In this document: piece by piece, positions 1-64,000 of the stretch | Numbering within the stretch: position 1 is the stretch's first letter | Layout of the letters: the number at the start of each line of letters is the position of its first letter | NCBI GenBank assembly: GCA_964035545.1 | Contig: OZ037768.1 | Location: forward strand, 20,381,700-20,445,699 | Source of the DNA: Bugula neritina | Lineage: Eukaryota > Animalia > Bryozoa | DNA: 64,000 bases | Reading direction: 5' to 3' | Made by a program: the position numbers and the translations under genes | Notes under the pieces: generated by a model | What the model was told of the DNA's origin: nothing | Seen by the model: the letters and a program-made list of their open reading frames with translations, nothing else | Database searches by the model: none

Positions 1-1034
1 TCCTAAAATATAAGAAGCGCATAAATATTAAAACTTCTGCTTTCATATTTCCTTTAAGAAACAAGTTATACGCATAATTTTAGATACACCAATTTAAAAA
101 TGAGGTTCCATAGAAGGATTTAAATAATGAGATTTTATAAATTTTATCAAAACTGAACAATTTGTTACTTTACATTTCGTTCGTTTTTGGAAAGCGTGAA
201 TGTGACTGAGCACCAATGTAAATACAAGATCCTTTGATAATGACAGTAACTGTCAATATGAGCACAAAACTGAGTTTTCAATAAGCTTGAGGATACTTAA
301 ACTTTATGAACTTAGTACCACAAGCAGTATAATAATTATGTGCTCACATGTATTGAGTGAGCTTACTACTGGTACTTTCACTTTCATTCAAGGTCAACTT
401 TTTTATATTTATGAACTCAACATAAATATCAACATGAATAATTATAAATTTGGTTACTGAAAGTAAATCAAAATATTATTATATAATTATAATTATCATC
501 AACAATTACAATTGTTATTAGACTTGAAGTTAAGTCACTTCACTAAAACTTTTCATAAAAGCTAAAGGTGATTTTTTTTATATCGAGAATTATTTTAGTT
601 ATTATAGTTATATTTTATTACGTATACATAATACTATCAGTATCACTATGGTTGAATTTTTATTTTTAAAATCAAATACTGAAAATCAAAATAAATTATT
701 TAACAAATAGTTCAAATTTTATATGATATTTATAATTATATTTAATTATTATTATTGTTATAATATAAATATTCATCATTATTATAATGGTAATTATTAT
801 CACTTTGACTTCATCATTATGTCTGTGATAATCATAATCACAATCAATGAATCACAATGATAAACTTAAAGTCAAAGTGATAAATATAAATATTCAGATT
901 GAGATTGTTTCAATTTCATATTTGTCAATAACCTGAAACCAGCGATTAACCTATAATTTTAACGTAATCAAAGACATTATTAACACTATCTTTAATCTGT
1001 TCAAAATATATATAAGTAAACAGACAACACCAAC

Positions 1035-1148
1035 CTCTATTTCAGTAACATTGAGCGTTGTATCCAAATCTGCTGTTGGACCTTCATCATCGGAAATAAA
1101 TTCTGGATCAGGAGCATCATGGAGCTCCAAGTCGAACATACCAGCCAT
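1035..1148 (-). CDS. RPS6KB1: Ribosomal protein S6 kinase (p70 S6K), first coding exon; remainder of gene lies left of the window
   Basis: Translates MAGMFDLELHDAPDPEFISDDEG...TEIE, matching the S6K N-terminus (human MAGVFDIDL) with a TOS motif FDLEL followed by an acidic stretch. Ends after 38 whole codons at a GT donor (GAG|gttggt, 1034). No kinase-domain exons are visible in the window. Confidence 0.8.
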
Positions 1149-1249
1149 ATCATACGTGGTAGAAGCTTTTCAATTTGAAAATAACCATTAAACTACGTAA
1201 ACTAGTTCAATTTTGTACACCTGTATTAGATTTTCTACCTTTTCAATTC

Positions 1250-1445
1250 ATAACTTGGGGAAATCGTCAAAGACAAATGTCATTGATTGACTCCTACAGT
1301 AGATAATCAGAAAGGAAGTGACGTTAGACGGTAGTTTGTGCGCGCTCCAATAGTAATGATGCTGGGTGGTATTAATTCGTGGCTCCCATGCTATACGGCC
1401 ACTTTTTCGAGTTATTCTCTCGAAGCAAGAGTTGAAAAGCCAGAA
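1250..1445 (-). promoter_or_regulatory. Probable S6K promoter / 5' region
   Basis: Locally CpG-enriched island in AT-rich DNA immediately upstream of the S6K start. Contains an ETS-CRE-like composite GGAAGTGACG at 1314-1323. Confidence 0.45.
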
Positions 1446-3079
1446 TGACAATTAAAATATTTACAATTCTTGTAATAACCTGTCTTCTATAAAAAAAAAA
1501 TAAAAAAAACAATTACTTATGTTGCAGTTCATATCTATTTTTCATGGTAAAAGTTAAGTTCAACTAATTTATGAACGTCGACTACTGTTGCCATGAAGCT
1601 TGTCCAACCTCAGTGCTTGCAATTTTTACTGTTCACAATTAGATGCATTCAAATCAGTGATGGTGCAATTAAATTCAACATTTAAAACTAATATGTTTGT
1701 TGTCATATAGATATTATGCAACAATTGTGATTTGAGAGGTATTCAACCTGCATGGTGTATAGTTTGCACATAATCATCATAACATATTATCTAGGAAATA
1801 TGCATGGAATTTTATAGATTGTAATTGAGATAAAATTAGATGTATACAAATAACAGCACAAAAATTCAATAAAATAATCATCACACATATTTTCTGAGTA
1901 CATACTTGCAATTGATCACTATATCTAGCTAGAATCTACATTAGATGATTCAGAGCTACCTGAATTTTAGCTAATTCTGCGTCAACCTGATTCAATTCAA
2001 TACATATATTTATATTTACAATTTGGTTAACATAACTTCCCCGTGTAAGATTAAAATTCTTATATAATTTAATATTCAATACAACCAAGAGAAATACCTG
2101 TTTAACTAATAGCAGATTGATAAGATCTACATTTTAGATATCACAGAGTTTCAAATCAAAATTTTATGGACAAAGACAGCAGCAACCTATACAGGCATCT
2201 AATAATTAAATAGAAAACTCCATTCTTGAGTGAACCTATTTAATGCATATATATTTTCAATTGTAAATTATAATTGATTTACACAGTGTTATAGTTTATG
2301 GAAAATTCTCTGACTGATTTAACCTTTATTGCCAGCTTGCAAGATTTGTATCGTAAAATTACAAGTTCAAATTTATGCTGCTCGTATAAAATATCAAATT
2401 GCACGAACTCTACCCTGAAAATTATATTGGTAAACGCTGAGAAATGCTCATACCCTTATTACAGAGGAGATATGGGTTGAGCAAGTGATTAAACACTGAC
2501 ATTAGCCATTGGCTTGTCTTATTGGTGCTACTGATGATAGGTAGCCTTTAACAACATTGTTGAAGGATTTGCTTCTCTTGTTGCTGAAACCTTAATCCAT
2601 CTGTTGGGAACACAATTAGCACAAGAATTCTGTATTTTCAGCTCAGATAGATGCTCGATTGTAAGAGTATAGCATTATAAATTACTGTATGAGTGTAAAA
2701 CAATTTTCAATACGGGATGCCTACCACTACAGAGTACACAGCTGTATTTATAGTTAGAAGTATTTTGTGCATAACAAGAAAGAGGGAGGGGTGGGGGCAA
2801 TGCTAGTTGTGTTGAATGGTTAGACAACTCAGGTATTGATAAACAAATCTATTGAACTTTGTGCACTCAAAGCAATTATGACAATGGTGGCGGTGAAAGC
2901 TAAAATAATAAACTTTTGCATGATTAGTTATAAAGAATTGAATAATAATCTCTGCAAACATTTATATAAGTTGAGCCTTTGCTATCACTAATCAATAAGA
3001 AGTAGCAAGAACTTTGAAATGTCAGTCCATAACGTATAGATCTAGTCATTACAGTAGTTTTTATCATTGCTGATACAGT

Positions 3080-3214
3080 ATCAACTCCGAAGAGAAATTT
3101 AGCGTCCTTGATTAGCCATAGCTGTGGCCAATGAGCACCGCGATTCACAAGCACACCCATAATAATTGCCCTTGATCGCTGTTGCCATTTTATGTTTATC
3201 CAAAGAGTAACACA
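3080..3214 (+). promoter_or_regulatory. Probable WSB promoter and non-coding first exon
   Basis: CpG-enriched patch with CCAAT (3128-3132), a YY1-like GCCATTTT (3184-3191) and a consensus donor aca|GTAAGT at 3215 that could join the acceptor ttattttag| at 4929 upstream of the WSB ATG. Confidence 0.4.
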
Positions 3215-4995
3215 GTAAGTTAGCATCCAATAATCATACGAAGTGCGGATCAGCTTTGACTTTGAGTGAAAAATCGTGTAACTGTAAGTAAATATTAAAA
3301 TAAGCTTACCTTGCTACCATTGTGATTGTGATTATTTGATGTTTACAATTATTTAACTGAACTTCAACTTCAAGTGTAAGCCTAACACTAACTGTAAGAC
3401 TAAGAGTAAGAGTAAGTCAGTGTGAGTGTCACTGTCAGTTTCAAACTCAGACTGAGACTTAGCGAGTACCTAGTTACTTAGATTTAATCATAATCATAAT
3501 GATTGTCATAACGACGATGATTTATACTTATACTAATACTATAAGTTATAGTAGTATAACATTATCATTATGATTAACTATGACTATCACTATCGGTATC
3601 ACAGTGACTGAGTGACAGACATTATGATTATCACTATGAGTATGACTATCACTATGGCCATCTGTATCAGACTAACAGTATGAGTATCAGTACTGATCAG
3701 TGATACTGGTTTAGTGATACTACCACTACCAGTATCACTATGACTATCAGTATCACAATCACAGGATGTGAAACTGAATGCAAAGCCAAATGTCAAGACT
3801 TTTACTTTAGTCTCAGAATGACAATTACACTAACACTTACAGTATGAGTAACAATAACACTTGAATAACTGTAAGCCTTATTCATGGTGATAGTCATACT
3901 GATGCTCAATCTTATACCCATACTCATAATGATAGTGTTACTGTTACTGTTAGCAATAGGCTGTCTTTTTTAGCTTTAGTTTTGTCAATATGAATACCTC
4001 ACAAGCACATTGTAAATGTGATTGTTTGACTTTCGGGTTCAGTCAGTTACTCTTAGTATGAGTATCACATTAACTGAAATTGCTGAAACTGAAAGTTCCA
4101 CCTCCAGTCTTTCACAATTGAAATTGGAATAAAAAATTTAATTACAATTGTGATACTGATTGTCATTAAGTAATGACAATAACTTTTTGTATAATGATAA
4201 AATTTATCGAATTATATATAATTGTAAGTGTAAAACTAATAACAAGTGTTATGCTAACATAATTTTAATAATCATTAGGGTAATCAATTTTGACAATAAT
4301 TAAGATTATTTATCAGTTCAAATTAATCAATGATTTAATATAAAACTAACTAGTGTTATAACATTAATTTAATGCTATTAATATAATAAATATAATAAGC
4401 ATCTTATATTTTATTTGGTTTTAAAATTAGTGTGTCTGTGTTTTTCATCATTCATTTATATTAGATTTATTTTAAGTATGATGTCTTCTAAGTTGATACT
4501 TTGTATAGGCGAAAGAATATAGCAGTTATCTGGAGATAGTGGTATACTCTCCCAGTTATGAATTTTCCGTAGAAATACTAGTGTGTCCCAGTTGTTGGCT
4601 TTTGCAGATATTAAATATTCACAAACTTCTAAGTCAAAGTCTCGGACTGGCTTGTGAGCAGGAGACATTTGAATTATGTACTGTTGATGTATGATAAGCT
4701 TGTGGACAATATTCATTAGCTAAAAACTTTAGGTTGCTGGTTGAATATTTAAAAACTTGTTTTTAAAATTTTTCCTTCCTAGAAAGTAGAAAATTATATG
4801 TGGTATACTAGCAACAGCTTGCATAGTTTTGACTGCAAGCCGTCATTCAACTGATTCAAAGTTTTATTCTCATCTCTAATTGCCACACATGTTAATGTAT
4901 TAAGTATCTCCCAGCTGTTTTTATTTTAGATCTTTTGGGAACATACGGGTTAAGCTCATCTATTTTACATCTGTACTGCAAACTAAGTGAAGTCA

Positions 4996-7900
4996 ATGGA
5001 TGTAGAAGTTAGACAGTCTTTTCCTGATGATAAACAGGCAGCAGATTTCGGTAGGTTGCATTTTTATGTCACTTAAATAGCCAATAAGGTAATTCGTTCT
5101 AAAAAAAATCGTTATCTATTCTTTTAGTTAACTAAAATCTTTTCGATAAATTTGTGTCAACTGTATCATTAGCTATGTCCTGAAAGTCAATTTGAACACT
5201 ATGTAGACGGACTGCTACAAATACTTTAACCAAAACAACTTTGCCTGACACTTTGACCAACTTTTATAATGTTATGATAACATATCTACTAGGCCTGCTT
5301 TTCCACTCTGTGTGTGAGTTTTTGCTCTGTTGTTGTTTGCCCTAATAAAAGATTTATTTGCAGTTCTGCTAAGAGAGGAAGATGGTTCGAGATCGTGGTG
5401 GTGTAGCGCACTGATCTATTGAGTATTTACATCAATACACATGACATTGTATGCCATTTTGAATTCTAGTGCCGATTTTCAAGTTCAAAAGTATTTGCAA
5501 ATAAATGTCGTGTTCATTCTCAAGTCAAATGTTTAGTTGATGGTCATGTTGAAGCTTTTTGTTGCTAGAAAGGTTTGGCTTATCTGTTTCAACTAAAAGT
5601 ATACTGCATTTTCAAGCTGTCTATTATTACGTACCGTGATTCTAGTGACATCCATATACGAAATGCTGCCATATATGTATTGGACGTGCCCTAACTATTA
5701 GAATGTATAATCTGTAGATATTGAGAAGATAGTGACTAAACACAGCGCACACCATGATGTGAACATAGCCAATGAGGTGCTTCCTCACAGAAAAGTACAC
5801 ACTGTATGCCGTAACTGTGCGTGGTCTGAGGATGGCAAGCTGTTTGCCTGGGCGTGTAACGAGTATACAATACAAATCATGTCTGCTGACGCTATCACTT
5901 CCAACAATCAGTAAGTTTATGTGAATCAGATGGTGTTTCAGATTGGTTAAGTGTTGATTTGAGCTGACTTCAAATAGTATGAGTTCTATTCCATCTCAAA
6001 TATCAGATTCCATTTATTTCTTACCCCCTCCCCATTTTTGTAAAATACAGGACATTGGGTTAAGCACTATGTTCAGCTAGGACCTGAAACTATTTTCTGA
6101 CATAAGTAATGAGTCTTGCAATTTACAAAATGGTGCATATTAGCATTTATTGGGTCCTGGTCACCTATCTACCGCGTGTTATACATGCTATTTACGCGTG
6201 TTGTTTAGGTCCAACATACATATAATATACGTATGTTGGACCTGAGGCCCCATAATATAATATATTATGGGGCCTCAGGTTTCCACATAATTTGATGATT
6301 AAGTGCTACATTATTCAGAACAACTTCCATTACCCCACGTTTATTCACCACTCTTCTCTTTTTAGTTTATTTGATATCCTACCTAGTCTAGGTAACAGAA
6401 CTAAATTAATACCAGTGATACTATTAACACTACGGAACTACTTTTCCAACAAAATGATGTATCTAGTTAATGACTGGTAAAGCAATTCATCTGTTATATA
6501 AGTTAAATTCAGGTTATATAATAGAACAGGATTCATAGGATCATAAATATAACCAATAAAACATTATTTATGGAAAATCAAAAATACTCCTACAATTTTT
6601 CAGCTTTGACTGATTGATAGATTTATTATATATCACAGACATGAAAACATGTTACGAAATTCAGTGTAAATACTGGCCTTAAATGGAAAGAAATCAAGGA
6701 CTCTGTAGGATTAGTTAAAATAAAGTGTCATTTAAAGTACATACAAGAATTGTTCATCTATATATTTAGTAGGTCTTGTGAAATTGTGTGTTGCAAGAAT
6801 AGCCAAGATAAGTAAGTCCTTTATCAGTCAGACATATACCTGTTGAGGTACGTCAGACATATACCTGTTGACTTGTTATTCTAGGCAGATGGAAGATACC
6901 CTTTCAGTAGAGTGTAACTATCCAGTAACCTCTCTGCTCTTCGTTTCCTCTAACAAGACGGTGCAAGATTCCTGTGACAACCAGGGCTACCAGCTGCTCA
7001 GATGGCGAGAAAACAAGACAGTTATGGTTGTTGGCATGAAGAGTGGCCGTGTGCGAGTGATCAATGTCCGTGATGGTGAGTTACGTTTGTTCATACTCTG
7101 CAGTCACTTCTCTTTAAGAAATGTCTTCAGCCAAGGAGTTCTGATTCTGTATTGTAAACCAACCATTTCACTGCACCATTCAGCTTGAAGTCATGTAGTC
7201 ATGGGTTCGAACCCGACAAAGGCCATTGGTGATGTTAGAAAGAGCATTCAGTCATAACTGCTCCTGTGCCCCATCTGAATAAGTCGTTAGCCCTATTTAA
7301 CAAAAAACCTTTCCATCAGGGTTTTCTCACAGGGGTGGCGACTATAAACTTGCGTGAGTTTTTTTATTCAGCTTGTAGTCACAAGATGAACGCTCATCGC
7401 TGATGCAATATTTCCACTGTCAAAAGAGTTTTTAGTATTTTGGCCAGGAAAAACAGTTTTTTACAAATTTCAGTTGTTGACAAATTTATAGCAGTTTTCA
7501 AAACTAGATTCTAGCATATTTTGGCATTTGGTAAGTATATTTTCCTCAAGGAAGCTTCCATCGAGTGGGTTTGAGTTTGGTCTACGTGTACTGAGATTGA
7601 CAAGTGATAACTAGCTAGTTCCAGTATTCCAGTAACAGCATAGAATCAGTGAGCACTTGGCATATGTTAGCTGTAAGCAATGCATTGCATCAGATTCAAT
7701 GTTGATCCGTATTAAACACATTATGATGGGTTATTGCAGTGTCTGTCATCAGATTTGACTCTAAGCTATCATATAACTGTGGATCTACTCACCTCCGGTC
7801 TTAATGAATGCATATTATATTCTGTATGTTTACCCATCAGCTTTTCCTGTCCATTAAAAAGTGAAATACAATGTTGAACATCGTTTAGCAGTCCATAACT

Positions 7901-10900
7901 ACTGTTTCTAGGACGTCTTTCTCTACAATAAAACTATTATATAATGGGAAAGTTGGGGATTTGTAATAAAAACAACTAAATTTATTAGCACAGTATATGC
8001 TGTTCTCTACAGCTGGTGGTATTTTATGTTTTTATCTTCACTATGTTTTTAAAACCATCCTATTCACTTGTCAACTTGAATGCCAATAACAACTGTAAAC
8101 ATCATCTATAAATAGTCACATTATCAGCACACCATTGATAGTCCTAGAGGGCTCTGGGAACAGTTGTGAGGTTGGTGTTTCACGTTACTGGGTGACAACA
8201 GAAGTGATACTACACACACCTTTGGGCTCTTATCATTTCATAGTGGTCATCTTAGAAGGCATTTACTAAACACAGTGGATGATAAAAACCGACATGGAGC
8301 AGTTCCAAACTCTAACCTTCAGTTAAAAATAGGTTTTTCTAATTCTCGTTATCCAGGGTTCCAACCTCTGTTGCTGGTTGCTTGAACTGTCCTTCAGTTG
8401 CTGATTGCTTGCACTATTTTACGGAGACTACTGCATTATAACATATAATTAATCATATTGCAATTATATGTTGTCTGTCCATATCAGCTGCCTGACATGT
8501 GGTAGTTGGCTGGTTTGCATACCATCAACTGTAGGCTAGATTCTAGATGTAAAAATAGCTAGTCGCTCTACCAATCTTGGTCATTGTCTTATTGATTTCT
8601 GAATGCTTTTCACTACAACCTATAATCTAGGTCATGAATGTTTGACTGACAAGTAAAAATAATAAATCAATAGGGGAAGTATGTGGGATTATGAGGATTT
8701 ATGGCAGATTCTTTTTCCTTAGAAAGTTTCACAGCAAGTAATGTTGGCTGCTGCTACTTATAGTAAATCATTCCTATATTAGTTCCAGTTGTTGGGGAGG
8801 CAGGCTGGATATTTAGAGAGCCACAAATAGATAATTTCTAAAATGAGCAAACTTGCACACTCATCATTCAATCCTTCAGGTCACGTAGGTTCAGCACATG
8901 TTATGATCACCATATTGTAATAGCTAGTATGATATTTGCAGGCAATGGGTAAACTAATAATTATAGGACTATCTTATTTTTAGTCTTAGTCCTTGCAGGT
9001 AAAGGGCAGGGCAGGTGTCGTAATAGAGAATTGCTCAAAACATGTGTTCTACATTAGAAATGTAGCAAAAGAAGTTATGTTCTCACAACAACTTCAACCG
9101 TGCCCCAAACCGAATTTCATAAAGAAATTTAAAGAACTTAGGCTATGTCAATCTCTCCACTACTGCTCCTAAATGTAAAGTACTCAAGACTATATTATAT
9201 ATATTATTATAATGTAATATTTAAATAAAAGCTATATAGACATAAAAGTATAGTATAGCCTACACCGTTATTTCTTAATGCTTCCCAAAGCCACTGTATG
9301 CTGGTGCTGGGTGTTCACAAATTAATCCGGCATGTATGGGTTTCAGGGAGTATACTGCTGGAGCTAATAGACCATAAGGACCATGTCTCCTCTCTCAGTG
9401 TCTCTGAAAGTCTAACCCTGGTGTCAGCTTCATACGATGGTACTATCAAGGTAGGATGACTCCTGCATGTGCACACCTTGCCTTAGATATGAACTCACTA
9501 ATTCCTAGATTCTATAATAAACTACACAATCCTTAAGGTCATTCTATGGGCAATTGAGGAACTAATTTAAATTTCAGCTCTTTGTTTTAGCATCTTTCCT
9601 TTTTAAGATCTTTTTTAGCTGTAGAAATAAAGTGAATAAAAGGCATGCATGTCATAGGAAATGGATTATTTGTTAAACTAAATTGGATGCATTTAATTTG
9701 AAGAAAGCGAATACTTCAATTTATGATGATAAAGGATTGAATAAGGAACTCATGTAATTAAGTATTGATATGGATGCGGCAGCCATTAACGTTTGACTTT
9801 GTGTTTTGTTGAGCTAAAAGGCTGTTACTAAGGAAGTTGTTTGTCCAATTGAATAGATGTTAATATTGCTCAGGTACTTTTGTGTTGTCATCATTTCTTC
9901 ATCACTCATCTACTTCACACCTGTACAGTGCTTTCAGTTTCATCTTAGGACTTCTCTCACGTATGCCTACGCCGTATGCCTACGCCGTATGCCTACGCCG
10001 TATGCCTACGCCGAATGCCTACGCCGTATGCCATGAGCTTTTTTATAATTACTTGTAGTTCTGGGACTTGGCTGATGATGGAAACATGTTCCACTCCTTT
10101 CTGGTGGCCAACTACACAGCCTGCAGAGGTGTGCGCCACAAAGTTCTTTCGGTTGCCTGGTCACCTGACGGGGCTCGTGTTGCTACTACTGGCACATTTA
10201 AAGCTGTATGTATATGTAACTCATACCCCCCCCCCACCACCCCCCCCATCCTAGTAACCTTCTGCATAGCCTTGGGGCTTCTCGAATAATATGTCTCTTC
10301 GTAGCGCATGAAAAGCACCACCCTTAGGGAGCTAATTCTACCTCCCTGGATTCCCACTCACGCCTTAAGAGTGAGAGAGCTAAAAATGTGTGTGACCAGC
10401 ATTATATGCAGTCATGCAGTTTGTGTACCTAGATAAAGGGAAATAAGCTTGAGTGAAAAGTAAAACGATTTATGGATTTTTATGTTAGAATGGAAACTGC
10501 TAGTTAAATGTAGTGAATGGAATTTAGTGTCACTATGATATTAGAGTAGTGTAGTTTGTAGGTCATCATCAACCAGTAAAGCGTCTCTAATTGTAGGCTA
10601 AATATAATACCACTAGCCTATGCTTTCTTGGGATTCACTCATGTTTACTCTTGGAATTTTCACCTTAACTACTGGAAACTTCCTTTTGTCAGTTTGCCAA
10701 GCAGACTATAATCTTGGCAGATTGCCAAAAGAACCTGCCCCTGTACTTATACCTGTTTGTTTTCTAAATTATATCTCAGCTGATTAGTGTGGGGTCTACA
10801 AGCTGAAAGTCACGTTCACATAAGATTGTGTTTACTTCTTGGTATATATTCTAAAGCTCTCTCAGTTTACCTGTCTACATGTTGAGTGCTCCATTATATC

Positions 10901-13900
10901 CTCTAATTTTGTGCTGCAGTTCAACAAAATGCTTGAATGCAGGATTCCTTTCCCTTAATTACTCTCTATTGAGTAATACTTAATAAAAACACCATTAGCT
11001 GTGTAAATTGCTAAAATAATGCCTGATTGCATTTTTAGTTCTGTCTAACAATTATATTGGTATAAGTATGTTTAGACAAGTTGGGCTTCATTTTAGCAGT
11101 TTGAAAAATGGCTTTAAATCTACTTGTAATACACTGCACTATCTATAATAATGTCAACTTAGCATTTTCTTGTTTACAATCTCATTCTCTATGATATATA
11201 ATATCCACCCAGCATCTACATTCTATTCACTCCCATAGGCGTGCTATTGAAATATCAGCCATCTTTGTCTAGATCAGTTGATTCATCCTGGCAGGTCTAA
11301 CATATTCGGCATGTCACCAAAATTAATTGCAGGACAGTCTTTAATCTAATTTCAGATAAAAAACAACATTCAGTTAAATTGCAAAGTGCACGTGTACTGT
11401 TTTTGAGTGTTCGACCCATAAAGGGGTGTGTACTTGTGTGGCGCAGTAGATATGAGCTGTGCCTTTGGCTATCATCCTTACATCTCAGGCTAACAATTCA
11501 CTTGCATAAATTTCTCATCTTCTATTGATCCTCCTAATTATTAATGTATCAATAGGATGCGCAATTAATCACATCACTGGTTTCTAGATCATCAATAGAG
11601 CAGATAACTTCAAGAAGTGTTGTGTGATTTAGGAATTTAATTTGTTATAATGTGGCTGGTGTTCTCAAAGTTTTCACCATGTTATACCTGGGTTCTCAGT
11701 CTAATGTCAAATAGATTTTCTCAGGTGCACCTTTTGGCTTCACACTATAATTACTAAGCTTTAAGTTTATTTTCAGAAATAAAGAAATGTTATTGTCCTG
11801 GATAGATATAATTCTATAAACACAAGGTACTGCTACATTGCGAGTTACCATGATTGTAATGAATTCTAATCATTGTTATGAGATTGTCTTAAATGTACAG
11901 CATAAACCTCAGTCTAATAATTTAAGAGTAGTAGTGGAGAGATTAAGATAGCCCAAGTTCTTTAAAAATATTATAAATTTTGGTTTGGGCTCGGGTTGAA
12001 ATTCTTGCGAAAACATAATTTTTCAATACAATCTTAATATCACATTATAAACCACCTACTCTCAAACATTAATTAGGATTTATCACCCTTTGTAAAACTG
12101 TTAACGCTACAAAGTGAAGTCAAACATAACCTGTACTAGGAAACTTACAGAAGCGCAATAAATATCATAGTAACGCAATAAATATCATAGTAACGACTCA
12201 ATGTACACTGTAGGTTGTCATCTTTGATATGAGAAATAAGGAGCCAGGTTTGACGTTGTCTGGTCACGTGAACCGTGTCAACAGGTGTCAATTCTCCCCG
12301 GACGGCACTTTGTTGGTCTCCGCTTCAGTAGACACAACCTGCATTGTGTGGAACTCTTACACAGGGGTGATTGTCTGCAGACTAGGGTGAGTATAATCTG
12401 CAGCATGTCTTGCTATCTGAATCACTTATGTGACTCTGCTGATATAACAGTGATATACCTTTGCCCATTACATTGTATGATATAATATGTTAATAATATC
12501 ACCTCTCATTCCTTTGTAAATAGACTTTACAATGTGCCACGTAGTAGAGCTGTTTGCCAGCTTTTGACTATTTCTGTAAACCTCTGCTAAGAAAAGTAAC
12601 TTTATGATTTCATACTGTAGACATCAATTTCCATTTTATGCTGTGGACATCAATTTTCTTTTTAAATTGCAGACATCAGTTCCCGGAGCCATGTCCGTGG
12701 TTTCCTGGCGAGAGTGACACAGATGTACTCGACTGTGTCTTCTCAAAGACTGGGCTCCAAGTGGTTACTGCTGCTGATGACGGGTAATGGTGTACTTGAT
12801 CTGCTATAAAATATCAGATCATTTTCAGACAGTGTCAAAGATTTGCCTTTTTAAGTGATGGTCTTGTAAGGAAATATGGAGTTTTCATTGACATTACTGG
12901 CATATAATAGATTGCCTTTGGGCTTCGAACCCTAAGCTTTGATCTTGTTGTAATAATTGTTAAATGAGAGCCACTTTTCTCTCAAAATTATATCATCAAG
13001 GATATAATTTAACTTAGCTAGCTTAATCAACTGAGCTTTTGGGCTACTAGTTTTGTTGATGTTTACACTTTCAGTGGTGCAGTCCTGTTAGGGGAGGAGG
13101 TTGTGTTGACGGACTGTGTGTGTCTAGTTCTCATCTGCATTCTGGTTTGAGCTGTTTGATCCCTCAATGTAATCGACTTGTCATACACTGGATTGTGCAG
13201 CGAGTTTATTGTGTGTTACCAGGTATCTTCGCTTCTGGGACTTGCAATCTCCAAACTCGCCTGTCTCCATCTGCGCTGTTGATAATCCACTTTGCTGTTC
13301 TTTCAACCAGAATGGAAGATTCCTAGCAGTTGGGTAGGATACACTACATCTACTATTGCAAGGGTACACTAGTGCTACTAGGTTACATCTACTATTGCAA
13401 GGGTGCACTAGTACTGCTAGGGTACATCTGCTATTGCAAGGGTACACTAGTGCTACTAGGTTACATCTACTATTGCAAGGGTGCACTGGTTTTGCTAGGG
13501 TACATCTACTATTGCAAGGGTACAATAATACTCTTGCAGTACTGTCGGAGGTACACTTGATACTGTGAAAATAAGCAAATATAATGATGACTCTATGGTG
13601 TACGAATATCTGCCAGTGCTAAACCAATTTGTTACAACTTCTGTGCTGAAAATAATGTTTACTCCAAAAACCTATTGTACAGACGTGAAGCTAATACTAG
13701 TATCATGGTACATGTGATGCAGAAACTGACACTGCTTTAGCACTACTACCGTGTTAGGCATCTGACTATTCTATCTCCACTGCTGACTCTGTTACAGGTC
13801 GACTACCGGAGATCTGGTGATAGTGCAGCCCACCCAAACTCTGCCCTCTCTGCTTCAACTCTGTAGACTGGCTTGCAACACATCACAGCATATTCAGTAT

Positions 13901-13966
13901 GACAGTGTGGACACGCTGGTCATCCCTACCACTCTCAAGAACTATCTCAAATACGACACCTTCTAG
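4996..13966 (+). CDS. WSB1: WD repeat and SOCS box-containing protein (WSB1/2 orthologue), 9 coding exons, 417 aa
   Basis: Exons 4996-5050, 5718-5910, 6885-7075, 9347-9450, 10059-10205, 12214-12386, 12673-12783, 13223-13333, 13798-13966. All introns are GT-AG and phase-compatible (1254 nt). Peptides CAWSEDGKLFAW, LIDHKDHV...LVSASYDGTIKFWDLADDGNM, GHVNRVNRCQFSPDG, GHQFPEP, LCCSFNQNGRFLAVG, and a C-terminal SOCS box LPSLLQLCRLAC...IPTTLKNYLKY* parallel WSB1. Confidence 0.93.
6207..6280. repeat. Two overlapping inverted repeats (hairpin/cruciform-capable)
   Basis: aggtccaacatac (6207-6219) pairs with gtatgttggacct (6231-6243). acctgaggccccataatata (6240-6259) is the exact reverse complement of 6261-6280 with a 1-nt spacer. 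Confidence 0.9.
7194..7365 (+). mobile_element. 5'-truncated tRNA-derived SINE in WSB intron 3
   Basis: Pol III B box GGTTCGAACCC (7204-7214), gagt+T-run tail, and flanking 16-bp target-site duplication attcagcttg(a/t)agtca (7178-7193 and 7366-7381). A second copy lies at 36249-36355. Confidence 0.8.
9961..10032. repeat. 13-bp minisatellite (GTATGCCTACGCC) x5.5
   Basis: Direct reading. It explains the MPTPYAYAVCLRR repeats in the ORF track and ends 26 nt before a WSB exon. Confidence 0.95.
13345..13524. repeat. 39-bp minisatellite x~4.6
   Basis: Unit tacatctactattgcaagggtacactagtgctactaggt starts at 13345, 13384, 13423, 13462 and 13501. It produces the spurious repetitive ORFs at 13181-13568. 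Confidence 0.95.
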
Positions 13967-14309
13967 CTGTAACGTCATGCTCACTCCCCCTTTGCTTTAT
14001 CAGCTTTGTACATATCTCATCATGCTTGTATATATACCATTAAAAGTATATTTTGGCTACATTATATATTTTTATTATTTTCCCTCACCAGTATTTTTTT
14101 AACCAACAGTTGTTAGCAAATCATTCTTGCTCATGTTTGTGTGTGTGTATTCGCTCAAAATTATGTTATATGTTATAAATGCAGTTGCTTGGGAAGTTTG
14201 TACATATTTTATAAGTTATGGCAATCTCTGGAGACTGCCTGCTTTCAAGTATTTTATTGATCCAATTGCTACACTGACTACTAACCAAAGTTCTGTAAAG
14301 ATAATATGA

Positions 14310-14315
14310 AATAAA
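14310..14315 (+). terminator. Candidate polyadenylation signal of WSB
   Basis: AATAAA about 340 nt after the WSB stop, followed by GT/T-rich sequence. Confidence 0.4.
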
Positions 14316-14956
14316 ACTTGTGGTAGTTTTCTCAAGTTATTAATGTATTTGTTTATTTCATTAAAATATATTGCAAAATTCTGAAATGAGTATTTTATTG
14401 ATAATCTATTTGTAAGTTCTTAGTTCTTACCTATGTATGTAACGTTCTAGGTACGAAAAGATCAAAATGCATTCATTTGTAGCCCAAAACTGCTAAATCC
14501 TAAGGCATGTAGTATAATAACTATAACTATACGTTAAAAACTGCTAATGATAAAAAACATTCCATATTATAGCCAACTAATGCTGAAAAATTTAAATTCT
14601 TAGCAACATTTTTTTCTCTAGTACCTATGTTGTACTAGCACAAATCACACGCAACCAATCATATTTGTATGAGTATAACACTAATGTATCTGTTTGTATA
14701 CACCATACACAGTTACCATTATCTCAAGATGGTGCCTTTAGGCACTTGGGGGCAGCAAAGCATATTTATAATTAATAATGCTGCACGTGATACTGCCACG
14801 TGTGCTGTGTTGCAAGTTACGTGTGCTTTTAGCCTATAGGCAAATATCCCATTTTGCAAACTGAACAGGCTATGCTTGGACATTGCCTTGAAGAACCAAA
14901 GGGTTATCACTACAGATTGTGATACACACGCACACATATGTGTATATACATATGTA

Positions 14957-14958
<2 letters not shown>

Positions 14959-15024
<66 letters not shown>
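14959..15024. repeat. (TA)n microsatellite
   Basis: Direct reading; lies between the convergent WSB and PEDS1 3' ends. Confidence 0.97.
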
Positions 15025-15031
<7 letters not shown>

Positions 15032-15963
15032 ATTTATAATTTCATAACATAAATTGATCGAGGTGTTTTGAAGTTGGAGCCAATCCGTAGAGACAATCAA
15101 CATTCCTTACTCATCGAATCAAGTTGTCCTGTTTTTACCTGCTCGATATTATCGGTCTATATATTTACTATTTACTATTAATTATAAAGTCAAGAGTAAG
15201 GCTTAACTTCTAATATATTATAAACCATGAGTCTATATTAGTGAATTACATTAAATTGATATGAAAGTGAATATCTTATCAGCTGTTAAATGATGAGTTT
15301 CAAAGTTCAAAGTTTATACCCTACGCCAGTAACTTAACTGAACATTTTATACTAGATAAAAACTGATATTACCCTAAGGAATCGAATTACAGCCACATTA
15401 TTAATACAAGTCAGCTCTAATTACTAGTTAGTAGTAAGCATCAGTTTAACTTTTCAATTAGTATTAATCTGCTATTGCTGCAACAGTGTTACAAAATAGA
15501 ATTTTTCTTGTAGTTGAAAACTTTAAACATTATATATTTATTCTATCATATATAAACATCACACATATAGCAGGACTTGCTTTATTGTTAAAAAGTAAAC
15601 TAGAGAAAAATCTGTATGGTAGTACAGAAATTTATTCATGTGAGAGTTAGTTAATTGATGGTGTGAAAGGGAAGCATAAAATACAGTACACAAAAACAGC
15701 TAAGAATAACTATAATGTAATTTTAATTTCTTTCCTTCAATGTTGAGCAAAGTATGGAATATCTGAATGAAAAATAAAGAAAGCTAGAAACTCTCCAGTT
15801 TAATCAAAATTAAACATGGTGTCCTACGAAATGAAAATTTATAATTAAAAATAGTCTCAGTATTCATTTTTCTCCAATAAATAGCTACATTTCTGTCTAT
15901 TTAGTTAACACTCTAGCAGCCTCTAGCTGGTAAAAGCCTGGAAAATAATAAGTTGAACCACAT

Positions 15964-16947
15964 TTAGTCTTGTTTTGACCATTTCATATCATCTGATCGT
16001 GGAATAGCTCCTGTTAGTTTGGTGATGATAGCCTCAGCAATTCTCCAAAAGTTGATAGCTTCAAGAGGAGGGTTAAGCCAGCCCGTTGTAATACAGTAGT
16101 TGACCTCATGTGGAGATACATGGTGCTGGCGGTGATGAAGGCGGGGAAGAATTATATGATAGTCTTGAAGGAATAGTATCCACTTCGGTAATCCAAAATA
16201 GGTGTGAGACCACTTGTGAAACTCATTGGTCATGGTAACAAAGCATGCCAAGAAAAATATATACAGCTCCCAATTGTAAAACGATGCTATTTCTTCTGGT
16301 GTGCATGTGTAAAATTTGTAGGCTGAATAAGCAATAACAGGAATACAGACAGTAAAATTGTCAGCATTTGTTTCAATGAAATCATGTCGGCAAATAGATG
16401 TTGGGTCAATATGATGCTCACGAAATGGCCGTAGCAATGCCTGCCCAATAACTGGAAACTCTACCGTCCCCCAAGTATCAGCAGCCCAGTGAACAAGTCC
16501 ACTTGCCAGGTCAGCAGTACAAATGCCAGCAAACGCATACAAAATAATATAACTCAAATATGTTGAGTCAAAATATCTAACTAAATAAAGTAAGTCAATA
16601 ATCAATAAGATTAGACATATGCCAATTCCTATAATCTCTTGAAGCCTTTTTCCTTTACTGTACATTTTAGCTAGCTCTTGGGCATTTTTATTTCCACTTC
16701 CCCATTTTTTGCCTTTGGGCTGAGTTTCAGTTTGACTCTCGCTCTGACCTTGTGCAAGTGGAGTTTCAACACCATTCTTTTCTGAGGCTATTTTTGACGA
16801 ATTTTCATTTTTAGTTCCATCACTTCTTTCATTGTGGTTGTTATTGTCACTATGATCATAGCGCTCAGAGTCAGTGTCAGTAGGAGTCTTACAAGTCGAG
16901 GTTGAACTTTTGTCTAACTTACTGTTATGATTATGACAAGGAGCCAT
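15964..16947 (-). CDS. PEDS1: Plasmanylethanolamine desaturase 1 (TMEM189/Kua/CarF family), single coding exon, 327 aa
   Basis: Uninterrupted ORF with good start context (gcaATGG). Family motifs KKWG...AQELAKMYSKGKR, ADLASGLVHWAADTWG, RPFREHHIDPTSICRHDFIETN, NEFHKWSHTYFGLP, LPRLHHRQHHVSPH..YCITTGWLN, PRSDDMKW (His-box desaturase). Confidence 0.97.
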   Translation of the reverse strand: MAPCHNHNSKLDKSSTSTCKTPTDTDSERYDHSDNNNHNERSDGTKNENSSKIASEKNGVETPLAQGQSESQTETQPKGKKWGSGNKNAQELAKMYSKGKRLQEIIGIGICLILLIIDLLYLVRYFDSTYLSYIILYAFAGICTADLASGLVHWAADTWGTVEFPVIGQALLRPFREHHIDPTSICRHDFIETNADNFTVCIPVIAYSAYKFYTCTPEEIASFYNWELYIFFLACFVTMTNEFHKWSHTYFGLPKWILFLQDYHIILPRLHHRQHHVSPHEVNYCITTGWLNPPLEAINFWRIAEAIITKLTGAIPRSDDMKWSKQD

Positions 16948-18681
16948 TGCTGGAGTGTGGAGGGTTAGTACTTAACTACTAGTACTAGTACTTGAACTTC
17001 AGCTTTAGTTTGAATTTACGTTATGGTTACGCGAAGAGTAGTAGTACTACTAGTAAAATATTAATAGTAATAAAAGTATTTACATTACACGAACTCGCTG
17101 GTTGAATCTTGTAGCTACTCAGTTATGAGTCAGAGTGTCACTCATTCAAGCTTAAAACCCTAATCCCTTTTACTTACTTAGTTACGTATACGCTCACAAC
17201 ACAGGTACGACTACTGACTTGCGTACTCCACTCACAACTAGTACGGTATTGAACGGTGATATGGCAAGGTTATTGGTCATCATTTGGCTAAGTTCAACAG
17301 AAAATAAATTTAGAACGCCAATGGCAACAACAGGAGAAAATTTGGAATTGTCCCTCAATACAAAAAAATTAAAACATCTCCAAAGCACCCATTTAGCAAT
17401 GTACAGTCATGCTATTAAGTTTAATGGACAGATAACCCTGTAAATCATCCGATAATTTAGCTTAGGTTTCAATGTGACTGTAGAGTATTTTTTTATTGGA
17501 CTACACATGATTTGCCGTGTTTAAGCTCATAGACTCAGATCCTAGTTAACAGTTGATCTTCGGTTTAAGGTTTTATGGAGTTATCTCCCTTAGAAATCGA
17601 AGAACTCAGTTTCCGGGTTAATTAGATAATAATTATGGTAGGCGCATTTTCACGTTATGCTTTCAGACTGAAGTGTCTCGATGTTGTGATTATAAGTGTT
17701 GTAAATTAAACCTTGTTCTAAATAAAAACAAATTTAAAATCAATGTAATTTTTATTACTTTTAGCAATTGTTTGCTGCTCTTTTAGTAACATTTTCAAAA
17801 AGAAGATAAATCCATAACCAGCGATCTTGGTTCACACTATTGTGCTAGTTTTTCGAAGTTGGCTTGCTTTGGTTTGTTCAAAATGGCACATACTCACGCA
17901 CAAACACACGTACAATACAATCAAGTAGGAGGGCAGTGGAATTATGGACTAACCTAAACGTGTGTTATCTATTCATTTTGCTAAATTCCTTTATATATTT
18001 TATATTATTTTATTAACGAAAAAAATCTTCAAACATAACGGTCATACAGTATTAAAAATAGAGTTAGCAGTAATAAAGGAACAATATTATAAGAGTATTG
18101 AGTTGATATGCACACAAACATGTACATTCAGAGGCTTAAAAATTGAAAATTTGAAAACAAATTTTTAGTTTCTGCAGAAAAAAAGAGTTCTGGTAACATG
18201 AAATTGAACTGATAATAGGAAAGATTTGAAAAGACTATTACGACATTTAATATTATGTAGTCCATAACAAAAAATACAATAATTAGAATACTGTTTTAGT
18301 CAACTTTCAATTTCTGATTAAATTTTTTATTTAAAACAGAATAAGTTTAAATATTACAAACTACATATGGATGCTTTCATTTTATCAAATCTGTAGGTCA
18401 AAAAAGTACCAGAAAATTATTTAAAAAAGGTTTTAAAATGCTTAATATATTATAACAGGAATGTTTGAATAATGGATAAAAATAAATAACAAACTATAAG
18501 GTATATACATAATATGAGAGATTGCACTAGTGAATGACTTGTTGAGAAATAGAGAAGCACTGAAATTGAGCAGTACCACAAACGGCGGGTCTGTCTGTAT
18601 GTCCTCATACAAGCTGAGTATGTCACATTGATTTCAAAATATAGAGTATAGATATCAGATATTTATACAAACGGTTTGACT

Positions 18682-21600
18682 TTAAGATTCATCTTCTAAA
18701 AGCAAATTTTTGGTTTTCCTTTGCAGGATCTAAAAAATAGAAAAGAAATAGTGAGTTTCACTAAAGCATTTCAGAAAAGGTGTGTAAATATAGTTATTAA
18801 ATGATCTGCTGACGACATTTGTACGGTCCATCATCCATCAAGTTGTAGTATCTGACACGTGTCACACAGTGCTCTCTTTTAGTAAACACAGAGCAAGTTT
18901 ATGCTGTGACTTCAGCTTCACACACTATTTTTCAGAATTAATTTGACAGTAGTAATTCTATTTGCATGGATATATTTATACAAAAAAGTAAACAACTCAC
19001 AAGTCAACAACTTGACCAACAAATTATTTAGACTGATAGAATTTTGCAATAATTACCCGTCTTCTTTGGCGACTACATGAATAGTTGAGAGGAGCTTCTG
19101 TGTTGTAAAACCCGGATCTCTCGCACTCTCTAACATATGCTGTTACCACGTCACATGTGCATTTCCTGTGTCGTGGGCAATTACACGAATCAGTCACACA
19201 TGACCTACAAAGATAAAAAATTCATGAAGAACATTTTTAATAGTTTCAATAATGCAGCAAAAAATCTTATTCTTAGAGTTGTCCTCTCTTTATTTAAACC
19301 TGAATACTTTATTAGTACTGAAACCAATTACTTTGCTACAATTATCAAAGAAAGTGCATATTTTTATTTATAAAATTGCCTTTAAAAATATAGCTTCTTT
19401 ACATAATGTTTAGACATGTATAATTAATTAAAAGGTTTAATTTGCTTATTTTCCCGTAGCACAGAGATGTGGAGAAATTTATAAGGTTTTAACAGTCTGC
19501 ATTTTGCTCTTCTGCATCAACATAATAGTTTCAGAGTGCCCACAATTCTATATCAAGAATATCAGGTAAAATTCAATTTATAAAAAAAACTTTTTTTTTC
19601 AAATTTACAAGAAAGAGTATCTGATAATTTAAAACTTTCAAACTTTAAAACAATGAAATTAAAGTTGATGAGGAAATCAAGCAATTTCTTAAATAATTGC
19701 ATTACTAATACTTTGAGGGTAGGACATGCCAACTAACTAACAATATTTATTCCAAGTAAGTGCTTTAGTGTAAAGTATTTTTTACCTTGATCAATTCAGT
19801 GAGAGAGCATAACTACATAATGACAGTTGAGTAAGTTTTAGTTGTTTAACTATTTCCAAAATCATCATTACCATTTTTATATGACTAGAGTACAATACGC
19901 AGTGACAAGGCCAGGAGAATGCAATAAATAAATAATGATAATCAAGTAGGATTAATTTATAAGTAGACTGTAATATAAAGTGGAAATTCGCCAAGCATAT
20001 GAACTTCCTTTATTGACAGGTAAAGAAAGATCTTGACACGCAGAGATAGTGCTTGCTACGTGACATGTGATGAATATTACGCCAGGCTATAGTGAGTAGA
20101 TGAGTGGCTGTGATAATTCACAACAGATTGGAAGACTTAGTCTAGAAGGCACCATGGCGATACCTGGTGGAGCCAGTTTTATACCGATACACTATCAACC
20201 ATTCCATCAGTGCAGTATACGTGAAAATATTTCTTTTATGTAGAGCCATGTGTTATATATAAATATAATATATTAATTTAGATGAAACAAGCCTTTTTTA
20301 GCATTGCAATTAGAATAATAAAACAACATTTAATAACCAGTGTTAAGAAGACATTGTGGCCACACTGAGGTGGTATGGAGGACTACATGGTCTACCAGCC
20401 AACTAGGCATGTGCCAGGCAGATACTGTCACTGGCTATTCATGTGAAAACAACAACAATGTTTCAACTTATAGTTAATCTAAATATGTTCATGCCATCTA
20501 AAAGCGCATGAAGAGAGAAATTATACAGTAAGCATGGTAGAAAAAGATATAGTAAGGTGAAACACATGACACAGTATAGGATAGAGCAAAGAAGAAGGTA
20601 GAGTAAGGTGGCATGGAGTAGAGCAACATAGAGTAGGGTAGAGTGATACAAAGCAGTGGTAGAAGAAAAAGAATTATTACAGATACATATAATCCTTACT
20701 TGTAATAGGGATCTACACTAATTTTCTTTCTACAATCTTTCAACGCCATACTCTTCAATATAGTGCACTCTTGGTGGGCTCGTCTCCACTTTGAGAAATT
20801 ATTTTGGCACTTTGCTTGCACCTTTAACATAAAACATTCCAGTCAGCCTAATATGACCTTGACATTAGCCCAGGACCACATCAAAGATGATTTACCCGTA
20901 AAGAAACAGCCAACCATGTTATAGTTGAAATGCTGAAAGCCAGATATGTAATGGAGCTGTGAAAGAAATATTAGTATCCCGTGAATTTATATAACTGCTT
21001 TTAATAAAAAATAATTGGTGCCAAGCATAATATTTAGAAAATTAAAAAACAATGCTAAAATAATATCATAAATGAGTAAGTAAAATATAAAGTTTTCAAG
21101 TATTCCCGTCGTTAGACATGAAAGTCACAAATGAATAAGAAAAGTTATTTCGACGAGAAATAGAAAGATAATGAGTCACACTGCTGACCTCCTGTTGAGT
21201 GACGCCAACGGAGCAGACGTCTTGCCTGCCATGCTGCCAGGACTTTGCAAACTCAATTGCTGTCGGGTGCAGAATCTTCTCCTTCCCAATGAAATCGTCA
21301 GACGGCTGTCCATTAAAATTGCCACACATTCCACATGTTTTTCCTTTAAACCTGTAAACAAGAATTCAATAAACAAATGAAATCAACACGAAAACAATCA
21401 GCCAGCTGAAATAGCGAATCATAATGGCCTGCAGGTATGAAGATGATTGTAATGATAGATGACATGTGAATAGCTGCACTATTTCCTGCAATCATGAAGT
21501 GGATGTTTACATTCGGTGCAGAGCGTGTGACAAAATTAGATCAATCATCTAAAGACAGTCAATGGTAAGCTAAGTATAGGTTAAACACTGTTCGAAACAC

Positions 21601-24600
21601 ATTTTTTATAAATATTTAAAAAGCTAAATAACTTCATAAAATTAGTACCCATATATACTAAAAGATTATTAATGTATTGAAATTTAAACTTCCTAATAAT
21701 AGAAATGGAAATTATTAGTTCAAATTATTCAAGTGGGTTGATGATTGATTAGGTACATCGCGCAAGGACATAACGTACTATAGAGGGAAGGCTACTCACG
21801 CAGCAGATAAATGTAGTTCCAGGTAACTCTCCGTATTCCATATGACCTTTAGCCCAAAACTAGCCTCCACTACGATATTCTCTTTCTCATACTTCACATT
21901 GAAATGGCCCACTTTGCTGAAGGGCAAACTGACTAAACTCTTGTTAATTTTCACCTGCAAATGGACAAAACGATCATGACAATTCAAGATATAATACCAG
22001 TTGTAATACAAGAGACAGCAGGTGGTTTCAGGCAGCGGCATAATAATATAAAACCTAATAAACAACATTATATTTCAAGCTACATATTTTAGTGTCTAAC
22101 AAACTAATAGCTGGGCGTAAAAAATGTGTAAAATTGAATTATTCAGAAGAATAATATTTATAAGATCAGTGACTTGAATCTATGCACCACTGGTTACCAA
22201 CAAACTGTTAACATGATGCAATTTTCATACTTTGAGTAGCAACATTAAAATTATTTCTAAATTGATTATTACGATGAATAATTTAGTGTGAAAAACAAAA
22301 ACTATAGCCATGGACTGTAACACCAGTGAATCTAGTAGAAGCATTTTAGAATATCACAATTTTTTTCTCTAATAGGAAAACACGTTGCTGTAGAATCTAT
22401 AATAAATTGCTCAATAGTATAATCATTGATAAAACATAATTATATCCTATATTAAGGTGTAAGAGCAAATTACTGCAGTAGAAGAATTATCGTTATTATT
22501 AATTTATTTAATTGAATTACATGGTAGAAGATTAGTTTAATTATAATTTACATTGTGCAGACCAGATAAAAACTGCAATGAGCTATGTATATTAGCTTCT
22601 ACAGTACAGTATGCTGTAAGAACCAACTATAAGCACCTTTCCATTTTTACGTAAACCAATCTTTGTGTCTCCTATGAGCAGAGTAACTGACTTTGTCCAA
22701 GCACCTGGCATGTTGTATCTATCAAAGTTCTGTACATAAATAGCAAACTGTTTACTGTGGCAGTCCTTAGCCAGCATGTACTTGCAGGTGCCCTGTAAAA
22801 CCAGCAGCGTGTTAGAATAATCATATTGTAATACTCATGTCCTATTATCCAAACTAATAGCCAACTCTATAAGAGGTGTGTGCTGGCTTACCTGAAAGTC
22901 ATAGATCTTCTTGTCAAAGGTAACATAGTGAGGGTCGCCGAACACAGTACACATACCGTCCCCTAAAATATTATGGATATATGAGAACTGCAGGCTAACA
23001 GCGTGTTTATTCACAAACATATACACAACAGAGCAAAGAGGGTAATTCTTACGTTCCACACAAGTGGGGCAGCATTCCCCGTCAGTGAACTTGAGTTGAT
23101 GAGTGTCGAGGGGGCAGTACTGCTCAGCATCACATGACTGCTTGTTGCAGGTGATGATACCATCTGAACAGGTGCAATGCACACACTGGACCAGCCAGCT
23201 GGACCCATGCTGTAAGAAATGTACAATATCAGTTTTACCACAGAAAACAACATAAACTACAGGTGACAATGTATACTACGGGTGACAATGTATACTACAG
23301 GTAGCAGCATATATACTACAGGCAACAACTTATACTACAGGAATTATTGCATGTCCCCATGTGCATAATCCACAATAGATTACCATTTAGATTTTATTTC
23401 CTTGCAGAACAAAAATAATTTTTGAAATTCAGACCTTGCCAAAATTAACTTTTTATTTAACCCTCTTTTTTTATAAAATTTATGCAATTTTTAATAACTT
23501 AAAAATTTTAATAATTAGCAGGAGCCATAAGATTGCAAACTTCATCAACCTTAGTCTTCCTCAGGCAGTTGGCTTTTACATTTATACCTTCATTCAAGTG
23601 TAAACAAAGGTCCTCATATGGACAAAAGTTTTATTAATATAAACCACAGACTAGAGTTCTGGTTTAATGTAATCAGAGGAAATAATTACCTAAAATTTAC
23701 ATAATCACACTAAATACCTGCTAATGGTTTTAACTGTGATGATACTGCAGGTGCCAACAACTAACAACCTAACTGACTACTGGACTCACTATTTCACTGA
23801 AAACTCTCTCTGTTTCACTGAAAACTCTCACTATTTCACTGAATACTCTTACTATTTCACTGAATACACTCACTATTTCACTAGACCCCAGGAAAGCTTA
23901 TTCAAAAGCAAGTAAATTCAATTTTGCTGAAGTTGCTATTAGCTAAAGCTATGCCTACCTGGTAGGTGTGCCCCTCATATTCGCACTGTTTGTACAGAGA
24001 ACTGGGTCTACAAGTTGGACAGCAGCTGGTTGGGTCTGTATAAACATGGCTGTCTGAAGTACAGTTCAGAACGGGACACGTTTCTCGTGTACAGCTCATA
24101 GTTCCTTCCTGAAAGGAGAAGATGACTGTATGGTATAGTATAGTCTAGTATAGTCTAGTATAGTCTAGTCTAGTCTAGTGTAGTCTAGTCTAGTGTAGTG
24201 TAGTGTAGTGTAGTGTAGTGTAGTGTAGTGTAGTGTAGTGTAGTATAGTATAGTATAGTACACACACAGCTACATCTACTGCTTCATTTATATTCTATAC
24301 ACATACTAGTTGTCTTAATAATAATTATTCTATTAATAGCTTTTAAGGGCAAATGTTTACACATGAAATATGATTAAAATATGTTTGTTGACATTGACAT
24401 CAAGTGGCATATTTATTATAACATTACATAACAAATAAGTTAAGTAATATCAATTCATTTACTACAGAATTATCTAATTTTATTAGAAGATAAGATAATT
24501 CTATTCCTGATAAAATGTCATGTACTATATAGAATATTATATTGGAATAGAAACAAGCCAGCTCCATTAGTATTGTTATTATTGTATTCATTTGATAGAC

Positions 24601-27600
24601 TCTTCAATTGACAAACATCAACACTTGAGAAATAATTGATAAAATCAATTATTAATAATTTGAATTGAACAATAGCAAACACAACATATATTGAGAATAA
24701 TTAGCAATTAATTTACATGAATATTGCTATTGTTCCCATTTAACTATTTAACAGCATGGGATATTTTCTGAGAGGGCAAAATTGACAAAATTCTGAATTC
24801 AATTTTCCAGGTTTATTTTTTTCCATGAGATGCAAATTTCTACTTCATTTCTACACCAGAATCTATGGCTAAACACACAGCTATACCAAAAGTGTGAGTT
24901 TATGCTGAGATTGGTAGCAATAGCCAGCCGAGTGGATTCTCAGTGAGCAACTAACCTTGCAAGTGCAATTAGTACATTCATCAACTTTGGAGGTTTTGCC
25001 ACTCTTCACCATGGTGTGCTTAAAGAGGCACATTCCGGGCACCAAGAATACTTTTCTGGTTCCTGCAAAACACAACTGTAAGTCAAACTTTTGCCCTTCT
25101 TTAAAACAATTAAATTCGTTGAAACACACAAGAAAACTTGAGCTTTAAAAACAAGACTAAGGTTAGTGGAAGATTTAACTGGTCTATTGTAGTAGGTATT
25201 ACACACAAAAACAACTATAAAATCAAAGAGAGATAAACTGGAAGCCAGCAGTCACTAGGATTATGAGTTTAAGACGAGGAGACTATGTTGACCACACAGT
25301 CGACCTAAACCAGTCAATTTATGTCACCTCCGTGTGTGAATGGTAACATCCCACCAGTTGTCAGACTTTGAAGGCAGATTATCTCCTAAATGCTTACTCG
25401 ACTACTGTGCATGTTTTATGATGCAGACATAAGAGTTGGTAGAGCAGGGATTTACTGAAATACTGTCTACTAATGACTGAGTCAGAAAGACCAGGTTAAG
25501 TGCAATTATATGATGATACACACTTAAGTTTCTAATTATTGGTTAAAGATAAAATATTTACATTTGAAAACATTCCATAAAACTATATTTCAAAAGGTTG
25601 AGTAAAATGCACTCAAGCAAACTAGAATAAAAACACTAATACTGGCATAAACAAAAAACAGGTCTTATTGTTTTGAAGTCACCAACAATTAACCTTTTCC
25701 ACATCTGATAAACAAACTATAGCCAAGGGTGTTAGGCATGTGCGGATTCATAACTTGATTGTTATCTAAATCTCAGTTAAGAGATATTACACGCTTCTGG
25801 CCTAATTTTATGACTTTTCTGTCATAGGAAAACACATAAACCATGATTATGCATTCTGACTACAATATTCAAGGCTTAAATACAAAATCAGTTCAAAATT
25901 CTATACTTATTTTAAAGAAAATACCATCAAAGGGTTCCGTATAGGCTCCATAAAACCTTTGTACACATTCTCAAATATTTTTGCTCAAAAGTCTAATATT
26001 TTTTTCAGATTTAAATGACAATAAGAATAAATAATTAAGAATTAAATAAAAAAGCAAAACTCAAGGTCATTTAAGTTTTGCTATGATACTTTTGTGAAAA
26101 AACTTAAATGATTTACACCATATTGACCACAGTACATTCAACAGGGTCTAAATAAATAAAATGATTAAAAAACTGGCATACTATGGTTGGTTTATCAGTT
26201 TAGCGATTATGTATTCATGTGCAAACAAACACATATCTCACTAATTTTAACATGTGAGTAGAAAAATTTAGAGTTTGGTTCTGTTAAATAAATAAATTTT
26301 TCCAAGCGAAATTTTCTGAGTTAAAAATATTGCATTGAAGTTTATTCTCATCGTGATACCATCTCTATGATTGGTTGTTTCAATAGCTTTGCTATTTCAG
26401 GGAAACAGTTCAACATAAACAAACATCAACAGCAAACTTAAGGCTAAAAGATATTTATACTTGAATACTATTTCTCCAGCAATAAACATTTTATTGTTAA
26501 CAAATTTTATGCTATGTGTCCAAAAAGGTGGGAGAATCTAACAAATGTCAAACACTTGAGATTTTTGAGAATTTACAGAAAGAAAAATCGGACTGACCAG
26601 AGCATTTGGGGCAGCATTCTCCGTCCAGGTGTACAATCTTGTCAGCATGGCAGTTGAGTACAGGGCAGGCTTTCTTTAGACAGTTAGAGGTGCCATTCTG
26701 TTATTACAACATAATAGAGATGATGTAATAAACTCATTTCAACGGTAACATCAGATACATAAAACTAGCTAGCAACACATAGACAGCAGCCTACAGTATG
26801 TGATTCAACATACCAGGATTCAACTACCAGGAAGATAATAGTAATGTTACAATTGCACTCAGGCACTTCAGGCAAAGCAGTACCCTTAATTTCATCATTA
26901 AAATTTTTTGCTAATTTTCCTAAATACGCAAATAAGGTGATCAAAACTAAGCTGTGAGCCTGGAAAACGAGTGACAATGTAGTTATGCAGATGCTGCTTG
27001 TCCTGTCTAGTGGCAAATCACAGCTACAATACACTCTGCAAAATTCTTACAACTTAGTTTAAAACTTCGTATTCTACAACACACTACGCAGTCAAAAACT
27101 ATGAATAAATCAGCATATACAATGCCTTTTGTTCAAATGTATAATATGTATATATTATACATGCAATATACCTTGCCGACAAAACAATTTAAAATTAAAT
27201 ATTCATTATTTATCAATCAGTTCAAGGCAAATAAAAGCAAAATCTTGAGAAACAAAAAAAGTTGGAAGGTCTGAGCGTACCTGGCAGCTACAGGTGACAC
27301 ACTTGTCATCCAGTGGGGTGAACGTGTCTCCTTCTTTATACTCAGTTCCTTTCACTTCACATGTGGGACAGGATGGGCAACACTCCCCCTCTAACTTTAC
27401 TGGATTTTCACACTGTGGAACTGGGCAAAGTGCAGACGTAGCAGTTATCACCCCTGCCTGCAGCAAGAAGTCTCATTTGTAGAAAATAAAAGAAAATGGT
27501 GGAAAATTTAAAAATGTAATCAGCATAGTATAAACAAATAAATTATATATTATTTAACTATTTATTTATAAGAGGCGATTCGAAGAATAAAGTCTTGTTT

Positions 27601-30600
27601 AAAAATATTCAATGAAAAAATAAAATTCATGTTTTACAGTTTCACACGTATTATTTTAGTAAATGATTCAAGACTGACTGAACCCATAAGTTACTAGTCA
27701 TGTGACTCCACCTTTAGTCATAGTGAGACTACTGAGAGTACTACTAGTAATAGTGAAGGCAGATTTACCTAAAGTCAAGACTATTCAAGGAATAGTTGTG
27801 TAATAAAGATTAATAGAATAACAAATTATGATTAAGTGAGGTGCTTTATATGGGTATTTGAATTTATAATTAAATATTAAAAATCATAATAAAATTATAA
27901 TAAATTTACTTAGATAGAGAACAAAGGGTGTTAACACCTGTATTTTAAAAGAATAATAAAAAATACCACAGAAAAGGGTTAAACAAGACTTCAGCAGGGA
28001 ATCTGCACTCTAGTCTCAGGGGTTTGCAAATTCCATTCTCATCTTTAATTTTTACAACTCAGTACTTCAAAGCGATTATTAAAATAATCCCGACTAAGAA
28101 GTTTGAAGTGTACTGAGAGATAGAGAGAGCCATGGAGGAGAGAGAAGGAGAGCAATGCTAGCGACAGCGATGGTGAGAGATGGTGAGAGAGTTGGTAGGA
28201 GAGATGATGGGAGATGGTGAGAGGGATGGTGGGAGATGGTGGGATAGATGGTGAAAGGGATGGTGGGATATGGTAGGATATGGTGGGAGAGATGTGGTGG
28301 TAGTGGTGGTGGTGGTAGTTAGTGGCTCCGATCATTAAAACTTTCTAACTTGGAATAACAACGTTCCCATTTATAGTAAATGCATTAATTATTACCTAAC
28401 AAATTACGAAATGTTACAAACTAGAATTTATTTATTTATTTAAATCTTTTGGAGAATTTACAAGAAAAAAACCCTGAAAACACACAGGAATGCCCTAATT
28501 ATAAATCTAAATAAAACTAAAGTCTGGATAAAAAAACAATTTGTAGGATATTTAGGAGGTGAAATACAGGAAAATTATTTATATAGAATTATTCCAAAAA
28601 TATGATAAATGAGGGAATAAGACGACATTGTGCAACTTGATATAAAATACCCATCAGCGTTGGGCTGAAACACTAACCTTGCATTCTTTAACAATGCATG
28701 GGTTAGTTTTGTCTCCCCACAAGGCTCCATTCTTATACGAGATACCATCTTCTTTACAGCCTGTCCATGAAATACACAAAATAAAGTATAATGGCGGTAA
28801 AAACATGCGCATAGCATGAATTTATACATAAAGTATCACAGCTAAATGTATATAGTGGAGATAAATATTACATATTTCATGTAATTATTAACCAAACTAT
28901 TTATCAGTTTTAAGAATTTTTGAAAATATAATTTATTAAATGAGGTTAGGTTTATTACACAGTTGACACACTGTTTTCATGTATTTAGGTTTATGCTATA
29001 GATTATTGTTACCATGTTTTCTACTAATTCATTCCCATAGTAAGCAAATAAATTGTAGTGGCTTGCTGCATTTCATAGTTAACTGTTGTAACTTTTATAT
29101 ATTAGAATATGTTATTAGATTGCACTATTTACTTTTATATTGCAGTGGCGTGAAAATAACAAAATTGTCTTTAATATAAATCAAGTATCGAATAGTAGGA
29201 CACAAGCATATGTATTAATTAGGTTTTAGGAAATCAGCATAGTAGACTGGTAATAGTGATTCAGGTGGTAGTCGTAATCACCATTCTGCACTAAGAGGGC
29301 TAATGACTTCAGAACTCTTAGCCTTGTAAGGTACAAAACCACAAAAACATGTAAATTATGTTGAGAAGTGCTTAAAGAAGTGAGTAGATTTAGCATTCTG
29401 CAACAGCCACAAGCCTTCTATAGATAGCCCGGTGGGTTAACCAGCTTCTTTTAAAATACACACTCCAGTCATTTCCAATAAAACTCTCATCAACCGTGTT
29501 TAGAAACTGTTTCATCATAAAAGGGCAGCCAGCCATACGCGATAACATTTAACCTGCAGCCAGACACCTCGGCATTATTAAATATTTATTCTGTGTTTTA
29601 AAATTGAGGCACTTGAATTTTAAGGAGTTGGGAATGAGTTTGTATTGCTAGCTGTCTGAGCCAGGTAAAGATGTTCCCCAAGTGCAAACAATGTTCCAGA
29701 TTCACCAAACCATGCTTCTTAGAGATAAATTCTACTATCTACTAAATGCAACTGTTAGTTCTATAAGGGTCTAAGACTGAGGGCTAGGACTATGTGTTGG
29801 GGAATAAGAATGTTATTTGGAAAAAAATCAAATAATTATCTTGAAGAAAATTATAAAAAAGTTTCATAGAAAATTTATTTAAATTTTATTATAGTTATAA
29901 CTGCATGTCTGTCAAATAGCAATAACCAACCTGCTATTTTACAAATGTCATAAAGCAATAGCACACTTACCATTGCATGTGTCATAAAGCAATAGCACAC
30001 TTACCATTGCATGTGTCATAAAGCAATAGCACACTTACCATTACATGTGGCGCAGCAGGAGCTGGCTGCCGTCCCGTACTGATAGGGTATTACATGGCAT
30101 CCCTCTAAACTTGGACACTCAGCTTTGCCACATTTGACCACCCCATTCTAAAACAGTATGCCATGACTCATTTAATCACAGGCTATGCAGGTAACACAGG
30201 CTATGCAGGTAACACAGGCTATGCAGGTAACAAAATACTGAATACAATCAAAGCAATAATTTTCGTATTTTACAACTTACTGCTCTTTTCTAAGATTTAG
30301 ACAATAGTTGCAATTTCATAACAGCCTAAATAATTCTTCACAAGAGTTTTGGAATAGCTATTTGAGAAAAAGATATTCATCTATATAAATACTATAATTC
30401 AAGGTTTGAGTCCATCAAACGAGTACAAATGTCTTATAAAGTCATACAATCTAATACCATCTCTCTTGATATTACGACACAGAGTCCTTCAATACTAAGA
30501 ATAGAAATGGAGATGACGCAAGGTAGGCCAGAGTTGGCCGCACCTGAGAGCTAAAGTACATCTGTGCACCGAACAGCGCAGGTTGGCAAGGTAAAGTGAA

Positions 30601-33146
30601 TACAAGCCTAGCCTTAACACCTGCGCAATGCATGTCGGTACCAGCTGCTCTTGTCAGCCTGCATCAGGCGAGTTTCAAAGAAATCATGCTTGCCTGCGAG
30701 CATTTGTTAAAAGTTGCAATAAATTACGTAAAAAATTAAGAACATTCTGCAGCAGAAGCCAATTATTGAATATAAGTAGTAATAGAGAAGTACAAATTTA
30801 ACCCAGACTTGCAAACATCGGTTTAAAATATGCGCTGAATATGCAGTATGATGTTCAGAGTGATAGACTGAGAACTGGAGCAAGTAGGTGAAGATAGGCT
30901 GCTACACAAGGCCTTCCATAGCCATGAACACAAGGAATGTGGCTGAGTGCAATGATGTGGTTGCCAAATGCTTTGCACAGACCCTATTGCAGAAAGATAT
31001 CTACACAATAGAAAGCTGTGATTAGCTAGAAGAGATGCACCAGTAAAGGAGAAATCAAATTTTCAGAGTTGAAATGAAGAGGGGATGTGAAAGTAGTCAG
31101 TATCTTCTCCTGCATGAATAGGCACTCGTTGGCAACATGTCCACGTAATTAAAAATTGATCGAAAAGATAAGAGAATAAATTCAATGTCACACCTATGCA
31201 ATCCTGATAATAATATTTATATTTTCCATAACCCAGCAAGAAATTTATGAGCCAACTAAGTGGAGTTTTATATATCTTAAAGCCCCATTTATAATTTATC
31301 GTGTTGTGAAATATTTGCAGCAGTTTCACCCTAAAGAAAGGGTTTTACATGAGTAAGTCATGACATTGTTAGTGGCAGTATTACAGGCTACTATAAACAT
31401 AATATTATCATATTCATATTATTTTCTTGACTCATGCAGTGACTCCAAGCTACAAGATTTCATGTCTGCCTGTCCACTAAAACTCCTCTACATAACCTGC
31501 CCTGATATGTGATGAGATTTCTAAGGTGATATTACAATAGAGTGAAATACGATAATAGCAGGCATTATAACAATATGACTGCCTCACTGTTATGCATTCA
31601 ATAACTTAATTGATCACATTAACAATCAAAGAAGATTTCGAAGGAATTGAACAGATATCTAGCAACTTTGATGAGTAACTATAAATAGACAATCCAAGTT
31701 CCAGCCCAGACGAATTACAACACATAAATTCCACCAAGAAATCTTCTCAATGTAATGACCCAAACGTATTAGGTTTTCAAACAATAACTTTGAATAACAC
31801 AGAAAATCGCCAGAAGCAAAATTAATTCAACTAGACTGCTAGCTGCTTCAGTGATTGTAAAGAAGTTATATATGATTCCTATGTAAGACTCTTCAGAATG
31901 ATGTCTATGCAAAAACTAAAAAACGTAATAGCATGAGCTACAGGGATGCTAGCGTGGGAAAAGGAGGGGGAGGGTAGGCTGCAACATTCTAAAACCTAAC
32001 TTCAATTCCACTAGTTGAGGAACCCAATCTATTATTAGCTGCTTTGCTGTACTTGCAGGATGTGACAGAAGAAAAGTGTGCCAAGCAGTGGAGCCTATGG
32101 CATACATAATGCATCACTTTAGCATGTTGTTGGTATACATATTATCATAATATTTTAATGCAGTGATAATGGTGTAGTGGTAGGCCATTAGGACTACAGC
32201 TATTCAGTATAGTATAAGAGAGAAAGAGAGGACTGATAAGTACATACTTTACAGTAGCAGTGCATACACGGGTCCACTGCTTCTATAAAATCTAGATCCA
32301 CTCTCTCCCCTTCATTGCTACATTTCTGCTCCTCCCCTGCAATATATATACACTTGTGATACCCCAAATTTCTAGTGCAGCAAGTCTTTTAGATTTTGCT
32401 ATATAATAACTCCACTACAGTACACAACAGTGACCACATTACAGTAGTTGCAATCACTACACTACAGCAACTACACTACAACAACTACACTACAGCAACC
32501 ACATAACAGTACCTAATTATTACACTCAACCAAACCATAATGAACATTACACTACACAAGAAATAATGTGAAGGTAATGTAGAACATAACTTTAGCAGTA
32601 TTTGCAATACATACACGTTACAGTGCCAAAAATATAACATGTAAAAGTCGTCATTAGATTAGATATAATATAGGAAGTGGATATGATGCTGAAATATTGC
32701 TATCAGTAAGCTGAAAGGTTGCACACTTTCCCACATGACCAACCAATTATTACACAATTATAATTAGGCTAGTGTAGATAGCATACCTCATGTTAATTTT
32801 ATTAAACAACTACACTCATTCCATGCTACATAGTGTCTAAGTTAGGAAGATAGAATGTTATGCTTATCAACTACAACATATAAGAATATTCCTTGAATTG
32901 TAAAAACATAAAACATTGCACCACAACATAAAACAATCCCTTAATTATCTTTTTAGTTTTTAAGAAATTTTCTGCACATATCTTTTTTTATTCTAAAATT
33001 TCCCCCAAACAAGAAAATGAACTAATTTGAGTATAAGACCTACCTGCTGCCAGCATTGCCGATGTTGACGAGATAAAATATGTAAGACAAAATATGAAAT
33101 ATATAAATGAGCACCCATGACGCCGTATCCAGTACAGCATGTTCAT
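18682..33146 (-). CDS. BMPER: Crossveinless-2 / BMP-binding endothelial regulator, 16 coding exons, 645 aa
   Basis: Exons 5'->3': 33146-33044, 32336-32248, 30147-30039, 28760-28678, 27457-27281, 26697-26598, 25062-24956, 24108-23959, 23209-23053, 22962-22892, 22792-22637, 21954-21800, 21351-21189, 20821-20700, 19204-19057, 18729-18682. All GT-AG and phase-compatible (1938 nt). Signal peptide, KCSNEGE...DPCMHCYC N-terminus, five vWC repeats (CxxCxC...CCPxC), VWD domain with CTVFGDPHYVTFD and TCGMCGNFNG, then a C8-like Cys domain. Confidence 0.95.
23257..23340. repeat. Degenerate ~19-bp tandem repeat (actacaggtgacaatgtat) x~4
   Basis: Direct reading; intronic, about 50 nt from a BMPER acceptor. 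Confidence 0.8.
23785..23883. repeat. 20-bp tandem repeat (actcactatttcactgaaWa) x5
   Basis: Direct reading; explains the THYFTENS-type repeats in ORF 23724..23915. Confidence 0.9.
24134..24260. repeat. Pentanucleotide microsatellite (TAGTA/TAGTC/TAGTG)n
   Basis: Direct reading; ends about 25 nt from the BMPER acceptor at 24109. Confidence 0.95.
28115..28320. repeat. Purine-rich degenerate repeat (GGTGGGAGAT-like)
   Basis: G/A-rich low-complexity tract; gives the spurious His/Pro/Ser ORF 28045..28335. Confidence 0.8.
29946..30049. repeat. 34-bp tandem triplication containing a BMPER exon/intron donor junction
   Basis: Unit tgtcataaagcaatagcacacttaccattRcatg at 29946, 29980 and 30014. Each copy holds AATG|GTAAGT on the minus strand. 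Confidence 0.95.
30177..30232. repeat. 18-bp tandem repeat (cacaggctatgcaggtaa) x3
   Basis: Direct reading; about 30 nt from the acceptor of the same BMPER exon. Confidence 0.9.
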
Positions 33147-36100
33147 GCCTTGTGTGAGCGGATTCAGTGTTTCAACAGGAAATAATATGAAATTCAAAGT
33201 ACATTAGTGTTGGAGATGTTAAAGACATTTGCAGAAAATACCTACTTCACGGTGCTTATATACCACTGTAATATATACATGAGGATTATAGCTATATAGT
33301 ATTTACAAGAATGTAAACATATAACTTAATTACACGGGTCAAACCGCGTGTTCCGATTGGTGATTGGTTAACCATGCTATTAACAAGTAATACCTGTTGG
33401 ATATGAATGGTTTAGGCTCCACCTACTAAGAGTCGTAACCGTAATCACTGTCAGACTCATCAAAGGGGTTTATTTTATGCGGACCGGGATTAGAGTCAGA
33501 CAATAAGATCGGCTAGTGCTTACTCGCGGTCGAAAATACATCAGTTATGTGATAATACCGAGCAACTAAAGGGCACCAGTTATTAATTAGACATAAGGAA
33601 GACAGACAAGTTGGGACATGAGCTTGAAATTGTACTAGTGTGTCTAGCTTTCTCATAATAGTTTATTTATAATTTAAGGTTTATTAAAACTTTTCATTTG
33701 AAGAGAATGAGTAATAGGCCCGCCTGACTGGCACACACACACATTACATCTGACAACATTATTGTATTGTGAATGCAGCTGGCCCTTGAAATGAGTCAAT
33801 TCAAGAAAAGTCACTCTATTATGCAATCGATACAAGGGATATTTGAACTGTAATAAAATAAGCACATCAAAAAGTAATTCCTCAGAATGAGTTTAATTCC
33901 AGTCCCTATTGTTGTTTGACTTCATAACCATCTACAGTACAATGCAGAGTTCATGAGAGCTTTGCACTACACAGCCATAAACCCTTCAGGCACCAAACCA
34001 CTTAGTCTTAAGACCCCCTCACTTTTTAACCTCCATCCACCCCCAGAAAACCAAAATGAGTCATTTATTTTACAAAACCAGAATTTTTGCAAACACTTCC
34101 TTGTAATGCACAACTAATAAATGGCATGAATATTATTTTGTATGCTTGTAAATTGAGTTGCTTCAACATTTTATGATCTGTGAATATTGTGGCTACATAA
34201 TCTTACATGCAGAGCTTAGAATGCTAAAGTTGGTGCATTTTCAGAGGTAGTAAAATCATACTAATAGGCTGGGAGTATAAATTCTGTTCATACATGGGGT
34301 TCCTTTATTATATATATAGATATATATAATCTTATACAACATATATTTCATATTATATCATATATATTATATTTAATATTTCATATTATATATGTTATAT
34401 TTTATATTACATTATATATATTATATTTCATATTATATTTCATATTATATGTTATATTATATTATATTTTATATATTATATGTTGTGTTATATATATATA
34501 TATCATCTATTATTTATATGGTACCTACAGGAAAATTTTCAAAATGAGACAGACAAAACAAATACACAAATTCAAAAATAATACAATTTAAGTTCCAACA
34601 AAGTTTTTTCCTGACCAAATAACAAACTGTTTGTGGGAGAGTAACCATCACCACGTTGGTAAAAATATAGCACCATAGAAACTCAAAGCAAAAGAGTTTG
34701 AAAGGTCAAGTGAAAATCTCTTTAATTCGCATTCTAGTTTATATAATGGTATTTTCCGCAACTCTGCACAAACAGCAGATCAAAGATTCACAAAAATGTG
34801 TGGACAGAAAGTATAGATATTTATATGATACTAATAATAGAATTAGAACCGTAATAATACCAGATTTACACAAAAAATCCACACAAAAAGCATTGCTGGA
34901 AATTAATTATTCGTGAATTATTTAATAGAGAAAACCAAAACAGTTATCAGGTGTAAACAATAAGGACAGTGAGGGTTGATCAATCAGTGAACATTGGCAA
35001 TAACATGAGCATTCCCGATCAATACTCAGGCCTCAAAAGATCATTAATGCAGGCATTCATGTAGATAATAGAACTTAAACAAGCAATAATACATGTACAA
35101 TGAGCCATGATACTATTTGTGTTAATTAAACACAAAGTTGTTAATTACCACTCTCAAACTTTTGTTGTCAATATTTGAGCAAAATCTGTTTCTTTGTCAC
35201 TGCATAGGCAAATTATCTTTGAAAAATGTCACAGGAAAATGCTTTGAAATAAATTAGCAGTGTTACCTAGTGTAAAGAGAAGATAATCCTACTTGATAAA
35301 ATAATCTTTTGAGAACCAAATAGCTCAGTTAGACAGAAGTGCGTTGAGATACTACATTAGAGAAACTCATTTTTGCTTATTAAAATATTTTCTGAATTCA
35401 CCACGTTTAAAAATTTGTAGGCTTTAAGTTGTCTACTCTTGAATTAAGTTAATTATATTTGTGATCAACCTCTTCTTTCCCCATACAAGAATAATTATCT
35501 GTTTTACCTATCTTACCGAATTGATAATTTGAATATTGAATAATTTGTGTCACTAATATAACATTTTACATTGATACCTATGATTACCGTTATTTTATAT
35601 GCAATACCCATTATTATATATGTAATGCCCACTATTTCATATTTAATATCACACATTTTATATGCAATGCAATACAATTATACCCATCATATATTGTTTA
35701 GATATTACCAGCAAATTTTTAAATAAACAAATAAGATGAATAAATGCAATATAATGGAGTCTAAACTCCAACTATTATTCTATATGTAAAACTCACAATT
35801 CTAAATTTTATGTTTATTTAACTTTGCAGTAATTATAAGTAAATTGATCTCATATACAGACATAGTTTGAGTGATGGTATGTACAGCCAAAGATTCATTT
35901 AAATATTATAACATTATGTCATAATTTTAACATAATAGCATTTATTCTAGTGCTTCCTTCCCAGCGTAAACTACCCTCATTTTGCAAATACATATCTTAA
36001 CGAAAAGTAGCCAAATTATAATAGCTGGAATGAAACATTAAAATTAATAATTTCACTTGAAACAGATCAATTTATATAATAATATATTTATATATGCGCA

Positions 36101-36248
36101 TAGTTGGTTATCAAATCTCATAAAAGTGCTTCAATGCTTGGTGAGCTAATTATAAAAAATAAAGTTTATTGAAGATGAAATCAAAATGATCGAGTTATAA
36201 TGCTACCACTTCATTTTGCAGGTGAAGCCCACTATTCAGGTATAAAAT

Positions 36249-36355
36249 AAAACTCACTCAAGCAAGTTTATAGTTGCCATCCCTGTGAGAAAACCCCTGA
36301 TGGAAGGTTTTTTTTTGTTAAATCGGCTAAGGACTTATTCAGATGGGGGCACAGG
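36249..36355 (-). mobile_element. Second, more truncated copy of the SINE at 7194-7365
   Basis: Reverse complement reads cctgtgcccccatctgaataagtccttagccgatttaacaaaaaaaaccttccatcaggggttttctcacagggatggcaactataaacttgcttgagtgagtt, aligning to about 7263-7360. Flanked by the 12-bp direct repeat caggtataaaat (36237-36248 and 36352-36363). Confidence 0.85.
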
Positions 36356-37058
36356 TATAAAATTTATTTTAAAACAATTTAAAACAATTATGCTGGTTTC
36401 GCATCTACATAATATATATTAGACAAGTTTATGCAAGCCCCCTTGTCTTATACTTGTGTGAACACTAATAGAATAATAGAGCTTGGTGCTGTGTAGTGCA
36501 GAAACTAGATTAAGTTAAGAAGAACAGAGACAGCTGGTCATGCAAAGGTGGCTGATGTAGTCTGAGCATTTCAAATATTAAAGTCAATGCTGATGTAGAG
36601 TCTTGTGATGTTAGATAAGTCTGGTTCCAGATAGCTAAATTATGTAAACAACAACAAAATAGTCTGAAATATAAAGGTTTTGAATGTTTAATTGCCATTA
36701 AAGGGCTGGGTATATAACAACATGAAGGATTCTCTTAGACACATGATGCCTGTAACCTGAAAATACATATAGCTGAACACCAACAGGCGAAACTTAAACT
36801 GTCTATTATATTTTTGGAAAACAATTCAGAAAGATAAGACACATTTATATAATTTAATATTATGAAATTGTAATCTAAATTATCAGAGGAGACCCCATTG
36901 TAACAATATTTTAGCTAAAACTAGGCGACCAAGTGTCATGACTAAGTCTCATGAACTCTCAGACAGTAAAGTGTTGTCCATTGTCCACAGCTAAGAAAGA
37001 CCTGCTAAAAGCAAGAACAATGGTAAGTCTGGCCAGTCTGAACATGTTGGATACTCAC

Positions 37059-37119
37059 CAAACTAGATGGTTCTGTCACAAGCAATAGAATCTTCTACTT
37101 TCCTAATCCTCTTGGTGAC
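37059..37119 (-). other. Candidate non-coding 5'UTR exon of BMPER
   Basis: 61 nt bounded by tttgttgctag| and |gtgagta, lying between the BMPER ATG exon and the CpG/CCAAT island near 40.5 kb. Confidence 0.45.
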
Positions 37120-40100
37120 CTAGCAACAAATTTGGATACAAATGAAAAACTAACAAACCTTAGTCGACCACATTGCTATGTAGAGGTGAAAGGGAGACGT
37201 TTAAAATTCACTTGTGAGGAGAATTAACCAATTTAAGTGCAATGATGGAGAAATTTTATTAGCCGAAGTTTTTTTAACTTTTTAGTGTGGAATAATTGAG
37301 ATTTTCATGAGAACATAACTACTAATCTAGAGCATAGGCTTGTCTCAATTTCTCTATTTGCACCTACCTAAATTAGCCAAACACTTGTAATTATAAGTCT
37401 ATTAATTTCTTCTACGCTATGATTACAAATTTCAATTTTTGTCAACTTTACTCAAATAAAAAATATAAAGAAAAACTAAATAATTTTTTTTAAAAAAAGC
37501 AACATTAAAATTAAAATATTAAGTACCTATATAATGAAAATTTAAACCATAAAACCATTAATTATTGGCATGATTTCATGTTGAATGTTGAAAGTTCCTT
37601 GCAAATTTATGGACACACAAATTATATTAGAACATAATAACTATGCATTACGCTGTAGAATGTTTCAATACAGGAGACAACAACTCCAATATTTCTAGTT
37701 TTGCAAAATTCATAATTATGCAGTTACTTTTATGATTGCTAACATGGCTTCATGTAAATATAAGAAATGTTGGACAAAATCTAAGACACAGTTTATAATA
37801 AGTGTGTGTGCCATTTATTTTCTATTTGTGTTGGTTCAATTATTTTCATCATACTCAACATTTTAGGAAAAATCTCACCAAAGCTTATTTTTTTTAGTTG
37901 GCAAATTTAAAAATAGATTGATAGTGTAATGCGTGGAGGCTCACTTCACACACTGATAAGGGAATTGGTGCTGTAAAAGCTCAAACCCCATTGCCAGCCA
38001 ACACGCTAATTTTTCCAACTTTTGATTTGTAGGCAAGAGCTATTCAAGGTTCAAAGTCTAAGTCAATAATAACAAAGGATTCAAACAGATTCAGACATGT
38101 ATCGTGAGAATCATAAATGTGGCCATAAAATTTTTCTTGATTACTATGATAGACCGATAAATTTGAGTTTTTGGACAAGAAATTTGCTTTTATCCACACA
38201 CACTATGTTCTTCACAGAAACGAATTACAAAACCAATGTAGTTACAGAAACCCTTTTCACTCAATAAATTTAGTTGGAAGGATTTTAAAATGTAACTTGA
38301 TATAAAAAAGTGATACATTTTATAGCATTACTTTGTTTTAAATAGTATATTATCTTTCAAATTTGGAAATACCATACTTAACAATTATATAAAGGGCATT
38401 GCAATATATACTCTTGTTTGGACTAAACAAAACTTTTAAACAGACAGCAATTAGAGCTGTAAGATCAAACTGTAGCTGCAGATAAAGGGCAGCACAGGGA
38501 TTATAAAAAGTCTAAGGATGAGATTGACTAGCTGAGTGTATTTCATCATAGAATAAAAATGCAAATTAATAATTTCTTTTCGAACTACTTTTAAAAAATT
38601 CTACACTTAGACACATTTGGCATCAAATCATTCACATTCAAATATTATAAGGAGAAATGTTCAACAAACTGGAGTTACTAATTGCTCAAATACTAACTGA
38701 GAGAATTAACATTCTACAACTTTCTTGCCCTCTGCTAAAAAGAATGGTTTGCAGCCATCAATAGGATGTGCGTGACAAGCACCCCTAACACATAACTGAG
38801 TGCCGGTTGTTATATACTTCAGACCACCAAATAACTATGCACAATACACACACACAGCTCTTAATTTAGTATTCAAAGCAGCCAACAACAAATTAAATAA
38901 CAATAAGCTAACAATAACTACTAAGAGAGTTTATTTAATATTTATGAAACATATACTAAGGCACTTTGAACATCACTTGTTTTTAAATATCTCTCAATTC
39001 AACGACAACACCATCTAAATTACTATTTCTATGTATATGGGAACAGTGAGAAATGGTGAGAAGCTGACTTGAAATATGATTGCCTAAAAATAGCCAACTT
39101 TTTTTGGGTTTAACAATTCAATATTTCAAACAAATGATTATTTAATAAAGTACTTTCTGGTTTAGCTTTAAAATCGAATAGTATAAAATATAACAATTAA
39201 CATCATTATGATAATTATTATGATTATGGAAATACCTGGCCATATTGACTATAGCCATAAGCACTATGAGTATGGTTAGATTTTGAATATGATCATTATC
39301 AACTATCAACTTGAGTAATCATCATCAGTGTTCTGCTTTGTGATCATGACAGTGGTTAAACAGCAAACTGAAATTTGGCTATAAAATTAAATGTAAATAT
39401 TTCATCAAAGCAGACACTGAGAGTGAGAACAAGAAGCACTGTTCAACTCAAAGTAAAAGCATAGACACTATTAGTATTAGTATTACTATTAGCATTAGTA
39501 TTACACTTACAGTAATAGTAATACTAATAGTAATCCTATTAGTAATACTATAAGTATAACATTAACTATTGATATTATTAATATTATTACTATTATTAGT
39601 ATAACTATAAGTGCAAGTATTAGCATTCAACTTCAAGTGAAATAGAGTTACACTTACTAAAAGTAAATAAAAAGCAAACAACTTGGAGTGATTAGTATAA
39701 CATTACCAATATAAATATGAATAAGTGAGTGAGTATAACTATAAGATTAAATAATACATTTTTATTTACTATTAGTATTAGTATTACTATTAGTATTACT
39801 ACTACTATTAGTATTACTATTAGTATTAGATTAACTCTATTAGTATTACTAATGGTATTACTATCACTATTAGACTTAGTACTAGCATTACTATTACTAT
39901 TACTAATGAGTAATGAGTAATACTTATACTAATAGTAATACCAATAGTAATAGTAGACGTAGTACTAGTAGCATTGCCATTACTACTTTACTAGGCATTA
40001 GTATAAGTATTACTCGTTAGTCACTAGTTATTGTTTATTATAAATAATATTAATATAAGTGCTACTATATTAAATGGGCAAATGATAAGTTATTGATTGC

Positions 40101-40189
40101 ACTAATTCAAAGGTTGAAGGGCACATACAAGTAGTGATATGATATTGAATTTGATATTTTTTTCTATTTAATTTTATATAGTATTAGTG

Positions 40190-40860
40190 AGTTGTACATC
40201 CGTCTGCATTGATCGCATAGAATTGTTTTATAAGCAGCTCTGAGTTGAGAGTGACTGAGTGCAGTAGTTTGTAGTTCTGGAGTTTAGAGTTGGGGGGGCT
40301 TAATAAAACCCAACTCTAACTTTGAGACTCCCAAACTACTGCATTCGATCATCCCCAACTTGGAGCTGTTTATTGTGTGCACGTAAAATAACCTTGAACT
40401 CGTTCGAGCGTCACTTAATTTATATAAGTAGCAACACTGGACTGGAATATAATGAATATTTATTTGATTCTCGTGAGCCAGTATCAATGAAGACTCGTAG
40501 GAATTTTGCTATGCTATGAATTTTGATAGGTCTTGCAAATACGAGATTGCATTGGTGCAATAAAATAGTAATGTGCAAGATCACTGATGCAAGATTGGCT
40601 GTTAGCTATTGTCCAATGAGGCGATGTATTTTCTATGGTCTGATTCAAAGTTGTAGGTTTCTAGCATGCAGAGGGTATGACCATAGCACGTGTAACATGA
40701 GTGTTAACTTTCCGTTTTACTGTAACTGTAGTACTATTAATATTAACATTACTATTACTATTAGGGTATGCTGAACTGGAATTTTGCAGTTCAACGTTAC
40801 TGTTCGTTTAGAGGCACTCGTGCCGGTACTAGAAGTAGATGTTAACAAAGTAAACCTTTG
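40190..40860. promoter_or_regulatory. Probable bidirectional promoter for BMPER (minus) and Elovl2/5 (plus)
   Basis: CpG-enriched island between divergent genes with three CCAAT boxes (ATTGG 40551-40555, ATTGG 40594-40598, CCAAT 40613-40617) and E-box CACGTG (40687-40692). Flanked on both sides by hexamer-periodic tracts. Confidence 0.55.
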
Positions 40861-41354
40861 GCTTTTGAATTTCATTAATTCTGCACGAAATAATATTAAC
40901 TTTTAGACTTTAAGTTTAGTACTAGTACACTAATAACTAATACTAATAGTAATACACTAATAGAGTAATACTAATAGTAATAGTAATAGTAACAGTAATA
41001 CTAATACTAATAATATTGCAACACTAATACTAATAGTATTACTGTAATAGTCAATGTTATTACTAATAGTAATAGTAATACCAATACTGGCAATAGTAAT
41101 ATTAATAAATACTTTAAGTTAAACTTGAAGTACTACTACTACATTTGCAATTACTGATTTGTTGAAATTACTATAAGTGAGTATAACTATAAGTTAATGT
41201 ATAAGTAATACTTATACTAATAGTAATACTAATAGTATTACTTATTACCAAAAGTTTTACTATAATTTATCATTATCATTGTGGTTATCAATATATCATT
41301 ATTATTATTATGTAAATCATTATCATTATGATTATGAGTGATACTGGTAGTGAT

Positions 41355-41564
41355 GGTGTCTGGTAAAAATGGCACAGGTAATAATGGTATAAGTGGCAAA
41401 GTAGGTAAAAATGGCACACTTTCAAAATTAGGGTTTGGAATGAGGAGTTTGGGTTTGGGGATGGGGGTTTGATTTTGGGGTTTGGGAAAATTTAACATCA
41501 GTGTGCCATTTTTACTTACTTAATATTTGTGCCATTATTACCTGTGACATTTTTACCTACTATC
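41355..41564. mobile_element. MITE, probably Mutator/foldback-type, with telomere-like G-rich core
   Basis: Terminal inverted repeats ggtaaaaatggcacaggtaataatgg / ccattattacctgtgacatttttacc, an inner inverted pair (41401-41420 / 41500-41519), a core of ttaggg/tttggg repeats, and a 9-bp flanking direct repeat g(g/a)tagtgat (41346-41354 and 41565-41573). Confidence 0.8.
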
Positions 41565-42531
41565 GATAGTGATAGTTATAATTACAGTTGCACTTACTGG
41601 CTATTAGCATTATAATTATACTCATAGTTATAATGTAACTGTAAGTGTAATGTAAGTACTACTAGCATTAGTCATTTTCTCAATGCATTAGCTGATTAGG
41701 TATTCTGGGTAGTGTTTTCATTTCTTGTGTGGTGGAAAGGCTGATAAGACTATTTATTAGTATTACTTCTCGTTTATAGTGCTGCATCATTGTGTTCAAG
41801 TAAGGATTTGATATACTAGTCACTGTAAAGTTGCCGTTCCATTACTGATTTTAGATGTTTCATATTATTGCAGTTTTATCTAGCTAGTGCCAGTGTGCAA
41901 TGTGCTATATGCTGTCTATATTCTGTTTCATTTTCTGCAGTGATTTTAGAGTATAATCTGGAAACTGAATATGATTCAATTCTGATTGCCTTTGTTTATT
42001 TTCTGTTTTTAAATTTAAGTATTTCGCTGCCAACACTTTACTGTAACTAGTCTCAGTCTGCATTTTTAAACTTTTATCGATACCATCAGTAGTAATAAAC
42101 CTCTGGTGATTGCTCTTTATCTCTCGTTTAGTTTTTGATATTTACCCTTTCCTGGCATATAGCCAGGTAAAACCATGTAGTTTATAAGCTTTGACTGCAA
42201 GTAAATTTTAGCATATTTAAATTTATACAACCCGTCAAGTTTCAAATTCACATAGGAACTGTTTTTGGTTTTGCAAATATATGCATGTGTTATATGTGCG
42301 GATGTAACAAATCAAATTCAAAAGTTCAAAGTTTCCTTTCTAAAATATTTGCCTCTTGGAGATAAAATTTGTTGTACAAAGATAAGGTGATGGGCCTACA
42401 TCATAGTTACAAGAAGTATTTTGACCCTATTTGTTTGTTTATGAAAGCTCAATGCATAACAGTTGAGTGTTCTGCATTGTTGCTTGAATTTAAGTAACCT
42501 TTGCCTTAACTGCTGTACTACTATCTTGTAG

Positions 42532-42584
42532 GCAGTTGCAGATATCTTGAACATTGTGATAACAGAACCACTTAACCAACTCCA
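42532..42584 (+). other. Candidate non-coding 5'UTR exon of the elongase gene
   Basis: Bounded by ctatcttgtag| and |gtaagt; the next acceptor (atgtacag| 42928) precedes the ATG at 42938. Confidence 0.55.
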
Positions 42585-42937
42585 GTAAGTATGTTAAGGC
42601 ATTCCTTGAAATTATCTACTAGAAAAGAATTCATCGTGATTTGTAGGCAGTTTAGGAAAACCTCAATCTACTGTCAATCTTTTTTTGTCTATATATTTTT
42701 TACCAAATTGTTACGCATTCATTCAAACAGCTTTCTTGATCCCCCCCCCTCTTGAAAATAGTTACATCCACTTAGAGATAGTATGTAATGTAACCTTGAC
42801 CTTAGGTATCTGGTGTGTATCCCCTGCTAAGTATATTGATTATCTCGTACATTGCAATGCATGTGACCTTCACTTGATAATGTGACACAGTGATACCCCC
42901 TTGTACTCACCTATGTACATATGTACAGGTACAACCT

Positions 42938-44691
42938 ATGGATATTATATACAGAAAATATGACGACCTACTGCAGTTAGTCCTCTCTGAAGCGGACCCA
43001 AGGTCGAGGCACTGGCTGCTAGTTAATGACTCACCTATCTATGTATGGATATGCACTTTGTGCTACCTTGTCTTTGTCCTTTGGCTCGGGCCAAAGTTCA
43101 TGAGGCACAGGGAAGCATTTGTATTACGACCTTTTATGATAGTATATAATTCTTTTCTGGTGCTGCTCTCTCTATACATGGTTGTGGAGATTCTGTACAG
43201 CTTCTACCTGAATGACTACCATCCAATATGTCAGCCATTCAATAGCAAAACTGCTCACTTGAAACCAACGGAGCTGAGAATGGCAAAGGTGTGTTTATTT
43301 AATACCTAATTCTATAGCATAATGCTGGCAAAGAAACTGTTTTGTCCCCCCCCCCCCTTCTTTCAAAAAGCCCAAATATTAAGCCCTCTTTGCAGCGGAA
43401 ACACTTAGGGTGCCTGGTTTTCTGTCTAGACTCTAGAGTCTAGACATTGTTGGGTAAAACATTACTTGAAAGGAATTGTCTTCTTAAGAAACCCAAAATT
43501 ACCTGATGATTACTAAACATCTCTCTTTGTTAGCTTTCTTATGTATCAGTGAAATCAAAACAGGCATTTTGATGGACCCTGGTAATATGTTCTACGATAC
43601 TGAGAAAGAGCTGAAATATTTTCTTTCATAAACTGATTTTAGTTTTCAATACCACAGGATGTTTGCTGATGCGCGTATCTCTGGTGGGTTTAGAGCTAGA
43701 CGATGAAAAGTCTAGTGTTTTGCAATGCTTTCGAAAATTGAGGAATTGACTGTCAAATTGATGCAGTGTACCACAACTCCAATGTTTATTTTTGTAATAT
43801 ATGCACACATTTATATAAAAAAAATGATTTATAGAAGATGATTTACATTCGTATTAATATGTTATCTTCTGCCACCCAAATAGGACAAAGCCAGTGAAAT
43901 GTTACAAATTTTTTAGGTTATCTCTTTTGTACATTGTGCCATGTTTTTTTTTAATTTGTTAAAATTTCACTGCCATATAATTAGCCAAAGCTATTTTTCA
44001 TTTCTGAGCCATGTTACTTTGGGCAGATTTTTTATGTTGAGCTACGTATTTCATACCATGCTTTCTTTTCAGTCTTTATGGTATATTGTACAGTCTACTT
44101 GCCTACCCTTGAAAATTATAGTGTCTGTAATATATCATCTCACTTTGTGTATATATTTTCCAGGCACTTTGGTGGTATTTCTTCTCCAAAGTAATAGAGT
44201 TTACAGACACGGTGCTGATGGTCTTACGAAAGAAAGACTCGCAGATTACATTCTTACATGTCTTCCACCACGCCTCCATGCTAAACATATGGTGGTTCAC
44301 CATTATCCTCATTCCTGGAGGGCAGGGCTGGCTGGCGTCTAGTCTCAACTCCTTCGTACACGTGATTATGTACAGCTACTACCTCTTCAACCTGTTTCCT
44401 TCTCTGCGACCCTACCTCTGGTGGAAGAAGTACATCACCCAGTTGCAGCTCACCCAGTTTGTCATCATACTTGTGCACACCTGTAACACCTACATCTCCG
44501 GCTGTGATTTTCCTGTCTGGTCTGTCCTCATGCTCGCTGCCTATATGTTTATTATGATTTTCTTATTTGGTAATTTTTATATCAAATCTTACCTCAACAA
44601 ACCCAAGAAGTCACAGCTAAACGGCAATCACAGCAGCATGTCTAATGGCAAAGTTAATAGTCATAGCAAGTCTAATGGCAAAGTAGAATAA
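42938..44691 (+). CDS. ELOVL2/5: Fatty-acid elongase of the Elovl2/5 (PUFA elongase) clade, 2 coding exons, 292 aa
   Basis: Exons 42938-43288 and 44164-44691 (phase 0, AAG|gtgtgt...ttccag|GCA). ELO motifs DPR...W, GPKFM..R, WWYFFSKVIEFTDT (KxxExxDT), QITFLHVFHHASMLNIWW (HxxHH; HHASMxNIWW is characteristic of ELOVL2/5), NSFVHVIMYSYY, WWKKYITQLQLTQF, LFGNFY. Confidence 0.93.
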
Positions 44692-45182
44692 GTTTCCAAT
44701 TCTGATTTACTTGTATCATTTTTTATGGCTGAGACTTGTAGAATACTAACACTTGCATATACCTGTAAAGTATATGCGCATTGACTATTACTGTAGATTT
44801 ATTTTTGACTTTTTTCATCACTTGGCTAGAAATAATAGTCTTCTGCTAGTTGCTAACCAATGCTAATAAGCTGGGTGGGTACAGGTATGGCCCTGCCGCC
44901 ATACCTGTTCATAGTCTACAAACAAGTATTATAAAATAATATCTCTTTTTATAAGAATTTTCTATCCATTGATGTTCAAATTAAAGCTTTTAAACTACCC
45001 TAGTTTTTCTACTGCTGAATAGTATTTTGATAGTAGTCTTTCTTTATACTAATTAACTTTTTTACTGTTAGGATAATTTACCACATGTATTGTAAAGATT
45101 AGTGTACACACCCTTTGATCGGATATATTTCTACTCTCTTACTAACCGGTTCCTGGCTATTTTCTGTGTCCATAATAATTTA

Positions 45183-45228
45183 AATAAAGTGTCCTAATAA
45201 TATGTTTCCTGTTTTGTATTGAAATAAA
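45183..45228 (+). terminator. Candidate polyadenylation signals of the elongase gene
   Basis: AATAAA at 45183-45188 and 45223-45228, about 500 nt after the stop. Confidence 0.35.
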
Positions 45229-46489
45229 GGTTCAAAAACTTTGACTGAACAAGCACTCAAATTTCAAACTTTAGTGGTGCACATTCCAAGTAACCAGCAA
45301 CATCGATTATCGCTTAACATTACTTAATAATTATTTAAATCTCTGTTTCTAGATATTTACAAACCTCGTCTTACATAAGTATGAGCATCAATAGAATGTT
45401 ATAAAACCAAATCTATTGCAACTATATTTTTGTGCCACTACCATTCAACTCATCACTGTAATGTGCATGACACTAAATAAAGATATTTCATTGAACTTTA
45501 CATATAATACTATTACAATCACGTTGACAAGTGGCACGGAAAAAGTTTTTTGTGCCAGGAAAGAAATTTGTAGGTGATCCATTTGAAATAAACATCCTGA
45601 TCAATTTAGTCTATGAATTATAGTATTCAGCTCAATTTTCTTGCAAAGATCTTGAGCACTGTTTGATCTAACCAGTAATATATTTTGAAACAAAATTTCT
45701 TCAATATATTTCGAAAACTGCTGCAGTATAAGTTGAAACTGCAGCTTTTAGATGGAGCAGCCAATTTATCCTTAGAGAGCCCCTAACTGACCTAAATGAT
45801 AGACTTGGTGTTGTTGCTTATGCGGTGCGTGATTATATATATGTAATGTATGTATTGTTTGTCAAACCACTGTTCTGTTTACAATGAAATAGCAGTTTGC
45901 CTTTGTAGTGATTTGTAATATAAAATAAATGCAATTTAATTGTTGAAAATTTGAAATCCGAGAGAAAACAACTCTTCCAAACTTTTTTATTGCGAGTATT
46001 GGTTTTAGCATAAGGAATTATCTTTTCTATTGAGAAAATAAAATATTTGAACAATGATAATGTATTTAGAAAAAAATTATTATTAATTATATAGTTTACC
46101 AATAATATTGGGTAATAAACCACCACCCAAAATAAAAATTGATTTCAAATATTATTATTTCCTAAGCGCTAAGTAATAGCAGATCCGTATCGCAGTAAAA
46201 CCTAGGCGGATCGTGGTTGTATCGCTGCTAAGTAAAATAACTACTAATCTATGATAATCAATAAGACTAATCATAAATCAACGTAGTACTACTAGTACTA
46301 CTAGTACTGCTTTTATTAATTGTAAAAACCATTAATTACTGCTAGCTAAAATTTGCAATAAATTTTAAAATTTGCGCAAAAATACTTATTGATACATTTG
46401 CTGCTTATAAATATTAATATAGTTATATACTTATACTTTAGTACGGGAAAAGTCAGCAACAATTTGAATCACTTTCAATCAGTATCAAC

Positions 46490-49400
46490 ATGTCAGCCTC
46501 AGTCTCAGGTACAGACTCAGAATAAAAATGATTAACACTATCACTACCTGTCGAACTCGATGAAAATCATAATCATGTTATAACCTCTGTTGTTAATGTT
46601 ACTGTATTAGCAATAGCAGACAATCACAATGACAATGATTTCATTAATTATGGTTATTTGTGGCGCCGAAGCAAAACGTAGAATTACTCAATTAGATACT
46701 AAATGTAAAGCTTAATCTTACAGATATACTTATAATAATAGTAATACTAATTATATTTTATCATAGAAATATATTTACAATGAACTATGATCTACCAGTT
46801 TGACACGAGAACTATGAATTTCGATCTTGTTTATTTTTATGATTGATTTTAGATTTACTTTTATTTTTAAAACATGTTGATGTTGAATTTAAATTATATT
46901 AGATCCGGAATAAATAAAGCATTGTCTTGTTTACCATCACAGAACTAATTGAACTTTTTTTATAACTAAAGCTCTTTAAGTGTTTTGGTACACTAAGAAA
47001 GCTGCAGTTTGGATGGATTTATAACTATATTGACATTGTGATTGTAATTGTAGCCACAAAAGAAAAAAATGTTAGAAAAGCAAAAGAAAAGACTGTTAAG
47101 AAACATGGTATGTCATTTTATTCATGTTGAAATTTGAATTTATTAATTTTATATTATTTGCTGTTGATTCTGATAATATTTTATTTAACAGGTTGGGGTT
47201 ATTGTATTTGAAGGTTACTGAATTGAAATGCATCAAGTTTTATCTAGATCACCCAAAATACTGTAAATAATACATAAAGAGCTTAATAGTAAAAGTTGAA
47301 TATGTGATCTAGCTTTATTTAAGAATTTTTAATTTATCCATTTAATACTGATCTCAAACTGATTTTCTTTTTAATGACATTTTAAACTTGTCAATAGAAA
47401 CTCATTAGTACAAAGTTTTTATGCTTGTAAAAGTATATTTAATATAATTATAGGATTTATTTTGAACAGCATACTAAAATTTAGGTTAGTAATCCTGTGT
47501 GATTTGTGATATTGTTGAGATATCTGCAAATTAAATTGATTCAATAGACTATTGGTGCTTCATGAATTTTAGACATTACTTAAAAAAGTTATTTTTGCTC
47601 TATGTCCAAGGGCTAAATATTTATTTCAGTTAATTAGTTTTTTACAACCAATTTTATGTAAATGCTTATTTTTAAAGCATGATGTTTATGTTTTTGGATT
47701 TGATCTTTCAATTTTCTAGAATCTAGTAGATTGATATATGAAACCTGTTCTTGTATGACTGAAAACCAAAATTGCCTGTAAACTAAGGGCTATTAATATA
47801 TCAGATGTGTTTTTACCTTCGTATGTTTTACTTAGGCTAACTCTATTAATTTTTTTATAATTTTATAGATTGATTAAATTCTGGCATTAACTTTAAAAAC
47901 AGCATTTCTTTATGGATTCTAATTTTACATGCTTCAGCTGTCAGCAAAAGTGAACAAAACCTGCAGCTGCTTCTGAAGTCAGAGTTGGATGACACAAAGG
48001 AGAAAGAACTTGAAGATGCTATAGCAAAGTGCAAAAGTGATGGATTGAGTGCCAAGTCTAGTGAAATATTAGCAAAGGCTGAGCGAGAACTTAGCATTAT
48101 TAAAGCAAGAGAAAAGAAAGTAACTAATAAACTTTCTTAAATTTTTAATAATTTTAGGTATTTAAAAGCATTTTTTCATGAAATTGATCAAACTGAAAAA
48201 TCCTTGATTTTTCATTACAGCTTGGCTAGTTTATTTGATGAATTAGTTTCAATATGTGATGAAGTCACAACAGCAGGTTTATGAGTTTATATATGCTTGT
48301 ACTTACTATAATCAGTATATACCGTGTGGTCTGTAATGCAATGAACAGTAGGTATATGGATTATATATTATATTATATATATTATGTTGCAGTTCCTTAA
48401 ACAGCTACCATGGATGGGAGCTGGAGAGAATTCTCTTTCTGAGGGTTTCATGCTGGAGAGAATGGGTGAGCTCATTTGTTGTAGCAGTTAGCTTTTATAT
48501 TAACTATCCATGACAAACAGGAGAATGCAATTCTTAATTGTTTGGTTTGGAATTTTTTAATAATATATAATTACTCTTTTGCATAAATTATCTATTCCTA
48601 AGTGCTATGATGAAAACTTTTCAAATTATGAGCGTATTAAATAAGACAATTTTTGTATTTTGTAAGTTTTAATTGAAAAGTTATCTTTCTAACGCCATGT
48701 TTACATTTTCAATTTTTTTTTGTTGCATCTGTATGTTATGTTTCATATTTTTATTATTCTTACAGTGCTACATAGGTTATAATACTATTATAGTGCTACA
48801 TTGGTTATAATACTATTACAGCTCTGCGTGGGTTATAATACTATTACAGCGCTACATGGGTTATAATACTATTATAGCTCTGCGTGGGTGTATGTCCCAA
48901 AGTGCAGGTTCTCTTGAGAGTACAATAAACAAAGCCAAGAGTGTGAAGCATCGTGGGAAGCTAGACGCTGATATTGGTGATGCCCAGCGTAGATTGCAGG
49001 TACAGTCAGGCTACAGATCACCAGTCTAGGCTAAGTTTCTACACCAGCTTTTTGTTATAAAAAGTTAAAATTTGAAACTTTCTTGCATCCTATGTTTATT
49101 AGAGATTTCCAATAATAGTTTTATTGCTGATGATTAAATAACTAGTAACTCAGCATAGTACTTAAATATATGTAATTTGTGCTGATGAAGTTACCTAGTA
49201 GTCCTTGTAGTGTAATAGTTAGCACGGCAGCTTGCAAGAGGTCTACAGGTTTGAATCCCAGTGGCCACAAATGTTTTGCTAGCTATTTTGGCCTTTAGAG
49301 TAGTAGTAGTAGTAGTACTCCGAGGTAGTTGAGAGGCCAGGGGGCTTAAAAACTGAAGGAGTAGTAAGAGGGGGGAGGGGACAATTATTTTACGTATTTA

Positions 49401-49635
49401 AGTTACAAATTCAGCATCAGTCCAGATTCTGGGACTCACCAGCTTGGATTATAATTATTGTTAGCACTTACAACTGGGAGATCAGATGAAAGAACCTGTC
49501 CTCAATATGGATAAGAAAATGTGGGAAGAGATGACATCATTCTCTCAACCACCCGCAGACGTGGAAAGAGTGATGAAAGCAGTTTTGCTGTTGCTGGGCA
49601 ACACAGAGAAGGATGTGAGAGTATGTAGTAAAAGT

Positions 49636-49666
<31 letters not shown>

Positions 49667-49683
49667 ATTGTATCGTGAGATTT

Positions 49684-49714
<31 letters not shown>

Positions 49715-49843
49715 CAGCGGATAAAAAAGTGCTCAAATTATTATGTGTATAATAATGAGCAATTATATTATTGAGGAAAAGAGCAATTTAATTATATAGA
49801 TGTTGTTTTATTGCACTACTAATAGTTTCATGCCTCTTCGGCA

Positions 49844-49911
<68 letters not shown>

Positions 49912-51792
49912 TTATCTTATTAATATTAATAAATTGTATATATGTATATATATTTTTTCTGTATGAGTTGCATACATTTTATGATGAATAGTATTACAAC
50001 CTTCTAACCTTCCGTTTACTATTTTTATACAGATATCCAACACAATTATTTAAAATTACACAATATTGATGCTGGTATTTGTTTATATTGTGAAATTGTA
50101 AACATCTCATGACATATGCTGCGTGTCAAAACATCTTGGCAAAGGAATTTGCTGCAAACATGTGATTGATTCGTTTTAGTTAAACTTACCCATTTTACAC
50201 CGATCAAAATATTTTTTAGAATTGGAGTTTAATAAAAAAGCATTTTGAAAAAGCTAATCAAACGGCTTTAAAAGAAAAGATAAGAAACTTCCAAGTGACT
50301 CATCTAACAACTGCCATGAAGGAAAGCGTGTCGGAAGTTCTGGAGCCAATAGGTGATAAGCAGGCGGGGTCTCTCATTCCTGGAGCAGCTACCTTCTTTG
50401 ACTGGGTAAGCTTCGTTCTTAAGGTTCTATATAGCTTTTATTTCATCAGCATTCAAAGCAGTTACATTCAGTTATTGACTTCAAAAATGGCTTCTTCTAG
50501 CAGTTACCTGTAGTTTATAAAAACCAAATCATGGAACATGGCTTTAAATTGAAAAAAGTAAAACGTCTTCTTGCACTTTACGTACTCACAATGAGAGTAA
50601 TCAGATGCTGACCTAATATTCAGATGTTGACCTAGTAGTCAAATGCTGACCTAGTATTCAGATGCTGACCTAGTAGTCAAATGCTGACCTGGTATTCAGA
50701 TGCTGACCTAGCAGTCAGATGTTGACCTAGAAGTCAGATGCTGACCTAGCAGTCAGATGCTGACCTAGTATTCAGATGCTGACCTAGCAGTCAGATGTTG
50801 ACCTAGAAGTCAGATGCTGACCTAGCAGTCAGATGCTGACCTAGTATTCAGATGTTGACCTAGCAGTCAGATGCTGACCTAGTATTCAGATGTTGACCTA
50901 GCAGTCAGATGCTGACCTAGCAGTCAGATGTTGACCTAATAGTCAGTGAAGTAGTGAACCTCCACTCTCCAAGCATTCAAGTGTTTACTCGGTGGAAAAA
51001 TACATTGTATAAAATATTATGCAATAGCTAACATTGGTATTAAGTTTATACTCTTGCATGTTATGAGGATGCTGAGGCTATAATTATACCCTGATAGTGA
51101 TGCTTGCTGTGAAGATCAAACTGAAACTTAAAGGAAGTTCGGCCCACATGTAGTTCATCTTATGCAGGCTTAGAATGTTGTTCAAACGGTGTCCTGTATT
51201 TTAATCCTATGGATATTCTAGTTAGTGGTATCCTCTCTCTGCTTTTCCTAGATATTCACCTCAGCAACTGCTGTTAGTAGGACTTACATTGGCAGCGTTA
51301 TGTTTCTCTATTTTACATAGGCCTAAATTGTACCTGCCCATGATAAAATGGTTTTAGCGTCTTCTTATTAGGAGTTATCTTCTCAAAAAGTTTGAAATCG
51401 CCAAAATATTATTATATATTGGAGTTTCTTAAACCATTCACACCATTTCGTTGTGGTTGCAGTTTGCATTAACTTATGGTTCATTCCATGCAACTGTTCC
51501 CAAACCTCGAATGAAAAATTCATTTGCATAATGCAAGCAATGGAAATACAGTGCTAGGTTGCTTAAACCCATCACTCTCAGCTCAAAGTGGCCTGTAACT
51601 TGTTCAAAGCTTTTAGATTGACTCCAAACAACTTAGGCCCGTAATATGTGTCCTCTCTAACACAATTATTGTATGTTTAGTTAGTATTAGCTGCTATTGA
51701 AGAAGAATTAAGTACTGCGATGTTTGATTGATGTTTTTTAAAATCTTCTGTTTTAGTGTGTCTCTATGCTAGAGCATGCTGAAGCGTATTAA
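46490..51792 (+). CDS. Uncharacterised 275-aa protein: basic N-terminus, helical/coiled region and C-terminal dynein heavy-chain microtubule-binding-domain-like module
   Basis: Exons 46490-46508, 47054-47107, 47938-48119, 48393-48465, 48878-48999, 49465-49620, 50220-50405, 51757-51792. All GT-AG and phase-compatible (828 nt), with start context aacATG, stop TAA and AATAAA at 51997. C-terminus VLNMDKKMWEEMTSFSQPPADVERVMKAVLLLLG...NWSLIKK...KIRNF...GAATFFDWCVSM follows the dynein stalk-head pattern. The first two exons are less certain than the last six. Confidence 0.82.
48761..48888. repeat. 28-bp tandem repeat x4.6 ending in a real splice acceptor
   Basis: Units taYag...ggttataatactat at 48761, 48789, 48817, 48845 and 48873. 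The last YAG (48875-48877) is the only frame-preserving acceptor. Confidence 0.92.
49201..49318 (+). mobile_element. Degenerate tRNA-derived SINE head with (AGT)n tail
   Basis: A-box-like tagtgtaatagttagca and B-box-like ggtttgaatccc at tRNA-like spacing, but no intact cloverleaf. Followed by gtagtagtagtagtagta. No TSD recognised. Confidence 0.55.
49847..49907. repeat. (TA)n microsatellite (plus poly-A run at about 49688-49713)
   Basis: Direct reading; intronic. Confidence 0.95.
50602..50946. repeat. 19-bp minisatellite (cagatgYtgacctagYaKt) x~18
   Basis: Direct reading; head-to-tail with no unique spacers, in the last intron of the MTBD-like gene. Confidence 0.97.
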
Positions 51793-54027
51793 CATGGGGA
51801 CTGGCATCCATCTTCTTGACAAAGCATCCTTTAGGGTCAAGCTGTCATTGGCTCTTAAGTTGAAGATTTTTTCTGTAAGAAATGATGTCATTATATGTGT
51901 AAACATTTTATTAGCTGTTTTATCTGTATAAGTATTACAACTATTTCTATTTGCTAATCTTTGATGTTTTTAATTTTAGCAGCATTTGCTGGTTCAAATA
52001 AATATTTTCATAGCTTTATCACTCCGTCCTGTATTAACTTATTTTTAAAATATTTTCTTATGATTTTTATTCTATTTGAAATCCATGTTGTTTTTATTTT
52101 TCTTTTTGTAAATTCTTTATATTTGTGTTATGTGATCAGCCAATTATATTGAAATGTAATCAACTAGTTGTCTACGCAAATACTGTGATGGTCTACGCTC
52201 TATGGTCTACGCTAGGCTGTCAAACTATCTTTATTTTTTCAAAATTTTTTGTTTTTAAACAATTTCAAAATATCATCTTCTATAAGAAGTTTTTTGTATG
52301 TGATTAGGTACATATGCTCAGATTTTTCTCACTACTTATGTCTTAAAAATTTAAATTGTTTGTTTAGGTTGTTTTTCAAATATTAATTGTAATTTTAAAC
52401 TTTTACATTCTTAAATCAAATACACTGTGTGTGAAAACTCTATGTTAAAAGCTTAGTTCTAATGCTGCGAACAATTTATTTCACAATTTAAAATTTGTAA
52501 AAACTATTTCAATGCCTGGATTACCTTGCATAACAAGGTCTCTAAAACACAGTTGTCTTATACATTTTATAGCATTGCAAATAGAATTGACATATTTTAA
52601 TGAAGACCCAAAATCGGAATACAAATGCAGTTTATTAAGACTATTGTTGTCCCAGTCATTTCTTGCAGTGCAATAATAAGCAATATACATACATTATGCA
52701 TTCAATAATAAATAATTTGGTATACCATGACTTTTGTATGTGCCCATGTGCAAGTTGTTTATTTCATTACACAAGTATACTATATTATAATCAAGTGACA
52801 CTGCAAATAAAGATAATTGCACAACAGTTAATGAAATTTTAGTATGACAAGCAATCAGTAAATCGGGCCTGAATCTGTAGATGGACACACCGAGGCTCAC
52901 TATCGGTTTAATATTTGTTATATATTCAATCATCAGTTTAGCTCATATTATATACATAAATTTGCCATTTGGACAAAAGAAGCTAAATGCAATATAAATA
53001 TCATCATATGCACAAAAAGACTGCTTCAAAAATTTCTATAATGTAATATGACCAGCTTATATACAATGCACTGCTCATACATCATCCTATTGCCAGCAAT
53101 AGAGTTTTCTTCTCTTGTATATTTTCCTTCTATGCGTTTGTATAGCAAGGGATTTACACGCCTTTGATTGGGTAACTGAGAACAGTAGGCGGTGCTAAAA
53201 GAAATGCAGCCAATTATAGGACTGAGCGGCCTTTTATTGTGAGGCACATGCAGCATGCTACCAAGTTTATTTTACAATATACATCAAATTAATCTTATTA
53301 GCTGCAGAGCCTGTGCTATGCCTATGGTGAACAAGGTATGGGTAAAGTATTGTAATTATTTATATAAATTAATGTTTATTTCACGAAATTGCTATTTCAA
53401 CAATATAAAAGTAGGTGATTCGTATTGCTCATAAAATGTTTAACAGCTCTGTAACGAGTTGCTCCGTTTTTACACCTTATCAACTTCAAGTGTGAGGACG
53501 AGGTAGTGCCATAGTTAGACTGACTCTAAGAGTAAGACTCAATACTGGTATTAATAATTAAATTTACTTTCAGTTGTCAGAGTTTTAACATTTCATTCTC
53601 ATTGTGTGGATACGTTCGTACTTGGCAGCTGTAACCGAATTATCATTTAGTAGTTCTAGTCAATTATTAGTATTTAAGTTACAAAAAGGCCATGCTCATG
53701 CTGGCCGTTACACATGTAATTAAAGGCATTACATGATTACATCTTCTTCAAGTTTATTATCACTATGTATGTATGCTTATGATCATGGATTTGAAATTGA
53801 ATATTATTAAGTTCAACATATTAATATTTACAAGTACTCAATTACTATTAGTATTAGTAATATTATTAGTCACTAGAGTTAATAGTTATAATAATAGGTA
53901 AAATTAGAATTGTTAGATTTAAATTTAAATACATATTTATATTAATATAAATGTAATAATACTTACATGAGTAATTGATATGATAATAATAATTTGCGTA
54001 ATATTTCACACAGATTCAGCTCATATC

Positions 54028-57000
54028 ATGGATAATATTCCACTAGCAGCATCAAAGAAAAGACAGGAACATCAAGCAGTAAATAATGCTTGGAGCTGTT
54101 TGGAACCATCTGCTTGTACAGAGTGTAGCCCTGTCAAAGCCACTGACTGCAGGTAAACTGTTCGAATAATCTGATATTCACAGCTAATACAGACAGTGTA
54201 TTAGTCTAGCCTCTTTTCTTACTTTGATGATAATCTAAGAGTGGTTATTATGATTTATGTCAAATTTTTTCGTCACTATAATTTTGTCTGACGAAATTGT
54301 TGTAAAGCAGTATGAAAAGAGAAGGAAATGCAGGTCTTCAGGTTTAGTTAGATTATATTACCTACATAATGAGGATAAATATAATATACTAGTTTAAAAG
54401 TAGCAGTGAAGTAAGTGGTAATAGGAGCTGCAAAAAAGATATCCATTTTAGAAGAAAATGGCCTGTAATTTTCAAAATCGGAATGACCTGTCCAACCCCC
54501 AATATATTCTTGATTTGCTCAATATAATCTGAGGCTAAGATGACTCAGAGTAATACTATACGCCATAGCCTGTGTTCTATAGTGTATCATACTCATTATA
54601 CTAATGTTTCTCCTGCCAGAAATCTGAAAATTGCCTTTAGTCTGAGAAGTGACTTGAATTTGGTCTGCTGATCCCCTCGTTTATTCATATCAACACCAGT
54701 ATTTTCATTTTCAACTTTTCTAACATCTAAATACTCTATGCTCCGGGCCTACATCAGAATAAAAGGCCCAATAAATCACTCCTTTCAAGTTGATGTTAAC
54801 ATTATACAAATGCAATTATTGTTATGAACATTGATCACAAAGGCCATCTCTAGGCCTTCACATTTACCTAAACACAATAAAGAGAAAGTTAAAGGAGATA
54901 TGGGGCAATTTATTAGGTTTCGTAGTTTCTTAGAGGTATTCTTGTTGATTTCAGTTATTTACTAGTTCCAGTGTAGCTAAGTATATAGCAAATATAGAAA
55001 GCATGACTCAATACTGTAATTCTATTAATTGACATTGATTCTAGCAGAGCTTTATATCTTCTCTCAGATGAACCAATTCTAACTCTTCCAGCACCAACTT
55101 GAAGTTGCAACAGACAACAGGTTTTGGCAATGTTGAACATAAAATATGTAACCGAGTATATATTATATATCATAGCATTAAATAACTGTATGAATACAAT
55201 ATTATATTTAAGTCTTGTAAAAAATATGTGGATATAATATAAACACTTATATAAATATGTAAATATAATACCCTATCCACCAATAATAGAACTTGCAGCT
55301 TCAGAAATTTATAATATAAAGTTTCATCATAATATCTCAAATATTTTGCATCTGTGTATGTAAAGTAGAGTAGCAAAAAGTGTTGTAATAACTTATTAGA
55401 TCAAATCGGAGATTAGCACGAGAGTTTAGAAATAATCAATGCTAACTTTGTGTCATAGTCTAGCCTGGAGGCAGGTCGACCATAATATCACCAGACAGTA
55501 TAAATACTTATACATGTTTCCAATTCTTGTTATATGATTCCTACATACAGATTATTAAACTGCTACAATAAGCTTTTCAGTCCAACATCAGTGACTGAAC
55601 TCTCCCTGGAAAATAACTTTGACATTAATAAGCAGGTGCTTTATTCTGCAAACTCTGCCATAGTCGGTACTCAAATTTTCAGAGAGCTTTACATGCAGTG
55701 TAATGTGCTCCTTCTACAAAATGTTATGTGTGTTTAAATTATAGAATCTGGGTGTTATATATATTTTATCTAAATGTTATCTATTTTTATATTTTATCTA
55801 AATGTTATCTGCTTTTATATATTATCTATATTTAAATATTTGTTTACCTCACAATTTTAGCCATAGTTGAGGTTATCTCTAATGAATGGCAGTGGTTTGG
55901 CTGTAGCCACATCCTCCCCTACACACAGCAGGGGGTGTTTCCTTCCATGTGCTATTATATTATGAAGCATTCATCCAGTAACACTCTACCAGACTGCAGT
56001 GAATAATGTTGCTGGGAAGCTGGTAATTAACTGTATATAAACAGTTTATACTCTCCTATCAACAGGCACTGGTTTTAAGGACCCACGAAACAGTCACTAA
56101 TAGCCTCCGCTCAAAATATTCCCCCTTTGGATTCATATATTCTGCCAATCTCGCAGACCCAAGTCATTGAACCACAGTCTATGGTCTTGAAGACAAGTGT
56201 TGAAGATTTTGTATAATATATTTATGATTCTAACTTATACGTAGTTAATACTCAACTCATATGCAGCTAGCGATGGTTGTGTAGTACCAGGCGGTGATTA
56301 ACTAGCTGTGAGTAGGTGTTTCCAGAGTCAGCACTGCTCTCCGCTGTCAGCACAGCAGCAGCGTTATTTTCGTCTTGAGCTTTTATTCACGGCAATTTCA
56401 AGTCATGCAATGAAACTTGTTTTGTCTATTAAATTGCTAGTTGTTACACAAGCGACCACTTGACTCCATAATTTTCTGACAAATCTGTAAATATTTCTAT
56501 ATTTTATTTATTTGTCGTAATTAACTGATTGTCTCGTTGGTGTCAAGCATAAATTATTTAATTCTAAGGCATATGGTTAGCTGACAAATTATGCAAACAC
56601 AGTAATGGAGATTTGGTGTTGAGTGAATATAACTAACAATAAAATCTCCCACTGTTCACGTTGAGGCAGATGGTTCAAGTTTAATTTTTTTGTTTGTTCT
56701 TTGTATACAACAATTATTAGTTGGCAGTTGAATGTTAAAGTAGCACAGAGATTTGAAATTATTGTCAATAACCGTGACTGTTGATTATATTCACCTTATT
56801 GAAGACTACAGGCAGCTGTAAATGCTGACTTGTCATCAAATGGTTACTAATCTTTACATACACACTGCCGAGTGCTTGGTTATACTCCACTTGGTAAACA
56901 ATACATGCAGGAGTCACGTGTTAGTCTGTGGTGAAGGTGTAATAAAATGTAGGGAAAGTTAACCACATGCAGAGTAAAGAATATTGGTTTAAATTTAGTC

Positions 57001-60000
57001 CAGGGCTACTGACCTATGGGGTTATATGCCCTGGTAGCCTAATTAATAACTATTGGGGACAGTATTTAAAAGTCCTAACTTTATACTAAGCAGTACAGGT
57101 TTCCTAACTTCTTTCAGTTCAAGCATTTCCCTATCTTACTAAACTACCTGGTGTATAGGTTTAAGGATTTCCAATTTGTATTGGCAAAGGAGTGCTGGTT
57201 TTATTGAATGCAATAAAGTCTATATCTGCGTTCATTTCTGCATTTCTGTTCACCTATTGCTTTGTGTTCACCTACTGCATACAGCAGTAAACCATATAAA
57301 TTCATATGTGCAACTTTATTCTACTCATATATAACATCCTTCCTTCTACTTGTATTATATATACGTTATATTCTTCACATGCATGTAATGTTCATATTTC
57401 AGAGGCACATCCATGAACTGTAACGGCTCCTTAGAATCTCACAGAACATTTCAAAACTCTGCAGTCACCATGACCAAGTTGTGTTCAGATTTTCAGAGAC
57501 AGTGTGGCTCTACTTCTGATAATGATAGTGGCTGTGCGTTAGAAGAGTTTGCCTGGGTTCCACCTGGGGTTCGCATTGAACAGGTAAGCTATACTTACCC
57601 ACTACTTTACTAGACTGGTAATGCCAGAGAGTAGGAATTTCTTGTTTGGTTTCGGGTGTGGTTTTAGCCCTTCCCATAGTGGTTCATTTGTTTCCTCAAT
57701 CCCCAAGGCTACATCTAGGTCTACTTTACCTCTATAGGTCTACATTCTACAATGAATACTGGTCGCAAAGCTATATGGATATTCGCATATTGAGGCATCA
57801 CATGCTATAATGCCGTCTTATGCTATAAATAGAGGTGTAATGTATGCTATTTCTCACTCATAATTGCTAAAAGTAAAATAATCTACAAAAGTCAGGTTAA
57901 CTAACCTGCAAGCTTATATGCTTGCATTGCTGTAAGCCTCACATAATTTAAGCCCTTGAAACCTTTGCCATGAATGGCTAAGCCTTTCCCAATTACCCAA
58001 TCACTTATCTACTGAGTTGGAGAGTCCTTCACAGCACTCCATTAAATAACTTCCTATGTAGTTTGTACTCAGCTTATTGCTTCTCATTAATTGACCTCTT
58101 CCAGTGATGTGCACACAACAAATAGGGTAATATTTGTTTTACCTCTAAATTGTTTTTGATTTTATTTAAATATTTTTTGTAACGTAAAAACTGTTTTTTT
58201 AGATTTGAATAAACTTTATTTAATTGTTGCTAAGGAGCTTCAATTTTACACCTTTTTCATCCAAGTTTACGGTATATGCTAGCTGTCTCTTTTATAAAAG
58301 GCAAAATAAGGAACTTTCGATAAACTGAGCCACACTTCTACTGTTGCTAGGCTCACTGAAGAGCTAATTTAGTAATTATATGCAGTGACTTGCCAAGCCA
58401 GGTGTATGTTATTGTGTTCTGGCAGCTCGGCTACTGGTCCTCCTACCATTCACTGTTACATAATAAGGGGCTAATTGTTAGTCAGCCACTGGCACCAGTG
58501 TGAGTGTGGTTAAATATACAGCTACATGCTGAATAGCCCGATTATATAACAATCTATAGACAAACAGCTCCTACAATGCACCACACTGCACTAAGAGAAA
58601 CTGGTATTGCTTGGCACTGCACTGAGGGGGGAATTTGAGACGAAGTTATGCACTTGTATAAAATTTGGTATAGTCGAGTTTGATTTACAATGTTTACACA
58701 CTGTTACTATATTGATACAAAAATATTCTGTTACTAATATTTTCTTCGTCATAAATATGCGTGGAGTGGTAGTGCGGGTGTCACGTGACTTTGCAATGTT
58801 TGTATAGTTGATGATTATTTACACCTGTTGCGTGTTTGTGGTTGTGCAGTAACCATAGAAATAGATTATTAGGCCATATTGACACTTGCTGGTTATAACT
58901 GTAGGAGGTGTAAGAAGTGGTAGTAGTACTAGCAGCACCAGTAGTAGCAGTGATAGCAAATGGTTTAGTCAAAACTATTAGTTGTGGCCATTGCAGTATT
59001 AGTTGCAGTGATAGTGATGGTTACAGTAATAGCTACAATTATAGTGATAATAGCAGTGATAGTTACAGTGATAGTAGTGATATTAAAGCGGTAGTAAGGG
59101 CTGCAGAGATAGTTGTAGTGGTAGTAGATTACTATAGTCTGGTGATTGCACTGGATGCCCAGGTAAAAGATTGAATTAAGACTGACTCTTATATAATGCA
59201 TGTACCATGGTAACGCTAGAGTTTGGCATACTGCTATTCATCCTGTAAAGGGGTCTGTTATTGACTAATTAGCCAAGGTTTTGTCTCCTAATTAACACCA
59301 ATATTAACTATCAAAGATCAATGGGAGACACTGTTACAGATTTATATTAGATGCACATTTTCTCTGATCCTCACCCCTCTATGCACTTACACTGTGTTCA
59401 CTCACTCGCAATGATATATTGTTTATTATCTCCCTTGCTAGTCATCGGCTGCACCTAAACCCAGCTCTCCCTCACGCTCCTTCGCAATAATACAATGACT
59501 TATTGCCTGAATATACAACATATTCACTCATAATTTGATCAGTCAACACACAACAAATGTATTACATTCAACTGTTGCTTCCACAAATGTTTATCACCAA
59601 ATTTACTCCTTTATAAGAATTGATCATGGGATTTTACTCCAGTGGCCATTGTCATTGGTGTTTGATGTTCACGGTGAACAAACAGCTCAGCGTCAGTTTT
59701 CGTTTGTATAAGAAAGTCATTTATTAATGCCGATTACAGTTGAAATGGTAATGCAACTGTGTACATTGATGTGCACACTTTTCATTCACTACTAGCAAGT
59801 AAAGTCCACTGCAATATATAAGTGATGTTCGAAATGTTGCTCATCTAGTAATACCAGCTTTGAGTCTGGAACTACACCTATAGTACACTGGTGTAGTAAT
59901 AAAACCCATGAATGAATACTCTAAAGTCTGAACATACTATAAATGCTATAAATAGCCTACATTGCTGCTCTAATTCAGACATTTCAGTGTTTTCAATTTC

Positions 60001-63000
60001 TTCAGTCATATTTATGAGCTTGTAAACAATGATGTACACATGGGAATCTATAGGAGCCGTGTGACTGAGTATGTAGTGTATATTGGATCTCAATACAGTC
60101 TTTGTTTTACAATATTTCTATTCCCAACATTTATTCATGTACTAGCAGCACCAATTCAATGCCTACTTGTGATTTTGTGCTATTTTGGAAGTTTTCAAGT
60201 GGCTTTGTTGTTTGTGAGGAAGGTTGGCCATTTTGAAACCACTGGGCTAAATTTATCAAAGTTTTACATGGCTCAAGTTTATCTAGCTGTGTCCAGTTGA
60301 CCAAACAAATAAACACATTAAATTGACTTATGCACACAAATAGATAGTATAATATTATAATATTATATGACCATGTGGGTCACACAACATAGATACTAAT
60401 CTCTCAACTTTCAGCCAACTTATTATTATTACATAATAGAACCTAAAATATAATAATAGATTCCAGTATAATAATATTTAACATCTTTCTTATATTTCAA
60501 TCTCTTATGAAAGACACCCCTTATTTCTAAAACCAGCCAACCTGTAGACACCTGTCAGCTATATTGTGGAAGCCATAGAGACAGAGCACTGACTCTGGTT
60601 ACTCAGCCAACCTGTAGACACCTGTCAGTTACAGTGTGGAAGCCATAGAGACAGAGCACTGACTCTGGTTACTCAGCCAACCTGTAGACACCTGTCAGCT
60701 ATATTGTGGAAGCCATAGAGAGAGAGCACTGACTCTGGTCACTCAAGTTTGTTGACTCCACATCTGGTCTGAGAAATAGATATCCCTTTCATCTTCTCGA
60801 ATGACCTGTCACGTTCCATTAAAGCCTGATTGCTTGGACATGCTATCTTCTTTACAGTATGCCACAACTAATCCCTAAATGAGCCCTTAAATTATCTTGA
60901 CTACCCAGTGTCTGGTTACCCTGTATAACATCCTTACCAAATATGCATCGGAAAACAGGAGATTTTGTCTTGACAAGCTAAAGCAATATGGCTACTGTAC
61001 AGTTACTTTAGTTGTGATGTGTTGAAAGCATCTGTCACTTGCATAAAGTTACCCATCAAACTCAATACAGCTGCTGTTTTCCCAGACATACCCTGTCTTT
61101 CCAGACAGCAGTAGAATGTTCCAAGTTCAGTCTAGAACTAATTTTAGCACCTCTCAGATGTCTAGTCTCCAATCTAATGTGCTAAATTGTGTTGTTAAAC
61201 TGATTTGTCTCTACACTCCTACTTGTCTTTGTTTGTCGGTATTGCTGCTACTTATTACACAATCATCTCTCTTGTCAACAGATCTGGGAGGATACCAATT
61301 ATCAACATCCCATTAGATTAACAAATACCTTATTCCAACTATAAATACCAAAAGGGGAGATTTTATCTGCAGGTACAACAAACTAAAACAAAGTGGCTAC
61401 CAATCAGACCTGCAGACCCTTCTAGGCCCAAAGTCTTGTTCCTGTAATCCAATCAAAAAAGCCCATTGAGTAAATGGCTGGGAAACTAATTTCCTTGCTA
61501 TTTTAGTATTGTATTCAGCAATAAACTAATTTATAATTAGTATTGCAATTATCTCATAGCTAGCAAGTGTTTGGTAGATAATTTGACTGTAAAGTGTATT
61601 TCTTGTAGGTCTACCAGTATTTCAGCCATTTACCAGACGACCTAGTTCCATTCATCGGGTCTGTCGGTGAGCAGCGACGGCAGCAGCAGTTGGCCTGGCA
61701 GCTGCCACTACAAGACACAGACGTGGAGCATTGTCAGCAACTTGCTGAGGATGAGCTGCACGAACACACCAACTTCAACGAGCAGCTGAAGAAGGAGGCA
61801 CTGGGACAGGGTTCTATCCGACAAATCCCTTTGACGCTTGACACCGTGAACTGTACAAAAGTAAGTAAATCTGACCTTTGACACAGTAAAATATAGAAAA
61901 GTAAGTCATTTTGACATGGAGAACTGTGCAAAGGTCAGTATCTCTGGTACAGTGAGCAGTATGAATGGTAAATGAAGTTCAATGTTAATAGCAAGGTAAT
62001 CATGATTTTATAAATCAAAAGTTTTCTTCCTGTTATGGTAAAAAAACTGCATTAGCAGCTTCGTATTCTAGTTTTGACACTGTTTGGTTTCCAGATCTTT
62101 CTAATTACAAGATCGTTTTTCACAGTATATACATGGAAGAGCATTAAATAGAAACATTTTCTGTGTTCTGCAAAGGGAAAGCCCAATCTAAACAATAGCA
62201 GCTTCTCTAGAAGTGTTATTTGGCTAATTTATTTCTTTGCTTTCTGGAGCCATCAAATTAGTCCAGGCTTTCTAGTAGCTTGCCTTTCCATTAAAACTTT
62301 GACCAAGTGTACTACAACCTGCGAAAATGTGCGAAATGTGTTCAGAAAGCTGTAAATGTGAATCTAAATTTTAATACCAAGCGCCAACTACCTGATAATG
62401 GTTTTGTTTCTTATTCTGTCTGTAGTGTGAAGGACCGATAGAGCCTGGAGATGTGGCTCTATTCGCCGCCAGGGCCGGATCTAACTGCCAGTGGCACCCC
62501 CAGTGTTTCGTCTGTGAGGAGTGCGAAGAGTTGCTGGTGAACCTGATTTACTTTTATAAAGATGAAAAGATTTATTGCGGTAGACATTACGCAGAAAAAC
62601 AGAAGCCGAGGTGTAATTTTTGTGACGAGGTAAGAGTTGGACTAATTTTTAAAACGAGTACCAAGTATGATTTGAAACTTATTCATGCTGCTAGGGTTTA
62701 GTAAAGTGAGTGTGACTTAGCAAATAGGGGCTCTAATGCAGATAGCAAATGATGAAAAGGCTATTCCACTTTATTAAACTTGAACCCAGTTTGTTTGTTT
62801 AGTGTGTGCCCATATAAGAAGATCAGGGTCTACGACATTATTGGTACTTTGTTTTACTACTATTGTCTAAATCACGCCCAGGGTGTTAAGACAATGACCA
62901 AGTTACGTCAGCAACAACAAGCATTAAAGCTGACAATTTCAGCAAGTTATCAAGTTTGATCTGTACTACAAATGACGTCATTTAAATGGGTTGCGTTCCC

Positions 63001-64000
63001 TTTTAACTTACAAATATGTAGATAGTTAAAGTATACAGCTGTGTTGCTACATTGTCCAACTTTGGCAAGATTTAAACAACTGTTGTGTCCATACAAAAGT
63101 TTTGAAGATTTTGTGTTGAAACAGTTATCTCGCTAAGACTGTTAATTATATTTGGTAAAGTTTTCCAATGTGATATCAACAGTAGTAATTGTAGATTTAC
63201 TTCTGCTTATATCTGTTAGAATATCTGTATATAAACGCTGTTGGAATTTTATTTCCTACTTTTCAGCTGATTTTCGCGGAGGAATGCACAGAAGCTGAAG
63301 GTTCTTGTTGGCACATCAAACATTTCGCGTGTTTCGAGTGCAAGAGACAACTGGGAGGCTCACGGTATGTAATGAGAGACCGGGTGCCATATTGCTGCGA
63401 GTGCTTTGACCGAAGACTGGCGGAGTATTGCGCCGCTTGTGGTAAGCCTATAAGAGTAGACGAGGGGCAGATGAGTTACGGCACACAGTTCTGGCACGCC
63501 TCAGACACCTGTTTTCGTTGCAGCACTTGTGACAGGGTGTTACTCGGCCATCACTTTCTCTCCACTAACAGTAGTTTATATTGCTCAATAGAATGTAGTC
63601 GAGGGATCACCACGCATAGTGACAGTCACAGTATACATCAGAGTCCTGTTAGTCACAGTACGGAACTCTCACCAATTCAGGAGCGCTTGCAGTGCTCAGA
63701 TGATCCTTGGATCTTCAGAAGGTCATCTGAGGAAAGGTTTGGAGGCGGTGTTTTGCCTCCCCCAATTCGACGATCCTTGCCAGACCTGAACACAGAAGAT
63801 GAGCTGACTGATGTTGACCGAAGACCACCACCTCTGCCCCCCAAAACGAGAGTAAAATCAGAACACAACTTAGTTCCTGCTCGTCTCATGGAAGAGAATA
63901 GACTGTTTCATGCCTCAAAACAAAAGTGCGTTAAGTGGACCGAAAAAGATGTCAAGGAATGGTCCATCAGCCCAATAAGAAGTGACCTCCCTCAGCCTCA
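54028..64000 (+). CDS. pk: Prickle planar-cell-polarity protein (PET + three LIM domains), 5' part; continues beyond the window
   Basis: Exons 54028-54152 (less certain), 57403-57583, 61609-61860, 62426-62629, 63267->64000, all phase-compatible. Peptides [39 protein letters not shown]...QLPLQD (PET), [22 protein letters not shown]...[48 protein letters not shown]...WHA...CF.C. The long open tail after LIM3 favours prickle over testin. Confidence 0.93.
60534..60745. repeat. 70-bp tandem repeat x3
   Basis: Unit cagccaacctgtagacacctgtcag...gcactgactctggttact begins at 60534, 60604 and 60674; in a prickle intron. Confidence 0.97.

Follow-up and report, generated by a model that had tools for sequence, protein, structure and literature searches.

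A motor-less Bugula gene with a predicted dynein microtubule-binding-domain fold, most likely a partial duplicate of a hillarin/KY-like tail

The microtubule-binding domain (MTBD) of dynein is usually regarded as a part of the motor only. In a 64,000-nucleotide stretch of Bugula neritina DNA (hereafter the window), a small gene had been predicted to end in an MTBD-like module with no motor attached, which raises the questions of whether the gene is real, where its MTBD-like end came from and whether it would bind microtubules as dynein does. Database searches and alignments were run exon by exon, and folding was carried out on a homolog of the gene. We put at about 0.85 the probability that the gene is coding, that it belongs to a family of MTBD-like tails, that this family has the MTBD fold and that its closest paralog is correctly identified, all taken jointly.

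The gene was rebuilt from the sequence as eight phase-compatible exons on the forward strand (828 nt, or 275 amino acids and a stop) with GT-AG introns throughout and no internal stops, in agreement with the complete ORF originally proposed. E1 (46490-46508; Met plus five codons and a phase-1 donor), the putative first coding exon, is the sole candidate with an ATG and a phase-1 donor within 900 nt of E2. Least secure in the model is the start Met, since the open frame extends upstream of it to an AG acceptor at 46440-46441, through which a further 5' exon may be joined ahead of E1. E2 (47054-47107), with the same splice sites in L024, encodes a Lys-rich charged linker in which four non-synonymous and no synonymous changes were found; the paralog described below likewise has a charged phase-1 exon ahead of its helical repeat. 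E3 (47938-48119) encodes the first helical repeat of the family tail (hhalign to the family profile, E 3.6e-5), with 5 synonymous changes to 1 non-synonymous against L024 and 3 to 0 against L025. E4 (48393-48465) is a predicted lineage-specific insert of 24 codons between the two helical repeats. E5 (48878-48999), whose candidate acceptor lies within a tandem repeat, encodes the second helical repeat running into a CC1-like helix. E6 (49465-49620; five synonymous changes and three conservative Leu-Met changes) carries the end of this helix and MTBD-like helices H1-H2, E7 (50220-50405), where the gene has diverged most, H3-H6 and the start of a CC2-like helix, and E8 (51757-51792) the short remainder of that helix and the stop; the last exon of the paralog is homologous to E8. 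Compared with the sister Bugula lineage, the exons show 25 synonymous and 19 non-synonymous changes (pN/pS 0.20, p 1e-7); the gene is coding and under purifying selection. Upstream, beyond an AT-rich gap of 1.8 kb, lies an ELOVL gene ending at 44691 (PF01151, E 2e-41), and downstream a PET/LIM gene. No dynein exons (AAA+ ring, linker or long coiled-coil stalk) were found around the gene, in agreement with the original prediction of a free-standing gene lacking an AAA ring.

The C-terminal stretch of about 120 residues in which the MTBD-like module had been recognised corresponds to E6 to E8. Single exons gave no useful match in Pfam. Against the PDB, E6 alone returned 17 matches, all of them dynein stalk tips and each weak (E 0.02-1.5), and E7 alone returned none. 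Aligned by hhalign to the profile of the tail family, E6 and E7 scored 97.7% (E 2.1e-12) and 95.8% (E 8.1e-9) and E5 gave an E of 7.5e-4; E3, E5, E6 and E7 align to consecutive stretches of the profile, helical repeats first and then the MTBD-like domain. The profile in turn retrieved only dynein MTBDs from the PDB (E 4e-9). The model of a family homolog, P0026 (pLDDT 88), is a six-helix bundle, H1-H6, between CC1 and CC2, and it matches 5ayh with a Z of 16.4 (140 aligned residues, rmsd 3.9) and, in Foldseek, 6rzb with a probability of 1.0. On this modelling, made on homologs and transferred by near gap-free exon-to-profile matches, the C-terminal part of the gene is predicted to have the dynein MTBD fold, as had been suspected. 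The Pfam profile for the dynein domain (PF12777, MT; cut-off 24 bits), which had been put forward as a check, gave no match at E<=10 on the single exons of the gene; a genome scan at E<=0.5 returned 59 places, none at this gene, and the profile matched 4 of 19 full-domain family homologs (best E 6e-4). The landmark residues cited originally (PP, VM.AV, W, F, AA and W..M) are mostly residues of the fold core. Like the dynein heavy-chain MTBD (PF12777; PDB 5ayh, 3err, 6kio, 6rzb), the family has a six-helix fold tipping two antiparallel helices. Unlike the heavy chain, the gene has no AAA ring, linker or long stalk, its CC2 comprises only about 11 residues, and its exons fall below Pfam detection.

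Profile and folded homolog together show that the dynein MTBD is a mobile module that ends hillarin/KY-like proteins and several short ones. Such tails were found in molluscs, annelids and bryozoans, and also in an ascidian and amphioxus. Motor-less MTBD-like folds are also present in the PDB, namely 9ya2_L, 9fqr_Xl and 7jrj_I (Z 10.3, 9.9 and 6.9, the last within the background range; 9-24% identity), which, unlike the gene, are large multidomain proteins. From numbering and length, 9ya2 chain L would be Toxoplasma ICMAP2 and 9fqr chain Xl EFCAB5; 7jrj chain I belongs to the Chlamydomonas radial spoke. The globular domain of ICMAP2 is described as binding between protofilaments with 8-nm periodicity and EFCAB5 as docking other radial-spoke proteins, and a term search of the two papers returned no mention of a likeness to dynein (PMC12819142, PMC11779644). 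A motif of TTLL11 called 'MTBD-like' (PMC12366701) is unrelated to the dynein MTBD.

The original prediction had suggested, as a point to be checked, that a similar module ends some hillarin/KY-like proteins, and the closest relative of the gene is indeed the tail of such a protein. A hillarin/KY-like transglutaminase-fold gene at C4:19.90-19.91 Mb, on the same chromosome and 0.53 Mb away, ranks first, alone or tied, as a match to E3, E5 and E7 in a set of about 160 retrieved sequences; for E6, other proteins in this set score above it. Identity to this paralog is 35% in E3, 49% over 35 residues in E5 and 26% in E7. The E5 tree places the two as sisters (support 97/95), the E6 and E7 trees leave the relation unsettled, and in the E7 tree the gene has an end branch of 9.1 against a median of 0.39. 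Phase-0 introns flank E6 and E7 in both genes. With the paralog tail as closest relative and intron positions in common, the gene is most likely, on sequence grounds, a partial duplicate of the hillarin/KY-like tail and not a dynein fragment. Tails of this kind, in hillarin/KY/LTD-1-like proteins of lophotrochozoans (P0004, P0007 and the paralog, the closest sequence relatives of the gene, with the same introns around E6 and E7), resemble it in having helical repeats, an MTBD-like domain and a short last helix. Unlike the gene, hillarin/KY-like proteins have an MG-start lipid-anchor-like motif, a transglutaminase-like core (PF01841) and Ig-like_KY domains (PF23265). PF23265 matched 17 places in the genome, three of them in the paralog at C4:19.906-19.907 Mb and none in the window, and PF01841 gave no match near the locus, whereas the paralog carries transglutaminase-fold exons. 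The gene in turn has the predicted extra exon E4 and strongly diverged H3-H6.

Would this domain still bind tubulin? In yeast, the MTBD forms salt bridges with tubulin through K3117, E3122, R3124, R3152, R3159 and R3201 (PMC7042235). Equivalents of K3117 and E3122 are retained in the gene, and those of R3124, R3152, R3159 and R3201 are Thr, Ser, Glu and Ser; the dynein Arg position in H6 is Asp in most family members. E6-E8 carry a net charge of -3, and E6-E7 of the paralog one of +6. A Ser in H6 present in all 114 family motifs is Ile in the gene, and a basic residue of H1 present in 78 of 83 motifs is Thr. At 14 columns invariant in 19 members the gene keeps 10 residues, with Tyr>Phe, Gly>Asn, Ser>Ile and Val>Asp at the other four. 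By these comparisons it appears to be a divergent member of the family, and the least promising one for canonical microtubule binding. The residue losses, acidic charge, substitutions in H1 and H6 and long E7 branch suggest that the MTBD fold has been retuned. In our preferred reading, partial duplication of the tail at C4:19.90-19.91 Mb would have yielded a small, non-enzymatic protein with a Lys-rich N-terminus, two helical repeats, a CC1-like helix, a six-helix MTBD fold and a very short CC2. Having lost the lipid-anchor motif, transglutaminase fold and Ig domains of its parent, it would act as a soluble cytoskeletal adaptor; the MTBD fold would serve mainly as a protein-docking surface, or for weak microtubule binding aided by the basic N-terminus, and would not bind dynein's tubulin site tightly. 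We give this functional part a probability of about one half. Contrary to it stand the E6 and E7 trees and three Lys remaining in H3, where Dictyostelium dynein makes alternative contacts via Lys; for the loss of any one of these residues in yeast, the paper states simply that affinity fell more than 2-fold (PMC7042235). Microtubule binding by the MTBD-like domain of Toxoplasma follows a mode other than dynein's, and residue loss is therefore compatible with binding.

The original prediction favoured an ATP-independent binder at dynein's tubulin site, a static microtubule-associated protein or competitor of dynein that might be ciliary, which we now consider improbable, if not negligibly so. 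The full MTBD fold in the family and the two retained salt-bridge residues speak for it, and the Lys-rich E2 could raise affinity. An isolated 137-residue yeast MTBD binds microtubules with a Kd of 6.7 uM (PMC7042235), which shows that an MTBD on a short stalk can function by itself. The four lost arginines and the net acidic domain argue against it, as does helix H6, the fastest-changing part of the gene, which differs at four clustered residues between the sister lineages (post-hoc p 6e-4); five of the six non-synonymous changes in E7 fall within the H6 region. Nothing in the analysis points specifically to cilia. A bolder version, in which a widespread motor-less MTBD-fold family, its members joined to transglutaminase-fold, EF-hand/coil or further heads or standing alone, includes a free, soluble bryozoan copy that binds the lattice at dynein's site or close by, serving as a brake or competitor that needs no ATP, with H6 actively retuned, is about equally doubtful.

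Of similar standing is the possibility that the detached tail acts as a decoy or regulator, binding the partners of the parent hillarin-like protein, or the parent itself via the helical repeats; any resulting modulation of the parent's cortical or cytoskeletal complex is just as tentative. The gene corresponds exactly to the tail of the parent, which lies on the same chromosome, and its E3 and E5 are strongly constrained. Against this, E7 has diverged to 26% identity, and the helical repeats are interrupted by E4 or a repeat-derived insert.

The splicing of E4 and E5 bears on a further reading, that the gene is a young decaying duplicate, or is usually mis-spliced at a repeated acceptor, in which case the MTBD part would seldom be translated. 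A 28-bp variable tandem repeat (48760-48889) duplicates the E5 acceptor, with 4.6 copies here, about 3.5 in GCA_010799875.2 and about 11 in L024. After E4, the frame stays open only with the last repeat AG; every other repeat acceptor, including the first and most pyrimidine-rich (48765), leads to a stop. A transposon within intron 4 of the other assembly, and a pN/pS in E7 alone of 0.31 (p 0.055), could also be taken as signs of decay. Nonetheless, E5-E8 jointly give a pN/pS of 0.19 (p 7e-6), the compared exons contain no stop or frameshift in any haplotype, and E8 of the other assembly has two synonymous changes with the stop retained as TAA/TGA, which makes this reading quite unlikely. A variant without E4 (E3 to acceptor 48849, 260 amino acids) also keeps an open frame in both assemblies. 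E4 occurs once in the genome, is missing from the paralog and showed no homology to the tail family; its splice sites are conserved, and two of its three changes are synonymous in the originally predicted frame only. E3 ends in a 5-nt duplication, and the idea that this reflects a frameshift or an error of assembly, with E4 invented as its repair, was rejected as the main reading: E3 length and phase-0 donor are the same in two other Bugula samples, and the E4 changes favour the predicted frame. In a search of sequencing runs for the locus, the sole matching run gave DNA-like contigs; two metagenome scans returned no matches to the gene, and a protein search with E3 matched genomic calls only. 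That the gene is a fragment of a dynein heavy-chain gene, as its resemblance to stalk tips in sequence and fold might suggest, is very improbable and was rejected on the PF12777 genome scan and on introns that match the paralog and not the one Bugula dynein inspected, with family helical repeats upstream and the ELOVL and PET/LIM genes as neighbours.

In the literature that could be searched, no paper on an MTBD module of hillarin/KY-like and short proteins was found. The tail family is undescribed and widespread in animals, with motor-less MTBD folds as such already in the PDB. With it, one could test directly how hillarin-like proteins might connect the membrane to microtubules, and it supplies natural variants for dynein-tubulin recognition; the gene itself is of interest as a case in which a duplicated tail undergoes retuning. 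The expected fusions to hillarin/KY-like proteins were found, but other animals also have short members that lack the transglutaminase fold: P0050 (a complete spliced contig, SRR26897527), Pinctada FSP39_005809, Lamellibrachia LSAT2_004330, Ridgeia NP493_527g02003 and Ciona LOC100182150. Judged by sequence, the free-standing MTBD-like architecture is not unique to the gene. Like it, these members have about 200-345 residues, a charged N-terminus, helical repeats and an MTBD-like end, with no enzyme domain; unlike it, several have the MG-start motif, all keep the H6 Ser and nearly all the H1 basic residue. All are uncharacterised, and trees do not place them as orthologs of the gene. Some may be split gene models, since the Ciona call begins 56 bp after a same-strand gene. 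P0009, on a contig of only 1.2 kb, has a Trp in H1 as the gene does.

The original prediction of an eight-exon, 275-residue reading frame could be rebuilt exactly from E1 (46490-46508), E2 (47054-47107), E3 (47938-48119), E4 (48393-48465), E5 (48878-48999), E6 (49465-49620), E7 (50220-50405) and E8 (51757-51792), giving 828 nt with GT-AG introns throughout and 0 internal stops. These exons are predicted, and the only sequencing run covering the locus consists of DNA-like contigs. The window corresponds to C4:20,381,700-20,445,699 in its source assembly. An ELOVL gene (PF01151, E 2e-41) ends upstream at 44691 and a PET/LIM gene lies downstream. The 1.8-kb gap upstream is AT-rich and no matching exon was found in it, and among the matches listed from scans of the 216-Mb source assembly for the transglutaminase-fold and Ig-like_KY profiles (PF01841, PF23265), none fell in the window. 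The gene is therefore small and free-standing, as had been proposed, unless there is read-through from a neighbor; an acceptor-like AG precedes its first Met in frame. The region around exon 1 (46345-46607) is very heterozygous in run X1, with 20 substitutions and 9 gap letters in about 260 nt, and intron 7 carries a 19-bp minisatellite of 18.5 copies (50596-50946) that the other Bugula assembly shares.

The proposed resemblance to the dynein microtubule-binding domain (MTBD) was borne out through the protein's relatives rather than by the Pfam profile PF12777, which gave no match to the gene either exon by exon or in a genome scan. E6 alone returned 17 weak PDB matches, all of them dynein stalk tips. 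A profile of 19 full-domain members of the tail family, containing no dynein row, matched dynein MTBDs over their full length (best E 4e-9), and E3, E5, E6 and E7 matched successive parts of this profile in hhalign (97.7% probability for E6, 95.8% for E7). The AlphaFold model of an annelid homolog, P0026 (pLDDT 88), retrieved dynein MTBDs in Foldseek and aligned with one over 140 residues in VIA-align (Z 16.4, rmsd 3.9; unrelated rows scored about 7). From this model and the profile matches we infer an MTBD fold for the window protein. It is neither a dynein nor a full hillarin, but belongs to an undescribed MTBD-fold tail family, as a diverged and detached member.

The suggested link to hillarin/KY-like tails proved correct. 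The best database relatives of E6 are the tails of two proteins with transglutaminase-fold and Ig-like_KY domains (P0004 and P0007), and the best match in the same genome is a complete hillarin/KY-like paralog at C4:19.90-19.91 Mb with an MG-start, transglutaminase-fold and Ig exons, a charged linker and then an equivalent tail. Its tail exons are 35, 49, 43 and 26% identical to E3, E5, E6 and E7, respectively, and of all sequences fetched none matches E3, E5 or E7 better. Both genes have phase-0 introns just ahead of E6, E7 and the last exon. The E5 tree places the paralog as sister to the window copy (support 97/95); the E6 and E7 trees did not recover this relation with resolution. Given the identities, the intron positions and the E5 tree, partial duplication of the paralog's tail is the best-supported origin.

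The two genes differ at the E3-E5 junction. The paralog splices its E3-like exon straight to the E5-like exon in phase 1, whereas the donor of the window E3 is shifted 5 nt downstream, to phase 0. Two other Bugula samples have the same donor, so an assembly error is excluded. Either E4 or an acceptor at 48849 brings the frame back, the latter yielding 260 residues. The splice sites of E4 are conserved and two of its three changes are synonymous in this frame only; no homology to the tail-family profile was found for it. A 28-bp tandem repeat (48760-48889), highly variable in copy number between Bugula samples (about 3 to 11), houses and duplicates the E5 acceptor, and after E4 only the last AG of the repeat keeps the frame open, which makes the locus a natural experiment in 3' splice-site choice. 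In the counterpart gene of GCA_010799875.2, transposon-like DNA occupies intron 4 at a contig end (L020, 1-2770), which explains the 129-aa NCBI fragment and a PET/LIM model starting inside exon 8.

That assembly also encodes the Bugula neritina protein P0001 (EB796_010604), 94% identical to the window protein. Introns diverge by 4-8% from GCA_010799875.2 and from two JGI Bugula samples, which therefore represent sister lineages usable as an outgroup for selection tests. Over E2-E8, 25 synonymous and 19 non-synonymous differences were counted (pN/pS 0.20, p 1e-7), with ratios of 0.05 for E3 alone and 0.19 for E5-E8, and the stop is conserved between lineages as TAA/TGA. The gene is under purifying selection. 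E2 has 4 non-synonymous and 0 synonymous changes, and five of the six non-synonymous differences in E7 fall within ten codons around helix H6 (post-hoc p 6e-4).

In yeast, six salt bridges (K3117, E3122, R3124, R3152, R3159 and R3201) join the MTBD to tubulin, and loss of any of the basic residues lowers affinity more than two-fold (PMC7042235). Profile alignments indicate that the window copy keeps the equivalents of K3117 and E3122, while the other four are Thr, Ser, Glu and Ser. It has Ile in place of an H6 Ser found in 114 of 114 family motifs and Thr in place of a basic H1 residue found in 78 of 83; E6-E8 carry a net charge of -3, against +6 for E6-E7 of the paralog, and the E7 end branch is 9.1 (median 0.39). 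Even typical family members may bind differently from dynein, as the R3201 position is mostly Asp (87/114) with Arg one residue earlier (97/114). In the window copy the fold core is conserved and the tubulin-facing helices are drifting. This pattern favors, at a probability of roughly 0.5, a soluble adaptor whose MTBD fold would dock another protein or bind microtubules weakly and non-canonically. The dynein-site competitor originally suggested shares the fold, but with two of six salt-bridge residues kept, a negatively charged domain and a drifting H6 region it is doubtful. The protein might instead act as a decoy of its parent, the paralog, an equally tentative reading. Decay or mis-splicing is improbable for a gene with this substitution pattern, and a dynein fragment scarcely credible.

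The gene is a variant of something already in databases, where MTBD folds free of a motor occur, as do short members of the family. Short members free of enzyme domains are not peculiar to Bugula: Pinctada, Lamellibrachia, Ridgeia and Ciona have gene models of 206-326 residues, P0050 is an unbroken reading frame on a 1,268-nt spliced contig with an in-frame stop upstream, and clusters labelled "hypothetical", of 154-267 residues and dominated by molluscs, are present in the ESM Atlas together with one EF-hand-fused form. Some short models may be split ones, as in a Mytilus case. Hillarin-like tails are presumably flagged automatically by the InterPro Gene3D dynein-MTBD superfamily; in the literature searched, mostly outside subscription journals, no description of them as dynein-like was found. 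The family-level MTBD link is of more value than the single gene, and is directly testable.

The module also terminates other genes of this genome. One (L012-L013, C4:1515000-1521000, minus strand) combines an EF-hand-like region, a long charged coil and a helical/MTBD-like tail; the 30 kb upstream of it yielded no transglutaminase-fold exons. In a second MG-start transglutaminase-fold gene (L018-L019, C8:6501600-6511700) further exons follow the domain. Just downstream of the paralog lies a small, two-exon MTBD-like piece with a more dynein-like H6 (L008 660-1522, C4:19893660-19894522, minus strand). The C-terminus of an EFCAB5-like gene (L033, C4:7166073-7169252, minus strand) matches the family profile (E 9.7e-6) and, weakly, PDB 9fqr_Xl, which suggests that EFCAB5 ends in an MTBD-like fold; a term search of two papers on EFCAB5 found no mention of one.

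Among solved structures, motor-less MTBD-like folds were seen in 9ya2_L (Z 10.3), 9fqr_Xl (Z 9.9) and, weakly, 7jrj_I. By numbering and size, 9fqr_Xl probably corresponds to EFCAB5, a protein of radial spoke 3 (PMC11779644). The Toxoplasma intraconoidal-microtubule protein 9ya2_L, by the same tokens probably ICMAP2, has its dynein-MTBD-like fold while microtubule-bound; ICMAP2 binds between protofilaments (PMC12819142), and the main text of that paper does not mention dynein. Five tandem PF12777-positive MTBD repeats follow an N-terminal Hemingway/CFAP97 domain in P0002 (937 residues), which has no motor. Dynein genes on contigs C41, C125 and C193 of the window's source assembly read through many TAA/TAG codons; these contigs are of ciliate type, co-assembled with the bryozoan.
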